Positions 1-64,000 of a DNA stretch of 64,000 nucleotides are shown in pieces. The notes under the pieces were generated by a model, which saw only the letters and a list, made by a program, of their open reading frames with translations, was not told the DNA's origin and made no database searches. Within the stretch, counting starts at the first letter, position 1; each line of letters begins with the position of its first letter. Both the position numbers and the translations under genes were made by a program. Origin of the DNA: Thermoplasmatales archaeon (GTDB lineage: Archaea > Thermoplasmatota > Thermoplasmata > Thermoplasmatales > Thermoplasmataceae); assembly GCA_027310185.1 (NCBI GenBank), contig DAIDBH010000006.1:128001-192000 (forward strand). Direction: 5' to 3'.

Positions 1-762
1 GTAAACCCAGAACTTAGCCTGGAGTATTATACAAATCTATTCAGGACGATAAAGGAAATGGTACCTGATATTGGGATAAACGGTTTATCAACCTCCGAGA
101 TATCATATATTTCGAAGAAAGAGAAGATGAGCGTGGAAGATGTTCTTGTTGCTCTTCGAGAAAGTGGTTTGGAAACTATCCCAGGAGCTGGAGCAGAAAT
201 TTTCGCAGATGATGTAAGAAAGATATTGAGAAGGCCCCCACACAGTGGACAGCAGTGGCTCGATGTTATGGAGACTGCTCACAGGTTAGGGATAAAGACA
301 AGCTCAACCATGATGTTTGGTCATGTTGAAAATAGCTATCATAAAGCAGACCATCTTCTTTCATTGCTGAAGTTACAGTTGAAATACAACGGGTTTCTCT
401 CCTTCACACCGTGGAATTTTGAACCGGGAAACACTGAGCTTGAAAGGGAAGGACTGGTTACCAGCAGAGTCGGGGGAGAAGAAGTTCTTAGAAATATTGC
501 CATATCAAGAATAGTATTGAACAGGCATATACCAATTATCCAGTCTTCCTGGCTTACTAACGGGGTTGAAATGGGACAGATTGCCCTCATGTTCGGGGCA
601 AATGACTGGGGAGGAACCATCTATGATGAAAGGGTTATTCCGGCAACTGGAAAACAGGTCGGTAATCTCAGAAAAGAAACGATTATCCATTCCATAAAGA
701 ATATTGGCATGATACCTGTTGAAAGGGACAACAACTATAAGATAATAAAAAGCTACGTCTGA
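1..762 (+). CDS. Radical SAM protein, MqnC/CofH family (probable cyclic dehypoxanthine futalosine synthase), 5'-partial
   Basis: Frame is open from base 1 (VNPELSLEYY...). Contains the IPGAGAEI, STMMFGHVE and GANDWGGT motifs typical of MqnC/MqnE/CofH. Confidence 0.8.
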   Translation, partial: VNPELSLEYYTNLFRTIKEMVPDIGINGLSTSEISYISKKEKMSVEDVLVALRESGLETIPGAGAEIFADDVRKILRRPPHSGQQWLDVMETAHRLGIKTSSTMMFGHVENSYHKADHLLSLLKLQLKYNGFLSFTPWNFEPGNTELEREGLVTSRVGGEEVLRNIAISRIVLNRHIPIIQSSWLTNGVEMGQIALMFGANDWGGTIYDERVIPATGKQVGNLRKETIIHSIKNIGMIPVERDNNYKIIKSYV

Positions 763-768
763 GTAAAC

Positions 769-1950
769 ATGGGTTATACAATTAAGGTAAATCCCGAGGA
801 CTTCAGGGTTGAGGAGATACCTGCTGACTTTAGCAGGGTTGAAAAGGGAAAATATACCATATTGAAGATAGTTCTGACAAACTGGGAGACTAATCATTTC
901 GTTACCCATCTCGCAAGATATCTCGGAATGAGCAGGAAGCGCATAACATATGCTGGAACAAAGGACAAAAGAGCCATAACTACTCAGTATTTCTGCATTA
1001 ATGGCTCTGTTACAGCGGATCAAATAAGAATAAAGGATTGTGAGATAAAAGAATCATTCTATGTGGATAAACCACTGAATCTTGGTGATCTGAAGGGCAA
1101 CAAGTTCAGGATTCAGGTATCCGAACCTGAAAAGAGAGTTAGAAATGCAGTGGAAAAGATCAGAGAAATTTCAAGGGATAAGGGTTTCTGGAATTTTTTT
1201 GGTGTTCAAAGATTTGGGACCATAAGATATAATACACACAAAGTAGGAAAGGAAATAGTGAAAAATGGTATTGAAAATGCGGTCAAGGAATATCTTTTTG
1301 ATCCAGATATAGATCATGAAGAATTCCGCTTAGAGCTTGGTAAAAAATGGGATTATGCAATGGGATTGAAGACTTATCCAGAGCATCTGCAGTTTGAAAG
1401 GGCACTCATGTCAGAACTTGTTGCCGGGAAGACCTACGAGCAGAGTTTTGATTCCCTTCCCAAGAGCTTGAGAATAATGTTTATACATGCTTATCAATCC
1501 GATCTGTTCAACAGGATACTCAAGTATAGAAGAGAATTAACCAATAATCCATTCGAGATATTTCAGGGAGATTTTATCAGTCCTGTTGATGAGCTTTTCA
1601 ACATAGACGATGACAAGATCTTATCGGTAAACGAATTTAACCTTGAACGAATGCAGGAGTTATCCAGAAATGGTAAGATTGTTCCACTTGCCCCACTCAT
1701 AGGTATGGAAACAAGGGAACAGGATGGAATTCCTGGAACAATTCTGAAAAGAGTCATGAACGAGGAAAATCTGGAATTCTCTGATTTTAGAATAGAAGAA
1801 AAAAATGAACTCTCTTCGAGGGGTAACTATCGAGGTATTGGCTTTAGACCTATCGATTTCAGCAGTGATGGAACAAACATCCTGGAATTTTCACTGGGAA
1901 GAGGGATTTATGCTACTTCCCTCCTTGACCAGGTCTTTGAATCAGATTAG
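769..1950 (+). CDS. truD: tRNA pseudouridine(13) synthase TruD
   Basis: PEDFRVEE, YAGTKDKRAITTQ (catalytic Asp), LGDLKGNKF, NFFGVQRFG, HAYQSDLFN and GIYAT motifs. Confidence 0.95.
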   Translation: MGYTIKVNPEDFRVEEIPADFSRVEKGKYTILKIVLTNWETNHFVTHLARYLGMSRKRITYAGTKDKRAITTQYFCINGSVTADQIRIKDCEIKESFYVDKPLNLGDLKGNKFRIQVSEPEKRVRNAVEKIREISRDKGFWNFFGVQRFGTIRYNTHKVGKEIVKNGIENAVKEYLFDPDIDHEEFRLELGKKWDYAMGLKTYPEHLQFERALMSELVAGKTYEQSFDSLPKSLRIMFIHAYQSDLFNRILKYRRELTNNPFEIFQGDFISPVDELFNIDDDKILSVNEFNLERMQELSRNGKIVPLAPLIGMETREQDGIPGTILKRVMNEENLEFSDFRIEEKNELSSRGNYRGIGFRPIDFSSDGTNILEFSLGRGIYATSLLDQVFESD

Positions 1951-2496
1951 ACCTACTTTCTGCAATTCCTTCTTGACTTTTATTACTGCCTGTTCAATCT
2001 CACTTTCTTCCTTTGCTCCAGTGCATACTACCTTTCCGGAACCAAACAGAAGCAAGACGACCTTGGGTTCTTCAACTCTGTACACCAGGCCTGGAAATTG
2101 CTCTGGCTCATATTCTACATTTTCAAGACCAAGTGACATAGCTATCTGCGTAAGGTTAAGGTCTGCTTCAAGATCATATACTGCAACAATATTCTGGACG
2201 ACTATCTCTGGAGAATCATAAACTTCTATCCCGGCTTTTTTAAGAGTGGAAATAATTGTTTGAATTGTCAATCTTACATTAGTAAGGTTTTTTGCTCCTG
2301 TACAATTTACCTTTCCACTCCTGAAAATCAAGACAGCAGTCTTGGGTTCTTTCAGCCTGTATATCAATCCTGGAAATTGCTCTGGCTCATATTCAGAACC
2401 TTCCAGCGCCAACGCAATTTTGCTCAGATCAAGATGCTCAGCCAGTGATGTTGATGCTACAATGTTCTCGATGTTGATTTTTTCTCTTTCACTCAT
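1942..2496 (-). CDS. tbp: TATA-box binding protein
   Basis: Two repeats of ENIVA...YEPEQFPGL.YR...LIF.SGK..CTGAK. Start moved to MSEREK (ATG 2496). Confidence 0.97.
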   Translation of the reverse strand: MSEREKINIENIVASTSLAEHLDLSKIALALEGSEYEPEQFPGLIYRLKEPKTAVLIFRSGKVNCTGAKNLTNVRLTIQTIISTLKKAGIEVYDSPEIVVQNIVAVYDLEADLNLTQIAMSLGLENVEYEPEQFPGLVYRVEEPKVVLLLFGSGKVVCTGAKEESEIEQAVIKVKKELQKVGLI

Positions 2497-2661
2497 AAAA
2501 ACCAAATCTCTTATATTTAAACTATATATAAAGATAACATTTTTTATACTATGACGTTTGATGATGGTGTATCGGTCATGATTCATTATAGAGTGCGGCA
2601 AAAGTTCAATTAATTTTTAACGGTAATTCTATATTTGCGTATGTTATGGTATTTATTATAT

Positions 2662-2937
2662 ATGAGCGAAAGGAATCAAACTGAAAAAACAGTACGTATC
2701 GATCTAGCTATTTTAAATGACACCAAGGGAGTGCTTAAGTTAACTGATGTAGACCTCCTGTACACTCCAAGGAAGGGAGACCAGATTAGGGTACCCATAG
2801 GAAATATAGATCATCTATCTTACAAAAAAACTGCCATGACAACATCAACCCTGTATGTAAATGACTTGATAATTACTGTATGCAGAGCTCACCTATGGGC
2901 AGCCGACATAAGAAAACTTAAGGGCGAACCTGGATGA
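2662..2937 (+). CDS. Small hypothetical protein, possible PH-like fold
   Basis: 91-aa ORF from ATG 2662; the GVLKLTD..LLY...IRVPIGNI pattern resembles bacterial PH/GRAM domains. Confidence 0.6.
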   Translation: MSERNQTEKTVRIDLAILNDTKGVLKLTDVDLLYTPRKGDQIRVPIGNIDHLSYKKTAMTTSTLYVNDLIITVCRAHLWAADIRKLKGEPG

Positions 2938-2948
2938 TTTTTTAAACC

Positions 2949-3245
2949 CTACATATTGAGGGCATCTCTCGCAACCTCAGACATCATTGATGGGTTCCAT
3001 GGTGGTTCCCATACAAGTTCTACATCCGCCATTTCCACTCCTGCCATATTTTCAACAATTTTTTGAACTTCTGATAGTATCCATGGGGTCACAGGGCAGG
3101 TTGGTGCAGTCATGGTCATTTTTATGTAAACATTATCATTGTTTATCTGGACATCGTATACAAGACCCAGATTCACCACATCCATTCCTATTTCAGGATC
3201 CTCTACAGCCTGAAGAGCTTCCAATATTTCTTCTTTAGTAACCAT
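2949..3245 (-). CDS. Metal-sulfur cluster assembly factor (DUF59/SufT/PaaD family)
   Basis: V.DPEIG.DVVNLGLVY, T.P.CP and WEPPW motifs. Confidence 0.93.
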   Translation of the reverse strand: MVTKEEILEALQAVEDPEIGMDVVNLGLVYDVQINNDNVYIKMTMTAPTCPVTPWILSEVQKIVENMAGVEMADVELVWEPPWNPSMMSEVARDALNM

Positions 3246-3291
3246 GTTATCATTTAAACATTAAATTCACATTAATATGTCTATTGTTTTT

Positions 3292-4239
3292 TTATATTGA
3301 TTGTATCCGGTCAAAAACACCATATTCCCATGGTCTTGTCTTACCTTCCAGGCTGCTTCTAATTGATTCCGTGATCATTTTTCTGAAATATCCTGGACTT
3401 TCTAAACTGAATATACTTATCTTTTCACTACCCCTTACAAATGCTGAATAGAATGACTCTGGCATTTCAAGTGAACTACTCATTCCTTCACCAACAGTGC
3501 CATATCTGTCAAGGATAAAACTTCGTACACAAACCATATTTCTAGTATCACGCCTGTAAGGAAGTACAGCCTCAGCAATTACAATCAGGTAATCATAATC
3601 CCCAATACTTCCAATATTAGTTTTTTTAAAATCTAAAAAGTCAGGAAAAATTTCTGTATTCCTAACCTCTACGTTACTTGCGATTGGTGAACTTTTAAAG
3701 ATTCTCTTTAAAACTGAATCATTAATCGCCTTCTGGAGTTTCTGTGTTATTATTATTGATACTCTCAGAGGTTTCAGTCTCCTGCCATCCTCGTCTATTT
3801 CTCCCCCATCAATTCTTGACGAACTTAAAACGAAAAAGTCATCAGCTATTTTTGTCTTCACAGTGTGGATTTGCATTGGTCTTAAACCATTATTCAACCT
3901 TTTACTGTTCAGAATCCTCGCGCTTCCTTCTGTTTCTTTCGAAACTACAATGTCAGTGTATTCCGTATTCTTATCTGCATCGCCAGAATTGTTTTCAATT
4001 GGCTTAATGATAAAACCGGCATTCTTTTCTCTAAGGAACTTAGCCACTGATTCACTTCTGGATTCAAATCCCTTAACCTGGTAATTCTTGGTTTTTTTCA
4101 CATAGTTATCTGATGTAATTCCTACAATGATAAAATTTCTTGTAGAAATAGCTCTCATTAATAGTGACCTGTGTCCTTTATGCAGGTGGCCGAAAGTGCC
4201 AGCTACGATGGTGATTCCCTTTTTCTCAGGCTGATTCAT
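3292..4239 (-). CDS. coaD: Phosphopantetheine adenylyltransferase fused to a degenerate C-terminal (YjjX/NTPase-like) domain
   Basis: GTFGHLHKGH (HxGH), IVVSKET and LSSSRI..GEID..G motifs. C-terminal ~160 aa resembles the Thermoplasmatales fusion partner. Confidence 0.8.
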   Translation of the reverse strand: MNQPEKKGITIVAGTFGHLHKGHRSLLMRAISTRNFIIVGITSDNYVKKTKNYQVKGFESRSESVAKFLREKNAGFIIKPIENNSGDADKNTEYTDIVVSKETEGSARILNSKRLNNGLRPMQIHTVKTKIADDFFVLSSSRIDGGEIDEDGRRLKPLRVSIIITQKLQKAINDSVLKRIFKSSPIASNVEVRNTEIFPDFLDFKKTNIGSIGDYDYLIVIAEAVLPYRRDTRNMVCVRSFILDRYGTVGEGMSSSLEMPESFYSAFVRGSEKISIFSLESPGYFRKMITESIRSSLEGKTRPWEYGVFDRIQSI

Positions 4240-5422
4240 TTATGGTCTTCCTTATCCTCTTTATACCTTCTACCAGCTGATCTTCTGAGCCAAATGTAAA
4301 GTTCAGTCTCATTGAGGATTTCTGAGTTCCGTTTGTGGTAAATGCCTGTCCACTGACATATGCCACGCCATTCTTTATGGCTAGAGGGATCATCTGTTTC
4401 GTGTCTATATTCTTGTTTACTGTTACCCATACAAACATACCGCCATTTGGCTCTGAGAATGTTGAGATATCAGACATATATGTCTTAAGAGCATTTACAA
4501 TTGCGTCTCTTTTGCGTCTGTATATCTGCCGGTTCAGTTCTACCTGCTTGTAGATTATTCCCCTCTTTATGTATTCATAAGCAACATATTGAGAGAACGA
4601 ATTTGTTGCAAGATCGAGTGCCTGCTTGATCAGGTTAAACTTTTCCATTACTGCTTCTTGCGCGATTGTGTAGCCCAGTCTCAGTCCTGGTGTCATTACC
4701 TTTGAAAATGTCCCAAGATATATTACATCTTCACCTCCTGCCATTGACCTGATGCATGGCACTGGTTCCCCATAATACCTCAGCTGTCCATAGGGATTAT
4801 CCTCAACGAGCGGTATCTCATATTTTTTTGATATTTCAATTAGGATTTTCCTCCTCTCTATGGGCATGGTGTATCCAGTTGGATTCTGAAATGTAGGTAT
4901 GACGTAGATGAACCTCGGTTTTCTATTTTCTGCGATCAGTTTCTTTATCCTCTCTTCCAGCAGTTCGACCTTCATTCCATTTTGATCGACAGGTATGCCT
5001 TCCATTTTTAGCCCATTCGCTGAAAAAGCGGATACGGCACCCACATAAGTCGGTTCCTCTGTTATTACAGTATCCCCTGGATTTGCCAGAACTGTTCCAA
5101 GTTCATATAAACCCTGTTGTGAACCGGAGTTAACAATTATATTCTCCATATTACATTTTATATTTTCCGTCTTTTCCAGCATCTTGGAAATTTGTTCCCT
5201 AACTGGATTTATCCCCAGCGTATTTCCATATTGCAGAGCCAGATCAGAATTATTTTTCATTATTGACTCCATTATTTCTGTCAACTCTTTGATAGGAAAT
5301 GTTTCTGGGCTTGGCATTCCTCCTCCAAGGGATATTATCCCTGGTGATGAGGCCATTTTGTTTAACTCCCTGATTTCAGAGGGCTTCATTTTGTTTACAA
5401 CATCTGAAAAGTTATATTTCAT
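4226..5422 (-). CDS. PLP-dependent aminotransferase class I/II (LysN/MocR-like)
   Basis: ISLGGGMP, FQNPTG, EDNPY and GTFSKVMTPGLRLG motifs. Confidence 0.92.
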   Translation of the reverse strand: MKYNFSDVVNKMKPSEIRELNKMASSPGIISLGGGMPSPETFPIKELTEIMESIMKNNSDLALQYGNTLGINPVREQISKMLEKTENIKCNMENIIVNSGSQQGLYELGTVLANPGDTVITEEPTYVGAVSAFSANGLKMEGIPVDQNGMKVELLEERIKKLIAENRKPRFIYVIPTFQNPTGYTMPIERRKILIEISKKYEIPLVEDNPYGQLRYYGEPVPCIRSMAGGEDVIYLGTFSKVMTPGLRLGYTIAQEAVMEKFNLIKQALDLATNSFSQYVAYEYIKRGIIYKQVELNRQIYRRKRDAIVNALKTYMSDISTFSEPNGGMFVWVTVNKNIDTKQMIPLAIKNGVAYVSGQAFTTNGTQKSSMRLNFTFGSEDQLVEGIKRIRKTINESA

Positions 5423-5675
5423 AAACAGATATTATAAATTAGTTTATAGATTTGTCTTACGTAGATATAACTCGTGCTGAGATATTTGCCTTTTATTGTG
5501 ATAAGAATAGAATGAATTAATATTTGCAGTTTCACGTGGACAGTGCTCTAAATCGGCTAAAATAATATTGGAAGACAAAATTCGAGAATTCTAGAAGAGC
5601 GATAAAATCCTGTAAAAGTTAAGAAAAACTGTGCTATTACAAAAAATATTATAACAAAGGAGAAAATGTTGACCG

Positions 5676-6185
5676 ATGATTTCAGGTAGGCTGATGTGGA
5701 AAGTCAGCTTGGTGGGAGATACAGAATCCGGTAAAAGCTCCTTAATATCAAGAATAGTATTTGATAGCGAAGCAGGTAGTTTTATTAATAAGGGACTCCT
5801 GAGAAAGAAAGTTTCATTTGACGATGATGGAAAAACTTACCACGCAGAGCTTATATTCCAAGAGATAGATGGTTTTCCAGAAAATGAGAAACTGCTTGCA
5901 GGATCTTCCGCTATTGTTATTGTTGTTGATGTAACAAAGAAGTTAAATGAGGGGGAAATTACGAAATTCATAAAAAATACACAGAAAAAAGGCCTTCTTA
6001 TTCTGGCGGCAAACAAGGTTGACAGAAAATATGAAGCGGTGACATGGAAAGAAGACCTTGAACCAATGGCTAAGAAATTTGGACTGAATCTGTACATGGT
6101 TTCTGCCAGGCAGCCTGAATCCGTTAATAATATGGTAAATGGGATATCACGTCTCCTGATTGGAAGAATAAATGGAAAACAATAG
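5676..6185 (+). CDS. Small Ras/Rab-like GTPase
   Basis: G1 GDTESGKS, variant G3 EIDG, G4 NKVD, G5 SAR. Confidence 0.85.
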   Translation: MISGRLMWKVSLVGDTESGKSSLISRIVFDSEAGSFINKGLLRKKVSFDDDGKTYHAELIFQEIDGFPENEKLLAGSSAIVIVVDVTKKLNEGEITKFIKNTQKKGLLILAANKVDRKYEAVTWKEDLEPMAKKFGLNLYMVSARQPESVNNMVNGISRLLIGRINGKQ

Positions 6186-7107
6186 AGAAGAGAGTTACGC
6201 TATATGCAATTCGATCTTATTTACAATAGAGAATGGGAAAAGTGCCCAGTATATTCATAGCAAATACAATATGGGGGTACTATCAGGTAGAAACATCATA
6301 TTAAAACCCTTTGAACTGCTGTTCCTATATTATAGAAATAGACTGAAGCCAGTTAATCCCTTTTATAATGATTCAATGACGCTTGTGAACACTCTGTTTG
6401 AAGAGAATGACCTGTACATGTGGAGGGTGTATCTTGACCTGAAGAATGAGGGCTCCAAGATAGCCATAGAGAATGAATACCTTACCATATCGAAGAAGAA
6501 TGAAAAACTGAGTGTGAAAAGGATTATTTACCCAATAAGGGAAAAAAGCAGGGTAGATGAGAGTTGGTTAATTTCCATATCAGGTCAGAATATTGCATCA
6601 GTTGATGATGATGGAGATATCACTTATTACACAATTGATATGGTAAATCTGGAAGGTAATAACAGGCCTGAACTTCCGTCAGTCACTCCAACGAAGATCG
6701 GTAATAGGGGTATTTATACCAAAGACATGAAGCCTGATTGGATGGGGGACCATCTCGAGGATATTGTAATATTGTCAGAGGGCGAGATGAACTACATCAA
6801 CGGACTGGAAAACAGCGATCCTGTATCAAGAGTATACAGGGAGCTTATATCGAGTGGACTGATTGTAAAAACGGGATTCAAGTATGGCTGCAACTTCAGG
6901 GCATACAGGGGTTCCATGGATGATCATTCTGATTTTCTGATTCACGTACTTGAAGGAGAAGTTGAATGGTATGAAATAAGCAGAGCCGTCAGATTAGCTG
7001 CTTCGGTAAGGAAAGAAATGATTTTTGCTACAATTCTGGATGAAAAGTCTTATTTTATAAGGATAAAAAGAATAAAAAATATACAGGAAATGAATTTAAG
7101 AAATTAA
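6172..7107 (+). CDS. endA: tRNA-intron endonuclease (two-unit homodimeric type)
   Basis: C-terminal catalytic unit with KTGFKYG.NFRAY, DHS and VRK (Tyr/His/Lys triad), preceded by a degenerate N-terminal unit. Confidence 0.92.
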   Translation: MENNREESYAICNSILFTIENGKSAQYIHSKYNMGVLSGRNIILKPFELLFLYYRNRLKPVNPFYNDSMTLVNTLFEENDLYMWRVYLDLKNEGSKIAIENEYLTISKKNEKLSVKRIIYPIREKSRVDESWLISISGQNIASVDDDGDITYYTIDMVNLEGNNRPELPSVTPTKIGNRGIYTKDMKPDWMGDHLEDIVILSEGEMNYINGLENSDPVSRVYRELISSGLIVKTGFKYGCNFRAYRGSMDDHSDFLIHVLEGEVEWYEISRAVRLAASVRKEMIFATILDEKSYFIRIKRIKNIQEMNLRN

Positions 7108-7703
7108 ATCTGTGACTCGAAGTCATCTATAGTGTATTTGAATTCGTCGTATGATTTTATATCTCCTCTGTTTTTGAGAATCTCCCTGGAAAGTAGCCAG
7201 TACACAAGAGCAAGTGACCTCCTACCCTTGTTGTTACTTGGAATGACCAGATCTACAAAATCTGTTTTATTATTTGCATCACATAGGGATATTATGGGGA
7301 CTCCCACATCCTTTGCCTCCTTCATGACCTGGGTATCTGCTAGTGGGTCTGTGACTATGATTGCCTTGGTCTCCGTGTATGTAGGAAGCTGGTAATTTGT
7401 TAGTGTGCCTGGAATAAACCGTCCGACTATAGCCTTTGATCCTATAACCTCGGAAAATTTGGTAACTGGCCTGAATGCATACTGTCTCTGAGCCACAACA
7501 AGAATCTGTGTGGGATCAATTCTGGCAAGCATTTTTCCGGCTATTTTAAGCATTTTATCTGTAATTTTTAGATCAAGGAGGTATAATCCATCATTCCTAA
7601 TTTTGAATATGTATTTCACCATATCCTGTGTTTTAACCTGGGTACCAATATGTACGCCTGATTTCTGATATTCCTCCTCTGATATTAGCAACTCTTCTTC
7701 CAT
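7104..7703 (-). CDS. rps2: 30S ribosomal protein uS2
   Basis: GVHIGT, GRFIPGTLTN, IVTDP..D and IP.NNKG motifs. Start placed at MEEELL (ATG 7703). Confidence 0.96.
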   Translation of the reverse strand: MEEELLISEEEYQKSGVHIGTQVKTQDMVKYIFKIRNDGLYLLDLKITDKMLKIAGKMLARIDPTQILVVAQRQYAFRPVTKFSEVIGSKAIVGRFIPGTLTNYQLPTYTETKAIIVTDPLADTQVMKEAKDVGVPIISLCDANNKTDFVDLVIPSNNKGRRSLALVYWLLSREILKNRGDIKSYDEFKYTIDDFESQI

Positions 7704-7883
7704 TCCAATCATCTCTTTAGGTGTCAAGATTTGGGTTTATCTCTTTAACCTATATATGGGTTTACGTATAATTGCAGAAGATTATTAGATTTCTGACATG
7801 ATCCATTTAGTTAATTGTGTGAAAGTAAAATATCTACAATTACAGGTCAAAATGATATAACCATGTGGCTCCTTGCAGATATC

Positions 7884-8813
7884 TTATTCCCACTCTATGG
7901 TAGCGGGAGGTTTATCAGTTATATCAAGAACAATTCTATTTACTGATGGTACTTCGTTAGTAATTTTTGTGGATAGTTCCTCGAGAAATTCCCAGTCGAA
8001 TTTATGAAATGTCCCAGTCATTGCGTCGGTTGAATCAATAGCCCTGATCGCTATAGTATTACCATAAGATCTTTTGTCTCCGTGTACACCTGTAGTCCTG
8101 ATTGGCAATATAACAGCAAAATACTGCCATGGTCTTTTTTCAGGTTTCAGTGAACTTTCAATTTCTTCTTCAACGATCCTGGTTACCTTTTTCAATATGT
8201 CTACCTTTTCCTTCGTTATTTCCCCGATTACCCTGACTGCCAGGCCCGGTCCCGGAAATGGCTGTAGACTGGTGTTTAAACCAAGCTCCTTACTTAATTC
8301 CCTAACATCATCCTTGTAGAGATCCCTCATGGGCTCTATAAGCTTCAGATTCATTTTTTCTGGAAGTCCGCCTACGTTATGATGGCTTTTAATGGTATCC
8401 CTATTTTTGCCCCCGCTTTCTATCCAGTCTGGAGCAATCGTTCCCTGCAACAGATATTCAGCTTTAGAAAGTTGAGCCTCCCGCTCAAATACTTCTATGA
8501 AGGTCTGACCTATTACTTTCCTTTTAGTTTCCGGGTCAGATATACCCTTTAATTTGTTAAGGAAGAGTTCAGACTCATCCAGAATCTTGAAATTTATCCC
8601 AAATTCCTTAAAGAATGCTTTTACTCTTTCCCTTTCTCCCTCTCGGATAAGACCTGTATCAACAAAAATTGATAAAATTTTATCACCGGCAGCCATTTTT
8701 GAGGCCACAGCCAGAACCGAACTGTCGGTTCCTCCAGAACACGCAAGAATGCCAGTGCCTTTCAGGTCTTTTCTAATCTTTTCAACAATCTCATTTAATA
8801 ATTTAGAGGTCAT
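7884..8813 (-). CDS. guaAB: GMP synthase subunit B (ATP pyrophosphatase subunit)
   Basis: [28 protein letters not shown] and KPPATIEWE motifs. Confidence 0.96.
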
Positions 8814-8817
8814 GAAA

Positions 8818-9147
8818 TCAGGTTTTCATGATAGCGGCGAGGAATATAAGTAATCCTATAACTACACCGATTATTGCTGCAACAAGATAAAATACTGCAC
8901 CCAGGATTATATCATCAACTAGGCTTACATGGAACGTGAAGTCAGACAGGTAATAAGTTAAAAAGCCTATTACAACAGCTCCAACAATCATTCCACTTCC
9001 TGCTGCCCTTGCCTTTCCCTTTCCAAAATAGGCGGTAAGAATTCCAAATATTAAGAGTGCTAATGCTATTATCCCTATTATTGTAAGGAAAAAAATGTCA
9101 AGATTCCAACTGGGATACCACGGTAAAGTTTTTGCCACTGCAGACAT
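8818..9147 (-). CDS. Small membrane protein (about 3 TM segments)
   Basis: Three hydrophobic stretches with the [17 protein letters not shown] loop; sits in tandem between the Lrp gene and guaAB. Confidence 0.8.
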
Positions 9148-9152
9148 CTAAA

Positions 9153-9386
9153 TCACAACTTAAGTCCTGTAAGGGTTTTTGTATCTATAACCCCTTCGAT
9201 CTTTCTTATCTGCTCCACGACAATCTTCCCTAATTCACTGTAATCAAGCGCGTCAATTTTGACGATCAGATCATATTCCCCGAAAAGCGGATGTACTTCT
9301 ACAACATAATTAATCTTAGATATTTTGTTGTAAACCTCATGCTCTTTTCCGGGTACCGTACTCACAAGTACAAATGCTACCGACAT
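9153..9386 (-). CDS. Lrp/AsnC ligand-binding (RAM) domain protein
   Basis: AFVLV...PGKE, FGEYDLIVKI and IEGV.DTKT; stand-alone domain. Confidence 0.92.
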   Translation of the reverse strand: MSVAFVLVSTVPGKEHEVYNKISKINYVVEVHPLFGEYDLIVKIDALDYSELGKIVVEQIRKIEGVIDTKTLTGLKL

Positions 9387-9563
9387 AGATTCACTATTAC
9401 CATAATTTTTCTTAACTTATAAAATTTTTTAGTTTTAAAAGCTCTTTATATTAAGGTTTGTCAAATGCTAGTTATAAATTTTTCAATTCTTTAGGGAGAT
9501 GAATAGTTTTTTACTCTCTTTTCTCGAGATAAATAATTTATCTTACCTGGATATCACTTAGAT

Positions 9564-9998
9564 GTGTCGTATAAGGATGAGTATATTTCTGGGATTGTGA
9601 GGAATGTCAAGGAAAGAAATTTTCCAGAAGACTACCTACAGGATTTGAATGATTTTATTGAAGTTAAAATAATACCAGGCACAGAGCTTTTCATGTACAG
9701 GAAAGATGAATTAACTAACCTGGTCATTGATGGACAGAGTTTACCATTCGATGATCCTTACATAGCGAAATATTACTATTTCTGCTCATTGCAAAGAAAG
9801 GAAAATGCTAAAGTTCCTGATAAACAGGCAGTGAGGAGGATGATAAAGAAATTTGAAAGGGATCTTGATGAAGATAGGAATTTAGCTTATTCAATTCTGA
9901 ATGGTCTCACTGATGACGAGAAAAAAAGCATAATGATCGAACTGGGTAATTTATCTCCATATTTCTTTCTCCTTTTCTATGATACAATTATGAATTGA
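9564..9998 (+). CDS. Hypothetical protein
   Basis: 144-aa ORF with GTG start downstream of an AT-rich divergent promoter; protein-like composition. Confidence 0.75.
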   Translation: MSYKDEYISGIVRNVKERNFPEDYLQDLNDFIEVKIIPGTELFMYRKDELTNLVIDGQSLPFDDPYIAKYYYFCSLQRKENAKVPDKQAVRRMIKKFERDLDEDRNLAYSILNGLTDDEKKSIMIELGNLSPYFFLLFYDTIMN

Positions 9999-10006
9999 AA
10001 TGCAGA

Positions 10007-11284
10007 TTACAGTTCATTGAGTTCATTATTACTTATTTTCCTTTGTTCTCCACTAATGAGGTTTTTGACCGTTAATGATCCTTCCATTAATTCTTTCTCC
10101 CCTATCATTATTGCATGAGTGAAGTTCATAGCTGAGGCATGCTTGAGTGAGTTGGAGATATTCCTGTCTGAATTCTCCATCACTGCAGTCTTCCCGTTCC
10201 TTCTCAAACTGTAAAGTACATTTGCTGCCTGCTCTTTTCCTCCCCTTCCAATACCGATTACAAAATATGAAGAATCAATGTTATGGACTTTCCACAAATT
10301 CTTCTCTTTTAGCAGATTTTCAAGAACGGCATCACCCATTCCAAATCCTACCGCTGGAATTTCCTGCCCATCAAATAACTGCGAGAGATTATCATATCGT
10401 CCACCTCCAAAAATCGATCTGAATTTTCCATCAAAGTCAAATCCTTCAAACACAATTCCCGTATAATATGATAAACCCCTCACTGTAGATGGATCGTATA
10501 CTATATTTTCATAACCATTCCTGGATAAGAACTCCACTGTCGAAATCATCCTCAGGAAATCAATATCTTCAGATAATTCAAGGCCAAGCTCCCTCATTGA
10601 GTCACGAATATTCTTCATGGGATATGATTTTGAAAGGAATATGAGTAATCTGTTGAGATTATCCCCTGTTATCCCATCGTTATGAAGTTTATTTCCTATT
10701 ACTTCTATTGACTCTTTCCTGAAATGATCGATTGTGGATATTGAAGATTGAATATTTTCACTACCCAGTCCTGATAGTATTTTTTCCATCAGTTTTCTGT
10801 GGTTGACTCTCACAACATACATACCTTTCAGTCCTAGCCTGTTCAGAATCTCACAAGCAAGGGCAATCAATTCTGCATCTATTTCCATTCCAGTTTCGCC
10901 GAAGTAATCTGCATTAAACTGGTAGTGCTCCCTGTTTCTTCCAGACTGCGGCTCTTCGTATCTCCATAATTTTGGTATATTGTACCATTTCACGGGCTTC
11001 ACAAGACCCTTTCTTGACACAAGCATTCTCATTGTGGACGGTGTTGCCTCCGGTATCAGAGTGATTTCCCTGTTGGACTTGTCCCTGAAGTTATAAGTCT
11101 GGCCCACCAGTTCGTCCCCAGATTTTATCCTGTAAATTTCCAGCATCTCCAGGGAAGGATAATCAATAGGCAGGAATCCAAAATTTTGAGCAGTCTTCCG
11201 CATAATTGAGAATATCTCCTCCCTTTTTTGCATATCTTCTGGATAATAATCCTTGAATCCCCTCAGTCTTTCGATCTTTGACAT
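10007..11284 (-). CDS. hisS: Histidyl-tRNA synthetase
   Basis: RGFKDYYP, WRYEEPQSGRNREHYQ, VRGLSYYTG and GGGRYD motifs. Confidence 0.97.
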   Translation of the reverse strand: MSKIERLRGFKDYYPEDMQKREEIFSIMRKTAQNFGFLPIDYPSLEMLEIYRIKSGDELVGQTYNFRDKSNREITLIPEATPSTMRMLVSRKGLVKPVKWYNIPKLWRYEEPQSGRNREHYQFNADYFGETGMEIDAELIALACEILNRLGLKGMYVVRVNHRKLMEKILSGLGSENIQSSISTIDHFRKESIEVIGNKLHNDGITGDNLNRLLIFLSKSYPMKNIRDSMRELGLELSEDIDFLRMISTVEFLSRNGYENIVYDPSTVRGLSYYTGIVFEGFDFDGKFRSIFGGGRYDNLSQLFDGQEIPAVGFGMGDAVLENLLKEKNLWKVHNIDSSYFVIGIGRGGKEQAANVLYSLRRNGKTAVMENSDRNISNSLKHASAMNFTHAIMIGEKELMEGSLTVKNLISGEQRKISNNELNEL

Positions 11285-11359
11285 TCGTATCAGATAACAA
11301 AAGATGGTTTATAATAATTAGACATAAATACTGCTTTTAAATGTTTAGTTCGATGCGAT

Positions 11360-11794
11360 TTGATCAGTTTAGAGGATGAAATAAAAAAGAATGGACTGAA
11401 GGTTACACCACAAAGATCAAAAATATTACAGTATATTAGGGAAAATCCAGGTAAACATTTCAGTGCCGAAGACATTCATAAATATGTTACGATTGAAAAT
11501 CCAAACATACCGCCTGCAACTGTATATAATATATTAAAGATGTTTGTGGAAAAGGGCTTGATTAACAGTTTTGAGACGAATGGCAAGGCTATTTATGAGG
11601 GAAAAGTTGAACCACACATCAATTTTATCTGTGAAAGATGCAAAAACATTTATGATTATGAAGTTGAAAGTGATTTTAGTGAAATTGAAAAGAATGTTGA
11701 TGGAAAGATAATTTCAACAAGTGTGACGGTCAGAGGTATCTGCAGAAACTGCCTTAAAGAAATAGAAGCTTCTGAAAATACCTTAGTGCATTAA
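11360..11794 (+). CDS. fur: Fur-family transcriptional regulator
   Basis: LKVTPQR, H.SAE, ATVYNIL, CERC and CRNC motifs. Confidence 0.93.
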   Translation: MISLEDEIKKNGLKVTPQRSKILQYIRENPGKHFSAEDIHKYVTIENPNIPPATVYNILKMFVEKGLINSFETNGKAIYEGKVEPHINFICERCKNIYDYEVESDFSEIEKNVDGKIISTSVTVRGICRNCLKEIEASENTLVH

Positions 11795-12788
11795 GATTTT
11801 CCAGAGGGTCATGAACTCTCAGAATTTCTATGCCCTTCCCCGCAAGGAAAATAGATACTGCTATTGTTTCTGGTAATCTTTCTTCTGAACTGCTTTTTGA
11901 ATAGAGACTAAGGAATGCTTTTCTTGAATGACCGAAAAGACGCCTGAAACCGAAGTTGAAAGAATCCGGATTCCTTATGATTTCAAGATTCTGTTCACGG
12001 ATCTTGGAAAAGCCGATCCCTGGATCTATGATTATCTTTCCGGGTTCTATTCCCAATTGGCAAAGTACTCTTAATTTCTCGAAGTAAAATTTTGTCATCT
12101 CCCCCCTGAGATCATTATAAGTGGCCATCCTGTTCATGTTTGATGGATCTCCCTTGATGTGCATTAAAACGTAAAATTTGTCTTCAGATTTAGCAAGCTC
12201 TGGGAGCCTTTCATCTTTCATTCCGGAAATGTCATTTATTACATCTATTCTATCTATGAAAGCATGGATAGTTTCATAATGTCGTGAATCCAATGAAATT
12301 CTTTGATTACCTGTATCGTTAACCATTTCAAAGGCACTCTTCAGTCTATCAATCTCTTCATGTGCGGAAACCTCTATAGATCCTGGCCTGGTGCTTTCAG
12401 CTCCTATATCAAGGAATTGACAACCTGAACTTCTGGCACGATCTATCTGGCGGATATCCTTTACTCTTGAGCCAGCAAAGAACGAATCTGGAGTAAAGTT
12501 AAGAATGGCCATAATATCAGGGATCGAGTTCACATGACTCCTGAACATACCTTCAGTCATAAAATGGCTCATTTTTGCCAGGCCAGCTTGATTGAGAATT
12601 TCATCTGCTTTTGATCTGCTCATAAACTGTTCAAACTTGAAAAATATATTTTCTCCCATCTTTATTTTAGTGAAAGCTCTTCCTTCAGGAACTTTGTGGG
12701 AATAACATGTAAAGCTGATTTCAGTTTCACTGACAGTGGTTTTCCCGTTCTTATAGAAGAAATCGATCTCTGGATTATCCATCATCAT
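11754..12788 (-). CDS. folP: Dihydropteroate synthase with N-terminal extension
   Basis: ILNFTPDSF, DIGAESTRPG, INDISG, IDPGIGF, GHSRK and RVHD motifs. Confidence 0.93.
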   Translation of the reverse strand: MMMDNPEIDFFYKNGKTTVSETEISFTCYSHKVPEGRAFTKIKMGENIFFKFEQFMSRSKADEILNQAGLAKMSHFMTEGMFRSHVNSIPDIMAILNFTPDSFFAGSRVKDIRQIDRARSSGCQFLDIGAESTRPGSIEVSAHEEIDRLKSAFEMVNDTGNQRISLDSRHYETIHAFIDRIDVINDISGMKDERLPELAKSEDKFYVLMHIKGDPSNMNRMATYNDLRGEMTKFYFEKLRVLCQLGIEPGKIIIDPGIGFSKIREQNLEIIRNPDSFNFGFRRLFGHSRKAFLSLYSKSSSEERLPETIAVSIFLAGKGIEILRVHDPLENLNALRYFQKLLFL

Positions 12789-13110
12789 AAGTATACAATT
12801 CTCTACCTTAAATCTTCAGATAAGTCAGGTGGCCTTGATAAGTGACATGGCATCTGCGGAGTGGAGTCAATTCAGGCCATGATGATTCTATCAGAAACCT
12901 TAATGATATGGGCTCCCTGAAAAATCTGGAAGAGAAGAGTCGTTTCCATTGTACTACCACCATAAATAGTACCATGATGATGAATATTGATAGGGAAAGT
13001 CGTGTGATTAATGCTGAACTTCTATTTGGAAGAAAATAACGGGTATCTGTAACCATAAGGTTATTAGTAGATTTAGTATATCTTATATCTACATTCAATG
13101 GAGCGATTAC

Positions 13111-13536
13111 ATGGTTGATAATATTATTAATAATAAGGAAAAGAAGAAGCGAAATTTCACCAATATTAGTGAACTTTCAAATGCCATTAGCAAGGGATTA
13201 AGCCTTCAGAACAGGAGGATGAGTTTTGAAGAATCTTTTTCAGCTGCAGAACATTTGATTAATTTTTTTGGTTATAGCGATAGGGTTATTGATAACATGC
13301 TTGAACCAGAAGACAGGGATGCGTTTTACACGATGGAAGATATAGGAGTCCTTCAAACGGAAAGGGAAGAAACTACGCTGTTTGATGGTAGGGAATGGAG
13401 AATTCACTACTGGATCCTTAATGTGGGTAAAATAATAGAGCTCGCAAACATGAAAATAGATTTGAATAATATGGATAATGGTGAACAATTTTCTGTTTAC
13501 GAGGAAATACCTGACGAATACTGGACTGTAAATTAA
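13111..13536 (+). CDS. Conserved Thermoplasmata protein (DUF6015-like)
   Basis: FFGYSDRVIDNMLEPEDRDAFY.MED.G.L...REET.L.DGREWRIHYW recalled as a Thermoplasmata-conserved signature. Confidence 0.75.
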   Translation: MVDNIINNKEKKKRNFTNISELSNAISKGLSLQNRRMSFEESFSAAEHLINFFGYSDRVIDNMLEPEDRDAFYTMEDIGVLQTEREETTLFDGREWRIHYWILNVGKIIELANMKIDLNNMDNGEQFSVYEEIPDEYWTVN

Positions 13537-13548
13537 TAGTGGTTTTTA

Positions 13549-15318
13549 ATGCATATAGCAGTTTTAGACGAGTCTAAATGCCATTCTAAAAAATGCAATC
13601 ATGAGTGCCAGTCATATTGTCCTCCTGTCAGGTCTGGAATAGGTACAATTACATTTCCTGAGGAAACTGTTTATCCGCTCATAACTGAAGATCTGTGTAT
13701 CGGCTGCGGCATCTGTGTTAATAGATGTCCATTTGGAGCAATAAAGATAATTACAGTCCCGGATGAACTGAACAAGGATATAGTGCATCAGTATGGAGAG
13801 AATTCATTCAGAATTTATTCAATTCCAGTTCCCTCAAAAGGGATCACTGCAATTCTTGGACCAAATGGAATGGGAAAGACCACCACCATGAATATACTTA
13901 GTGGGGTGATTATACCAAATTTTGGTGATTATAATAATGGCGGAACACAGGAAAAAGTACTCAAGAAGTACTCAAACAGTATTCTTGGTGATTATTTCCA
14001 GAACGTATATGATAAAACAAAGAAAGTGGTCCTGAAAAGTCAGTTTGTCGATCAGATTCCAAAGGTGGTAAAGGGAACCATAGGAAGCATTCTGAAAAAA
14101 GCTGATGAATTTGGAATGGCTGATGATATCATAGCCGAGCTTTCTCTTGAAAATTCTGTAAATAAAGATGTGGCGAGTGCCTCTGGAGGGGAATTGCAGA
14201 AGCTTGCAGTTGGAATGGCACTGATAAAAGATGGAGATATACTTCTCGTTGACGAGGTTTCATCGTATCTTGATATTTCTGAAAGAATACGGGTGGCCTC
14301 AATACTGACAAGACTTGCTGAAAAGGGGAAAACAATTTTTGTTGTTGAACACGATCTTGCTATTCTTGACTGGATAAGTGATCAGATACATCTCGTTTAT
14401 GGTTCACCGGGTGCGTATGGGGTCATAGTACAGCAGAAATCACCGAACAAGGCAATTAACCAGTTTCTCGATGGTTACATGAAGGAGGAAAACGTCAGGA
14501 TAAGAAAGGAAAAAATCGTTTTTGAGACAAGGGCATCAAACAGAAAGATCGTTTCACCAGAACTTGTGCACTGGAGTGAGATAGACGCTGACCTTGGTAA
14601 TTTCAAGCTGAAAGTTATGCCGGGAAAAATGGAAATTGGAACTGTAACTGGGATTCTTGGGAGAAATGCTCTCGGGAAATCAACATTTGTCAAGATACTC
14701 GCAGGGGTAATGACTCCCAATTCGGGCTCTTACGAACCGAAACTGAGAGTTGCATACAAGCCACAGTATATTTCAACTGATTTTGAGGGGACATGTGAGG
14801 ACCTGCTCTTCAGGACCCTGAAGGAAAGGATGAGCGATAATTTCGTCAAGAATGAACTCTTCAGGCCCCTTGGTATAGACCCTCTCATGGAAAGTGAAGT
14901 CAGCAGCCTGTCTGGAGGGGAGCTGCAGAAATTATCTATTGCAATGACACTTGCACAGGATGCCGATCTGTATCTACTGGACGAACCATCTGCAAATCTT
15001 GATAGCTCAACCAGGATGGAGGTTGCCAAGATTATTAAGAAAACAATGGAAAACAGGAAGAAGACGGGAATGGTCGTTGACCATGACATTTATTTCATTG
15101 ACATAATTTCTGACGAGTTGATGATCTTCCTTGGAGAGTCAGGGATACAGGGAATTGCAAGGGGACCAATGCCAATGAGGGAAGGCATGAATACATTCCT
15201 GAAGGAAGTGGATATAACATTTAGGAGAGACCACAATTCTGGCAGACCAAGAATAAATAAGCCTGGAAGTAGCATGCACAGGGAGCAGGTTTCTTCAGGA
15301 GAGTATTATTACTCCTGA
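13549..15318 (+). CDS. rli: Ribosome recycling ATPase ABCE1/RLI
   Basis: N-terminal Fe-S cysteines (C..CP, CIGCGICV..CP) and two ABC NBDs (GPNGMGKT, GRNALGKST, SGGELQ); C-terminal RPRINK..S and GEYYY. Confidence 0.97.
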   Translation: MHIAVLDESKCHSKKCNHECQSYCPPVRSGIGTITFPEETVYPLITEDLCIGCGICVNRCPFGAIKIITVPDELNKDIVHQYGENSFRIYSIPVPSKGITAILGPNGMGKTTTMNILSGVIIPNFGDYNNGGTQEKVLKKYSNSILGDYFQNVYDKTKKVVLKSQFVDQIPKVVKGTIGSILKKADEFGMADDIIAELSLENSVNKDVASASGGELQKLAVGMALIKDGDILLVDEVSSYLDISERIRVASILTRLAEKGKTIFVVEHDLAILDWISDQIHLVYGSPGAYGVIVQQKSPNKAINQFLDGYMKEENVRIRKEKIVFETRASNRKIVSPELVHWSEIDADLGNFKLKVMPGKMEIGTVTGILGRNALGKSTFVKILAGVMTPNSGSYEPKLRVAYKPQYISTDFEGTCEDLLFRTLKERMSDNFVKNELFRPLGIDPLMESEVSSLSGGELQKLSIAMTLAQDADLYLLDEPSANLDSSTRMEVAKIIKKTMENRKKTGMVVDHDIYFIDIISDELMIFLGESGIQGIARGPMPMREGMNTFLKEVDITFRRDHNSGRPRINKPGSSMHREQVSSGEYYYS

Positions 15319-15332
15319 TGGATGGCAGTTAA

Positions 15333-17201
15333 ATGTCAGGACAGAGCTTAACAATGCAGATCCTCCACAGGGAAGGCCTGGCGAGGATAGGTAGATTCAG
15401 CACAGACCATGGATATGTTGATACTCCAAACATAATGCCTGTGATCAATCCCAATCTGCGTACCTTACCAATGGAAACCATGAAGAGATTTGGAACACAG
15501 GCCATAATAACAAACAGTTACATTATCAGGAGAAACCCTGATTTAAAGGCTGAGGCTTTGAGGAAGGGCCTTCATAGTCTTATTGGTTTTGATGGTACCA
15601 TAATGACTGACTCAGGTACATTCCAAAGTTATGTTTATGGTGGAGTTGAATATGAAAACAGGGATACTGTAGAATTTCAGATCGATATAAAGAGTGATAT
15701 CTCCACAATCCTGGATATTTTTTCTACTCCAGCTGATTCGCACGAAAAGGCCAAAATGGCAGTTAATGAAACTCATAAAAGGTTCATGGAGATCACGGAT
15801 ATTGCAAAAAGCCATAACATTTCTGGACCTATCCAGGGGTCCATTTACAGAGACTTAAGGCGTAGGAGTGCAAGACTCATGTCTGCAACTGATGCCAGTT
15901 ATCTTCCCATAGGTGGCGTTGTGCCGTTGCTTGAACAGTACAAATACAGTGAACTTGTAGATATTATACTTGAATCGAAACTGGCAGGTGATTTTTCCAA
16001 GCCTGTTCACCTATTTGGTGGTGGCCATCCCATGTTCATGGGAATGGCGGTTCTCCTGGGAGTAGATATGTTTGATTCGGCATCCTACGTGAAATATGCA
16101 AGGGATGACAGGTTGCTTTACACGGAGGGCACAAGGTATCTGGCAGATGTTACAGAACTTCCATACTGGAGTCCACTAAATGACAGATATACGATCAAGG
16201 AGATCAAAACTCTTGATGAAAAAGAGCGGTTTCCGGCCCTTGCTGAGCATAATTTATTTGCAATTTTCCAGGAACTGGCTGAGATAAGGGAAAGAATCAG
16301 GGAAAACACCCTCTGGCAGTACGTTGAATCAAAATCCAGATCACACCCCTCGCTTTACTCTGCCTTTCAGAGGATATTAAGACATTCAAAAAGAATAGAA
16401 CCTTATTTTGAACTGTACCGGAAGAGTCCACTGTTCCATTTTGGAGCAGAAACAAACAGGTCGCCCTATGGGATTAGATTGAGGAAGCTGGAGCCGAATG
16501 GTACGTATAATACATTATCATCAAGAGAATGGAAGCCGGCAAGATTGAGTCAGGATTTTGTGAAAAATGTTTACGAAAAATCCAGGGAGAATTTCTGCAT
16601 AAACTGGTTTGGTCTTAAAATCCCCGTTGAGATGGAAGAGATATATCCTGTTGAGCAGGTGATTTCAGGCAATGAAAAAGAAACACGCGGAACATCCTAC
16701 AGAAGGGATAATGGGTTTGAAAAGATAAGGGATTTCAATCTTGAAAAGCTTAGGAGAATTGCTGATTTCCAGTTTGGAAATGGTATTGGTGAAAAGATAT
16801 TCCCGGATGACTGCGAAATTACTGTTTCAAGAACAACGGGAAGGATCAGAACCATTTCGAGGAATGGCAATATGCTTGCAACAATGAGAGCCCATGATGG
16901 ATTTGTGGGACTCACGTTTGAAGGTGGTCTCAGGTTACATGAAATCTCTACAGGGATGAAAAATAAGGTAATGGTCACAGGAGAAAGCGCCATATATAAT
17001 TCTCAGGGAAAGAGTGTTTTCTTTAAATTCATAGAACAGAATGACAGTGAAATAATTCCTCTTAATGATGTTCTTGTCGTGGACCCTGATGATAGGCTCG
17101 TTGCAGTAGGGAGGGCACTGGTATCGGGAAGAGAGATGGGTATGTACAGGGAAGGAGTTGCAGTTTCCATCAATCATCACAAAAAGGAAGCAAAGTCTTG
17201 A
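15333..17201 (+). CDS. tgtA: Archaeal tRNA-guanine(15) transglycosylase with C-terminal PUA domain
   Basis: TPNIMPV.NP, MTDSGTFQ, GGVVPL, HLFG.GHP and FDSASY motifs; PUA-like C-terminus. Confidence 0.95.
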   Translation: MSGQSLTMQILHREGLARIGRFSTDHGYVDTPNIMPVINPNLRTLPMETMKRFGTQAIITNSYIIRRNPDLKAEALRKGLHSLIGFDGTIMTDSGTFQSYVYGGVEYENRDTVEFQIDIKSDISTILDIFSTPADSHEKAKMAVNETHKRFMEITDIAKSHNISGPIQGSIYRDLRRRSARLMSATDASYLPIGGVVPLLEQYKYSELVDIILESKLAGDFSKPVHLFGGGHPMFMGMAVLLGVDMFDSASYVKYARDDRLLYTEGTRYLADVTELPYWSPLNDRYTIKEIKTLDEKERFPALAEHNLFAIFQELAEIRERIRENTLWQYVESKSRSHPSLYSAFQRILRHSKRIEPYFELYRKSPLFHFGAETNRSPYGIRLRKLEPNGTYNTLSSREWKPARLSQDFVKNVYEKSRENFCINWFGLKIPVEMEEIYPVEQVISGNEKETRGTSYRRDNGFEKIRDFNLEKLRRIADFQFGNGIGEKIFPDDCEITVSRTTGRIRTISRNGNMLATMRAHDGFVGLTFEGGLRLHEISTGMKNKVMVTGESAIYNSQGKSVFFKFIEQNDSEIIPLNDVLVVDPDDRLVAVGRALVSGREMGMYREGVAVSINHHKKEAKS

Positions 17202-17221
17202 AAAGGTTATGCAGGCAGTAA

Positions 17222-17584
17222 TTAATAAGTCAAACTGTTATCTCTGTATTTTTCAATGAACTCCTTGAGTACGACAGCACTGTTATGCTTTTCATTACTG
17301 GTACTGTACAGGAAAATAACATCCCCTTTCTTGCAAATTACTGAAAGTTTCTGAACATCGCTGTTATGCCTCAGCTCTTCCATATATTTCTCCCTGAACT
17401 CGTCGTATTTTTGATCCTCGTGGTTGAACCATTTTCTCAATTCCGTTGAAGGCGCAATATCTTTCGCCCACCAGTATAATTTCAGGGATTCCTTCGTCAC
17501 ACCTCTTGGCCACAGTCTTTCAACCAGAATTCTGGTTCCACTGTCTCCATCCTCAATATTATAGACCCTTTTTAGCGTTATCAG
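17222..17584 (-). CDS. DUF488 (YeaO-like) protein, probable CTG start
   Basis: Frame extends upstream of the ORF track to (L)ITLKRVY...GTRILVERLWPRGV; APSTELRKWFNH motif; GGTGA SD 7 nt before the CTG. Confidence 0.85.
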   Translation of the reverse strand: MITLKRVYNIEDGDSGTRILVERLWPRGVTKESLKLYWWAKDIAPSTELRKWFNHEDQKYDEFREKYMEELRHNSDVQKLSVICKKGDVIFLYSTSNEKHNSAVVLKEFIEKYRDNSLTY

Positions 17585-17641
17585 GATACATTCACCCGGT
17601 ACCTTAGTGTGAATGAAATTTATAAATTTTCCTTCCCCCTA

Positions 17642-18898
17642 TTATCCTGCAGTGCTTGATATTACTGTCTCTTCCATTTCCTTCATCCTGCGAGAAAACA
17701 TACCACTTATGAACATATACATAACGGCGACCACCACTGTGCCTATGGCAATATATAACCAGTATGTGCTTGAAACGCTCTGTAAAACAAAGAGGAGGTA
17801 CAGACCTATAACTGCACCCGCAAATCCCCCAAAACTTGAATATAAATTATAAACACCAACGTAAGATCCTCTCATGTTATCCGGTGCAAGAGTGGTAATA
17901 ATACTCTGGGTCGTTGGTGAGAGGAGATCTTCACCAAATGTTGATATGGTCATGAAGAGCGCCAGTATGAGGAATGCCGTTGAATCTGTAAGAACAAGAA
18001 ATGAGATAGCATAAAAGAGGGTTCCAACACCCCTCCACATCATTGGATTCCCGAATTTTGTCATAAGCCTCAATAATGGGAACTGGAGTGCTACTACCAG
18101 TATTCCGTTGAGTGCCCATATATACCCGAGATACATGTATGGAAGATTCTGCAAAACAATGGTATATACTGTAAATGTGGAACCTCTCTGCCTCATGAAG
18201 ATCTGCAATAGCACCCCTATGATTATGAAAAAAATGAAAAACCTGTCTTTCATGTAAGTCCTGCTCAGCTCTCCCTTCATTACCTGAACATGATCAGATG
18301 GAACGTAAGTCTCCCTCATCAGGAAATACAGCATGAAAATTTCCACCACTGTAACAGCGCTGGATACAAGAAATATGTATTGAAGCCCGAAATATGCCAG
18401 GTATGCGCCGAGCAATGGTCCTATGGCAATTCCCAGGTTGGCCATTATCCTCATGATTGTGTAACCTGAAAGCCTGTCCCTTACAGAGGTAATATCTGCA
18501 ACGGAGGCCTGTACCGCAGGATACTGTATTGAGTTTATAACTATTGTTCCGTACCATGAACCGAGCAGAAGGACAAAATAATATGGATTTGCAACGGTAT
18601 AATAGATGAGTAGATAGAATACGACTGCAGGTATCTGGGAATACACAAGAATTGTTCTTCTGCCGATCTTGTCCGTCAATATTCCTGAGTAATACTGCAC
18701 AAATGCCATGAGCAGTGTTGCTGAACCGAGAAATAATCCAGTAATTATAAAGCTTATATGATAAACTATGATGAAAATTAAAGGTAGGAAGATGAATGTT
18801 GATCCACGTCCAAAGGCCCGGATGAACCTGGTCATACTGAGGATCCATATCCTTCTATCAAGATTCTTAATATTAAAAGCATAAGGTGAAGTTGCCGT
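17642..18898 (-). CDS. MFS transporter (start extended to probable ACG 18898; first ATG is 18835)
   Basis: 12-TM pattern with G.LTDKIGRR motif A; in-frame upstream NLDRRIWILS looks like the beginning of TM1. Confidence 0.88.
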   Translation of the reverse strand, partial: TATSPYAFNIKNLDRRIWILSMTRFIRAFGRGSTFIFLPLIFIIVYHISFIITGLFLGSATLLMAFVQYYSGILTDKIGRRTILVYSQIPAVVFYLLIYYTVANPYYFVLLLGSWYGTIVINSIQYPAVQASVADITSVRDRLSGYTIMRIMANLGIAIGPLLGAYLAYFGLQYIFLVSSAVTVVEIFMLYFLMRETYVPSDHVQVMKGELSRTYMKDRFFIFFIIIGVLLQIFMRQRGSTFTVYTIVLQNLPYMYLGYIWALNGILVVALQFPLLRLMTKFGNPMMWRGVGTLFYAISFLVLTDSTAFLILALFMTISTFGEDLLSPTTQSIITTLAPDNMRGSYVGVYNLYSSFGGFAGAVIGLYLLFVLQSVSSTYWLYIAIGTVVVAVMYMFISGMFSRRMKEMEETVISSTAG

Positions 18899-18995
18899 TA
18901 TTCTGTATTAATAATGATTATTTAATTGATTCCAAGTTTCTCCGATACTTATTAAGTTTTCACCAATATAATATATACATATCAGTATTGGAATT

Positions 18996-19838
18996 TTAAA
19001 CAAGTACTATAGTCATTAGCATTGCTACTACCATTAAAGCTCCCCCACCAATGGTGTAATAGGACAGTGGTATACCGGTGAGTATGACGGAGAAAATTGC
19101 AGCAAAAACTGGTTCTGAAACCATTATTATACTCGCCTTTTCAGGTTTCACGTAAACCAGAGCCTTGTTTGTTATGAAGTATGCTAAAACTCCTGCAAAT
19201 AATGCTGTGAATGCAATTGTGAAGAGGAGTATGGGAGATGAGAAGTTGAAATATATCTTAAATGTGGGAATTGCTATGGTTGAATACAGTGAAACTGCAG
19301 CCATCTGGAAAAAAGTGAATTTTACCATATCCAGTTTATTATTCCGTGAAACATATATTATCTGCATTGCGTATCCAACGGCACAGATGAAGGTTAGAAG
19401 ATCTCCAAGCTGGAGCGAAAAATTGCTTACTTCTCCTACTGTGATGATCAGCAGTCCCACGACAGCCAAAGTTACAGCCGACAGATCACTTTTAGAAATC
19501 CTCTGCCTGTATATCAGGTAGCCAATTACTGGAACAAGTACTATATAGAGGCCTGTTACAAAACCCGAAATGGCCGGAGTCGTGAAATACAATCCTATGG
19601 TCTGGAAGTAATATCCCAGAAAAAGATAGAACCCGGCAATGAAACCTTGCTTCAACCCTGTAAGGTCCCTCCTGTTCTTTATGAATGGGATCATCACCAG
19701 TGTCGAAATCAGGAACCTAATTGCCAGGAATATTACAGGTGACATGTATTCAAGTGATATCTTGATCAGTGGGAATGTGACACCCCATGAAAGTGTTGCA
19801 ATTATGATCAGGAATGAGTATTTAGTTTCGTTCTGCAT
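18996..19838 (-). CDS. EamA/DMT family transporter
   Basis: WGVTFPLIK, FLAIRF, GDLLT and SEPVFAA; two EamA repeats. Confidence 0.92.
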   Translation of the reverse strand: MQNETKYSFLIIIATLSWGVTFPLIKISLEYMSPVIFLAIRFLISTLVMIPFIKNRRDLTGLKQGFIAGFYLFLGYYFQTIGLYFTTPAISGFVTGLYIVLVPVIGYLIYRQRISKSDLSAVTLAVVGLLIITVGEVSNFSLQLGDLLTFICAVGYAMQIIYVSRNNKLDMVKFTFFQMAAVSLYSTIAIPTFKIYFNFSSPILLFTIAFTALFAGVLAYFITNKALVYVKPEKASIIMVSEPVFAAIFSVILTGIPLSYYTIGGGALMVVAMLMTIVLV

Positions 19839-20982
19839 TCTTTTCTTTCCTTGGAAATAAGACGTTTCTAACTATGGACGGATTTTTGATCAGCATTCTA
19901 AGAACAACTCTTGAGGGGTAATCAATATCGCCCAGCGTATTGATAAGATGAGTCATTCTTTCAGTGGTTATTTTCCTGCCTATTATGTTAAAGGAAGTAT
20001 CAGTGATTCTTGAATATAATTTCTGGATCCTGTAATCCCTCTTCAGTTCTGCACCTAATTCCTTTTTCCACAGCCTGTTGTATGTGGAAAGTGATCTTTC
20101 TGAAAAATCCTCGCTTTCATATGCCTTCTCCATTGTAATTGCTGCCTTTTCACCTGATACCATGCCGGTATAGATTCCCCCACCGCTGAGTGGCTTTACT
20201 ATACCTGCTGCGTCCCCTATTAACAGTGCACCATTACCATATGGCTTCTTGAGAAAGCTTATGGGTATGGGACCACCTGTTATGGATATCTTATTTGGGT
20301 TGAGGTACCTCCTGTACAGATAATTGAATTTTTCCCTTGTCAGGCCAAAACCAGCCGTTCCAATGCGAGAAAAATCTCCTGCGGGAGTTCCCCAGGCAAA
20401 GTAACCGGTGCTGTATTGTGCCCCAATAAACACGTTCACATTGTCCTGATCTTCCATCCTGCCAGCTCCATCGATCTGGTATGCAGAGACTACCCTCCTG
20501 AATCTCTGATCTGGAAAAAGTACCTTTCTTGTTATACTGTTTGCCCCATCTGCTCCTACAACTGCGAGAGATTCTAGTTCCTCGATGTTTCCATCCCTCC
20601 TCAGTGTGATCCTCATCTTTCCATTTTCCCTCTTTATGTCTTTAACTCTTGAATTAAGCATCAGCTCGGCACCATTCCCTATGGACATGGCTGCAGCATC
20701 CTGATCAAAACGATCCCTCTCCAGTACTATTGTTTCCTCATCCTTTCCGATTCTAATGTGGTTACCATCTGGAAAATATATGTTTGCTCCATGAACCCTG
20801 TTCACTACCGAGTCCGTTTTTACCATTGACGTTACCCTTTTTGATACGAGGCCGGTGCATTCAACTGGTTTCCCTATGGACTGGTGCTCTTCGAGCTGTG
20901 CGACCCTGAAACCTTTTTTTGCCAGATGTTGCGTACAGTAGGACCCACTGGGGCCTCCACCAACTACAACAAAGTCAAACAA
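19822..20982 (-). CDS. Geranylgeranyl reductase family FAD oxidoreductase
   Basis: VVGGGPSG, IGKPVECTG, GADGANS and IGDAAG.VKPLSGGGI motifs. TTG start at 20982 after a GGAGG SD. Confidence 0.9.
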   Translation of the reverse strand: MFDFVVVGGGPSGSYCTQHLAKKGFRVAQLEEHQSIGKPVECTGLVSKRVTSMVKTDSVVNRVHGANIYFPDGNHIRIGKDEETIVLERDRFDQDAAAMSIGNGAELMLNSRVKDIKRENGKMRITLRRDGNIEELESLAVVGADGANSITRKVLFPDQRFRRVVSAYQIDGAGRMEDQDNVNVFIGAQYSTGYFAWGTPAGDFSRIGTAGFGLTREKFNYLYRRYLNPNKISITGGPIPISFLKKPYGNGALLIGDAAGIVKPLSGGGIYTGMVSGEKAAITMEKAYESEDFSERSLSTYNRLWKKELGAELKRDYRIQKLYSRITDTSFNIIGRKITTERMTHLINTLGDIDYPSRVVLRMLIKNPSIVRNVLFPRKEKNAERN

Positions 20983-20983
20983 T

Positions 20984-23362
20984 CTATCCCTCCATGAAAC
21001 TATCAAGTGTAGTGTTCTTGCTGTTGCGGACTGCCTGTGGTTTTTTTCCTGACCTAGATGCCTGTTCAACGAGATGTATTGGCTCGTCGAGACTCTCAAA
21101 CACCCGGTTTACGGTTTCTTCAACTCTTTTTGCGTAATAAAGCCAGTCCGGTTCATCCTCAAATTTCTCTCCATCAATATATGGCTCTACTTCCTGCGGT
21201 GTCACCCTGCTATTCGTGACTATCCATGAGACCTTCATTCCTGGAATGAATCTCTCACCTCTTTCCTGTAACTTTCTTGCAGCCCTTACGTTTGCCATGG
21301 AATCAGCGTTTGCATAGGAGGCAGAATCTTTTACCGATCTAGAAATAACAAGTTTAGAAATATCGATGGTACTGTCTCCACGGATGAGCCTTTCTATAAT
21401 GTCAACTGCATTTTCTCTTGCTCCTGATACGTCTTTGTTCATCAGCGAATCGAATACAGATTGTAGCAGTTCACTCTGCATATCAAAGGAATCAGTTCTC
21501 CTTACCTCGTATCCCCTCACAAGCATTTCTCCAGCACTATCCATTGGATAGACTATCTTTCCCACATATCTTTTCTTTGCTCCATGGGAGAAGAATGGGT
21601 CCATGATCTTCTCAAACTCTATAAGAATGTGAAGATCATCAGAAATTTCCCTGCTCAGATCATTTCCCATCTTAATTGCTTCACTGAGTTCTTTTTTTCC
21701 TGATTCAATGAATACGCTATCAGTATCACCGTATATCACTTTCAGGTCCTTCTTCTTCAGCTTATCTATGAGACCCATGATCGTGTTTCTTGCGAAGGAC
21801 GTGACGGAACTTCCAAGTTCAGGATTTGTGAATCTGTAGAATGATGAAGCGAGTACACCATAAAAGGTATTCATAAGTATTTTTATTGCGTTCTGTACAC
21901 CATCCAGGTAATCCCTTTCATCGCCCTTAGCCTGCTTCATCAGCTTTTTGACCTGATCTCTCCTGTCCATCAACGTCTGCAGCAATTCTGGAATCAACCC
22001 TTTCCTTACAGACGGATCCAGAAACCTTGCGCCTGTAGGCGAAATTATGGTTCCATTTTCACTGAGTGTTGTGAAACATATATTGTATTTCATAATTATG
22101 GACGGATACATGCTCTTGAAGTCAAGCACTATTACCATGTCATATAATCCTGCACCAATGGATTCCACATGCCCGCCTTCTATGGCCCTGTCCTTCAGCG
22201 CCTGACTTGCAGTCATTGGAACTGCTATATTTCTCTGTGTTGCCAGCCTTATGAGCAGTGAATCTACATAATTACTTGTCCCCCCATTTGTTGTATCCTC
22301 CAGTGGAAGTTTCGTTACAGTGGACATGAACATATTTCTATCCACGACCCGCATTTTTTCCATGATTCTCAGTGTCAGATCAGCATCCTTAATGCAGTAA
22401 TCAATCACCTCCTTCGGCCTGTTTTTATATTCTTCCATGATGTTGAGCCTGTCAACGTCATCCTTTCCTTCATTCAGGAGTTCCATTGCGACGTAATTAA
22501 GTGTTTCATGTTTTGGTTTCAGGATCTTCTTCACATTCCACCAAACATCGCTGATTATCCTTCCCTTAACCCTCCAGAACTGGCCATTGATCCTCCTTGC
22601 CTTTGTTCCATCCCTTCCTATATCAAGTGTGAGGCCGTATCTTTCCATCCTGTATTCAATTACAGGTAGATCGTAACCATCAATGTTGTATCCTATGATG
22701 ATATCCGGATCTTTTTCCAGTACAAGCTTATTAAAATTTGATAGAATCTCCTTCTCTTCCCCAGTAATGGCACCTTTCTCTGGTTCTACCCCTTTCCTGC
22801 TTCTTATGGAATATCCTATTACTATGATCTTACCGAATGTATCTCCTTCATCGGGAGGGAATGCATTTTCTATATCAAAACTGAGCACCCTTACATCAGG
22901 TGTGAAATCGTCCGTTGTCTTTATGCTCTTGATATCGGATCTTAATACCATGTCTGTATGATATCTATTCCTGTCAATGACCTCCTCACCTTCAACCTCA
23001 ACACATGCACCAAGATCAAGATCATAGATGAATCTGTGATGGAATGGTATATCTGCAGCCATTACCGTTGAAACAAACAGGGAACGTAATTCCGGCACTT
23101 TATATGGATGATTGACATAAATTCTTATTGCTTTCCTTGTCTCCCCCTTGACCCATAATTCAAGTTCCTCCATTCTCTTAAATTCAGGATTTTTCTTGAT
23201 TCCTTCTATTTCCTGCTCTTTTGGTTCTATAACGTCAAAATATGGATCAAAACCGCCACACAGGACCGTTACTGATGAGCCGTCAGCTGTCCTCCCAAAA
23301 ATCTCCACAACCGTATCTGAAGTCCTGTATGAGGATGAAATTATTCTAAGGCTTATTTTCAT
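20984..23362 (-). CDS. polB: Family B DNA polymerase
   Basis: Exonuclease SFDIE, GYNIDGYD and YCIKDA; polymerase DFKSMYPS, K...NTFYG, YGDTDS and KKRY. No intein. Confidence 0.97.
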   Translation of the reverse strand: MKISLRIISSSYRTSDTVVEIFGRTADGSSVTVLCGGFDPYFDVIEPKEQEIEGIKKNPEFKRMEELELWVKGETRKAIRIYVNHPYKVPELRSLFVSTVMAADIPFHHRFIYDLDLGACVEVEGEEVIDRNRYHTDMVLRSDIKSIKTTDDFTPDVRVLSFDIENAFPPDEGDTFGKIIVIGYSIRSRKGVEPEKGAITGEEKEILSNFNKLVLEKDPDIIIGYNIDGYDLPVIEYRMERYGLTLDIGRDGTKARRINGQFWRVKGRIISDVWWNVKKILKPKHETLNYVAMELLNEGKDDVDRLNIMEEYKNRPKEVIDYCIKDADLTLRIMEKMRVVDRNMFMSTVTKLPLEDTTNGGTSNYVDSLLIRLATQRNIAVPMTASQALKDRAIEGGHVESIGAGLYDMVIVLDFKSMYPSIIMKYNICFTTLSENGTIISPTGARFLDPSVRKGLIPELLQTLMDRRDQVKKLMKQAKGDERDYLDGVQNAIKILMNTFYGVLASSFYRFTNPELGSSVTSFARNTIMGLIDKLKKKDLKVIYGDTDSVFIESGKKELSEAIKMGNDLSREISDDLHILIEFEKIMDPFFSHGAKKRYVGKIVYPMDSAGEMLVRGYEVRRTDSFDMQSELLQSVFDSLMNKDVSGARENAVDIIERLIRGDSTIDISKLVISRSVKDSASYANADSMANVRAARKLQERGERFIPGMKVSWIVTNSRVTPQEVEPYIDGEKFEDEPDWLYYAKRVEETVNRVFESLDEPIHLVEQASRSGKKPQAVRNSKNTTLDSFMEG

Positions 23363-23533
23363 CTGTTAAATATGCATATCCGGCTTAAAACAATATCCAT
23401 TATTTCGAATTGTGAACTTTATGGGATGAAAGAAATCTTATCCTTCCTTATTCCATGAACAAATTCCAGGATTGGCATGTACTGAGATTCAATTATAAAA
23501 ACAAAACGCTTTAATAATTTGAGAAAATTTACT

Positions 23534-23619
23534 CATGTTCAGGGGAGCCATTGGCTGAGAGGATCAGAAGATCGACCCTTTGAACCTGACCCGGGTAATT
23601 CCGGCGGAGGGAGAAGATG
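23534..23619 (+). promoter_or_regulatory. TPP (THI-box) riboswitch
   Basis: GGGGAGCC-ATT-GGCTGAGAGG...ACCCTTTGAACCTGA-CCGGGTAATTCCGG-CGGAGGGA matches the TPP aptamer consensus. Imperfect P1 CATGTTC/GAAGATG; TTTAATAA TATA-like box at 23510-23517; upstream of an MFS gene. Confidence 0.93.
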
Positions 23620-23694
23620 GATATAATATACGGCATCGTAAAAAGGAGTTTGTTTGTTACAGGTCTAAAATGCGGAGGTTTTCTGTATGAATAA
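23617..23694 (+). CDS. Putative 25-aa uORF (MDIIYGIVKRSLFVTGLKCGGFLYE) starting inside the TPP aptamer
   Basis: GGAGG (23606-23610) 6 nt before ATG 23617; its end overlaps the MFS start (ATGAATAA). Confidence 0.45.
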   Translation: MDIIYGIVKRSLFVTGLKCGGFLYE

Positions 23695-24916
23695 ATACAG
23701 ATCATCCCTCCTTGCCTCAACGTCCTTTGCATTTATTTTCTGGGGGATAGTTGGTACAATAGGACCGCTTGCTGCATCTGGATCAATAATCGGAAATCTA
23801 AATCACACGGGAAAGCTCATATTTCTCTTGATAGGGCCACTGGTTGTACCAGCAGGCAATCTTTCCATGGGATTTCTTGCTGATGCCATAGGTAGAAAAA
23901 AGGTTTTTCTAATTACAATGTCATTTTATACCATTGGAATTATTGTTATAAGTCTGAGCTACACCTTCATTCCCTTGCTGCTCGGCCTAATACTTGCGGA
24001 ATTTGGAGTTGGTGGTGAAGAACCATCCTCGCTTTCACTGGTGGCTGAAAATACAGATGCAGATAAGAGGCCATTCTGGCTGACGATCCTTACCAATATG
24101 GACAATATCGGCAGCGCCCTAATGGCTGGACTATTTTTCATAGTGGTTAATGATCTGCAGGACAGGGCTGTTCTCCTGATTGGTTCCCTGTTACTGATTT
24201 TGTTTATAGTTGCACTCAGGAGAGTGATCCCGGAATCCCAGATGTGGCTGAAAGAATCGGGTAATACTGATGAATACAGAAAGGAGAGGGAGAAAATAGA
24301 ATTGAGGGATGATGGTGAAAGGATTTCCCAGCCAAGCCTCCTTCCATCCTTCATTTTTCTTGGCGTAATAGCTGTATCTCAGTATCTCACATTCGGCCTA
24401 ATGGCTTACGTTCTTGCCCCCATAGAATTTCCAAATAGCTCTGAAGATGATCTGATCATTTTTGTAGCACTTCTGGGTTCTTCTGTGGCAGGTTTCATTG
24501 CGGCTCCACTTATTTCAAGGGGAAGAAAGAACTATACACTACTTTCTTTCCTGTTTGGCACAGTTACAATGGTTGCAATATTCATAATGGTCCCATACTT
24601 GCAGAACATGGTTATATTTCTTCCACTACTTTTTGCAAACATGTTCATGAGTGAATTTGCCTATGCTTCAAGATCCGTTCTTGAACCTGAACTTTATGGC
24701 ACAAGAAACAGATCAGCACTTATAGGATTAACCAGGTTATGGCCCATGATAGCTTACCCAATATTCACCTTTTACACAAGCAGCCTGAATCTTTATAACT
24801 TTTTGCTCATCAATGTGATACTCTGGGCACTGGGATTGTCTGCGTCTGTTTACTGGTTCTATTTTGGAATTGAGACAAAAAATGCAAACATAGATTATAT
24901 GCCCAGAACCACCTGA
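23687..24916 (+). CDS. MFS transporter, probably for thiamine or a thiamine precursor
   Basis: G.LADAIGRKK motif A, GVGGE, ~12 TM; downstream of a TPP riboswitch; own SD GGAGGT at 23674-23679. Confidence 0.88.
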   Translation: MNKYRSSLLASTSFAFIFWGIVGTIGPLAASGSIIGNLNHTGKLIFLLIGPLVVPAGNLSMGFLADAIGRKKVFLITMSFYTIGIIVISLSYTFIPLLLGLILAEFGVGGEEPSSLSLVAENTDADKRPFWLTILTNMDNIGSALMAGLFFIVVNDLQDRAVLLIGSLLLILFIVALRRVIPESQMWLKESGNTDEYRKEREKIELRDDGERISQPSLLPSFIFLGVIAVSQYLTFGLMAYVLAPIEFPNSSEDDLIIFVALLGSSVAGFIAAPLISRGRKNYTLLSFLFGTVTMVAIFIMVPYLQNMVIFLPLLFANMFMSEFAYASRSVLEPELYGTRNRSALIGLTRLWPMIAYPIFTFYTSSLNLYNFLLINVILWALGLSASVYWFYFGIETKNANIDYMPRTT

Positions 24917-25043
24917 TCTTATCCTTCCTTTGAAATCAAATATCATGAAGGAAATTTCTACTTTTTAAATATTTCATATTTAATAAGTGAAAACAATCCA
25001 AATTTTATAATAACCGCTTGCTAATTACCATAGGGGAGAATTA

Positions 25044-26213
25044 ATGGCATCGATCGTAGAAATGGTAGACAATTATGGGAGGTACAGGAGGGATGTCCTG
25101 AATCTTCAGGCATCAGAGAATTTTCTCTGCTCTCACGTGAAGATGGCATTGGGAACTGATCTCGGTGGAAGATATTCCCACGTTATGCCGGATGGCAGAA
25201 ATGCCTATGGCGGAACAGAGATGATAGAGAACATTTTCAATGAAACAGAGAAAAACATCAAAACACTATATGGTTCCAAGTTTGCCGAAATAAGGCCGTT
25301 GGGTGGTCATATTGCAGCAGAGATCAGTTTACTGAGCACAATTCAAAAGAACGACACAATAATGGCAATAAGTGAGGAGTTTGGTGGATACACAGGATAC
25401 ATGGAAAACTATCTTCCAGCCATGCTTGGCTTCAAAACAGAATTCATTCCTTACATTGAGGAAAAACAGGAAATTGATTACGATTCGTTTGAAAAGAAGG
25501 CCATGGAGATTAAACCGAAGGCAGTTGTTCTTGGCCAGTCTTTCTTTGTAAAGCATTATGATCTTGCGAGAATAAGGGAAATATGCGATAAAGCGGGATC
25601 AAAACTTCTTTATGATGGTTCCCACATCATGGGACTGATTGCTGGAAAGAAATTCCAGCCAGACGCACTGAAATATTCAGACATTTTATTCGGTTCAACA
25701 CACAAGACATTCTTCGGTCCTCAAGGTGGGATAGTACTTACCAACAATGAGGAACTGGCAGGAAAGATCGGTGAAAATGTTGTGTGGAAAACAATGGATA
25801 ACTATCACCCGAACAGGATTGCAGGCCTTGGTATTGCTGCACAGGACCTTATAACATTCGGAGAGAGTTATGCAGGATGGATTGTTTCAAACACCTATAC
25901 TCTTGCCAGAACACTCAACGATTCAGGCATAGCCATAAAATATGCTCCGTGGTATTCTGAAAGTCACCAGATAATTCTCTCTAAGGATAATTTCCAGAAA
26001 TATGGTGATTTCAGAACAATAAGCAAAAACCTTGAGAATAACAGAATAATAGCAGATACGGAAGGAAGGCTAGGAATGGCTGAAATAACAAGAATGGGAC
26101 TTACAGATATGGTTACACTTGGAGAGATAGTCGCCGATGCCATAAAGGGAAAGGACACGAGAAGCAGGATCACTGAGGTCCTGAGAAATTCCAGCATAAA
26201 ATTTTGCAGGTGA
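25044..26213 (+). CDS. glyA: Serine hydroxymethyltransferase (archaeal type)
   Basis: LNLQASEN, YDGSH..GLIAG and GSTHKTFFGPQGG (PLP Lys) motifs. Confidence 0.92.
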   Translation: MASIVEMVDNYGRYRRDVLNLQASENFLCSHVKMALGTDLGGRYSHVMPDGRNAYGGTEMIENIFNETEKNIKTLYGSKFAEIRPLGGHIAAEISLLSTIQKNDTIMAISEEFGGYTGYMENYLPAMLGFKTEFIPYIEEKQEIDYDSFEKKAMEIKPKAVVLGQSFFVKHYDLARIREICDKAGSKLLYDGSHIMGLIAGKKFQPDALKYSDILFGSTHKTFFGPQGGIVLTNNEELAGKIGENVVWKTMDNYHPNRIAGLGIAAQDLITFGESYAGWIVSNTYTLARTLNDSGIAIKYAPWYSESHQIILSKDNFQKYGDFRTISKNLENNRIIADTEGRLGMAEITRMGLTDMVTLGEIVADAIKGKDTRSRITEVLRNSSIKFCR

Positions 26214-26217
26214 AATT

Positions 26218-27318
26218 ATGAAAACAGTTGAAGATATAATGACAAAGAACCCATTGACAATTGATGAGGAAACAACAGTATCTCTTGCACTGAACAGGAT
26301 GAGAGATAACAAGATTGCCCAGCTTCCAGTGGAGTCTGGAAAAAAATACCTGGGAATGATCAGCTACAGGGATATACTTAGAAGAAGGAGCATTCATCTT
26401 AATTCAAAGATAAAGAATTTCGTTGTGAAATCACCCGAACTTACAAGAAGAGATACTCTTGAAAAAGTGGTAAACCTACTCAGAGACAGTGCAATGGGAG
26501 CACTTCCCGTGGTGGAAAATGGAAAGATTGCAGGAGTAGTTTCCAGAACTGACATAATAAAGAACATTGAAGAATTTGATGAGCTGAAGGGTGTCCAGAC
26601 ATTTGATCTGATGCAGGATGCCTATTTCGCAAAGCCCGATGAGGATCTGGAATCAATTATGGAAAAGGTCAGGGCGCATGATGTGGACACAATCAATGTG
26701 GCAGATGAGAAAACAAACCTTCTTGGCCTCATCAGAATTGAAAATGTACTGGATTATGAGATGAAAACGAAAGAAAGGGTCAGGAAGGGAGACTTCACGG
26801 GAGAGAGGAATCACCCGGATATAGATATTAAGTCCCTTATGGAGCAACCAGTATTCTGTTATGAGGATGATGATCTTTTCACCGCATCTGAGGAACTCGT
26901 AAAAAACCATCTTCACACTATAGCAATCTGCGACAAGGGAAAGAGGATAGTGGGCATACTGAGTGTTGACGACATAATTAGTTCACTCTGGTCAAAGGAG
27001 AGCACAGAAGGCATGCTGGTAAATATTTCAGGACTCGGAGTGGGAGATACAGACCTGTATTCTACAATATATTCCATGGTTGAAAAATTCACGGACAGAT
27101 ATTCAAAGCTGGAAAATCTAAAGAATGGGACCATGAATATCCACGTTGTGAAGCACCACAGTGAAGAAGGAAGGATAAAATATTCCATAAGGACAAGACT
27201 GATTGGCAGGAAAATAAACATGACAGAAAGCTCCTCAGGCTGGAACTTTGGAAAGGTCCTATCTGATATATTTGACGATTATGAATCTAGGACAAAGAGG
27301 GAGAAGGAGAAGAGCTGA
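26218..27318 (+). CDS. Four-CBS-domain protein with C-terminal HPF/RaiA-like domain (Hib-like candidate hibernation factor)
   Basis: Repeated CBS motifs (VEDIMTKNP, LPVVE.GK..GVVSRTDI). C-terminal ~100 aa contains VNISGL...IHV..H...GRIKYSIRTRL...GWNF...L. Confidence 0.8.
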   Translation: MKTVEDIMTKNPLTIDEETTVSLALNRMRDNKIAQLPVESGKKYLGMISYRDILRRRSIHLNSKIKNFVVKSPELTRRDTLEKVVNLLRDSAMGALPVVENGKIAGVVSRTDIIKNIEEFDELKGVQTFDLMQDAYFAKPDEDLESIMEKVRAHDVDTINVADEKTNLLGLIRIENVLDYEMKTKERVRKGDFTGERNHPDIDIKSLMEQPVFCYEDDDLFTASEELVKNHLHTIAICDKGKRIVGILSVDDIISSLWSKESTEGMLVNISGLGVGDTDLYSTIYSMVEKFTDRYSKLENLKNGTMNIHVVKHHSEEGRIKYSIRTRLIGRKINMTESSSGWNFGKVLSDIFDDYESRTKREKEKS

Positions 27319-27320
27319 AC

Positions 27321-28703
27321 ATGATTGAACTGATGGACAGAATTCTGGATAAACTGGAAAAAGGGGCGATGTACGGTGAAGTAAGATATATGTCGGGAGA
27401 GAGTACAGAGGCTTCCATGAGAAATTCAGAATTCCAGGGAGAAGGAACTTCATCAGGGGAAGGAATTGCAATAAGGGCAATGAACGAATCCATTGCCATG
27501 GGATTTATTTCATCCTTCGATTTTGACCGGATACAGGAAATTATAGACAGAGTTTTAAGGAATAGCCACAGAGGAGGCAGAAACAAGCTTGACATGTCTG
27601 GAGGAATCAGGGACAAATGGGAAGCTCTTGGAAAACACAAGGTAGAAGACATCCAGAGTTCGGACAGGATGGAAATCATGAAAAACGCTGATGAAATGAT
27701 GAAGGGCTATGATCTCTCAGTGAGAATGAATGCAATCTACCACAGGAAGATCAGGCAAATATACCAGAATACCTCAGGGAGCATAATAGAATCCAGCCTT
27801 TCGAGGATCGGTTATTTCATGGTTGGTGGTTATAAGGATGGCAACTCCTTTGAAGAAATTTACAGGCAGTTCGGTACCACTGGAGGCATGGAAAACTTCA
27901 GGGAACTTGATGTACAGAAGAAAATTGAGGATGCAGTAAAAAACCTGAAGGAGATTTCAAAGTCTCCATCGGCAAAACCAGGAAGGTATGATGTGGTAAT
28001 CAGTCCGGAAATAGCAGGGATAGTTGCACATGAATCATGTGGACATCCAACTGAATGGGACAGGATATCTGGAAGAGAGGGGTCACTTGCTGGAGAATCT
28101 TTCCTTACTGGAAAGAAATATCCATTTAAAATAGGTTCTCCAGTTGTAAACGTGATCGATGATCCCACAGTAAAGGGAAGCTACGGTTACTATAAATATG
28201 ATGATGAGGGAATCAGGGCCAGGAAGAGATACCTGTACAGGGATGGGATGACAAATGAGTTTATACATAGCAGGGAAAGTGCGGCAAACTATGGTGTTGA
28301 ACCCAATGGAGGCGGTAGAGTTTCTGACTGGGACATGGAACCCCTGGCCAGAATGAGTACCACATATATAGAACCGGGTCAACATACCTTTGATGAGCTG
28401 GTTGAGGATATCAAGCACGGAATTTACATAAAAAGTTACACAGAGTGGAATATTGATGATATAAGGTTCAATGAGAAGTATGTAGGGAGCGAGGCATTCA
28501 TAATTGAAAATGGAAGGCTGAAAGGTAGGGTAAGGAAACCCGCTATAGAAACAAATACAGTTAATTTCTACTCCTCCATAGATGCTGTCTCGAAGGAACT
28601 TGAATTTGAAGCTGGAACATGCGGGAAAGGGGATCCGGAACAGGGTGTCGATACATGGATGGGGGGACCCAGTGTTAGATTGAGGAATATATACATATCC
28701 TGA
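27321..28703 (+). CDS. tldD: TldD metalloprotease subunit
   Basis: HESCGHPTE.D zinc motif, YDDEG, RMSTTYIEPG and CGKG.P.Q. Confidence 0.93.
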   Translation: MIELMDRILDKLEKGAMYGEVRYMSGESTEASMRNSEFQGEGTSSGEGIAIRAMNESIAMGFISSFDFDRIQEIIDRVLRNSHRGGRNKLDMSGGIRDKWEALGKHKVEDIQSSDRMEIMKNADEMMKGYDLSVRMNAIYHRKIRQIYQNTSGSIIESSLSRIGYFMVGGYKDGNSFEEIYRQFGTTGGMENFRELDVQKKIEDAVKNLKEISKSPSAKPGRYDVVISPEIAGIVAHESCGHPTEWDRISGREGSLAGESFLTGKKYPFKIGSPVVNVIDDPTVKGSYGYYKYDDEGIRARKRYLYRDGMTNEFIHSRESAANYGVEPNGGGRVSDWDMEPLARMSTTYIEPGQHTFDELVEDIKHGIYIKSYTEWNIDDIRFNEKYVGSEAFIIENGRLKGRVRKPAIETNTVNFYSSIDAVSKELEFEAGTCGKGDPEQGVDTWMGGPSVRLRNIYIS

Positions 28704-28712
28704 GGTAAAATT

Positions 28713-30017
28713 ATGGCTGACTTAGATTTAATTAGAAGAGATGTAAAGAAACTGGACCTTGATTCCTACGCAATCAGGGTGATCAGGACAAACATAGAAC
28801 AGATCAGGTTTTCTAACAATCTCGTGGATCTTAGAAATTACTGGACACGGGAAGGTATTTCCATATTCCTCAATTCAGGAAAGAAGATAACTGAGATAAG
28901 CCTGGATAATGATTCAAATATAGAAGAAAAAATAGAAAAGTCCTACAGAGCTATGTTAAATGGCGAAGAATCCAGCACATTTAACGGTATAAACCCTGAA
29001 AAATACGGTTCAATAGAGAGGATAGAAGATCAGGAAAAAACTGTAGAGCTAGATGATATAGTTAATGCATGTATAGAGGGTGCAAGGGATGGAGGTTCTG
29101 AAAGAAGCACAGGTCTTGCATACAGGACATATACCGATGATCATATCATAACACCCTTCAATGAGCATCACGTCACTTACGATGATTTCAACTTTGATAT
29201 AAGGGCATTCAGGGGTCTTAGCACTGGACAGGAAGGCGTTCATTTCTCATCTACTGTAAAAGATCCCGTTGAAATCGCAAGAAATGCAGGACTGGAGGCG
29301 GGAAAAACAGCATCTCTCACGGTTCCGTCAAGGGAATTTGAGGCTGGAAACTTTGAAACACTTCTCTCTCCCTACGTTATAGGTAATATTTTTACATACT
29401 GTTCCTCACTATTTTCAGCTTATTCGGTACAGATGGGCATGAGCTACCTGGATGAGAGTCTGGGAAAGAAGGTTGCTTCTGAATCTCTGACACTTGTTGA
29501 TTCTCCACTAAACAGGGAAGGCTCAAACTTCACTCTGTTTGATGATGAGGGGACACCATGCTTTAATAAAAATCTTATAAATCAGGGTGTCCTTGAAAAT
29601 TTTGTACACTCATATTCAACAGCAGTAACGTCAGGAACAAAAACTACTGGTAATGCAGGAATTATTAGTCCTGAACCTCTTCAGCTTTCAATGGAAAGTG
29701 GTAATAAGTCAGTTGAAGACCTTCTTCAATCAATAGACAGGGGGTTATACATAAAAAACGCATGGTATACCCGTTTCCAGGATAACAGGAACGCAGTATT
29801 CTCAACTGTCCCGAGAGATGGGATTTTCATGGTTGAGAATGGGGAAATAACAGGAAAAATCGGTGGAGTTAGAATCAGCGATTCCTTTGGGAAAATAATC
29901 AAAAATATATCAGGTGTTTCTAGGGAACTTAAAAATGTGAAGTTCTGGGAAGAGGTTTCCCCCTCCATAATGGCATCAGTGATAGTGCAGGACCTTCATG
30001 TGACAAAGGCCTTTTAG
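28713..30017 (+). CDS. pmbA: TldE/PmbA subunit
   Basis: QIRFSNN, FDDEGTP, TTGNAG and WYTRFQ; no HExxH; follows tldD. Confidence 0.88.
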   Translation: MADLDLIRRDVKKLDLDSYAIRVIRTNIEQIRFSNNLVDLRNYWTREGISIFLNSGKKITEISLDNDSNIEEKIEKSYRAMLNGEESSTFNGINPEKYGSIERIEDQEKTVELDDIVNACIEGARDGGSERSTGLAYRTYTDDHIITPFNEHHVTYDDFNFDIRAFRGLSTGQEGVHFSSTVKDPVEIARNAGLEAGKTASLTVPSREFEAGNFETLLSPYVIGNIFTYCSSLFSAYSVQMGMSYLDESLGKKVASESLTLVDSPLNREGSNFTLFDDEGTPCFNKNLINQGVLENFVHSYSTAVTSGTKTTGNAGIISPEPLQLSMESGNKSVEDLLQSIDRGLYIKNAWYTRFQDNRNAVFSTVPRDGIFMVENGEITGKIGGVRISDSFGKIIKNISGVSRELKNVKFWEEVSPSIMASVIVQDLHVTKAF

Positions 30018-30023
30018 ATCCCT

Positions 30024-32402
30024 TCACTCACCATTTACTTTTTTATAGATATTCAGGTATTCCAGTCCTTTCCTCACGCCCTTTTCCCATGATGGCTCAT
30101 TTTTTCCAGAAATGTACTCCTTCACAGCTTTTTCATCCTGCAGTCCTAGGTATGGTATCATTGATTCAAGGAATCTTGAAGTGTATCCTGTTCCTTCGAA
30201 GAACCTGTCCAGTGTAGAAACGATTTCTTCCATGTTATCAATGATAAACTGCCTGTTCTGTGACTCTCCGGACGCAGCCATTATGGCCCTGAAAGAATCC
30301 TGCTTCTTAATTTTTCCATCCCTGATCAGACCCCATACAGCTGAAAGATTTTCATCTCCCCTGAGGTGGCCCATTGCACTTATTATCTTGATTTTATCTT
30401 CATCTACCTTGAGTGTGTCAAGCTTTTTCAGGAGACCACTGAGATCATTTCTAGCCATTGCATAGGCATATGCCACAGACTGCCTTTCATCCGGTGATAC
30501 TTTCTCAAAATCACTGAACCTGTTTGCAGTCTTCTTTGCATAGTCCAGATCAATCAGTGATAGAACTGATTGCATCCTTCCCCTGATTACTGTTATATTT
30601 ATCGGTTCGCCACTCCTGAATGCCCCAAGATTGTCCAGCTTACCGTTAAGATATGATATGCCAAATGAGTCTATCTTCCTTGAATTGTGCAGAATATTAT
30701 GAAGACTCAATATTATACCTGATATTTCATCCATAACCATGTATTCCATGTCAGATTGGAACATATTCATAATGCCTATGAGCTCATCAATGGAAATTTT
30801 TCCAGAGAAGTAAAGGGATGAATAATCAGAAATAAGTCCCCATCTTGAAAATTTATCCATGGTGCCTGATGCAGCCTTCTTTATGCCTTCAGTCAGATCA
30901 CTATCATATTTTACCCTGTAAAATCCAGTTCTATTACTGTTTATATACTGGAAATTCTGTAAGGGTATTTCCATTTCCTCCTGCTCCATCAGGAATGATC
31001 TAACTCCATCGGAATATACCACAGTCAAGGGTATTGGCCAGAGTGTGTTGTCAGGGCTGCCATCAAGGAAGAATCTTGTTTGATGAAGCTTTATCTTGTT
31101 GCCGCTCAGGGATGCTTCAATCTGTGGATATCCAGCCTTTGTAATCCAGGCATCCATTATCTTTGAAACAGGTTTCTTTGAAACTTTCTCTATTGATTCC
31201 CAGAGATTCTGTCCTACCGCATTGCCAAAACTGTGCTCCTTAAGGTATGCCCTTACCCCATTTCTGAAATTATCCGGGTCCACAAAAGCTTCGATCATCC
31301 TTAGAATGCTGCCGCCTTTACCATAGCTTATCTCATCGAAGATCTGTGATATTTCATCAGGATTTTTAACATCTACGTGAATTGGGTGGGTATTCCTCAG
31401 GCTGTCTCCCGTCATTGCTCCACCTGTCTCTCCTGTTACCATCTCGCCCATAATTTCCCACTCAGGATGTTTATGTTCAAGTGCCTTATAGCTCATGAAA
31501 GTTGCAAAACTTTCATTGAGCCACAAATCATCCCACCATTTCATCGTGACCAGATCACCGAACCACTGGTGAGCAAGTTCATGTGAGATTACTTCATCAA
31601 CCCTCTTGAGAATGGCTGAACTTGTACTCTCATTTACCATCAACTCTATTTCCCTGAAAGTGATCGCACCCCAGTTCTCCATTGCTCCAAAAGCAAATTC
31701 AGGAACAGCTATGAGGTGTAGCTTGGGCAGCTGGTATTTTATGTCGAAGTAGTCCTCGAAGAATGTCAGTGTGTCAGAAGCCATGCCTATGGGTATCTTG
31801 CTTGCCTGTATCTTTCCCTTTGCAGATGCCAGATAGATCGGTTTTTCCTCGTGTTTTCCTTCCACTATGTCATACCTTGAAGCCCCCATGTAAAGAAGGT
31901 ATGTTGACATTCTTGGTGTTGTCTGGAATGTGATTATCTTTCTGCCTTCGTGATCCTCAATCTTTTCAGGAGGCATGTTTGAAATACCATCATAATCGGA
32001 TGGAATATCCATGGTTACCCTGAATTCTGCCTTGAATTCTGGATTGTCAACACATGGAAATGCATATCTGGCACCTGTGGCTTCAAACTGTGTACTGACG
32101 AATACAAATCCATTTTCTCTGGAATAGTATATTCCATTGAGACTCTCATCGATCTTCCCTGAAAAATATATCTCAATTTCAAATTTACCAGCATATGGTA
32201 CCAGACATTTGATCAACTGTTCTTCCTCATCTGCTTCGAATGGAGTTTCCTTTCCATTCACCATGAAACTCTCTATGGCTATCCCCGAATAATTCAACCA
32301 TATAGATTTGTCTGATTCCCCGGATATGGTTTCATGCCCTGAAAATCTCAGTTTTTCAACGTCTATTTTATAATGTATATCATATCCTGATATCTTTTTC
32401 AT
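30024..32402 (-). CDS. M1 aminopeptidase (tricorn-interacting factor F2/F3-like)
   Basis: TQFEA.GAR..FPC.D.P, GAMENWG, HELAHQWFG, WLNESFA and SYGKG motifs. Confidence 0.94.
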   Translation of the reverse strand: MKKISGYDIHYKIDVEKLRFSGHETISGESDKSIWLNYSGIAIESFMVNGKETPFEADEEEQLIKCLVPYAGKFEIEIYFSGKIDESLNGIYYSRENGFVFVSTQFEATGARYAFPCVDNPEFKAEFRVTMDIPSDYDGISNMPPEKIEDHEGRKIITFQTTPRMSTYLLYMGASRYDIVEGKHEEKPIYLASAKGKIQASKIPIGMASDTLTFFEDYFDIKYQLPKLHLIAVPEFAFGAMENWGAITFREIELMVNESTSSAILKRVDEVISHELAHQWFGDLVTMKWWDDLWLNESFATFMSYKALEHKHPEWEIMGEMVTGETGGAMTGDSLRNTHPIHVDVKNPDEISQIFDEISYGKGGSILRMIEAFVDPDNFRNGVRAYLKEHSFGNAVGQNLWESIEKVSKKPVSKIMDAWITKAGYPQIEASLSGNKIKLHQTRFFLDGSPDNTLWPIPLTVVYSDGVRSFLMEQEEMEIPLQNFQYINSNRTGFYRVKYDSDLTEGIKKAASGTMDKFSRWGLISDYSSLYFSGKISIDELIGIMNMFQSDMEYMVMDEISGIILSLHNILHNSRKIDSFGISYLNGKLDNLGAFRSGEPINITVIRGRMQSVLSLIDLDYAKKTANRFSDFEKVSPDERQSVAYAYAMARNDLSGLLKKLDTLKVDEDKIKIISAMGHLRGDENLSAVWGLIRDGKIKKQDSFRAIMAASGESQNRQFIIDNMEEIVSTLDRFFEGTGYTSRFLESMIPYLGLQDEKAVKEYISGKNEPSWEKGVRKGLEYLNIYKKVNGE

Positions 32403-32449
32403 AAGATTCCATAGAATGATTATATATAAAAAATTACGGTACAGGTTTT

Positions 32450-33454
32450 ATGAGCATAATAATAGATACTGACTGTACTGACTACGATCCTGAAACCCTT
32501 AAGCCAGGCATAGAAGTTCTTAAGAAGGGAGGTACAGTAATCTTTCCCACAGAAACTGTCTACGGGTTGGGTGCCGATGCAACTTCTGATTCTGCATGCT
32601 CCAGGATTTTCACTGCGAAGGGAAGACCACAGGATAATCCACTAATAATTCACCTAAGCGACACCAGTAGTCTTAACAGATACAGTTACTGGGATGGAGT
32701 TGAAAAAGCGGAGGAACTTGAAAAATTGTGGCCCGGTCCACTGACCGTAATCGTGAAGAAAAGGGAGATGATTTCATCCGTTGCAAGTGCAGGTCTTGAT
32801 ACCATTGGGGTGAGAATACCTGACTGTAATTTCACGAGAGACCTCATAAGGAAAGCGGATCTGCCAGTTGCTGCTCCCAGTGCCAACATTTCAGGAAGAC
32901 CCAGTGCTACATCTATTTCACATGTTAAGGATGAACTTTGGAACAGGGTTGATTTGATGTACAATGCTGGTAAATCAAGAATTGGAATAGAATCGACGGT
33001 GATCCTGCCAGAGGGAGAAAAGTGCACGATCCTGAGGCCGGGTGCCTATACTGAAGATGATCTTCTCCTGATATTCAGAAAGGTAGAATATGCAAAAACT
33101 GGGGAAAGAATCATGTCTCCTGGAATGAAATACAGGCACTATTCCCCCTCTAAAAAGGTTTACAGGGCAGATCCGAATAAACTGCTCAGGGTGCTTGAAA
33201 ACAGGAAGAATATCCTGCCCATAGTATCTTCAGAACTTGGACAGATGATCAGTGGAGATAAACTCATCCTTGGGAGTCGCAGTGATCCAGTTTCCATTTC
33301 CAGTAATCTGTACCACTGCCTGAGAAAACTGGATGAAACTGACTATCAGGAGGGTATAATTGAGAGTTTTGAAGAAAAAGGTTACTTTATCTCAATTATG
33401 AACAGGGTTAATAGGGCATCTGTTCCAGTCACTGAACTGGAGGATTTTAGGTAA
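32450..33454 (+). CDS. sua5: L-threonylcarbamoyladenylate synthase Sua5
   Basis: FPTETVYGLG, KGRPQDNPLI.H, APSANISG, GIESTV and SPGMKYRHY motifs. Confidence 0.96.
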   Translation: MSIIIDTDCTDYDPETLKPGIEVLKKGGTVIFPTETVYGLGADATSDSACSRIFTAKGRPQDNPLIIHLSDTSSLNRYSYWDGVEKAEELEKLWPGPLTVIVKKREMISSVASAGLDTIGVRIPDCNFTRDLIRKADLPVAAPSANISGRPSATSISHVKDELWNRVDLMYNAGKSRIGIESTVILPEGEKCTILRPGAYTEDDLLLIFRKVEYAKTGERIMSPGMKYRHYSPSKKVYRADPNKLLRVLENRKNILPIVSSELGQMISGDKLILGSRSDPVSISSNLYHCLRKLDETDYQEGIIESFEEKGYFISIMNRVNRASVPVTELEDFR

Positions 33455-33496
33455 AAAAATTTAAACTAAAGGTTCATAGGGTCAAAAAGTGACCTG

Positions 33497-34831
33497 ATGG
33501 TCGAACAGAAGGAGTATCCGGTAAGCTACAGCAGGAGGTGGCGTTTGTGGTATCTAGCTTACATTTTTTCCAATATGTCGGCGGGACTCCTTACCCCTAT
33601 GATTCCACTGTTCATTTCACTTTATTTCAGGCAGAACGTTGTCTTCGTGGGTATCGCATCATCCCTTTCATCCCTGTCTTCTGTCGTTGCCCTGATCCTC
33701 TGGGGAAATATATCGGATAATGTGAGGAAGAGGAAAGTTTTCATCCTTATAGGTTTCATGGGCTCATTCCTTTCCCTTTTCTTCATTATGTTTACCACGA
33801 ACATACTTGACTACATAGGGATACTTGTGGTTTACCAGTTCTTTGCCATGGCTTCTGTTCCTGTATCAACACTGCTCGTTATAGAGAATGAAATTGAGAG
33901 CCAGTGGTCCAAGACTGTGGCCGTGTTCAGTGCAATTTCTACAGTAGGAACGGTGGTTGGACTTACACTCGGACTTGTTATTGTTGTTAGAAATCCCTCA
34001 TCCATTGAAATACTGAAGGATATCTATCTTATTTCTGCATTCATCTACCTCATAGCCTTCATACTTGCCTATTTTTTACTTAAGGAATCATCCACAAAAA
34101 TAAGAAGGTCGAGGATACAGAATATATTCTCAGTGAGGGGTTTTGAAAGAACAAGATATGCACCATCTTACGTGATACATATCGTAAAACTTTTCGGAAA
34201 AAAGAAAGGTGTAAAAACAAGCAGGTCGCTCATGTTATACATAATCCTGTGTGGTTTGCTCATGGTTGGTTTTCAAACATTCTTCACGCCCTACCCTGTT
34301 TTTCTGATTGATAAATACAATGCTACAGAGGATATAGTTTACATAATGTACCTGCTTAACAGTGCATTTTCTGTAGTCTCATTTAATCTATCAGGGAACT
34401 ACATAAGGAAAAGAAGCTTGCAGAAAGCTATATACATTCCTCTTGCAGTAAGAATGATAGTGTTCGCTGCCACCAGCATAATTCCCTTCCTTGGGTTATA
34501 CTCCTTTGGCTACATGATCCTGATTATTCTCATTTATGGGGCCATGGGATTTGTCTGGAGCTATATCAGCATAACCCAGATAACATCAGTTACCACAATG
34601 GCAGACAGGGAAACCAGGGGAAGGGCAATTGGTTATTATAATTCAATCCTTGGTGTTGGACAGATTATTGGTGCATTCATATCAGGATATATTGTAATAT
34701 ATCTTGGTTATGGAGGGGATTTCATGATTGCAGCTATAATAGTTGCAATTGGTTACATGGGATCGTTAAAAATTAAGGCCGGAATTAATCAAACCAGCAT
34801 TTCCAGAGGAACTGCTGTTGCCTCAAAATAA
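33497..34831 (+). CDS. MFS transporter
   Basis: WGNISD..RKRK motif and ~12 TM; RGRAIG.YNS in the C-terminal half. Confidence 0.9.
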   Translation: MVEQKEYPVSYSRRWRLWYLAYIFSNMSAGLLTPMIPLFISLYFRQNVVFVGIASSLSSLSSVVALILWGNISDNVRKRKVFILIGFMGSFLSLFFIMFTTNILDYIGILVVYQFFAMASVPVSTLLVIENEIESQWSKTVAVFSAISTVGTVVGLTLGLVIVVRNPSSIEILKDIYLISAFIYLIAFILAYFLLKESSTKIRRSRIQNIFSVRGFERTRYAPSYVIHIVKLFGKKKGVKTSRSLMLYIILCGLLMVGFQTFFTPYPVFLIDKYNATEDIVYIMYLLNSAFSVVSFNLSGNYIRKRSLQKAIYIPLAVRMIVFAATSIIPFLGLYSFGYMILIILIYGAMGFVWSYISITQITSVTTMADRETRGRAIGYYNSILGVGQIIGAFISGYIVIYLGYGGDFMIAAIIVAIGYMGSLKIKAGINQTSISRGTAVASK

Positions 34832-37192
34832 TTCTACTGTATAATTCATCCCTTCCCATCTATTGCTTTTCTTCCAGAAGAATGTAAATTCCAGCTGAGT
34901 TTCAGTTTTAATTGTGGAAAGATCAACCTCAATATAGTGGACCTTGCTGAATATGCTCCTTGACTGGATGTCACTCATATCTTTCCAGTTGTTTCCTGTT
35001 AATCTTATGAAACAATCTTCACTAAGAATAAACATTATGGAGGATTTTGACTTCAATTTCTTTATCTTGTTCTTGAAACTCCATATATCTTCATTTATCA
35101 AGATCTTGCGTTCAACGTACCTTGAATACGCTATCTCATTCCTTTCAAATGGCTTCCCATTTTCTATTGCCCAGCAGAGTTTGACGTATTCCGCATGAGC
35201 CCATACCAGAGGCATTGCAGAACCTGATGGTCGACCATTGTACAGGCCTCTTGCCGGGATATCATCTGCATCCCATATCTGCTCAGGTATCATTCCACCA
35301 ACATTGGTATCTTTTTCCATTGTGTGAAGTAATTGTAACGCATCACCCATGTTTCCTCTTGAAATTTCATAATGTGCTCTTTCCCCTGACAACAGCGGCC
35401 ATCCACGACCATGCCCTGTACCGTTAAATCCAGTCCCATCATCATGTTCTCCATATCCATCATGATTATACCTGTGCCATACTGGACCTGATTTTGTTTC
35501 TGTTTTAAGTTCACCATCTATGATCTTGACTGTGTTTAAGATGCCTTCATGATCATGAGGTCTGATGCCGAATCTCACCAGTGATAATACTCCAGTGCTC
35601 ACTATCTCCTCGGTTTTCACGAGTGAGGATGACCATGGCCTGTTTTTTATGGGGATATAATCGTTTGATTGCTTATCCTGATCCACCTGTGAGATCCTGA
35701 CAAAATGTCCGGATACACCGTACTTGCTATCCAGGTCTGAATTTTCCCTGTACAGCCATCTTTCAATATTGCTGCTGTATATATCTGCAACAAGCTGAAT
35801 TTTATTTGATTCCTCGTGGAAACCAAGCTGATCAATCATTTCGGACCCATAGCAAAGAGCCGAAATTTCAACAGCTATTGTGAAACTTGAATATCCACCA
35901 TCCTCTTCCCATCTGTCCTGATCAGTAACCGGGCCATTAGCCACAATGAATGATATTGCCCTGATCAGCATTTCACTGAAGTTCTCAAGCTTGACGTATC
36001 CTCGTTTCCACAGGTTATACAGGAGCACTACTGGAAAAGCAGTTTCATCCATCTGGATTCCTCCCCAGTACTGCTTCCCATTTAGCCACATATTCTGGGG
36101 CCAGTGCCCATCAGATTCCTGTGTTGACTGGAGATATCGCAGTGCATCAACAGATCCGTCAATATCTCCAAGGATGAGAAGCGCCTGAGCTGCCTCAACC
36201 ATGTCCCTTGGCCATATGAGGTGGTAACCACCCAGGTCATCATCACCCTTGAAATTTCCCCATGGAATTGAGAGACTTGCTATTATTCCTCCAGCCAGTG
36301 GCTCCTTTGACACGTGAGTTCTTATTACTGCGAGGCTTGGTTCCAGCAGGTCATATTTTTTTTTCACAAGGATGTTCTTTGCAGTATATTTTTTGTATGT
36401 GACCCAGTGCTGCACATAATCATTGAGAATACTTTCCCAGTTAAGGTTGCTTGATTTCAATACTTTAAGAGCGGCCTCTTCCATGGTGGTTCCGAATGCG
36501 ATGTACATGTTAAATGTATCTTGCTTTTCAAGTAGTATTTCTGTAGTTATTGCCACGTTGCCATCGGTTGCGGAACTGAATTCATAGGTCATCGTCCTAT
36601 TGTTAGTGATATCCTGGAACCCGTCAGAATATCCCGAGAACCCACAGCTCATCTTGCCAGATACATCAGGTATGTAGAGGGCCATAAACATGCCCTCCTT
36701 TGATGCAAATTGCATTCTTCTTCCCTTGTAGTTCCCGTTCCATGCAGTATTCCCCATTCCGCCATTCATTAGATGTGGAGAGAGCAGTGAATATAGAAAG
36801 AAACTATCATTCGGGTCCTTCCTGGAGAATACAATATGCTGTACCAGCACATCATTCTCGCTATCTATGAACACTGTCTTATCAATCTTGAAGTGGAGGT
36901 CCTTATCCTCATTGACTATCTTAAAGGCAGGAATTCCTTCCTTTACCCACTGTATGCTGTGAATTGTACCCCTTCTTTCCTCATAAAAAAATTTTCCATC
37001 TGTAATCAGGAGCTGATGATCCCTGATCTGTGCTGTGTCTACTCCGGGATAATATATCTCATTTACAATTCCATGTGATACTGTAAAATGTATTCTTGAG
37101 CACCTTCTGAGAGATGTTCCAACTCCTTCCTTTGCGCTTGATGTCCATCTGGGTGATATGCCTGGCTTCCCAAATGCTTCCCCTGAATTCAT
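34823..37192 (-). CDS. GH15 glucan 1,4-alpha-glucosidase with glucodextranase-like N-terminal domain
   Basis: AFG.PG..PRW, IASLSIPWG, GGYHLIWPRD, QMDE, QDRWEE, IPEQIWD and SAMPLVWAHAEY motifs. Confidence 0.93.
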   Translation of the reverse strand: MNSGEAFGKPGISPRWTSSAKEGVGTSLRRCSRIHFTVSHGIVNEIYYPGVDTAQIRDHQLLITDGKFFYEERRGTIHSIQWVKEGIPAFKIVNEDKDLHFKIDKTVFIDSENDVLVQHIVFSRKDPNDSFFLYSLLSPHLMNGGMGNTAWNGNYKGRRMQFASKEGMFMALYIPDVSGKMSCGFSGYSDGFQDITNNRTMTYEFSSATDGNVAITTEILLEKQDTFNMYIAFGTTMEEAALKVLKSSNLNWESILNDYVQHWVTYKKYTAKNILVKKKYDLLEPSLAVIRTHVSKEPLAGGIIASLSIPWGNFKGDDDLGGYHLIWPRDMVEAAQALLILGDIDGSVDALRYLQSTQESDGHWPQNMWLNGKQYWGGIQMDETAFPVVLLYNLWKRGYVKLENFSEMLIRAISFIVANGPVTDQDRWEEDGGYSSFTIAVEISALCYGSEMIDQLGFHEESNKIQLVADIYSSNIERWLYRENSDLDSKYGVSGHFVRISQVDQDKQSNDYIPIKNRPWSSSLVKTEEIVSTGVLSLVRFGIRPHDHEGILNTVKIIDGELKTETKSGPVWHRYNHDGYGEHDDGTGFNGTGHGRGWPLLSGERAHYEISRGNMGDALQLLHTMEKDTNVGGMIPEQIWDADDIPARGLYNGRPSGSAMPLVWAHAEYVKLCWAIENGKPFERNEIAYSRYVERKILINEDIWSFKNKIKKLKSKSSIMFILSEDCFIRLTGNNWKDMSDIQSRSIFSKVHYIEVDLSTIKTETQLEFTFFWKKSNRWEGMNYTVELF

Positions 37193-37233
37193 ATTCCACC
37201 ATTCTCCCCAATATTAAATATTGATCGCATAAT

Positions 37234-38349
37234 TCAGATGTATAGGTCCAGGTTATCCCCGTAGATTATCTTCATTACCTTTCCAATGCGTTCTTCTAGC
37301 TCTTCAGTACTGAGTGCAGTCAAACAGACGTGACCCATCTTCCTCTTCTTTCTGACCTCCTTCTTCCTGTAGTCATAAACCCTTGTGTTCCCAAGCTTCA
37401 GTATTTCATTCAACTGACTTTCGCTGAGGGAAAGACCGATGATGTTCACTATTCCTGATGGAACATATGTGGAGGGCTGAAACACTGGGAGTCCCAGTAC
37501 ACATCTAACATGCATCTCAAACTGTGAATAGCTTGAACCCATGAGTGTGTGGTGACCGGTGTTATGAACCCTCGGTGCATACTCGTTTATCAATGGTCCT
37601 TTCCCTGTCAGGAAGAACTCTATGCCCATTACACCTATATAGTCAAGTTCATTCACCAATCTACGTGAAATTTCAATCATCTCTGATCTCAGCTCACTAT
37701 TATTTATGGGGGAACTGTTCCATATGAGGATTCCCTTATTGTTCATGTTATAGGAAGGTTCATAGAAATAAAAGTTATTATTTTCATCCCTTGCACATAT
37801 TATGGATGCTTCACTCTCATAATCCACAAACTTTTCAACGACGAAAATATCGTCTGAATCAGCTGGGAAACTGCTCATGTCATAATAATAGTACTGTCCC
37901 TTCCCGTCATATCCGCCCTCAGACCTCTTGATCACGAACTTTTCCATAGTACCTGCCACTTTCAGTGCTTCCCTGCCTCCATGAGCAACAATGAACTCAC
38001 CAACTGGAAAATTCCTAGATTTCAGGAATTCCTTCTCCAGATGTCTCTGCATTTTTAGTTCTACTGATTTTATTGACGGCCTCAGCTTTCCCTCCTGTTC
38101 TGCATATTCCAGAAGTTTCCGGTTTATATGCTCAAACTCAAAGGTGACAATATCACTTTTATCCACAAATTCCCTGTACTGATCCACTGTGTACGATCTA
38201 TCAGAAATCGAAACAGCCGGATCTGTTATATTTTCAGAATATACATTGAACTTTACAGGCAGACCCCTCGATTCGAGTATCATCATTGTTCCAAGCTGGC
38301 CAGCGCCTGCAATGCCTATGGTCTTATGGCAATCTTGTGTTTTCAACAC
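37234..38349 (-). CDS. purK: N5-CAIR synthase
   Basis: [30 protein letters not shown] and RKMGH motifs. Confidence 0.95.
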
Positions 38350-38806
38350 TTTCCCTTTCCTTTTCCATGTAATTTCTCATCTTGAAGGCCAGTTCCGGAT
38401 ATTTCAGGGAGAGAATCCTTACTGCCAGAAGGGCAGCGTTTTTGGAATTGTTGATCGCAACTGTTGCAACAGGTATGCCAGAGGGCATCTGCACAATAGA
38501 AAGGAGTGAATCGATCCCCTTAAGTGCCTTTGTCATGATTGGAACCCCTATAACTGGCAGGTTTGAGATCGCGGCTACCATTCCCGGGAGATGGGCGGAA
38601 CCACCTGCACCGGCAATAATAACCTCGATTCCTCTGGAACTTGCCTTTTCCGCAAATTCATACATCATCTTTGGAGTTCTGTGTGCTGACACAACCTTTG
38701 ATTCACAATCCACCTGAAATGAACGCAAAACTTCACATGCTTCTTTCATGACTTCATAATCTGACTGACTGCCCATTATAACTGCAACTTTCGACAAATG
38801 TTTCAC
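38324..38806 (-). CDS. purE: N5-CAIR mutase
   Basis: [24 protein letters not shown] and VQMPSG.PVATV motifs. Confidence 0.97.
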
Positions 38807-38873
38807 CTCTACAGCAACTTAATTTCCATATTGCTTTATGTCTTATTACTTCAATATAATTTATAATTATTTA

Positions 38874-39674
38874 TCAAAAGTTCTTCCAGAGTTCGTATTT
38901 TTTCCTTTTATCTAAATTGACACGACTCAATTCATAGTTTTCAGGAATGCACGTATTCTTCATAACTTTTGGATGAGATGGTATTTTTATTATGATGTAA
39001 ACGTGCTCACTTTGGAGTTTTTCCAGATCACACAGGAATTTCTTAAAATGCTTTTCCTGTTCTGTCTTGATCGAGCTTGAGTTGTTACCGGAACTGTATT
39101 TTCTGAGATTCAGGAATAAAAAGTCATTTTCTGATAAATCTCCCCGGACAGCTTCATAACATCCCCTCTTCATCTCAATTTTCTGTAGCATCCTGGAAAA
39201 TTCAACTATTTCTGTTTCAGTTGGGAATTCAAGGTTCCTTTCACCTGTTGATGAACGTTTTAAAATTCCCGATATACCTGTACTGTTATTTCCAATGGCA
39301 TTCAATATATTTATTTGCAGGTAGGTCACTGCCTCTTCCATTGTCCTGTGGTTCCTGATCTCCTTATATCTCTTTTTCAATGCCAGAAGTGCCCCTCTTG
39401 TTCTTCCCCTGTAACTGCCTTCAAATGCATAATAAAACTCCTCCGGCATACTTTTCACATGTTCATATAAGTTTATGAGGCTATCATCCGGATCAGATAG
39501 CATTGGACACACCAGTTTTCCTTCCTGATTTAGATCAATAAATGTCTGCATTGAACCGCAGAACGGATCGATATAATGATTGAAATCCCGCGGGATTAAT
39601 CTTTTGATGTAATCCGAAAGTTCTACTCCTGTCTCATCGTTTATAATCGGTCCAGTCAATGTATTGATATTCAA
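38874..39674 (-). CDS. Dam/D12-class DNA adenine methyltransferase homolog lacking the catalytic motif
   Basis: YIDPFCGS (motif I-like) and SD.DD.LINLY..VK; the expected DFVYLDPPY reads DFLFLNLRKY. Confidence 0.7.
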   Translation of the reverse strand: MNINTLTGPIINDETGVELSDYIKRLIPRDFNHYIDPFCGSMQTFIDLNQEGKLVCPMLSDPDDSLINLYEHVKSMPEEFYYAFEGSYRGRTRGALLALKKRYKEIRNHRTMEEAVTYLQINILNAIGNNSTGISGILKRSSTGERNLEFPTETEIVEFSRMLQKIEMKRGCYEAVRGDLSENDFLFLNLRKYSSGNNSSSIKTEQEKHFKKFLCDLEKLQSEHVYIIIKIPSHPKVMKNTCIPENYELSRVNLDKRKKYELWKNF

Positions 39675-39699
39675 ACATTCTATAAATGGACTGGTGTTT

Positions 39700-41352
39700 T
39701 CACTCCAGTTTCTCCTTTAGTAGTGAGGTGATATATCCCTTCACCTGGCTGAAGTTCAGCTTTGGAGGCATTGGAGCTTCATCAGGATCTATAACAATAT
39801 CGACGATTGTTGGTTCATCCTTCATGGACAGGCTTTCCTTTATGGCAGGCTCCAGCTGATCATATTTTTCAACCCTGAATGACTTTATTCCAATTGCCTC
39901 TCCTATACTGGCAAAATTCAGGGGAAATAAATCAGTGCCAAAATTCGGGAATCCCATGACTTCTTCCTCAAACTTTATCATTCCCAGCTCGGAATTATTG
40001 AAAACGAACAGCTTAACCGGCCTCTTATATTTCCTGATTGTTACAAGCTCTGGCATTGACATTGCAAAGCTGCCATCTCCTATGAGTCCTATAACCTGTG
40101 CGTCAGAAGAAAATGATGCTCCAACCGTTCCAGGTATTCCTATCCCCATGCTTCCCAGCCACGATGAATAGACAAATTTTCTTCCAGGGTTTGTTCTGAA
40201 GTTCCTGACACCCCACACCGTAACATTTCCTGTGTCCACAACAACCGTTGCATTATTATCCGCATACTTGGAGATTATGGCAGGAACTGATTCTGGATGG
40301 ATGAGACCACTATCAAACTGTTCTTTCTTTTCCAGGCTTTTTATCCATTCTGTTTTTACTGACTCAATTGAACTGTAATATTTTATTTCCTTTGAACCTA
40401 CATCAATCTTGCTGAGAAATGTCTCAGTATCACAGATCAGTCCTATATCAGATCTCCTTCGCTTACCAATTGATAGCGGGTCCGTATCTACCTGTATTGT
40501 TACCAGGTTTTCCGGTATGAACTGCACATATGGATAGGATGTGCCCAGCATTATGATAAGATCTGCCCCTTCAATTGCCCTCATGGAAGGTTTCGTTCCA
40601 AGTAAGCCCAGACTACCTGCAACTCTCCTGTCAAGATCATCAACTATTCCCTTCCCGTTAAGAGCGTAAATTATGGGTGCTCCGATTTTCTCTGAGAACT
40701 CCATAATCTTCTCGCCGCATTCCCGTGCACCCTTGCCGATGAATAAAACTGGTTTTGTAGACCCTTCTATCATGGTTTTAACCCGGGTAAGATCCGGGTC
40801 GTATTGAGGGGCTTCAGGAGACTGTTCCATTATCTGCTCATTATACTGAGATTGCAACCTCATTATATCTGCAGGAAGCGTCAGGTGTGATACACCATGA
40901 CGGTACTTTGCCTCCCTGAATGCTCTTTTAGCTATTTCCTGAGCACTGGCGGGGTTTAGAACTTCCGTGCTGTATACTGAAACATCCTGAAAGATTGAAC
41001 CCAGATTCACCTCCTGGAAATAATCCGTTCCAATTAGGTCTGTCTCCACCTGTCCAGTCAATGCGATCACCGATGAGTGATCCATTTTTGCATCATATAG
41101 TCCATTAAGAAGATGAATCGACCCGGGACCACTTGTTCCCATGCATGCCGTGACTTTTCCAGATATCTTTGATTCAAAGGAAGCGGCAAGGGCTGCTCCT
41201 TCTTCATGCCTTACTTGAATGAACTTAATCTTACCATTCTTCCTTATTGCGTCCATTACTGGATTTAAAGAATCACCCGGTATGCCGTATATCCTTTCAA
41301 CTCCGAGATTGGAAAGAGTATCTATTATGACTTCTGCTGTTGTTTTTCCCAT
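39700..41352 (-). CDS. poxB: TPP-dependent pyruvate oxidase (PoxB-like)
   Basis: GIPGDSLN, VRHEE, GPGSIHLLNGLYDA, FQEV and the GDGSF...NN TPP motif. Confidence 0.88.
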   Translation of the reverse strand: MGKTTAEVIIDTLSNLGVERIYGIPGDSLNPVMDAIRKNGKIKFIQVRHEEGAALAASFESKISGKVTACMGTSGPGSIHLLNGLYDAKMDHSSVIALTGQVETDLIGTDYFQEVNLGSIFQDVSVYSTEVLNPASAQEIAKRAFREAKYRHGVSHLTLPADIMRLQSQYNEQIMEQSPEAPQYDPDLTRVKTMIEGSTKPVLFIGKGARECGEKIMEFSEKIGAPIIYALNGKGIVDDLDRRVAGSLGLLGTKPSMRAIEGADLIIMLGTSYPYVQFIPENLVTIQVDTDPLSIGKRRRSDIGLICDTETFLSKIDVGSKEIKYYSSIESVKTEWIKSLEKKEQFDSGLIHPESVPAIISKYADNNATVVVDTGNVTVWGVRNFRTNPGRKFVYSSWLGSMGIGIPGTVGASFSSDAQVIGLIGDGSFAMSMPELVTIRKYKRPVKLFVFNNSELGMIKFEEEVMGFPNFGTDLFPLNFASIGEAIGIKSFRVEKYDQLEPAIKESLSMKDEPTIVDIVIDPDEAPMPPKLNFSQVKGYITSLLKEKLE

Positions 41353-41440
41353 GTGTACACATGGTAATTATTGTATATTAATTGTGAGTGCAAAATTTTT
41401 TTATACCTGATGTTTACTTAAATCGATAAATATACCACAT

Positions 41441-42421
41441 TTACCTGCTTCTTCCAGAAACTGGAAATATCCTCATGGGTTCAAGTCTAAGTCTCAGGTT
41501 TTCAAAGATCTGGGTCCTTATGCTCTGGTCCATTATATTTGGGAACTCAATCATGACAAGATATGTATTCAGGGTAGTTTCATCAAGGAGAAATTTTTGG
41601 TCGTTACTCTTAATTCCCATCTTTTCCGTGATATCAAAAACAACTTTCCTTATTTCATCTGGCAGGACATGCTTCGGTACTTCGTATCTTATGGAAAAAC
41701 TTCCACTTTTTGGACCCAGTTGAAAAGCCCCGAGAGCTACTACCGCATTGGGTACATTGATTATCTCGTTACCATCTGTAAATATCTTTGTGTAATTCAT
41801 GGTGATATCTACAACCCTGCCCCTTATACCCTGAACGTAAAGCACATCCTTTGAGTAATATTTCTGGAAGAAAACTGCGAGCTGAAGCCCCATAAGGGAA
41901 CTGGAGCTGCTCCATGGAAAAATCCACACATCATCACCTGGCTTGAAAGGCCTTGAGATTTCCATCATTAAACCACCCAAAATATTCCCGATAATACTCT
42001 GACCAGCGAGCGCAATGAGAGCGGCTAGGAGGATACTGCTTGTAAGCAAAGAATCGATGTTGATACCAAGTGCTGATAGGATCACCACGAAAATTATGAA
42101 ATATGCAACGATGTTCATCACGTAGTTGATGATTACTGATCTTGCTGTGTTTCCCCTTACAGAGTAGTGGAGTTTCATCACTTTCCTGATCTGGAATATC
42201 AGGACCAGTGCAAAAGTAAGGGAAATTATGATCTCTAGAATTGCACCATATATGGATAACTCATACCTGATATAAAGAGGGACAGTTTCGGTGAAGTCGT
42301 ATGCTGCCTGATAAAATAGTTCAGCTTTTTTTACAAAATACGATATCCTCAATGTGTCCAGTAAAATTCCAAAAAATAGAAAGAAAGGGAACGAATACAT
42401 CAGGCCGCTTCGACTTCTCAT
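41441..42421 (-). CDS. mscS: Small-conductance mechanosensitive channel (MscS family)
   Basis: N-terminal TMs, ALAGQSIIGNILGG...RPFKPGD, G.V.DI...YT and VPN. Start placed at ATG 42421. Confidence 0.88.
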   Translation of the reverse strand: MRSRSGLMYSFPFFLFFGILLDTLRISYFVKKAELFYQAAYDFTETVPLYIRYELSIYGAILEIIISLTFALVLIFQIRKVMKLHYSVRGNTARSVIINYVMNIVAYFIIFVVILSALGINIDSLLTSSILLAALIALAGQSIIGNILGGLMMEISRPFKPGDDVWIFPWSSSSSLMGLQLAVFFQKYYSKDVLYVQGIRGRVVDITMNYTKIFTDGNEIINVPNAVVALGAFQLGPKSGSFSIRYEVPKHVLPDEIRKVVFDITEKMGIKSNDQKFLLDETTLNTYLVMIEFPNIMDQSIRTQIFENLRLRLEPMRIFPVSGRSR

Positions 42422-42428
42422 TTTTGAA

Positions 42429-42650
42429 TCAGTCCTGATTGGTTGTAGAAATGATGCACTGAGACATTGGAACACAGATTGTCTGTTTACTGGACTGATC
42501 TGGACTCTCAGTCTCAATTATGTATACTGCCTGATCAACCCCAATGAGCTTGCCTCTCATATAGAGTTCAGGCGTAAGACTCTCCTGATACTGGCCCAGA
42601 ATAAGAAATCTCACATTTTTACCCACAAGATCAATGACATTCATGTTCAT
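42429..42650 (-). CDS. Small protein with Sm/LSm-like fold
   Basis: LVGKNV.F...RGKLIGVDQ..YII resembles the Sm1 motif; ends 7 nt before mscS. Confidence 0.55.
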   Translation of the reverse strand: MNMNVIDLVGKNVRFLILGQYQESLTPELYMRGKLIGVDQAVYIIETESPDQSSKQTICVPMSQCIISTTNQD

Positions 42651-42714
42651 TGATTCATTTATGCTATAAAATCTATTCATTGAAGCCTAAAATAATGAGA
42701 ATGAAAATAAAAGA

Positions 42715-42885
42715 TTATGGTGTTATGAGAGAAATTAAAAATATTACAAATCCTGCTATTACAAAATACTCTGTATTCGAGAGATTCTGTGCAATGAATT
42801 TATAGTAGATTCCTCCTATTTCTATCAGGAATAATCCCAGGAAGAAAAGGGGATATCTCCATGCTGATTTCATGTATTTTCCCAT
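42715..42885 (-). CDS. Unannotated 56-aa two-TM membrane protein after the sdh membrane anchor
   Basis: MGKYMKSAWRYPLFFLGLFLIEIGGIYYKFIAQNLSNTEYFVIAGFVIFLISLITP; ATG 5 nt after the sdhC stop; below the ORF-track cut-off. Confidence 0.7.
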   Translation of the reverse strand: MGKYMKSAWRYPLFFLGLFLIEIGGIYYKFIAQNLSNTEYFVIAGFVIFLISLITP

Positions 42886-42890
42886 GTCGA

Positions 42891-43640
42891 TCACAACCTG
42901 AACAGGAGGATGTTAATGCCAAGACCAGCGGCTACTCCCCTTATATATAGGTCAACGAGGAAGAATGAAGCAAGACTCATCCATGCAAATATTTCGTGAT
43001 GATCGTTCAGTTTAGATACCCCGTTAAAGAATGATCTCCTAACACTCTTCTTGTTTACCGGGCAGCTGTAACAGTCAACATTGCCTCCTGTTACGTGTCT
43101 GAAGAAGTGGCATGAGAATGTATATATTGTTACCAGTGCAGTGTTTATGATCAGTAATAGTGCCCCTAATGTGAAAGTTCCATTGTAGGCAAGTGCTACA
43201 TAGATATCGTAATAGAAGAACGGAAGAATTGCCACTGCTGTGTACCAGAAATATCTGTGCAGGTTCTCGAGCCTGAATATATTTGTTTCACCAGAATACA
43301 ATCTGCCTCTTTTTTCACCAACAAGGTCTATTCTCTTTGATACATCCTTGAACTTTGAAACCTCACAAGCAATTGGATGCCTGAAAAGATGCCTGTGGTA
43401 ATCCTTCCTGTATGCATAGCATGTAGCCCTGAAACCTGCCACAAGAGGCAGTACGAGGATGGTGGGTGAATAGAACGGATCAGTCAACCCCTGAACAGGC
43501 TTTGGCAGTGCAAACACAGTCATCAGGTATATAGCCAGCAGGGCTAGAAGTACAAATGACCAGAATCTCAATTCACCGAATTCTCTTGGGAACCTCACTA
43601 TTTTTTCTAATTTTGTTTCATCCTTTGTGCTAAATGACAT
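42891..43640 (-). CDS. sdhC: Succinate dehydrogenase membrane anchor, mycobacterial Sdh1 (Rv0249c)-like
   Basis: GFRATCYAYRK, ENLHRYF, YTFSCHFFRH and H..FAW motifs; third gene of the operon. Confidence 0.8.
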   Translation of the reverse strand: MSFSTKDETKLEKIVRFPREFGELRFWSFVLLALLAIYLMTVFALPKPVQGLTDPFYSPTILVLPLVAGFRATCYAYRKDYHRHLFRHPIACEVSKFKDVSKRIDLVGEKRGRLYSGETNIFRLENLHRYFWYTAVAILPFFYYDIYVALAYNGTFTLGALLLIINTALVTIYTFSCHFFRHVTGGNVDCYSCPVNKKSVRRSFFNGVSKLNDHHEIFAWMSLASFFLVDLYIRGVAAGLGINILLFRL

Positions 43641-44393
43641 CTATTTCACCACCTTTTCTTTTTTTCTTCTGTTCTTGATCAGCATTGCTATTGGATCGTA
43701 TTGCCTGTCGACCGCTCTTTCCTTTTCCTGGATTATTGCATTGTCAGTTATTTTTATGTGTTCCGGACATACTTCAGTGCAGCATTTAGTTATATTACAG
43801 TATCCCATTCCACCCTCTTCGTTAAGCATCCTTGATCTATCCAGACCGTCCAGGGGATGCATATCCCAAGAAGCTGCCTTTACAATGTGCCGTGGACCAA
43901 AATACGGCGTAAAGTGCTCCCTAACAACGTGGCACACATCCATGCAGAGGAAACATTCGATGCATCTCTTGAATTCCTTAGATCTTTCAACATCCTTTGG
44001 ATTAATTCTCCATGGTTTTTCAAGGCCTTCCTTTGGAGTGAACATTGGAATCTTTCTTGCAATTTCCCAGTTCTTTGAAACATCTGTTACAAGATCCTTG
44101 ATCAATGGAAATGCCGCCATGGGTGCAACAGTGATATTTTTACCAACTTCGTCCACCCTGGTCTTGCACATCAGAGATGGTCTTCCATTGATTTCGGCAG
44201 AGCATGAACCACATTTGCCAGCCTTGCAGTTCCACCTTATTGAAATAGTGGGGTCTATTTTCTCCTCCACGTATCTGACTGTATCCAGGACAACCATCCC
44301 ATCAACGTATGGGACCTTGTATTCCACAAACTTCCCTTCCTTTTCTGTTTCAGGATCGAACCTGAATACTTTCACACTTATATCATCGCTCAT
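43641..44393 (-). CDS. sdhB: Succinate dehydrogenase/fumarate reductase iron-sulfur subunit
   Basis: RWNCKAGKCGSC, CIECFLCMDVCH and CNITKCCTEVCP motifs. Confidence 0.95.
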   Translation of the reverse strand: MSDDISVKVFRFDPETEKEGKFVEYKVPYVDGMVVLDTVRYVEEKIDPTISIRWNCKAGKCGSCSAEINGRPSLMCKTRVDEVGKNITVAPMAAFPLIKDLVTDVSKNWEIARKIPMFTPKEGLEKPWRINPKDVERSKEFKRCIECFLCMDVCHVVREHFTPYFGPRHIVKAASWDMHPLDGLDRSRMLNEEGGMGYCNITKCCTEVCPEHIKITDNAIIQEKERAVDRQYDPIAMLIKNRRKKEKVVK

Positions 44394-46111
44394 TCATACA
44401 CCTCTGGCTTTACATATGCCTTGTATTCTTCAGGCATTTCTAGCGCTGGTTTTACCTCAAACTTCATGTTTCCCTGCTCGTCCATGTAGGTGATTATATT
44501 GGCTTTCCATGCTGGATCTTTCTTTGGGAAGTCTGATCTTGCATGTGCACCCCTGCTTTCCTTTCTCATTGAAGCGCATGTGGCTATAGCCTCACATGAG
44601 ATTAACATATTACCAAGTTCAAGGCAGCCAAGAAGTCCATGATTATATCTAACTCCTCCCCTGGTTCCAACTTCCTTGAACTCTTCCTTCAGGTCTTTTA
44701 TTATCTTGATTGCCTTCTGCAGGTGTTCTTCGTCCCTCATTATACCTACATTCTCGCTCATACATGTTGTAAGTCGATCTATGAGATCGTATGGATTCTT
44801 CCCGTCTTCCTTGAAGAAATGCATTACATAAGCCCTGACTTTCTCAACTTCTTCGTCTGGTATTTCTTCCAGTTTTGAGCTTCTTGCGTAATTCACAGCT
44901 GCGTCTCCAGCCCTCTTTCCAAAGACCAGGATATCTGCGAGGGAGTTGCCTCCAAGCCTGTTTGCTCCGTGAAGACCTGAAGCAACCTCTCCTGCTGCGA
45001 ACAGATTCTCAATATTTGTTCTTTCTGTTTCTGCATCCACTTCTATTCCACCCATCATATAGTGGACAGTTGGTGCCACTTCCATTTTCTCCTTTGTTAT
45101 ATCGACTCCCGCAAATTCAAGAAACTGTTGATACATTGCAGGTAGCTTGTGCTTGATGAAGTCTGCACCTTTAAAGGATATATCAAGGTAAACACCGCCA
45201 TGCTCTGTTCCCCTTCCTTCCATTATTTCCCTGTAATTTGCTCTGGCAACAACATCTCTTGCGTCAAGTTCCTTCTTTTGAGGAGAGTATTTCAGCATAT
45301 ATCTCTCGCCTTTGGAATTCAGTAAAATTCCTCCTTCCCCTCTTACCCCTTCTGTTACTAGAAGACCTTTCACTCCAGGTGGATAAACCATTCCAGTGGG
45401 GTGAAACTGCATCATTTCCATGTCCCTGAGTATGACTCCAGCCCTGTACGCCATACCAATACCATCACCTGTCGATTCCCAAGAATTTGATGTAACCTTA
45501 AAGACTCTTCCTGATCCTCCCGTTGCAATGACTACGGATTTTGCCTTGAATATGAAGGTTTGTCCGGTATTCATCTTTATTCCATATGCACCTATTATCT
45601 TGTTATCCTTCCTGATCAGGTCCACAATATACATTTCATCATAGAACTGAATATTTCTGTGAAGCACCTGATCTTCAAGCGTCTTTATTAGTTCCAGTCC
45701 AGTTCTGTCCCCGATGTGCGCCAGTCTTCTGTACGTATGAGCTCCAAATGCCCTTTGCATTATCCTGCCATCTGGCGTCCTGTCAAACAGTGCCCCATAT
45801 CTCTCCAGTTCCAGAACCCTGTCGGGCGCTTCCTTACCCAGGATTTCTGCCATTTTCCAGTTAGAAATGTATACTCCTTCCTCTATTATATCACCATAGT
45901 GAACCGTCCAGTTATCCTGTGGGTCCACATTTCCTAGAGCGGCGGCAATTCCTCCTTCCGCCATAACCGTATGAGCCTTGCCAAGAAGTGACTTTGTAAC
46001 CATAACAGGCTTCAGACCTGCATCGTTTACGGAAATAGCTGCCCTCATTCCTGCTCCGCCGGCACCGATAATCAGAACATCTGCCTCGACGGTTTCAACC
46101 TCATTGTTCAT
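44390..46111 (-). CDS. sdhA: Succinate dehydrogenase/fumarate reductase flavoprotein
   Basis: GAGGAG, KAHTVMAEGG (FAD His), QFHPTG, TEGVRGEGG, HY.MGG, HGANRLGGNSL and ESRGAH.R motifs. Confidence 0.96.
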   Translation of the reverse strand: MNNEVETVEADVLIIGAGGAGMRAAISVNDAGLKPVMVTKSLLGKAHTVMAEGGIAAALGNVDPQDNWTVHYGDIIEEGVYISNWKMAEILGKEAPDRVLELERYGALFDRTPDGRIMQRAFGAHTYRRLAHIGDRTGLELIKTLEDQVLHRNIQFYDEMYIVDLIRKDNKIIGAYGIKMNTGQTFIFKAKSVVIATGGSGRVFKVTSNSWESTGDGIGMAYRAGVILRDMEMMQFHPTGMVYPPGVKGLLVTEGVRGEGGILLNSKGERYMLKYSPQKKELDARDVVARANYREIMEGRGTEHGGVYLDISFKGADFIKHKLPAMYQQFLEFAGVDITKEKMEVAPTVHYMMGGIEVDAETERTNIENLFAAGEVASGLHGANRLGGNSLADILVFGKRAGDAAVNYARSSKLEEIPDEEVEKVRAYVMHFFKEDGKNPYDLIDRLTTCMSENVGIMRDEEHLQKAIKIIKDLKEEFKEVGTRGGVRYNHGLLGCLELGNMLISCEAIATCASMRKESRGAHARSDFPKKDPAWKANIITYMDEQGNMKFEVKPALEMPEEYKAYVKPEVYE

Positions 46112-46634
46112 TGAATTTCACCTAAACCTGATGTGTATTATTTCATTGGTATAAATTTTTTATAATTTCTAAATACTTATATAGTACTTTTAGGTGTAAT
46201 TTTGAGTCCTTATATGACAAAAACTATTATCAGATTGTAAAGCTAATGCAATCTAAATTTCATATGCCATGTCCAGTGTCTAGAGGTTTAAATTATGCAA
46301 CCTCTTTTCTAATTTTTGGTGTCGGATATTACCATTGAATCGTATCTGTTATATTTCCATGGGATGAAATATATTTCTATTTGATGTTCTCCATCCTTCT
46401 CACCAGTCTATATGATCTCGCAGAATAAGGAACACAAGAAGCAGTATGTTATCAGGCCTGCTTCACTCCCCAAGCCAGTAGACAGTGTAAAGATTCGAAC
46501 GAAACAATAAAGTTTCTCATGATTTCATCCTTTCTTGGGAAGGGAGATTCAGGCTTGAATGCTCATATTGAATAATAGTGTAGTGATTTAGAGTCTAACA
46601 TTTTATATGGGAGTTACCAATTAAAGAATAACAG

Positions 46635-47816
46635 ATGACATTTCTACTATCAATATTCATACTCCTGCTTTTTGCAATAATTATGGGAAGTGTGTTCGAA
46701 TATTATGGCTTACCGTCAGTGATAGGTGAAATACTCGCCGGTTTCATCCTTGGAAAGGCAGTTCTTGACCTGGTTCTCCCGAGTTCCATTATAACGGGAA
46801 TATCTGAAATATCATTGTTTTTCATAGTTCTTCTAATAGGAGTTGAGTCAACAACATATACACTGGTAAAGAATGTCAAAAAAGGCATTCTCCTATCAGC
46901 AACAAGCTTCATAATTCCATTACTCATTATGCTTCTTTTCCTCAAGATTTTTTACGGAAAATTCGGGGCTTCAGATATTATACTTGCTGTCTCCATAGGA
47001 GTGCCATCCATCTCCATCATCTCGGTACTTCTAAATAAATACGATCTGATGAAATACGAGATGGGAAACTCAATTCTGGCATCTGTCATTTTCACTGACA
47101 TAATTGCATTCATTATTTTATCAGCAATTGTTGACCTTAAAAGACTGAATTATGAACTTGTGTCGATTGTCGTTTTTCTTATCCTTATTTTTCTTGCTGA
47201 TCACTATCTGCGGAAACATTCAAAATATGTCATGGCTTTCTTTGAGAAGCTCAGGTACCAGTCCAAAAGTGAAAAACTGGTATTTGGCAGCATCATCTTA
47301 TCTGGACTGATAGTTGCCTCCATTCTTGACGAGATAGGCATAACATACGTACTTGGTGCATTCTTTGCTGGCATACTCATAAGTGATGTGATAATAGGAA
47401 AGGAACTTCTCGGTATAATTACAAGAACGCTGGGCAGGCTGAATGATAGTTTCTTTATACCTCTCTTTTTCAGCATAGCCGGAATGGAAGCCATCTTTCC
47501 AACTTTCAGTTCACTGGGAGAAATGACACTCCTCATTCTCGTCACCGTTGTGATTGGAGGATTTCTGGATTATTATGCAGGTAAGAAATTTTTTTCATCC
47601 GGTTCCGGGAGGGTTTCATCCGGGATATTAGGAGGGAGAGGTGCCGTTGGTGTCATTATTGCAACCATAGCCCTGGAATCAAACATCCTGAACTCAAATC
47701 AATATTCCGCAGCAATATTTGCAACAATAATAGTATCTGTTGTGTTTTCATTCCTTCTGAGGAACCAGCAGGATAAGATACTTATGGAACAGGAAAGATT
47801 TGGAGTAAAAATCTAG
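46635..47816 (+). CDS. Cation:proton antiporter (CPA2 family)
   Basis: LPSVIGEILAG, FTDII, VLGAFFAG and FFIPLFF..AG motifs. Confidence 0.9.
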   Translation: MTFLLSIFILLLFAIIMGSVFEYYGLPSVIGEILAGFILGKAVLDLVLPSSIITGISEISLFFIVLLIGVESTTYTLVKNVKKGILLSATSFIIPLLIMLLFLKIFYGKFGASDIILAVSIGVPSISIISVLLNKYDLMKYEMGNSILASVIFTDIIAFIILSAIVDLKRLNYELVSIVVFLILIFLADHYLRKHSKYVMAFFEKLRYQSKSEKLVFGSIILSGLIVASILDEIGITYVLGAFFAGILISDVIIGKELLGIITRTLGRLNDSFFIPLFFSIAGMEAIFPTFSSLGEMTLLILVTVVIGGFLDYYAGKKFFSSGSGRVSSGILGGRGAVGVIIATIALESNILNSNQYSAAIFATIIVSVVFSFLLRNQQDKILMEQERFGVKI

Positions 47817-48379
47817 TTCCTGCTTTTATTGAAGGAATAGGTAGCTATATAATTATGATCAAAGAATCTAATGTTGTTTCTCGTGTAATTAATCTTTGAG
47901 AAGATGCTATCAAGCTCCTCTGGGGAAAGCTTAATCTCTGATGGAGGCCCTATAACAGAATCTTTCTTGAATTCGATCAACGTAAAAACTGGTTTGCTTT
48001 TTCCTGCGAATTTCTGTATGATTTCATTCATACACGGGAAGTCATGGAAACTATTTGAGAAGAAGACCCTGTTCACATCGGGAATTCGTTCTAGCTTGCA
48101 CATGTCCTCTTGTATTGTCTCCACGTTTGTGATCTTATTTGCCACTATTTTGGCATTTTCCCTTTCAATGCCATCTTTACTGATATCAATGGAATATACC
48201 TTGGAACACAAAGGCGCCATGATTAATGAATAATAACCGTCTCCAGAGCCTACATCTGCTATTTTTTCCTCTTTTTTTATCTTCATGAATTCCAGCACAC
48301 TCTTTATGTCTACCATTTTCTCTCTCATCTCAGCCATTCTATCATAATCAAATCCGTGTCCATGATGGTGATGTTCCAT
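47813..48379 (-). CDS. Class I SAM-dependent methyltransferase with His-rich N-terminus
   Basis: ADVGSGDG motif I, YSIDI and FHD; begins MEHHHHGHG (ATG 48379, 21 nt after TTAATA). Confidence 0.88.
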   Translation of the reverse strand: MEHHHHGHGFDYDRMAEMREKMVDIKSVLEFMKIKKEEKIADVGSGDGYYSLIMAPLCSKVYSIDISKDGIERENAKIVANKITNVETIQEDMCKLERIPDVNRVFFSNSFHDFPCMNEIIQKFAGKSKPVFTLIEFKKDSVIGPPSEIKLSPEELDSIFSKINYTRNNIRFFDHNYIATYSFNKSRN

Positions 48380-48577
48380 GGCTTTCAATCATTAAATGCC
48401 TATTAACACTTTGGAAAAGTTTGGGTTGATGATACTTCCATAGATTCAGATTCTATTCCATCTGGTATTGTTACGTCTTCCTGGTTATGAAAAGAAGAAG
48501 TCAAATTTATCATTTAGCACTTAAAAGTTCAGGTGCTGCAGGATAACTTTTTTATGCCTATAGAATTAACCTTGATC

Positions 48578-50335
48578 ATGCTTCTCTCTGAATTCGTAGA
48601 TTATCTTGACAGAATATCAGGTACAGCGAAAAGACTGGAGATGAATGAGATTATGAAACAGTTATTCCTTGATCACCGGGATGAAGTTGACATGATTACA
48701 TACCTTATTCAGGGAAAGGTAGCCCCGGATTACTCAGGCCTTGAGATCGGGATATCCGAAAAAACGGTCATGAAGGTAGTGAGAAATCTTACTGGTGCAA
48801 CTGAAAATGAAGAAATTTCTCTGTTCGCAAAAACTGGCGACCTTGGGGAAATGACTGAGGAACTACTTTCCAGAGGTAAGCAGACATCATTCTTCAACGA
48901 ACCACTGACCCTGGAGGAGTTTTATAAACTCCTACTTAAAATGACAGGCATAAAGGGCCAGGGGAGCAGTGGAACAAAGGAAGCCATGCTTACGGACCTA
49001 CTCATAAGATCAACGAAGAAGGAGGCAAAATATATGGTGAAGATAATCACTGGAAATCTTAGGGTAGGTGTTTCAGATGCGTCTATAATTACCGCCCTCA
49101 GACTAGCTTTCAAACCAGAAATAGAGCAGTCTGAAGTGGAAGATATATTTAATTTTCATCCTGATCCCGCCTATGTTGCTGATCTTCTTCTGAAAGACAG
49201 GATAGGGGAAAGCACAGGGCCAACTCCGTTCATACCCTTAAAGGTGATGCTTGCTGAAAGGCTTCAGTCCCTTGCACAGATAATAGAAAAACTTGGCGGA
49301 GTTGCAGCTCTGGAATACAAGTATGATGGCCTGAGGATACAGATACACAAGCGTGGCGGTGAAGTTAAGACCTTTTCAAGAGGGAATGAAGAGACGACAA
49401 AACAGTTTCCTGAGATAATTGAAGCAGTCAGGAAATTGAAGGCTGAAAGTGTGATTCTTGATGGGGAGGCAGTACCGGTTAACAGTGAAACAGGAGAGAT
49501 CTATCCATTCCAGGATGTATCCAGGAGAAGGGGTAGAATATACGATCTACCGGAGGTTTCTGAGGAAATACCCATAATGGTTTTCCTGTTTGATATAATC
49601 TATCTTGATGGTGTTCCTCTCAACAGGAAACCGTATGTGGAAAGAAGAAAGATACTGCTTGAAACCGTAGGTGAAAGTGAACGCCTGAAATTTGCGACAC
49701 AGATAGTTACAGGGGATTCAGAAGAAGCAGAGAAATTCTTTGAAAGTTCCATAGAATCTGGATGTGAAGGAATAGTTGCAAAGAGTATACAGGAGAATTC
49801 CATATACAGGGCTGGAAATCGTGGATGGTTATGGATAAAATTTAAGAGAGATTACCAGAATGAAATATCGGATACGCTCGATCTGGCTGTTGTAGGTGCA
49901 TTTTATGGGCATGGACGCCGGAAGGGTAGCTTTGGTGCACTTCTTCTTGCTTCGTATAACAAGGAGCGAGATATGTTTGAATCAGTTTGTAAGATTGGAT
50001 CGGGATTCACTGATGAGAATCTTTCTGAAATGAAGGCAATGTTCTCGAATCTTGTCACTGATAAAAAACCATCAAATGTGGATTCAGAAATGATTCCAGA
50101 CGTGTGGATATACCCTGATAGGGTGATACAGATAAAGGGTGCTGAAATAACACTGAGCCCCGTGCATACATGCGCAAAAGAACTGGTCGGTAAAAATGGC
50201 CTTGCCATTAGATTTCCAAGGTTTACTGGTACCTGGAGAACTGATAAAAAAATAGAAGACTGTACATCTTCTGTAGAAATTTATGAATTATTTAAAATGC
50301 AGAAAAAAACTAGTTATAAGGAAGATAGTAATTAA
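48578..50335 (+). CDS. lig: ATP-dependent DNA ligase
   Basis: EYKYDG.R, LDGE, FDI, EGIVAK, WIKFK and RFPRF motifs. Start placed at ATG 48578. Confidence 0.96.
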   Translation: MLLSEFVDYLDRISGTAKRLEMNEIMKQLFLDHRDEVDMITYLIQGKVAPDYSGLEIGISEKTVMKVVRNLTGATENEEISLFAKTGDLGEMTEELLSRGKQTSFFNEPLTLEEFYKLLLKMTGIKGQGSSGTKEAMLTDLLIRSTKKEAKYMVKIITGNLRVGVSDASIITALRLAFKPEIEQSEVEDIFNFHPDPAYVADLLLKDRIGESTGPTPFIPLKVMLAERLQSLAQIIEKLGGVAALEYKYDGLRIQIHKRGGEVKTFSRGNEETTKQFPEIIEAVRKLKAESVILDGEAVPVNSETGEIYPFQDVSRRRGRIYDLPEVSEEIPIMVFLFDIIYLDGVPLNRKPYVERRKILLETVGESERLKFATQIVTGDSEEAEKFFESSIESGCEGIVAKSIQENSIYRAGNRGWLWIKFKRDYQNEISDTLDLAVVGAFYGHGRRKGSFGALLLASYNKERDMFESVCKIGSGFTDENLSEMKAMFSNLVTDKKPSNVDSEMIPDVWIYPDRVIQIKGAEITLSPVHTCAKELVGKNGLAIRFPRFTGTWRTDKKIEDCTSSVEIYELFKMQKKTSYKEDSN

Positions 50336-50814
50336 TCTCTATCTTCATTTCTGTAATTATCTCTGGAGCCGTACTCTCTCCTTCCACCGCTGTTTCCGCC
50401 GTATCCGCCGCCGTTTCTTCTGAAACCGCCGCCAGTACCGCCTCTTCTGAAGTTAGTGTTTTCATAAACTTTTTCGCTCATGTCATTTTCACTGTTAACT
50501 TCTTCAACAGTTTCCTCGGATTCGTTAAGGTTTCCATATTTTCCAACGTTCAATCTCATCTGGCCTCTGACCAGTGAAATATAGCCGTTATCAACATGAA
50601 GTGTGGATCCATCCTTTACAGATGCAGCCTGTTCTCCCCAGAGGGATAGCTTTATCTTTCCAGTGTCGTCTCCTACAACAACCTCAGTTACGGATTTTGA
50701 TTCTCCGAATCTTGTGTTTATCTCTTTTGGCTCGCCTATCTCTATGACCTTAGCAAGAACATTTACTCTTCTCGACTCAGGTGTAAGGTCCTTTATTTTG
50801 GTAATTCCTTCCAT
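50332..50814 (-). CDS. ssb: Single-OB-fold ssDNA-binding protein with R/G-rich disordered tail
   Basis: KIKDL.P...VN..AKV, VGDDTGKI.LSLW and L.VGKYG; tail FRRGGTGGGFRRNGGGYGG. Confidence 0.9.
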   Translation of the reverse strand: MEGITKIKDLTPESRRVNVLAKVIEIGEPKEINTRFGESKSVTEVVVGDDTGKIKLSLWGEQAASVKDGSTLHVDNGYISLVRGQMRLNVGKYGNLNESEETVEEVNSENDMSEKVYENTNFRRGGTGGGFRRNGGGYGGNSGGRREYGSRDNYRNEDRD

Positions 50815-50999
50815 ATGGTTTACGTCCCGTCCTTTCGGACTGAATAGTATTCCTTACTCGTATTTATATTAATGCGTTAATTTGAGTTGACATTCTTATT
50901 TTTAAATAATCTGGAATATAGGATAAAATTTCCTGACTCAAGGAATCAATTGCCCTTGATGAACTCTGACATTGGGGAAAGATGAATATTTGTTATATC

Positions 51000-51815
51000 T
51001 TATTTTGACTCCAGTTCAATGACATTCCTGAGCCATGGAAGAACTGACGTGAAGAATGATGGTCCGTGATGGGCAAAGAAATCTAGTTTTCCAGGAGTGC
51101 AGAATATGTTATTATTTCTGAAGGCAGATGTGTGACTCAAGGGTGTATCCTTCAATCTTTCTATGGTTTCTTTTTCAGTTGTCCCCCGGTACATTTTTCC
51201 CTCAAATATCATGATTTCTGGATCAAATTTCATGACCTGTTCATAATCTGGCTGAATCCATTCCTTGAGATCGTTATCGAAAGGTGTTGAAAGCCCATGC
51301 AGATTTAGAGTTGACGTAATGTAACTTAACGATCCGAATGATACCGGGCCTCCTAGATCTATCTCGAGATATGCCCTTTTATTTGCGTTACATGCAATAA
51401 AATTTTTTTGAAGTTCTCTAACAAGGACCTGGGCGTTTTTTATTTTTCCAGTTACCACACCGACCCGGCTTATCATATCCAGTATGCCATAGGGGGTTGA
51501 AGGAAGTTCAAACTGGAAAACTGTATACTTCTTCATTAATTCCTTTGTAAGACTCTCCTGATATCCAGATATAGTGAATATAATATCAGGATTTATTTCA
51601 TTGACTATGTTTTCATTATATGTGCTATAACTGCCTATCTTTCTTATCTTTTCAACTGATTCCGGTCTCCTGCAGAATGCACTTACCCCTTTGAGATTGC
51701 TTTCAAGACCTATGAGGCAGAGTGTTTCGGTAATTGAGGGATTAAGAGAAATTATACTGCCTATTGTGTCTGGGATGTTGACTTCCCTTAATGTAAAATC
51801 CCTTAATTTTGCCAT
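51000..51815 (-). CDS. Helical-backbone metal/cobalamin-binding protein (BtuF-like), no signal peptide
   Basis: IISLNPSITETL..IG, GVS.FC.RP and NPDII motifs. Confidence 0.8.
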   Translation of the reverse strand: MAKLRDFTLREVNIPDTIGSIISLNPSITETLCLIGLESNLKGVSAFCRRPESVEKIRKIGSYSTYNENIVNEINPDIIFTISGYQESLTKELMKKYTVFQFELPSTPYGILDMISRVGVVTGKIKNAQVLVRELQKNFIACNANKRAYLEIDLGGPVSFGSLSYITSTLNLHGLSTPFDNDLKEWIQPDYEQVMKFDPEIMIFEGKMYRGTTEKETIERLKDTPLSHTSAFRNNNIFCTPGKLDFFAHHGPSFFTSVLPWLRNVIELESK

Positions 51816-51816
51816 T

Positions 51817-52164
51817 TCAGAATGTTATCGGTACGTAGCCTTCCTGAAGAGCCTTAGCAAGTACTTCTCCTGCAGGTTCCAGAGTTATGTTCCTTGATTT
51901 TAGAGACTCTGAAATCTTCTTGTTATCTGCAATAAATACACATGCTGTTTTATAAATGCCAGCTTCCGTTGCCTCTCTGAGCATAGCATCAATCATGTCA
52001 TCTCCCTTAGCTATCATTTCCTGAGATGGCCCAAAGAAAAGAACCCTTACATCAGATACACGATTCTTCTGCTTCATGTTTATTGCCATCCTCAATCCAG
52101 TTAATGCTTTTTCCTTCTGTTCCAGGCCACTGCTTATTATGAATATGATTTTTGTGTCTGTCAT
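51817..52164 (-). CDS. DsrE-family protein
   Basis: V.VLFFGP, AC..IA and GYVPITF motifs. Confidence 0.85.
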   Translation of the reverse strand: MTDTKIIFIISSGLEQKEKALTGLRMAINMKQKNRVSDVRVLFFGPSQEMIAKGDDMIDAMLREATEAGIYKTACVFIADNKKISESLKSRNITLEPAGEVLAKALQEGYVPITF

Positions 52165-52276
52165 GCTAGTGAATTAAGTTAATATATAAAAATTATAAGT
52201 AGCTCTAAACTCTGAATTACGGATCAACCATATGAATGATAAATAATTTAATAATATGCTCTTAATTCAGAAAACC

Positions 52277-53236
52277 ATGAAATATGTTACAGTTAAAGCT
52301 TCAGCACACCCCACGATGGGTATTGTCCTACTCGGTGGACTTTCAGATCCAGTTTTGAGGCTGCCTTACCATAACTCAGCTGGAATCTGCTATTCCCTGG
52401 CAGATAAAGAATCTGTTGCAGAAACCTCCCTCACGATAACTGATGATGAAATGGAAAATACACTGAATGGTGAAAGGATTAACACAGAGGATACAAGATC
52501 ACCATTTAAGTTCATAGATTTATATAAAAATCAGATAAATAAAAAATATAAAGGAAACATTTACTTCAACTCAGAAAATCGGAACATAATAAGTGGTAGT
52601 TCTGATGCAGGAGCAGCTGCTCTTGGTAAGTGCATATCGTGGATTCTTCCTGATATAAATAATGATGAACTTGAACTGAACATGAGAAAAGTGTCTGAGA
52701 GTGCCGGCAGGAGTTATTACGGAGGCCTGACAGTTACAGAAGGCATACATAAGCCGTTAACAAGACAGATACTGGATGAGACAAAATTCAATGAATATAG
52801 AATCCTTAGTGTTGTATTTCCCCATAAGAGGAAACCATCTGATGATATCCATTTCAATCAGCCAAAGTCAGATTATTACAAAAAAAGGATATTGAATGCT
52901 GACCAAAACGTGATCACTCTTAAAGAACTGGCAGAGAAAAACGAAATAAGGAAAATATTTGAGCTTGCAATGAGAGATACAGACGATTACCATTACCTGA
53001 ACAGCCTTGTAGATGTAAAGATAGTTACAGACGAAATGAAGTCCCTGATGGAAAGAGTGCAGGAGATCAGAAGAAAATTCTGGGTCACATACATTGTGAC
53101 TGGTGGGAACAGTGTTTTCCTTGTTTCAGATAAGAAAAATGTCGAAACTGTAAAGGATATAGCTCTGGATCATTCAAAAGAGATTTACCTGTTAAAGGTT
53201 GCAGGCGGGGCTAGAATTATTGAACCCCGTAATTGA
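52277..53236 (+). CDS. Mevalonate-3-kinase (Thermoplasma-type mevalonate pathway)
   Basis: AHPTMGIVLLGG...R.P.H.SAGI.YS, SGSSDAGAA, VSESAGRS..GG and YIVTGG match the Ta1305 family as I recall it. Confidence 0.85.
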   Translation: MKYVTVKASAHPTMGIVLLGGLSDPVLRLPYHNSAGICYSLADKESVAETSLTITDDEMENTLNGERINTEDTRSPFKFIDLYKNQINKKYKGNIYFNSENRNIISGSSDAGAAALGKCISWILPDINNDELELNMRKVSESAGRSYYGGLTVTEGIHKPLTRQILDETKFNEYRILSVVFPHKRKPSDDIHFNQPKSDYYKKRILNADQNVITLKELAEKNEIRKIFELAMRDTDDYHYLNSLVDVKIVTDEMKSLMERVQEIRRKFWVTYIVTGGNSVFLVSDKKNVETVKDIALDHSKEIYLLKVAGGARIIEPRN

Positions 53237-53291
53237 AATATGAGTTCAGCAATAGGAAAGAATAAAAAGCTTAATTGTATTAGGATTCTGA

Positions 53292-53453
53292 ATGGCCGAA
53301 AAGAAGGATGGTTTCCAATCAGGGGCAGGTTTAATAAGGTATTTTGATGAAGAAGAAATCACAGGACCAGCGCTTGACCCTAAACTCGTTATATACATAG
53401 GCATAGCAATGGCCGTGGTTGTTGAACTGGCAAAAGTCTTCTGGCCCATTTGA
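53292..53453 (+). CDS. secG: Preprotein translocase Sec61-beta subunit (not in ORF track)
   Basis: MAEKKDGFQSGAGLIRYFDEEE..GP.LDP followed by one C-terminal TM helix; 53 aa. Confidence 0.93.
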   Translation: MAEKKDGFQSGAGLIRYFDEEEITGPALDPKLVIYIGIAMAVVVELAKVFWPI

Positions 53454-53569
53454 TCCAGCGTTGACATTCATATTCTTAAATCACAGTAAAAACCTAAGAC
53501 TGATTTTGATCAATAATAAAATGAAGGTTTATGCTTCCCTATACTAGTCATTATTTTTATTTTTAATGA

Positions 53570-53800
53570 TTAGTCATCTTGAATAAAACAATAAAATCTC
53601 CTTCTGGTATCGCTGAGACAAGTTTTAACACTTATCAACGATTCCTCCCTTAAGTGTTTCAAAGAACCCATTAGAGCCCTCTTTGAAAGCCCGGTTTCCT
53701 TCATAAGTGTCTTAACATCTGCTATTTTTATACTCTTCAAGGTTATTAATATGAGTCTTGATGAGGGTGTGAGTTCCTTAAATTTTTCTTCGCTTAACGT
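53570..53800 (-). CDS. Unannotated winged helix-turn-helix regulator (MarR/ArsR-like), probable ACG start
   Basis: (T)LSEEKFKELTPSSRLILITLKSIKIADVKTLMKETGLSKRALMGSLKHLREESLISVKTCLSDTRRRFYC; helix pattern plus a D.RR wing motif. Confidence 0.75.
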   Translation of the reverse strand, partial: TLSEEKFKELTPSSRLILITLKSIKIADVKTLMKETGLSKRALMGSLKHLREESLISVKTCLSDTRRRFYCFIQDD

Positions 53801-54056
53801 AAAACACCGATTATTTCATAGGTATAAATCTTACTTCATTTCAGAGAAGATAAATAAAATACAATAGGCGATATCGTGGATTTAAAATTGAAGACTTTGA
53901 ACGGTAAGAAATATGAAATTATATCTGCTGAACTGAATGGCTAAAGATAATCAAAACACGATGTTTATTCCCAAGATCGGGACAAAAAAAGTTAAAATTT
54001 TATTCACGATGAAAATGCAAATGTTTTTTAAACCAGATGAATTATGATTATTCTAT

Positions 54057-56951
54057 ATGAAACCAGTGATAAAGGAAGATAAAGCAGTGAGCGAAATAAT
54101 TGGTGCTATTCTCCTCTTTGCCATAGCCTCAGTGCTGTTGACAAGTTTTATTTTATGGTATGTGCCTAGCACTGGTACAAATAATGATCTATCGTATCAA
54201 AGTTCAACACAGAATGCATTTTCATCTCTGGACTCAAAGATGATCAATCCATCGGTGACTCCGGGAAGCGGTATTTCGCAAAGTTTCTCTCTTGGAATAA
54301 GTGGAACACCCCCATTTACACCATCACAGAGTACAAATCTTTACTATTCAAACAACTTCAATGCTAACCTCTCCTATGGAATGAATGTAAATTATACAAA
54401 TATAGTCACAAAGAAAACTGTATCAGTGGCGGCATGCGCTAACGCAAGTACTAGTAACATATTAGATAACAATTACGTTTCATCTCAATTTAGATATGCA
54501 GTGAACTTCCAGGAGACGGGTTTGCCAGCAGGATATTACTGGACCGTAACACTTGGAGGTGTCCAACAGTCAGGAAGCCCAGTTGGATCGCATTATGCAG
54601 ATACAATTTCTTTCAGTCTTTCAAGAGGGACATATAGTTATTTAATATCTTCAGACAACGTAACAGATAGAGCAAGTCCAGAGGGTGGTACAGTAAAGGT
54701 AACTAATCAGGAAGTAACCGTCCCTGTTGAGTTTACAAATTCTTTAAACAGTTCTACAGCATTGAGCATAGTTGCTGCGGCATATGGACCTTCAAAAGAA
54801 ACTAATGCTATTAACACTGCTAATTTCATAGGAGTGGTTGAGCAGGCGGATACATGTGACATCACATATCCAAATTACTGGTTAAATAATACCGCAAATC
54901 ACTTTGACGGATTGAGTGAGAATTATTATCCTCTTGCCTCTCAACAGTTTTTTATCTATCAGAAAGACACTCCTGTTAGTTACGTTGAATTTTACCTAGA
55001 ACCCAATATAGTTTATTATGAGCAAAAATATCAAGGAGAAGCGAATCTATTCATTACTATAAGCCAATCACCATTCGGAAGTAGTGTTAAGTACAGTACT
55101 ACATCAGTAAATGTGTCCCATACTCCAAACTGTGATGCCTACACTTCAACAAATATTCCGGAAAATGTATCTTTTCGTGATGGTACTCCGATACTTAATC
55201 CGACAGGGAAAACTAATACATATTATTTGAACTTCTATGAGGCAGTAAATGAGAGCCAAGCAAATTATAGTAGCTCAGGAGATGGATATTTACAATTTGA
55301 AAACACAAAAACTGGTTACGGGTATGGACCTAATGAGTTCATTGCAACCACTTCAGATCCGAGTATATCTGTAAACAACGGAATTTCTTATTATTATGAA
55401 GCAACAGTCGATGCAACGTGTACAGGTATTCATGGACATGGCCCTAATAATAATAGATATGGGGATACTGAATTCCACCTTTCATCGGAATTGTTAGTTC
55501 AGAGCTATGGCAGTTATTATTTCCTGTTGGGTTATAATGTAATAACAGAAAAAGCTGATGGTATACTTCATATACACCAATCAGGAATTAATACAACATA
55601 TCTGAAAAACACTAAAAAATTCTGGACATTTTATCTCGGAACAAAAGAATATTCTAGTAACACAGGGTGTATCACTATAACAGGATTATCTTATAAAGAA
55701 TATAATTATACTGTTCCTGATTTTGAAAAAAATATTTCCAACCCAGAGAATGGGTTTATATCAATAATTAGCACACGGAATGTAACTTATCTTAACGTAA
55801 GCTATTTTGCTCCAATAGGTTCTTTACCAAATTTTTGGGCCATATCAGACTGTGCTAAACAACAATTTGTTTTGGATAAGGGTGCAAAAGTGAATTATGT
55901 AACGCTATATCTTTATAATTTTACTATACCTCCGGGTTATAAGTCAGGAAGTACTCCAACAAATTATATAAATATAGAGTTATATAGTAAGACAGGGGAC
56001 CCAATAGTAAGTATAGATAAGAAAGTTGTTCAAACTGGATGGTCACAAATATTTCTGACTAGTTCAATAGGTGGCCATCAACCCATTGATTTAGGGAAAG
56101 GAGTATATAATATAACAGTGAGAGATGTAAACTCCACTGGTCAGATTTCATTCTCTGGAGAGATTGGCTGGGGATTTTCAATGATGGGGGGTTATAGCAA
56201 TTATTTACAGAGAGTAGAGTCGGATAGTATGACATCCGCTTTGAACGACTCTAGGGGTTCGGTACTCACTTCATATGACGCTAATTCACCAAACACATGT
56301 GATGTTACAAATCAATCATTCATATTTGGAATTGGCTATTACAATGTAACAGTATCAAGAGAAATAGTTCCATACAAAGTTACTGGAGATTTCCATATTC
56401 ACGGTTCCATAAATTCCGAGGGAGTTACGCAGTTTACTATATCTGAAACACAGGTTTTACAGGATGGGATTGTATTGACGGCAGGTAAGGGTGTTACATA
56501 TGTTACCGTTAATCCTCTTCCTATAAGGATAGTTTCTTCATCTAAAGGGATATCGCTAAGTTCAATCGCATATAACATGTCCATGGCAAAAGGGGTCTCA
56601 ACTTCTGTAAGTGGTGTTGGGAGTACGATTGTTTCAATGATCATGTCCAGGTCTACACTTGTAAATTACACCATGGGAAACAGTTATACCTTCAACAACA
56701 AGTTGGGAAAGGTTAACAGCATTTGTTTATACAATTACAGCTATATAATTCACTCGTCATATGCTTCCTACTGGGCCAATACCATGTTCACAGAATTACT
56801 AGGTTCAGGTTCTTACAGTAATTTCAACCTGTTTCATCGTTTTGATTTTCAACTTTCCAAGGATACAGAAAAAGTTTCCATGTCAGGTAAATATGTATCG
56901 CTATATTCAACAAACATAAAGAGCGTAGATTTTAATGTGGATTCTATCTAG
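54057..56951 (+). CDS. Very large archaeal type IV pilin-like surface glycoprotein (paralog 1)
   Basis: Class III signal peptide KA|VSEIIGAILLFAI; FQETGLP.GY.W.VTL beta-sandwich repeat; many N-x-S/T sequons. Confidence 0.85.
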   Translation: MKPVIKEDKAVSEIIGAILLFAIASVLLTSFILWYVPSTGTNNDLSYQSSTQNAFSSLDSKMINPSVTPGSGISQSFSLGISGTPPFTPSQSTNLYYSNNFNANLSYGMNVNYTNIVTKKTVSVAACANASTSNILDNNYVSSQFRYAVNFQETGLPAGYYWTVTLGGVQQSGSPVGSHYADTISFSLSRGTYSYLISSDNVTDRASPEGGTVKVTNQEVTVPVEFTNSLNSSTALSIVAAAYGPSKETNAINTANFIGVVEQADTCDITYPNYWLNNTANHFDGLSENYYPLASQQFFIYQKDTPVSYVEFYLEPNIVYYEQKYQGEANLFITISQSPFGSSVKYSTTSVNVSHTPNCDAYTSTNIPENVSFRDGTPILNPTGKTNTYYLNFYEAVNESQANYSSSGDGYLQFENTKTGYGYGPNEFIATTSDPSISVNNGISYYYEATVDATCTGIHGHGPNNNRYGDTEFHLSSELLVQSYGSYYFLLGYNVITEKADGILHIHQSGINTTYLKNTKKFWTFYLGTKEYSSNTGCITITGLSYKEYNYTVPDFEKNISNPENGFISIISTRNVTYLNVSYFAPIGSLPNFWAISDCAKQQFVLDKGAKVNYVTLYLYNFTIPPGYKSGSTPTNYINIELYSKTGDPIVSIDKKVVQTGWSQIFLTSSIGGHQPIDLGKGVYNITVRDVNSTGQISFSGEIGWGFSMMGGYSNYLQRVESDSMTSALNDSRGSVLTSYDANSPNTCDVTNQSFIFGIGYYNVTVSREIVPYKVTGDFHIHGSINSEGVTQFTISETQVLQDGIVLTAGKGVTYVTVNPLPIRIVSSSKGISLSSIAYNMSMAKGVSTSVSGVGSTIVSMIMSRSTLVNYTMGNSYTFNNKLGKVNSICLYNYSYIIHSSYASYWANTMFTELLGSGSYSNFNLFHRFDFQLSKDTEKVSMSGKYVSLYSTNIKSVDFNVDSI

Positions 56952-57008
56952 ACCTACAGTTGCGTCGCAGAAAAAACATATAATTAATTTTTAATTTTAA
57001 CCTTTTAT

Positions 57009-57806
57009 TTATAGATGCAATATTACACCATAATTTTGATACATGATGTAGAAAGCCACAATAATTACAATTATTGCGAACATTTGCGTGAGTCTCCTCT
57101 TTGGAACTCTTCCGGCAAGTCTTGCACCAAACCATCCCCCAAATATGCCTCCGACAATAAACAATGCTGATATAACTATATCAAGATCACCACTTATTGC
57201 GTACCTGGCTGCTGTAATCACTCCAAATGTACCCACAGCCATTAGGGATGTTCCCACTGCCTGTAGAATGTTTAGGCCTCCTCCAAACAGTAATCCTGGA
57301 ACTATAAGGAAACCGCCACCTATGCCAAAGTAACCTGATGCAAATCCTACAATGAGCCCTGTGAGGATGAGTATTTCCAACGACTTTGTAGAACTGGATA
57401 TCTTCCGCTGAACTTCTGATAGATCAATACATTTTCTCTTCAACATGTAAATTGCAATTCCTATCATGAGAAAACTGAAAAAGAATAACAGATCGTTTCC
57501 AGGAGTTAAGAGTCCTAATTCAGATCCGATCAATACGCCAACTATACCGGGAATTGTGAATTCAAGACCTATCTTGTAATTAACATGCTTCTTTAGAGTA
57601 TGCGGTATCAGGTTTAAATATGCATTCACGCCAACTGCCAGCGCTGTTGTACCTATCACTATGTGCGGATGATCAAAGCCGACAAAATATATCAATAGAG
57701 GTATGGCAAGAATTGAACCACCGCCACCGATAAGGCCAAGAGAAAATCCTACAAGAACACCAGAGATTATTGAAAGTATTATCTGAACCTCACTTATTGT
57801 AAACAT
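57009..57806 (-). CDS. Sulfite exporter TauE/SafE family
   Basis: Duplicated GLIGGGGS / GYFGIGGG and AVGTSL motifs. Confidence 0.92.
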   Translation of the reverse strand: MFTISEVQIILSIISGVLVGFSLGLIGGGGSILAIPLLIYFVGFDHPHIVIGTTALAVGVNAYLNLIPHTLKKHVNYKIGLEFTIPGIVGVLIGSELGLLTPGNDLLFFFSFLMIGIAIYMLKRKCIDLSEVQRKISSSTKSLEILILTGLIVGFASGYFGIGGGFLIVPGLLFGGGLNILQAVGTSLMAVGTFGVITAARYAISGDLDIVISALFIVGGIFGGWFGARLAGRVPKRRLTQMFAIIVIIVAFYIMYQNYGVILHL

Positions 57807-57813
57807 AGATCAT

Positions 57814-58173
57814 CTAGAATGTTATGACTGAATAGCCTTCCTTTATCCTGCTATCTACTTCAACTGCACCGTATACCAGTTCAAGGTTTTGAAATATATC
57901 TTCCTCCGACAACCCTTCCCCTTCAAGACTCACTTTACAGATCTTAACGGGAATGGATGCTTTTCTCAGATTTTCTAGCTGTTCCTTAAACTGAGTGGAA
58001 CTCTTCTGCGTGCTATTGGCAGCCTGTACTCCTCTGCCGAGATAGAGAAATTCAACGGTTGAACCCGCATTTTTAACAGCGTTAACTGCAAAGTTAAATG
58101 CTACCATTTCTGTATTTATATTCTCTTTACCTGTGATCAGCATAACAAGAATTTTAGTCATATTCATTATCAT
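57814..58173 (-). CDS. DsrE-family protein
   Basis: FLYLGRGV, KICKVS and GYSVITF; 7 nt upstream of the TauE gene. Confidence 0.82.
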   Translation of the reverse strand: MIMNMTKILVMLITGKENINTEMVAFNFAVNAVKNAGSTVEFLYLGRGVQAANSTQKSSTQFKEQLENLRKASIPVKICKVSLEGEGLSEEDIFQNLELVYGAVEVDSRIKEGYSVITF

Positions 58174-58502
58174 CTCTTCTTTTCTATCATATTTCTATCT
58201 ATAATTTAATTATTGTGAATATTTTAGAATATTTATGATTTATCTAGAACTACACCAGGTTGTGAAAATTAAATCATCCAGTGAAATGAGAATAGTAAAG
58301 AACTATCGTAAAAGTGTAACGAAATAATTAATTCCCGACTTAATATTTGAGGATGTAAAAACCGGAATATTTTGAGATGTTTTCCAAACAATCCCTAAAA
58401 TAGAAATTTCACTAATGATGACAAACTGGGTTTTTCTTTCACGCACTGTGCAATTTTTGTACATTAAAAGTGCTGTTTTATTCATTATGCCATGACCTGT
58501 TT

Positions 58503-61391
58503 ATGAAAACTCCTATAACTGAGGATAAGGCAGTTAGTGAGATTATAGGTGCACTTCTCCTGTTTGCCATTGTAAGTGTTCTTCTGACGAGCTTTATTCT
58601 GTGGTATGTGCCAAGCACCAGCACAAATAATGAGGTTAACTTTCAAATGGACACCGAATCCTCGCTCATTTCCCTGGAGACAAAGATGTTGAGCCAGAAA
58701 ATCAACCCTGGAGACTCAATTTCTGAAAATGTACCACTTGGCATAAGTGGCACTCCCCCTTTCATTCCAGCGGAAAGTACCAACATTTATTACTCGAGTA
58801 ACTTCAATGCTACTCTTTCATATTCCCTCGAGATGAACTATACAAAACAGATACAGAAAAAAGTTGACTCTGTTGTTTCCTGTGCAAACACCAGTTCAAA
58901 AAACATTATGAATAACATGGAGATTTCAGAAATTGACCACTATGAAGTGAAATTTAAGGAAAATGGATTGAAGGCTGGCAGATACTGGGACGTACAGTTA
59001 AACGGTGTGTCAAAGTCTTCAAGCCCATTGACTTCTTCATCTTCTGGAATCCTGAGTTTCTGCCTTCCCAGAGGTGAATACACTTTCAGGATAAGTTCTG
59101 ATAGCAAAAGTTTCAAGCCTGATCCTTCGAGAGGAATTGTCTTTGTAAACACTTCATCACTTTCTATTCCCGTGGTATTTACATGTAATCTAAATCAGAC
59201 AGTTATTTCTGGTAATTTCGGCGAAATATCTGATTTAAGTTCAAACAATTTCAACCACATAAGTCCCTATTATGGCAATTGCGCAGAAACGAATAACTCA
59301 TATGGAAAGAAAATTTGCCTGAATAACTGGCTTGGAAACAGCTCGGATGAGATGAGAATAGGAGATATAAATTATTACAGGCTTGCCTCCCAGCAATTTA
59401 CAGTTGGTTCTTCCTATGAGTCCGTAAATTATGTTGAATTTATGCTGGAACCTAATCTGGAATATGGAAACCAGTTCATGCAGGGCAAATCGTCACTGTA
59501 CATCAATATTGGAAAAAGCATGTGGGGATCGGCAGTATCAGGGTCAGGAAAGGTCATTAATCTAAAAAGGAATACAAACACTACCTCCTATACGAAAGGT
59601 GATATTATGGAAAAGGTGAACCTTGCAAACTGTATACTTTTGGGTACTCAGCATCCCTACGTAAGAAATTATTACCTAAATTTCTGGGAATCCGTAAATG
59701 AGAGTTCCACATCTTCGGGTAAGCAGAATAACACCTTTGGCATTAAATATGACAATAACAGCGTGGGTTTTGGATATGGACCCAATGAATTTCTGGCATC
59801 ATCAGGTAATCAACCATGTGTAGAGGGAGTTGACACCGCTTATGCATTCGCTGCTCAGATCAAATGTAATGTCTCTTCCTATGTAGATGAAGGCTCAATA
59901 ATGCATGAATTCGACTGCTTCAACATTACAGGAGAGAATATGAAATCACTTTCAGATCCTTATTTCTTCTTAATAGGCTATAATACAACATGCGGTTCAT
60001 CCACACTTCATATTACTGAGAATGGACTGCCTGCAGACACGATCTCAAACCTGGGATGGAAGATGTGTGTTGGCGAAAACAGTTATTCAGTTAACAGCAA
60101 TTCTTTAACCATACAGGATCTATGCAATTTTCAATATTCAATCTATATTCCTAATCATGGTGAATATGTTCCTGATATTGTAAATGGAGTCTTATCAATT
60201 CACAGTGGCTGTAATTCACTTTCCATTAATTTTACAAACCCACGCAGTGAACTCAAAGATGCTTCTGGAATCTCAGATCAGGGAATACAGTGTATTAAAT
60301 TAACCCATCCTGAACAGTTTAACTGCATCTCCATGTACTTTTTTAATTTCACGCATAATGAATTACACAATTCACCTGAAAAAACCGGTTCCTATGTTAA
60401 GGTTTCTCTTTACAATACTGATAGTGGACTTCAATTTTTCAAAGTATCCAGGATAATCAAGGTGGATGGCACTGGATATTACAATATCCACTTCTTTGAT
60501 AGATCTTACGGAAATGGGGCTTACCGCATTCATACCGGGACATATTATTTATCTGCATCTGAAGTTGATCGTAATGGAACTCCTTCAGCGTCCGATAATT
60601 CCGGCTGGGGCTTCACTACATCAGGAGGTTATGATAGTTATATTCGAGAAGTTTCGCAGGACCTGGTTTTGAAAAGTGCCAATAACAGTTGTGATTCCAT
60701 AATCACGCCTTACTATGCAATACAACCCTGCCTCTCGAAGACTACGAATCAGTCATTTATATATTCAATAAGGTACGTGAATGATGAAATATTTTCACAC
60801 AAATGCCAGAGGATCATAACCAGGGATATAAGTGAGGGAGGAGCAATTATTTCATCTGGTTCAACAGAGTTTACGCATTCTAGCGATTTCGTACTAGGAG
60901 ATGGCATGTTCTTCTCTACAGGTTCACAGGGTAGGGAATTGAGTGTCGGTGAATTACCATTAAATCTTTTTATAAATTCAAATGGAACATCCATGAAGAG
61001 TGCAATATATGGCATGAAAATAACTGGCGGGATTCCAACGTCCGAAAGTAACACAGGCAGTTCCTACCTGTCCATGAGGGAAAGTTACCGGGATGTTCAC
61101 AACCTTGAGCTAATGCATTCTTATGCATGTGATAATAACACAATGATCATAACCGGCCTTAACCTCATGGATTATAATTACACCATAGAATCTCACTTTG
61201 CAAATATTCTGGGAAAGAGTTTTTACAGTATGCTTGAAGGTATTAAGGGAACGCCTGAAAGATTCACTGTGAATGCAGGGCTTTCTTTCACAGCCCATAA
61301 GGATCTGGAGACAATAAAGAATTTTAAGGGTGACCTGAAATTGAACTCATTTTCCTGTACAGAACTGGGATTCAGAATCGATTCTATTTGA
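58503..61391 (+). CDS. Very large archaeal type IV pilin-like surface glycoprotein (paralog 2)
   Basis: KA|VSEIIGALLLFAI; colinear with paralog 1 (LWYVPST, LGISGTPPF, LASQQF, GYGPNEF, terminal DSI). Start placed at ATG 58503. Confidence 0.85.
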   Translation: MKTPITEDKAVSEIIGALLLFAIVSVLLTSFILWYVPSTSTNNEVNFQMDTESSLISLETKMLSQKINPGDSISENVPLGISGTPPFIPAESTNIYYSSNFNATLSYSLEMNYTKQIQKKVDSVVSCANTSSKNIMNNMEISEIDHYEVKFKENGLKAGRYWDVQLNGVSKSSSPLTSSSSGILSFCLPRGEYTFRISSDSKSFKPDPSRGIVFVNTSSLSIPVVFTCNLNQTVISGNFGEISDLSSNNFNHISPYYGNCAETNNSYGKKICLNNWLGNSSDEMRIGDINYYRLASQQFTVGSSYESVNYVEFMLEPNLEYGNQFMQGKSSLYINIGKSMWGSAVSGSGKVINLKRNTNTTSYTKGDIMEKVNLANCILLGTQHPYVRNYYLNFWESVNESSTSSGKQNNTFGIKYDNNSVGFGYGPNEFLASSGNQPCVEGVDTAYAFAAQIKCNVSSYVDEGSIMHEFDCFNITGENMKSLSDPYFFLIGYNTTCGSSTLHITENGLPADTISNLGWKMCVGENSYSVNSNSLTIQDLCNFQYSIYIPNHGEYVPDIVNGVLSIHSGCNSLSINFTNPRSELKDASGISDQGIQCIKLTHPEQFNCISMYFFNFTHNELHNSPEKTGSYVKVSLYNTDSGLQFFKVSRIIKVDGTGYYNIHFFDRSYGNGAYRIHTGTYYLSASEVDRNGTPSASDNSGWGFTTSGGYDSYIREVSQDLVLKSANNSCDSIITPYYAIQPCLSKTTNQSFIYSIRYVNDEIFSHKCQRIITRDISEGGAIISSGSTEFTHSSDFVLGDGMFFSTGSQGRELSVGELPLNLFINSNGTSMKSAIYGMKITGGIPTSESNTGSSYLSMRESYRDVHNLELMHSYACDNNTMIITGLNLMDYNYTIESHFANILGKSFYSMLEGIKGTPERFTVNAGLSFTAHKDLETIKNFKGDLKLNSFSCTELGFRIDSI

Positions 61392-61476
61392 GGCGCCAAA
61401 TAATGTCTATAAAATTTATTTTTTATAAAAAATGAGATAAACTTCACTGAAATTATTCTTTAAAAACATAGGGATA

Positions 61477-62025
61477 TTAATCAAATTCATTGTTGAACTT
61501 GTCATCAAAGCTCTTCATTGAACTTTCAATCTGCTTCTTTGCTTCCGCCGCATCCCCATAGTCAGATACACTGGTCTTTTTTCCTTCAAGGATCTTGTAG
61601 GTTTCAAAGAAATTCTTTATCTCCTTAAGCAGATGTGGATTTACATCCTTGATATCCTTCATATTAGTAAAAGATGGATCTTTTGAGGCTACGCCAATAA
61701 TCTTGTCATCCCTGTCTCCTCCATCAATCATGTGCATAACGCCCACGGGCCTTACCTTCACAATTGTACCTGGATATAATGGAAAACTTGTGAGTACGAT
61801 AACATCTATGGGGTCACCATCATCATAGTATGTTCGCGGAACGAAGCCATAATCTGCAGGATACATAACTGATGAATGAAGAACCCTGTCTAACATTATT
61901 CCAGGACCTTCTTTGTTGACCTCATATTTGTTTCTGCTTCCCTTGGGAGTTTCTATTACAGCATAAAATTCTTCCGGGGCATCATCACCAGGAGATGTTG
62001 TAATCCATAAACTGTTATTTGCCAT
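61477..62025 (-). CDS. ppa: Inorganic pyrophosphatase (family I)
   Basis: IETPKGSRNKYE, YP.DYGF.PRT, DGDPIDV and FFETYK motifs. Start placed at MANN (62025). Confidence 0.97.
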   Translation of the reverse strand: MANNSLWITTSPGDDAPEEFYAVIETPKGSRNKYEVNKEGPGIMLDRVLHSSVMYPADYGFVPRTYYDDGDPIDVIVLTSFPLYPGTIVKVRPVGVMHMIDGGDRDDKIIGVASKDPSFTNMKDIKDVNPHLLKEIKNFFETYKILEGKKTSVSDYGDAAEAKKQIESSMKSFDDKFNNEFD

Positions 62026-62154
62026 AGTCAATGATTGCACCATTATTATTAATTCTATCATTCACAATTCAATTAGGATATTCAAACCGGTTTTGACTGG
62101 AATATGGCGAAATCTCTATGAACGCTTATATACGCGGATTACCTTTTCTTCACT

Positions 62155-63096
62155 GTGATGGAGAACAAATACTCGCAGGTTTACAAGAAGCAGCATTATG
62201 GCCTTGTAGGAAAACATTCAGCAGTAAAGGTATGCCACTGGACAAAAAGTGAAATGACTGGTGGCGCATCCTGCTATAAGGGGACGTTTTATGGAATAAA
62301 CTCACATCAATGCATTCAGATGACCCCTGCTCTCAATTCATGCACTGAAAATTGTTCATTTTGCTGGAGATTCAATGGGTTTGACAGCATGCATATTGGG
62401 GACGAGGATGACCCGGAATTCATATTGAATGAAAGCATAAAAGCACACTTGAAATTGATTTCAGGGTTCAAGGGTAATCCGAAGGTAACCGAAGAAAAGT
62501 GGAAGGAAGCGTCAAATCCAAAGCACATTGCCATATCACTCACGGGAGAACCCACTCTTTACACAAGGCTGGGCGAATTCATAGAGCTGGCCCATAAAAG
62601 AGGTATGTCAACCTTCCTCGTGACCAATGGAACCCTTCCGATGGTTCTTGAGAAACTTCACCCATTACCCACCCAGCTCTATGTGACGACAGCTGGACCT
62701 GATAAGAAAACATTCAATGAACTCCTGAATCCAGCCATGGGAAATGCATGGGAAAATTTCCAGAAAACGCTTGAGCTCATGCCATCACTGGATACAAGAA
62801 AGGTTATAAGACACACACTTGTCAAGGATTTCAACATGCCATTTATTGATGAATATGCAAGGATGGATAGTATTGCGCAACCTGATTTCATAGAATCAAA
62901 GGGTTATGTACATGTTGGACAATCCATAGCAAGGCTATCTATAGATAACATGCCATCGCATAATGATATCATGGACTTTACCGTAAAACTTGGTGAGAAG
63001 GTTGGATATGAAGTAGTTGCGGAAAGAAGGGAGAGCAGGGTATCATTGCTTGCAAAAGATCCATCCAAGGCAAAAATAGATTTTAACAGCATTTAA
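62155..63096 (+). CDS. taw1: 4-demethylwyosine synthase (radical SAM)
   Basis: HSAVKVCHW, CYK..FYGI.SH.C.QMTP, CTENCSFCWR and SLTGEPT motifs. Confidence 0.96.
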   Translation: MMENKYSQVYKKQHYGLVGKHSAVKVCHWTKSEMTGGASCYKGTFYGINSHQCIQMTPALNSCTENCSFCWRFNGFDSMHIGDEDDPEFILNESIKAHLKLISGFKGNPKVTEEKWKEASNPKHIAISLTGEPTLYTRLGEFIELAHKRGMSTFLVTNGTLPMVLEKLHPLPTQLYVTTAGPDKKTFNELLNPAMGNAWENFQKTLELMPSLDTRKVIRHTLVKDFNMPFIDEYARMDSIAQPDFIESKGYVHVGQSIARLSIDNMPSHNDIMDFTVKLGEKVGYEVVAERRESRVSLLAKDPSKAKIDFNSI

Positions 63097-63136
63097 ACAC
63101 ATACTTATTTTTATTCCATAAAAGAATACACTGTGG

Positions 63137-64000
63137 ATGTTAGATTATACTTTTACTGAGGAGCAGGAACTGTTGAGGACTACAGTTAGAGAATTCTGCA
63201 ACAGGGAGATAAAGCCAAGAATTAAGGATATGATAAAAAACAGAAGGATTCCTTCTGAAATTATAAAGGGAATGGCTGAACTTGGAATACTCGGAATGAC
63301 CATACCTGAGAAATATGGAGGGCCAGGTTACGACGCGGTGACTGTAGGTATAGTTGCTGAGGAAATCGGAAGAGCAGATCCTACAGTTTCAATACCGGTA
63401 TTTTTTCTTGTTGACAATGCATGGTCATATCTCATTTCAAAATATGGATCTGAAAGGTTAAAGACAGAATTTCTGCCAGATGTGGCTAAAGGCAGGAAGA
63501 TAATTGGAATTGCATCAACAGAACCAAATTTTGGATCTGATGTTGCATCCATGACCACTGTGGCGAAAAAAAGTAGCAGAGGTTATTTGGTTAATGGTGA
63601 AAAAAGTTACATAAGCCTTGTGCGCGACATAAAGGAGATGGGAGGTGGGTACGTAACGGTAACAAAGACTGCTCCTGAGAAACCCGGTACCTCTGGAACT
63701 TCCCTCATATTCCTCCCTTATTCTGAAGGGCATTTTGATATAACCTATCTTGAAGAAATGGGCAGAGAAGGTTCAAGCTGGGGTGCATTCAGGATAAAAG
63801 ATTATGAGGTTCCCGAGCACTACCTTATAGGAAAGGAGAATGAGGGTTTCAAGATTATCCATGAGGGATTTGAATTTGCAAGAGCCCTGATTTCAGTAAT
63901 AAGTGCGGGAACTGCGCTGGAATCCATAAACAGAGGAATAGAATACATGAAGCAGAGGGTGGCCTTTGGAAAACCTCTTACCAAATTCCAGGGACTCCAG
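63137..64000 (+). CDS. Acyl-CoA dehydrogenase, 3'-partial (not in ORF track)
   Basis: MLDYTFTEEQELLR..VREF, IPEKYGG, STEPNFGSDV, NGEKSYIS and R.AFGKPL.KFQG; open to the window end. Confidence 0.93.
   Translation, partial: MLDYTFTEEQELLRTTVREFCNREIKPRIKDMIKNRRIPSEIIKGMAELGILGMTIPEKYGGPGYDAVTVGIVAEEIGRADPTVSIPVFFLVDNAWSYLISKYGSERLKTEFLPDVAKGRKIIGIASTEPNFGSDVASMTTVAKKSSRGYLVNGEKSYISLVRDIKEMGGGYVTVTKTAPEKPGTSGTSLIFLPYSEGHFDITYLEEMGREGSSWGAFRIKDYEVPEHYLIGKENEGFKIIHEGFEFARALISVISAGTALESINRGIEYMKQRVAFGKPLTKFQGLQ

Follow-up and report, generated by a model that had tools for sequence, protein, structure and literature searches.

To our knowledge, the mode of action of archaeal riboswitches is largely uncharted. 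The first report of THI elements in Thermoplasma is said to be that of Rodionov et al. in JBC in 2002. TPP riboswitches have been mentioned ahead of multi-transmembrane proteins of Thermoplasma and Ferroplasma; in acid-mine archaea they are transcribed together with the downstream transporter; the accessible text of that report proposes no mechanism (bioRxiv 10.1101/538918). A literature search, outside which most subscription journals lay, returned no paper on how the TPP switches of Thermoplasmatales control expression.

Fungal TPP riboswitches steer alternative splicing, and retained upstream ORFs (uORFs) repress the main ORF. In thiamine-related genes of fungi the TPP aptamer and uORFs both act in control (PMC5882874, PMC3597705). 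Nearer to the present case is the B12 riboswitch of Mycobacterium tuberculosis ppe2, which masks the start of a leader ORF, uPPE2; the two ORFs overlap in AUGA, and PPE2 depends on uPPE2 translation, mainly through termination-reinitiation (Kipkorir et al. 2024, PMC11260477). For Haloferax and Escherichia coli, termination-reinitiation between overlapping ORFs is an established process that depends on an overlap or a very short distance (2019, PMC6728339; 2023, PMC10666635). A preliminary description of the locus treated here had claimed that no archaeal riboswitch acting through a uORF was known. In the same literature search no archaeal riboswitch working via a leader ORF and no prokaryotic TPP case came to light, the TPP-plus-uORF papers that were found being, as far as their available text goes, fungal or plant. 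Within the reach of that search the claim of novelty would stand for Archaea and for the TPP class, but not for the relay from riboswitch through uORF to reinitiation as such, which has been shown in M. tuberculosis (PMC11260477).

The locus lies in what we call the window, that is, the whole stretch of 64,000 nucleotides of Thermoplasmatales DNA that was analysed. Its features are as follows.

23493-23500 and 23510-23517, forward strand: TATA-like boxes TTATAAAA and TTTAATAA, candidate archaeal promoter of the leader, read from the sequence
23531-23629, forward strand: TPP riboswitch aptamer RF00059, 70.8 bits, full model
23606-23610, forward strand: Shine-Dalgarno (SD) sequence GGAGG of the leader ORF, inside the aptamer, 6 nt 5' of the upstream AUG (uAUG), from the sequence and the Rfam alignment
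23617-23694, forward strand: leader ORF (uORF) of 25 codons plus TAA, peptide MDIIYGIVKRSLFVTGLKCGGFLYE, from ORF reading
23674-23679, forward strand: second SD, GGAGGT, 7-8 nt before the MFS ATG and within the 3' end of the leader ORF, from the sequence
23674-23711, forward strand: predicted RBS hairpin, from a single-sequence fold and a consensus fold of five kin
23687-24916, forward strand: MFS transporter, 409 aa, Pfam MFS_1 with E 2.6e-20, also Sugar_tr

Like ppe2/uPPE2, the window locus would be an OFF switch acting on translation, and the element it first controls would be a short leader ORF, out of frame with the main gene, whose stop overlaps the main start (PMC11260477). Dependence of the main gene on leader translation would likewise be shared; here comparison between loci suggests it, while the mycobacterial case is proven by reporters (PMC11260477). 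The differences begin with host and ligand, a bacterium and B12 in the one, an archaeon and TPP in the other (PMC11260477). ppe2 hides its uORF start with an anti-TIR hairpin that is not part of the ligand core (PMC11260477), whereas in the window the leader SD is itself a strand of P4 and the AUG closes P1, which leaves no separate platform. Again, ppe2 has no obvious SD of its own according to the accessible text, whereas the window MFS possesses a strong SD that seems to be enclosed in a hairpin, and the junction is AUGA in ppe2 as against an overlap of 8 nt here (PMC11260477). Absence of a main-gene SD is known from ppe2 alone, the one case described in the literature available.

Overlapping gene pairs of Haloferax also have stop-start overlaps (ATGA, TGATG) and an SD inside the upstream ORF, and their need for short distances agrees with how closely leader stops gather around main starts in the survey below (PMC6728339, PMC10666635). 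Those pairs, however, consist of two protein-coding genes, often for subunits of one complex (PMC6728339, PMC10666635), whereas the upstream ORF in the window is a non-conserved leader, seemingly serving only as a riboswitch-gated entry site for ribosomes; moreover, many of the leader/main overlaps in the surveyed order are longer than 4 nt. Unlike the fungal combination of TPP aptamer and uORF, the window locus involves no splicing, and its leader ORF is proposed to activate by coupling.

The preliminary description had recognised a TPP riboswitch at this position. A cmscan search agrees, RF00059 matching at 23531-23629 (+) with 70.8 bits against a gathering score of 54.3 (E 6.3e-12) and the alignment spanning the full model, positions 1-105. 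No other Rfam family exceeds its threshold in the 64-kb window, and an RF00059 search of the whole 1.88-Mb genome gave the same match as the sole TPP match. The cmscan alignment includes all the core stretches, CUGAGA (which we take to be J3-2 in junction naming), ACCUGA and CG.AGGGA, as well as the helices P1-P5, its posterior marks being 9 or an asterisk throughout. The aptamer is real and complete.

How the leader start is built into this aptamer can be read from the Rfam alignment. P1 consists of UGUUC 23536-40 paired with GAAGA 23613-17, so that P1 ends with the A of AUG 23617, while the 3' strand of P4 is GAGG 23607-10, the last four bases of GGAGG 23606-23610; the preliminary description had put the SD in the 3' strand of the aptamer and the AUG inside P1. 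P1 is also extendable, since U23618 can form a pair with A23535 and G23619 one with C23534 (that is, 23534-36 with 23617-19), and the extended helix takes in all three start-codon bases in the window locus (L001) and in its kin L021, L026 and L028. To judge by position, with the SD in P4 and the AUG in extended P1, masking in the ligand-bound fold would fall on the start site of the leader ORF. In the wider set of loci surveyed below, pairing of the start bases is confined to 6 out of 50 leader-ORF loci and 5 out of 73 direct ones, the AUG elsewhere lying mostly just 3' of P1, figures that depend on a simple P1 register that works for the window's clade and is probably off by at least one base in many other loci.

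Both SD sequences suit the source genome, whose 16S rRNA ends at its 3' side in ...GATCACCTCCT, matching GGAGG. Among its 945 long ORFs, SD-like 4-5-mers are concentrated 5-9 nt ahead of the ATG, each of these positions having 15-27 occurrences as compared with 0-8 at others, and such a word is present in 137 of the ORFs; the aptamer GGAGG, 6 nt from the uAUG, has the spacing of these SD-led genes, and the GGAGG of the MFS stands 8 nt ahead of its ATG. The ORF opened there is, as had been claimed, a 25-codon uORF and not the transporter, and all the positions previously given proved correct. It ends across the MFS start: ATG 23687 lies 70 nt 3' of the uAUG in the +1 frame, and the leader stop UAA 23692-94 sits 5 nt inside the MFS ORF. 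With the MFS ORF beginning 70 nt downstream in that frame, the junction reads ATGAATAA, an 8-nt overlap. None of the NCBIfam models reached its cut-off against the MFS protein. The MFS family is common to at least 90 TPP-aptamer loci of the order, an association that points to thiamine-related cargo, and thiamine or a precursor is the presumed substrate here. In annotation the transporters seem to start about 70 nt past the aptamer because the short leader ORFs intervene.

The GGAGGT at 23674-79 complements the 16S 3' end and received an SD score of 6 in a scoring blind to the leader ORF. It is predicted to be folded. In the hairpin 23674-23711 the GGAGG of the MFS SD pairs with CCUCC 23707-11, within the coding sequence, and an inner stem (UCUGUAU 23682-88 with AUACAGA 23695-701) holds the MFS AUG. 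The consensus fold of five kin has 13 pairs, four of them with compensatory changes, at -10.8 kcal/mol; pairing extends to 89% of its cells and drops to 42-71% once the partners are shifted by 1-3 columns, and its covariation score was reached in 3 of 500 shuffles. The unpaired probability of the MFS RBS is 0.28 compared with a median of 0.48 for the 137 SD-led genes of the source genome, about 11% of which are as folded. Across the leader-ORF loci the main RBS has an unpaired probability of 0.34 against 0.43 for coding-sequence controls, being lower in 30 of 44. These folding predictions moderately support an MFS start site that would be closed by default. That good SD might allow some initiation on the MFS independently of the riboswitch. 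Both this SD and the hairpin had escaped the preliminary description.

We consider it fairly probable that TPP gates initiation at the leader ORF and that the transporter is translationally coupled to it, through termination-reinitiation, opening of the RBS hairpin or both. The locus would then be a TPP riboswitch of OFF type that works on translation, lacks an expression platform of its own and acts directly on the 25-codon leader ORF rather than on the transporter. Without TPP the 3' half of the aptamer would be open, and ribosomes would bind GGAGG 23606-10 and initiate at AUG 23617. Reading the leader, they would melt the hairpin 23674-23711 and free the SD and AUG of the MFS, before terminating at UAA 23692-94, 5 nt into the MFS ORF. 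Initiation at AUG 23687, aided by GGAGGU 23674-79, would fall to the ribosome that has just terminated or to a new subunit binding the site thus opened. With TPP bound, P4 and P1 would close over the leader SD and AUG, the leader would go unread, the MFS start would stay folded and no transporter would be made. Reinitiation and hairpin opening may contribute singly or together, and an RNA-level polarity effect may be added to them. From the arrangement as a whole we infer the ligand-dependent occlusion, the dependence of the MFS on leader translation and the sign of regulation.

The comparison that bears on this reading comes from the order as a whole. Across 151 genomes drawn from this order RF00059 matched 149 times, in 112 of the genomes, and every match was fetched with its flanks; in the genus of the window the aptamer is kept in all 13 other sampled genomes. 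The largest class, the 73 loci of direct architecture, has the core CGGAGGGA and, 1-14 nt later, a start codon that opens a long transporter ORF. In 51 loci of leader-ORF architecture the core CGGAGGGA and the start are as in the direct class and the ORF is short. A further 23 loci are of platform type, each having a stretch of conserved sequence downstream and an ATG at a distance of about 40 nt, and the remaining two are cut off by contig ends. CGGAGG is read in all 126 type-A cores (73 direct, 51 leader-ORF and the two cut off), while 20 of the 23 platform-type cores lack GGAGG, having another base there, and three, from genus g9, read CGGAGG / GGAGGAA. Loci with a leader ORF thus make up about 40% of type-A loci with a long ORF (51/124).

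The direct loci share with the window the aptamer, the CGGAGGGA core, the start codon 1-14 nt on and the MFS family. In them, however, the aptamer AUG is the transporter's own start, whereas in the window a leader of 25 codons (12-42 elsewhere) comes first and the transporter has a second SD and ATG as its start where the leader stops. Since 73 loci start a transporter there, the aptamer AUG can be taken as a working, riboswitch-gated start that needs no further platform.

Where the leader ORFs end was assessed with the main starts of the 51 loci picked by the best SD match in the long-ORF frame, blind to the leader ORF. Relative to the initial base of the main start codon, the leader stop lies between 3 nt upstream and 23 nt downstream in 44 of them, compared with 10.4 such coincidences expected from 2000 shuffles of each spacer. 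When each 75%-identity leader cluster is represented once, the result is 29 of 32 against 6.2 expected, with a Poisson-binomial P of ~1e-21 that overstates independence because the loci, and the clusters, share ancestry. A leader stop placed on the main start this often supports coupling, being the signature expected of it. The 44 loci belong to 42 genomes and 11 genera and their leader ORFs run from 12 to 42 codons. What the sequences show outright is the aptamer, where both SDs and both starts lie, the overlap and, over these 11 genera, the conservation of the open leader frame and of its end point.

The leader frame is stop-free from uAUG to main start in 43 of the 51 loci; the other two frames are so in 5 and 6. 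The leader sequences have diverged far enough for unselected frames to have closed. This bears on whether the leader ORF might be a neutral remnant, the MFS being translated from its own SD and riboswitch regulation having been lost or become weak. The strength and good spacing of the MFS SD would suit a remnant, as would an RBS hairpin that is only moderately stable (-10.8 kcal/mol in the consensus fold). In-frame stops would then be expected, yet the leader frame is closed in 8 of 51 loci while the others are closed in 46 and 45; 25 codons have been held at 56% base divergence, and a 70.8-bit aptamer kept in all 13 other congeneric genomes argues for continued use. We regard a remnant as quite unlikely.

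The junctions of the 44 loci are diverse: six are ATGA, nine TAATG or TGATG and one TAGATG, and 28 are overlaps of 7-26 nt. Canonical 4-nt or 1-nt overlaps accordingly make up only 15 of the 44, and the window's own overlap measures 8 nt. An SD-like word of at least four bases is present at 36 of the 44 main starts. The leader peptides are unrelated among the 32 clusters; frame, length and overlap are what is conserved. Seven of the 51 loci failed the blind test, namely L018, L089 and five of genus g3. On inspection L018 and L089 were judged to have misassigned starts (GTGA in the one, a GTG 10 nt before the stop in the other), while in the g3 loci the leader ORF ends 20-22 nt before the first in-frame ATG or depends on a GTG, several of them having ACG in place of the ATG of their kin. 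Judged by eye and by N-terminus homology, the SD-based choice misplaced the main start in L018, L089, L030, L130 and L146; the figure of 44 out of 51 is the blind count.

Close relatives allow the leader ORF of the window to be followed codon by codon. In a FastTree phylogeny of 95 MFS proteins, from which the first 30 residues had been removed, the window MFS groups with L026, L021, L028 and L015 with a support of 99, and all five have leader ORFs. Those of L021, L026 and L028 are of 25 codons with the same ATGAATAA junction, and that of L015 has 23 codons and ends in ATGA; the length of the uORF and its stop-start overlap, whose conservation the preliminary description had proposed to check, are thus retained at 23-25 codons in all four. 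The sequence between start and stop has moved considerably. The leader ORFs of L001 and L021 differ at 16 of 78 bases, with 3 synonymous and 9 non-synonymous codon changes, compared with 8 synonymous and 1 non-synonymous in MFS codons 4-29. Between L001 and L028 44 of the 78 bases differ (2 synonymous and 19 non-synonymous changes, against 11 and 4 in MFS codons 4-29), and still the 25 codons and the stop position are kept. As the changes in leader codons are mostly non-synonymous, the peptide would appear unselected, selection acting rather on an open frame whose length is fixed and whose stop falls on the MFS start.

These relatives also speak to the possibility that the window copy is simply a frameshift error or pseudogene, its real MFS start being the aptamer AUG, or that the leader encodes a functional micropeptide. 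Direct-type relatives do have about 16 extra N-terminal residues before a conserved WG motif, the median number of codons ahead of it being 35 in the direct type and 19 otherwise, and leader ORFs may derive from such N-terminal extensions by frameshift. However, the 25-codon frame and ATGAATAA recur in three other genomes, with the 23-codon ATGA version in a fifth, the MFS ATG is preceded by its own SD, and an RNA contig shows 0 differences across the junction. The fixed 25-codon frame in kin rules out a frameshift error in the window copy and argues against a micropeptide, as do leader peptides that are unrelated across 32 clusters and changes between close kin that are mostly non-synonymous. 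We consider explanations of this kind extremely improbable. Nor do orthologous MFS proteins start at the aptamer AUG, an outcome the preliminary description had named as fatal to its reading: within the window's clade they start at the downstream ATG. That the aptamer SD and AUG open a leader ORF instead of the transporter is thus supported as a conserved design, as opposed to a frameshift in one copy.

On the tree of 95 proteins at least 4-7 changes between the direct and the leader-ORF state occur inside this one MFS family. The interchange implies that the leader ORF must transmit the same OFF logic as direct control, and because direct control can only be OFF, the sign of regulation at the leader-ORF loci is taken to be OFF as well. 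The opposite sign would follow if translation of the leader ORF repressed the MFS, ribosomes occluding the overlapping start, so that TPP would turn expression ON. Repressive overlapping uORFs do exist, that of M. tuberculosis metE suppressing MetE (PMC11260477), and the MFS SD is indeed located within the leader ORF. Yet related MFS genes are gated directly, where only OFF is possible, and a flip of sign at each interchange is unlikely; the folded MFS RBS, too, fits activation through unwinding. Occlusion therefore seems to us very unlikely.

Transcript evidence comes from a metatranscriptome read as assembled contigs, so that the gaps at 23352-23548 and 24786-25039 carry no weight. One RNA contig of 1237 nt covers 23549-24785 with 0 differences, running unbroken from mid-aptamer through the leader ORF into most of the MFS. 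As an exact match it indicates that the continuous RNA exists and that the junction sequence of the window is no assembly error. Next to none of the window's sequence words were found in the RNA runs X3-X5. The RNA contig begins at 23549, giving the MFS mRNA a leader of at least 138 nt, and RNA contigs of neighbouring genes end in adaptor letters near their start codons, the genes being nearly leaderless by appearance.

These data touch on an output at the level of RNA, in which TPP, by blocking leader translation, would leave the leader and the 5' part of the coding region free of ribosomes, to be terminated in the manner of FttA/aCPSF1 or degraded, coupling being secondary. This was the second branch of the preliminary description and could act jointly with coupling. 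A conserved open leader frame would be equally expected if its role were to keep ribosomes on the nascent RNA, and an untranslated stretch of the kind would be unusual here, given nearly leaderless neighbours and a leader of at least 138 nt. On the other hand, polarity needs neither the precise placement of leader stops (44/51) nor an SD before the main start, and the RNA contig 23549-24785 is unbroken, although contigs cannot reveal minor truncated species. The U-rich tract TTTGTTTGTT, which the preliminary description had pointed out within the leader ORF, is present at 23649-58, but a sequence comparison found it absent from the kin L021, L026 and L028. As it had also stated, there is no terminator hairpin: none was found in 23380-25100, where shuffles average 1.7. 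With no terminator-like hairpin in that stretch and no leader residues conserved between clusters, nothing points to attenuation of the trp type. Polarity as the main output is rather improbable in our estimation. Of the two branches first proposed, comparison favours coupling (44 of 51 loci and 11 genera, against 10.4 expected), and termination is left unsupported.

Coupling through the leader ORF may then extend well beyond the window. We lean, if only slightly, towards regarding 44 or more loci, spread over 42 genomes and 11 genera, as two-step relays in which the aptamer itself is the RBS of a throw-away leader ORF and only those ribosomes that finish this ORF start the transporter, direct and relay forms having switched at least 4-7 times. 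That the logic of ppe2/uPPE2 recurs here, newly in Archaea and in the TPP class, with the RBS built into the aptamer, the second SD in a hairpin and the whole a recurrent, lineage-wide design, is well supported by comparison. If true, it would be the first natural relay from riboswitch to uORF in Archaea and the first for the TPP class, and the mycobacterial B12-switch relay, as far as its published account describes it (PMC11260477), would not be a one-off. It might also tie the state of a riboswitch to archaeal transcription-translation coupling through polarity of the FttA type. Paired direct and relay versions of one gene family would be usable for studying the distance rules of reinitiation, the unfolding of an RBS and possibly polarity.

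Upstream of the aptamer, both TATA-like stretches are retained in L021, L026 and L028. They are candidates for the promoter of the leader, and either box within 23493-23517 could be the one used.

Among MFS proteins of the direct class, in which the aptamer AUG starts the transporter itself, a median of 35 codons separates that AUG from the conserved WG motif. Leader-ORF-class proteins, whose loci carry a short ORF at the aptamer AUG, reach the motif a median of 19 codons after their own start and some 45 codon-equivalents after the aptamer AUG. These distances fit a derivation of leader ORFs from N-terminal extensions by frameshift, or the reverse change by fusion. A related MFS in a congener of the window's organism (locus L065; genome G070, genus g1) seemingly lacks a leader ORF and starts at a GTG 7 nt past the aptamer core. 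In the MFS protein tree it lies on a long branch adjoining the window's leader-ORF clade, and its leader ORF may have been lost recently.

Variation is also seen at the junction of leader and transporter. Six loci of genus g3 (L079, L130, L135, L142, L143 and L146) have ACG, 4 nt before the leader stop, at the position that the main ATG occupies in their kin (L126, L134, L009, L039, L098 and L099). A correctly spaced SD-like GGTG persists, and the next in-frame ATG is found 20 nt past the leader stop. Translation may begin here at a non-canonical codon or at an upstream GTG, or the relay, the proposed coupling, may have loosened.

Near the start of the leader ORF, within its initial 25 nt, six loci of genus g15 (L016, L050, L089, L095, L096 and L108) carry TTCTTC at codons 5-7. 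This is complementary to the GAAGAA of the 3' strand of P1, the aptamer closing helix, directly before the AUG. Pairing of the two could form an alternative hairpin that rivals P1 and displays the AUG in its loop.

Two further loci, L010 (G150) and L088 (G138), are identical in leader ORF and in transporter, with a branch length of 0 in the MFS tree, despite the assignment of their genomes to separate genera (g1 and g14, respectively). Such identity across two genera points to mis-binning of a contig or to transfer in the very recent past.

The order also holds a second TPP riboswitch architecture, separate from the aptamer-AUG types. This platform type comprises 23 loci: L048, L063, L067, L078, L083, L093, L097, L100, L101, L103, L105, L107, L114, L115, L123, L127, L128, L132, L133, L136, L139, L140 and L148. 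GGAGG is absent from the aptamer core in 20 of them, the core being mostly CGAAGGAA; 3' of it comes a conserved CTTCTCTGGCAGGAG-like stretch and then an ATG about 40 nt downstream. The layout looks like the classical anti-SD/SD platform. The ORF from this ATG encodes a protein of about 378 aa that belongs to another family (cluster 1 of our protein clustering). In family f3, proteins of this cluster's family are controlled directly through the aptamer AUG.

In the window, the RNA contigs of the genes flanking the MFS locus stop in sequencing-adaptor letters (23341-23351 and 25040-25066) near these start codons:

23362, minus strand, ATG of the family-B DNA polymerase gene, a neighbour of the MFS locus
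25044, ATG of the SHMT-like gene, a neighbour of the MFS locus

RNA contigs cannot prove transcript ends, but these hint at transcripts with little or no leader for the two neighbours, in contrast to the MFS mRNA, whose leader in the RNA contigs is at least 138 nt. Two TATA-like boxes, TTATAAAA and TTTAATAA, are found upstream of the aptamer (23493-23517); L021, L026 and L028 retain the pair. Archaeal transcripts start at a usual spacing from the TATA box; given this spacing, a start directed by the first box would fall about 10 nt before P1, and one directed by the second would fall within P1.
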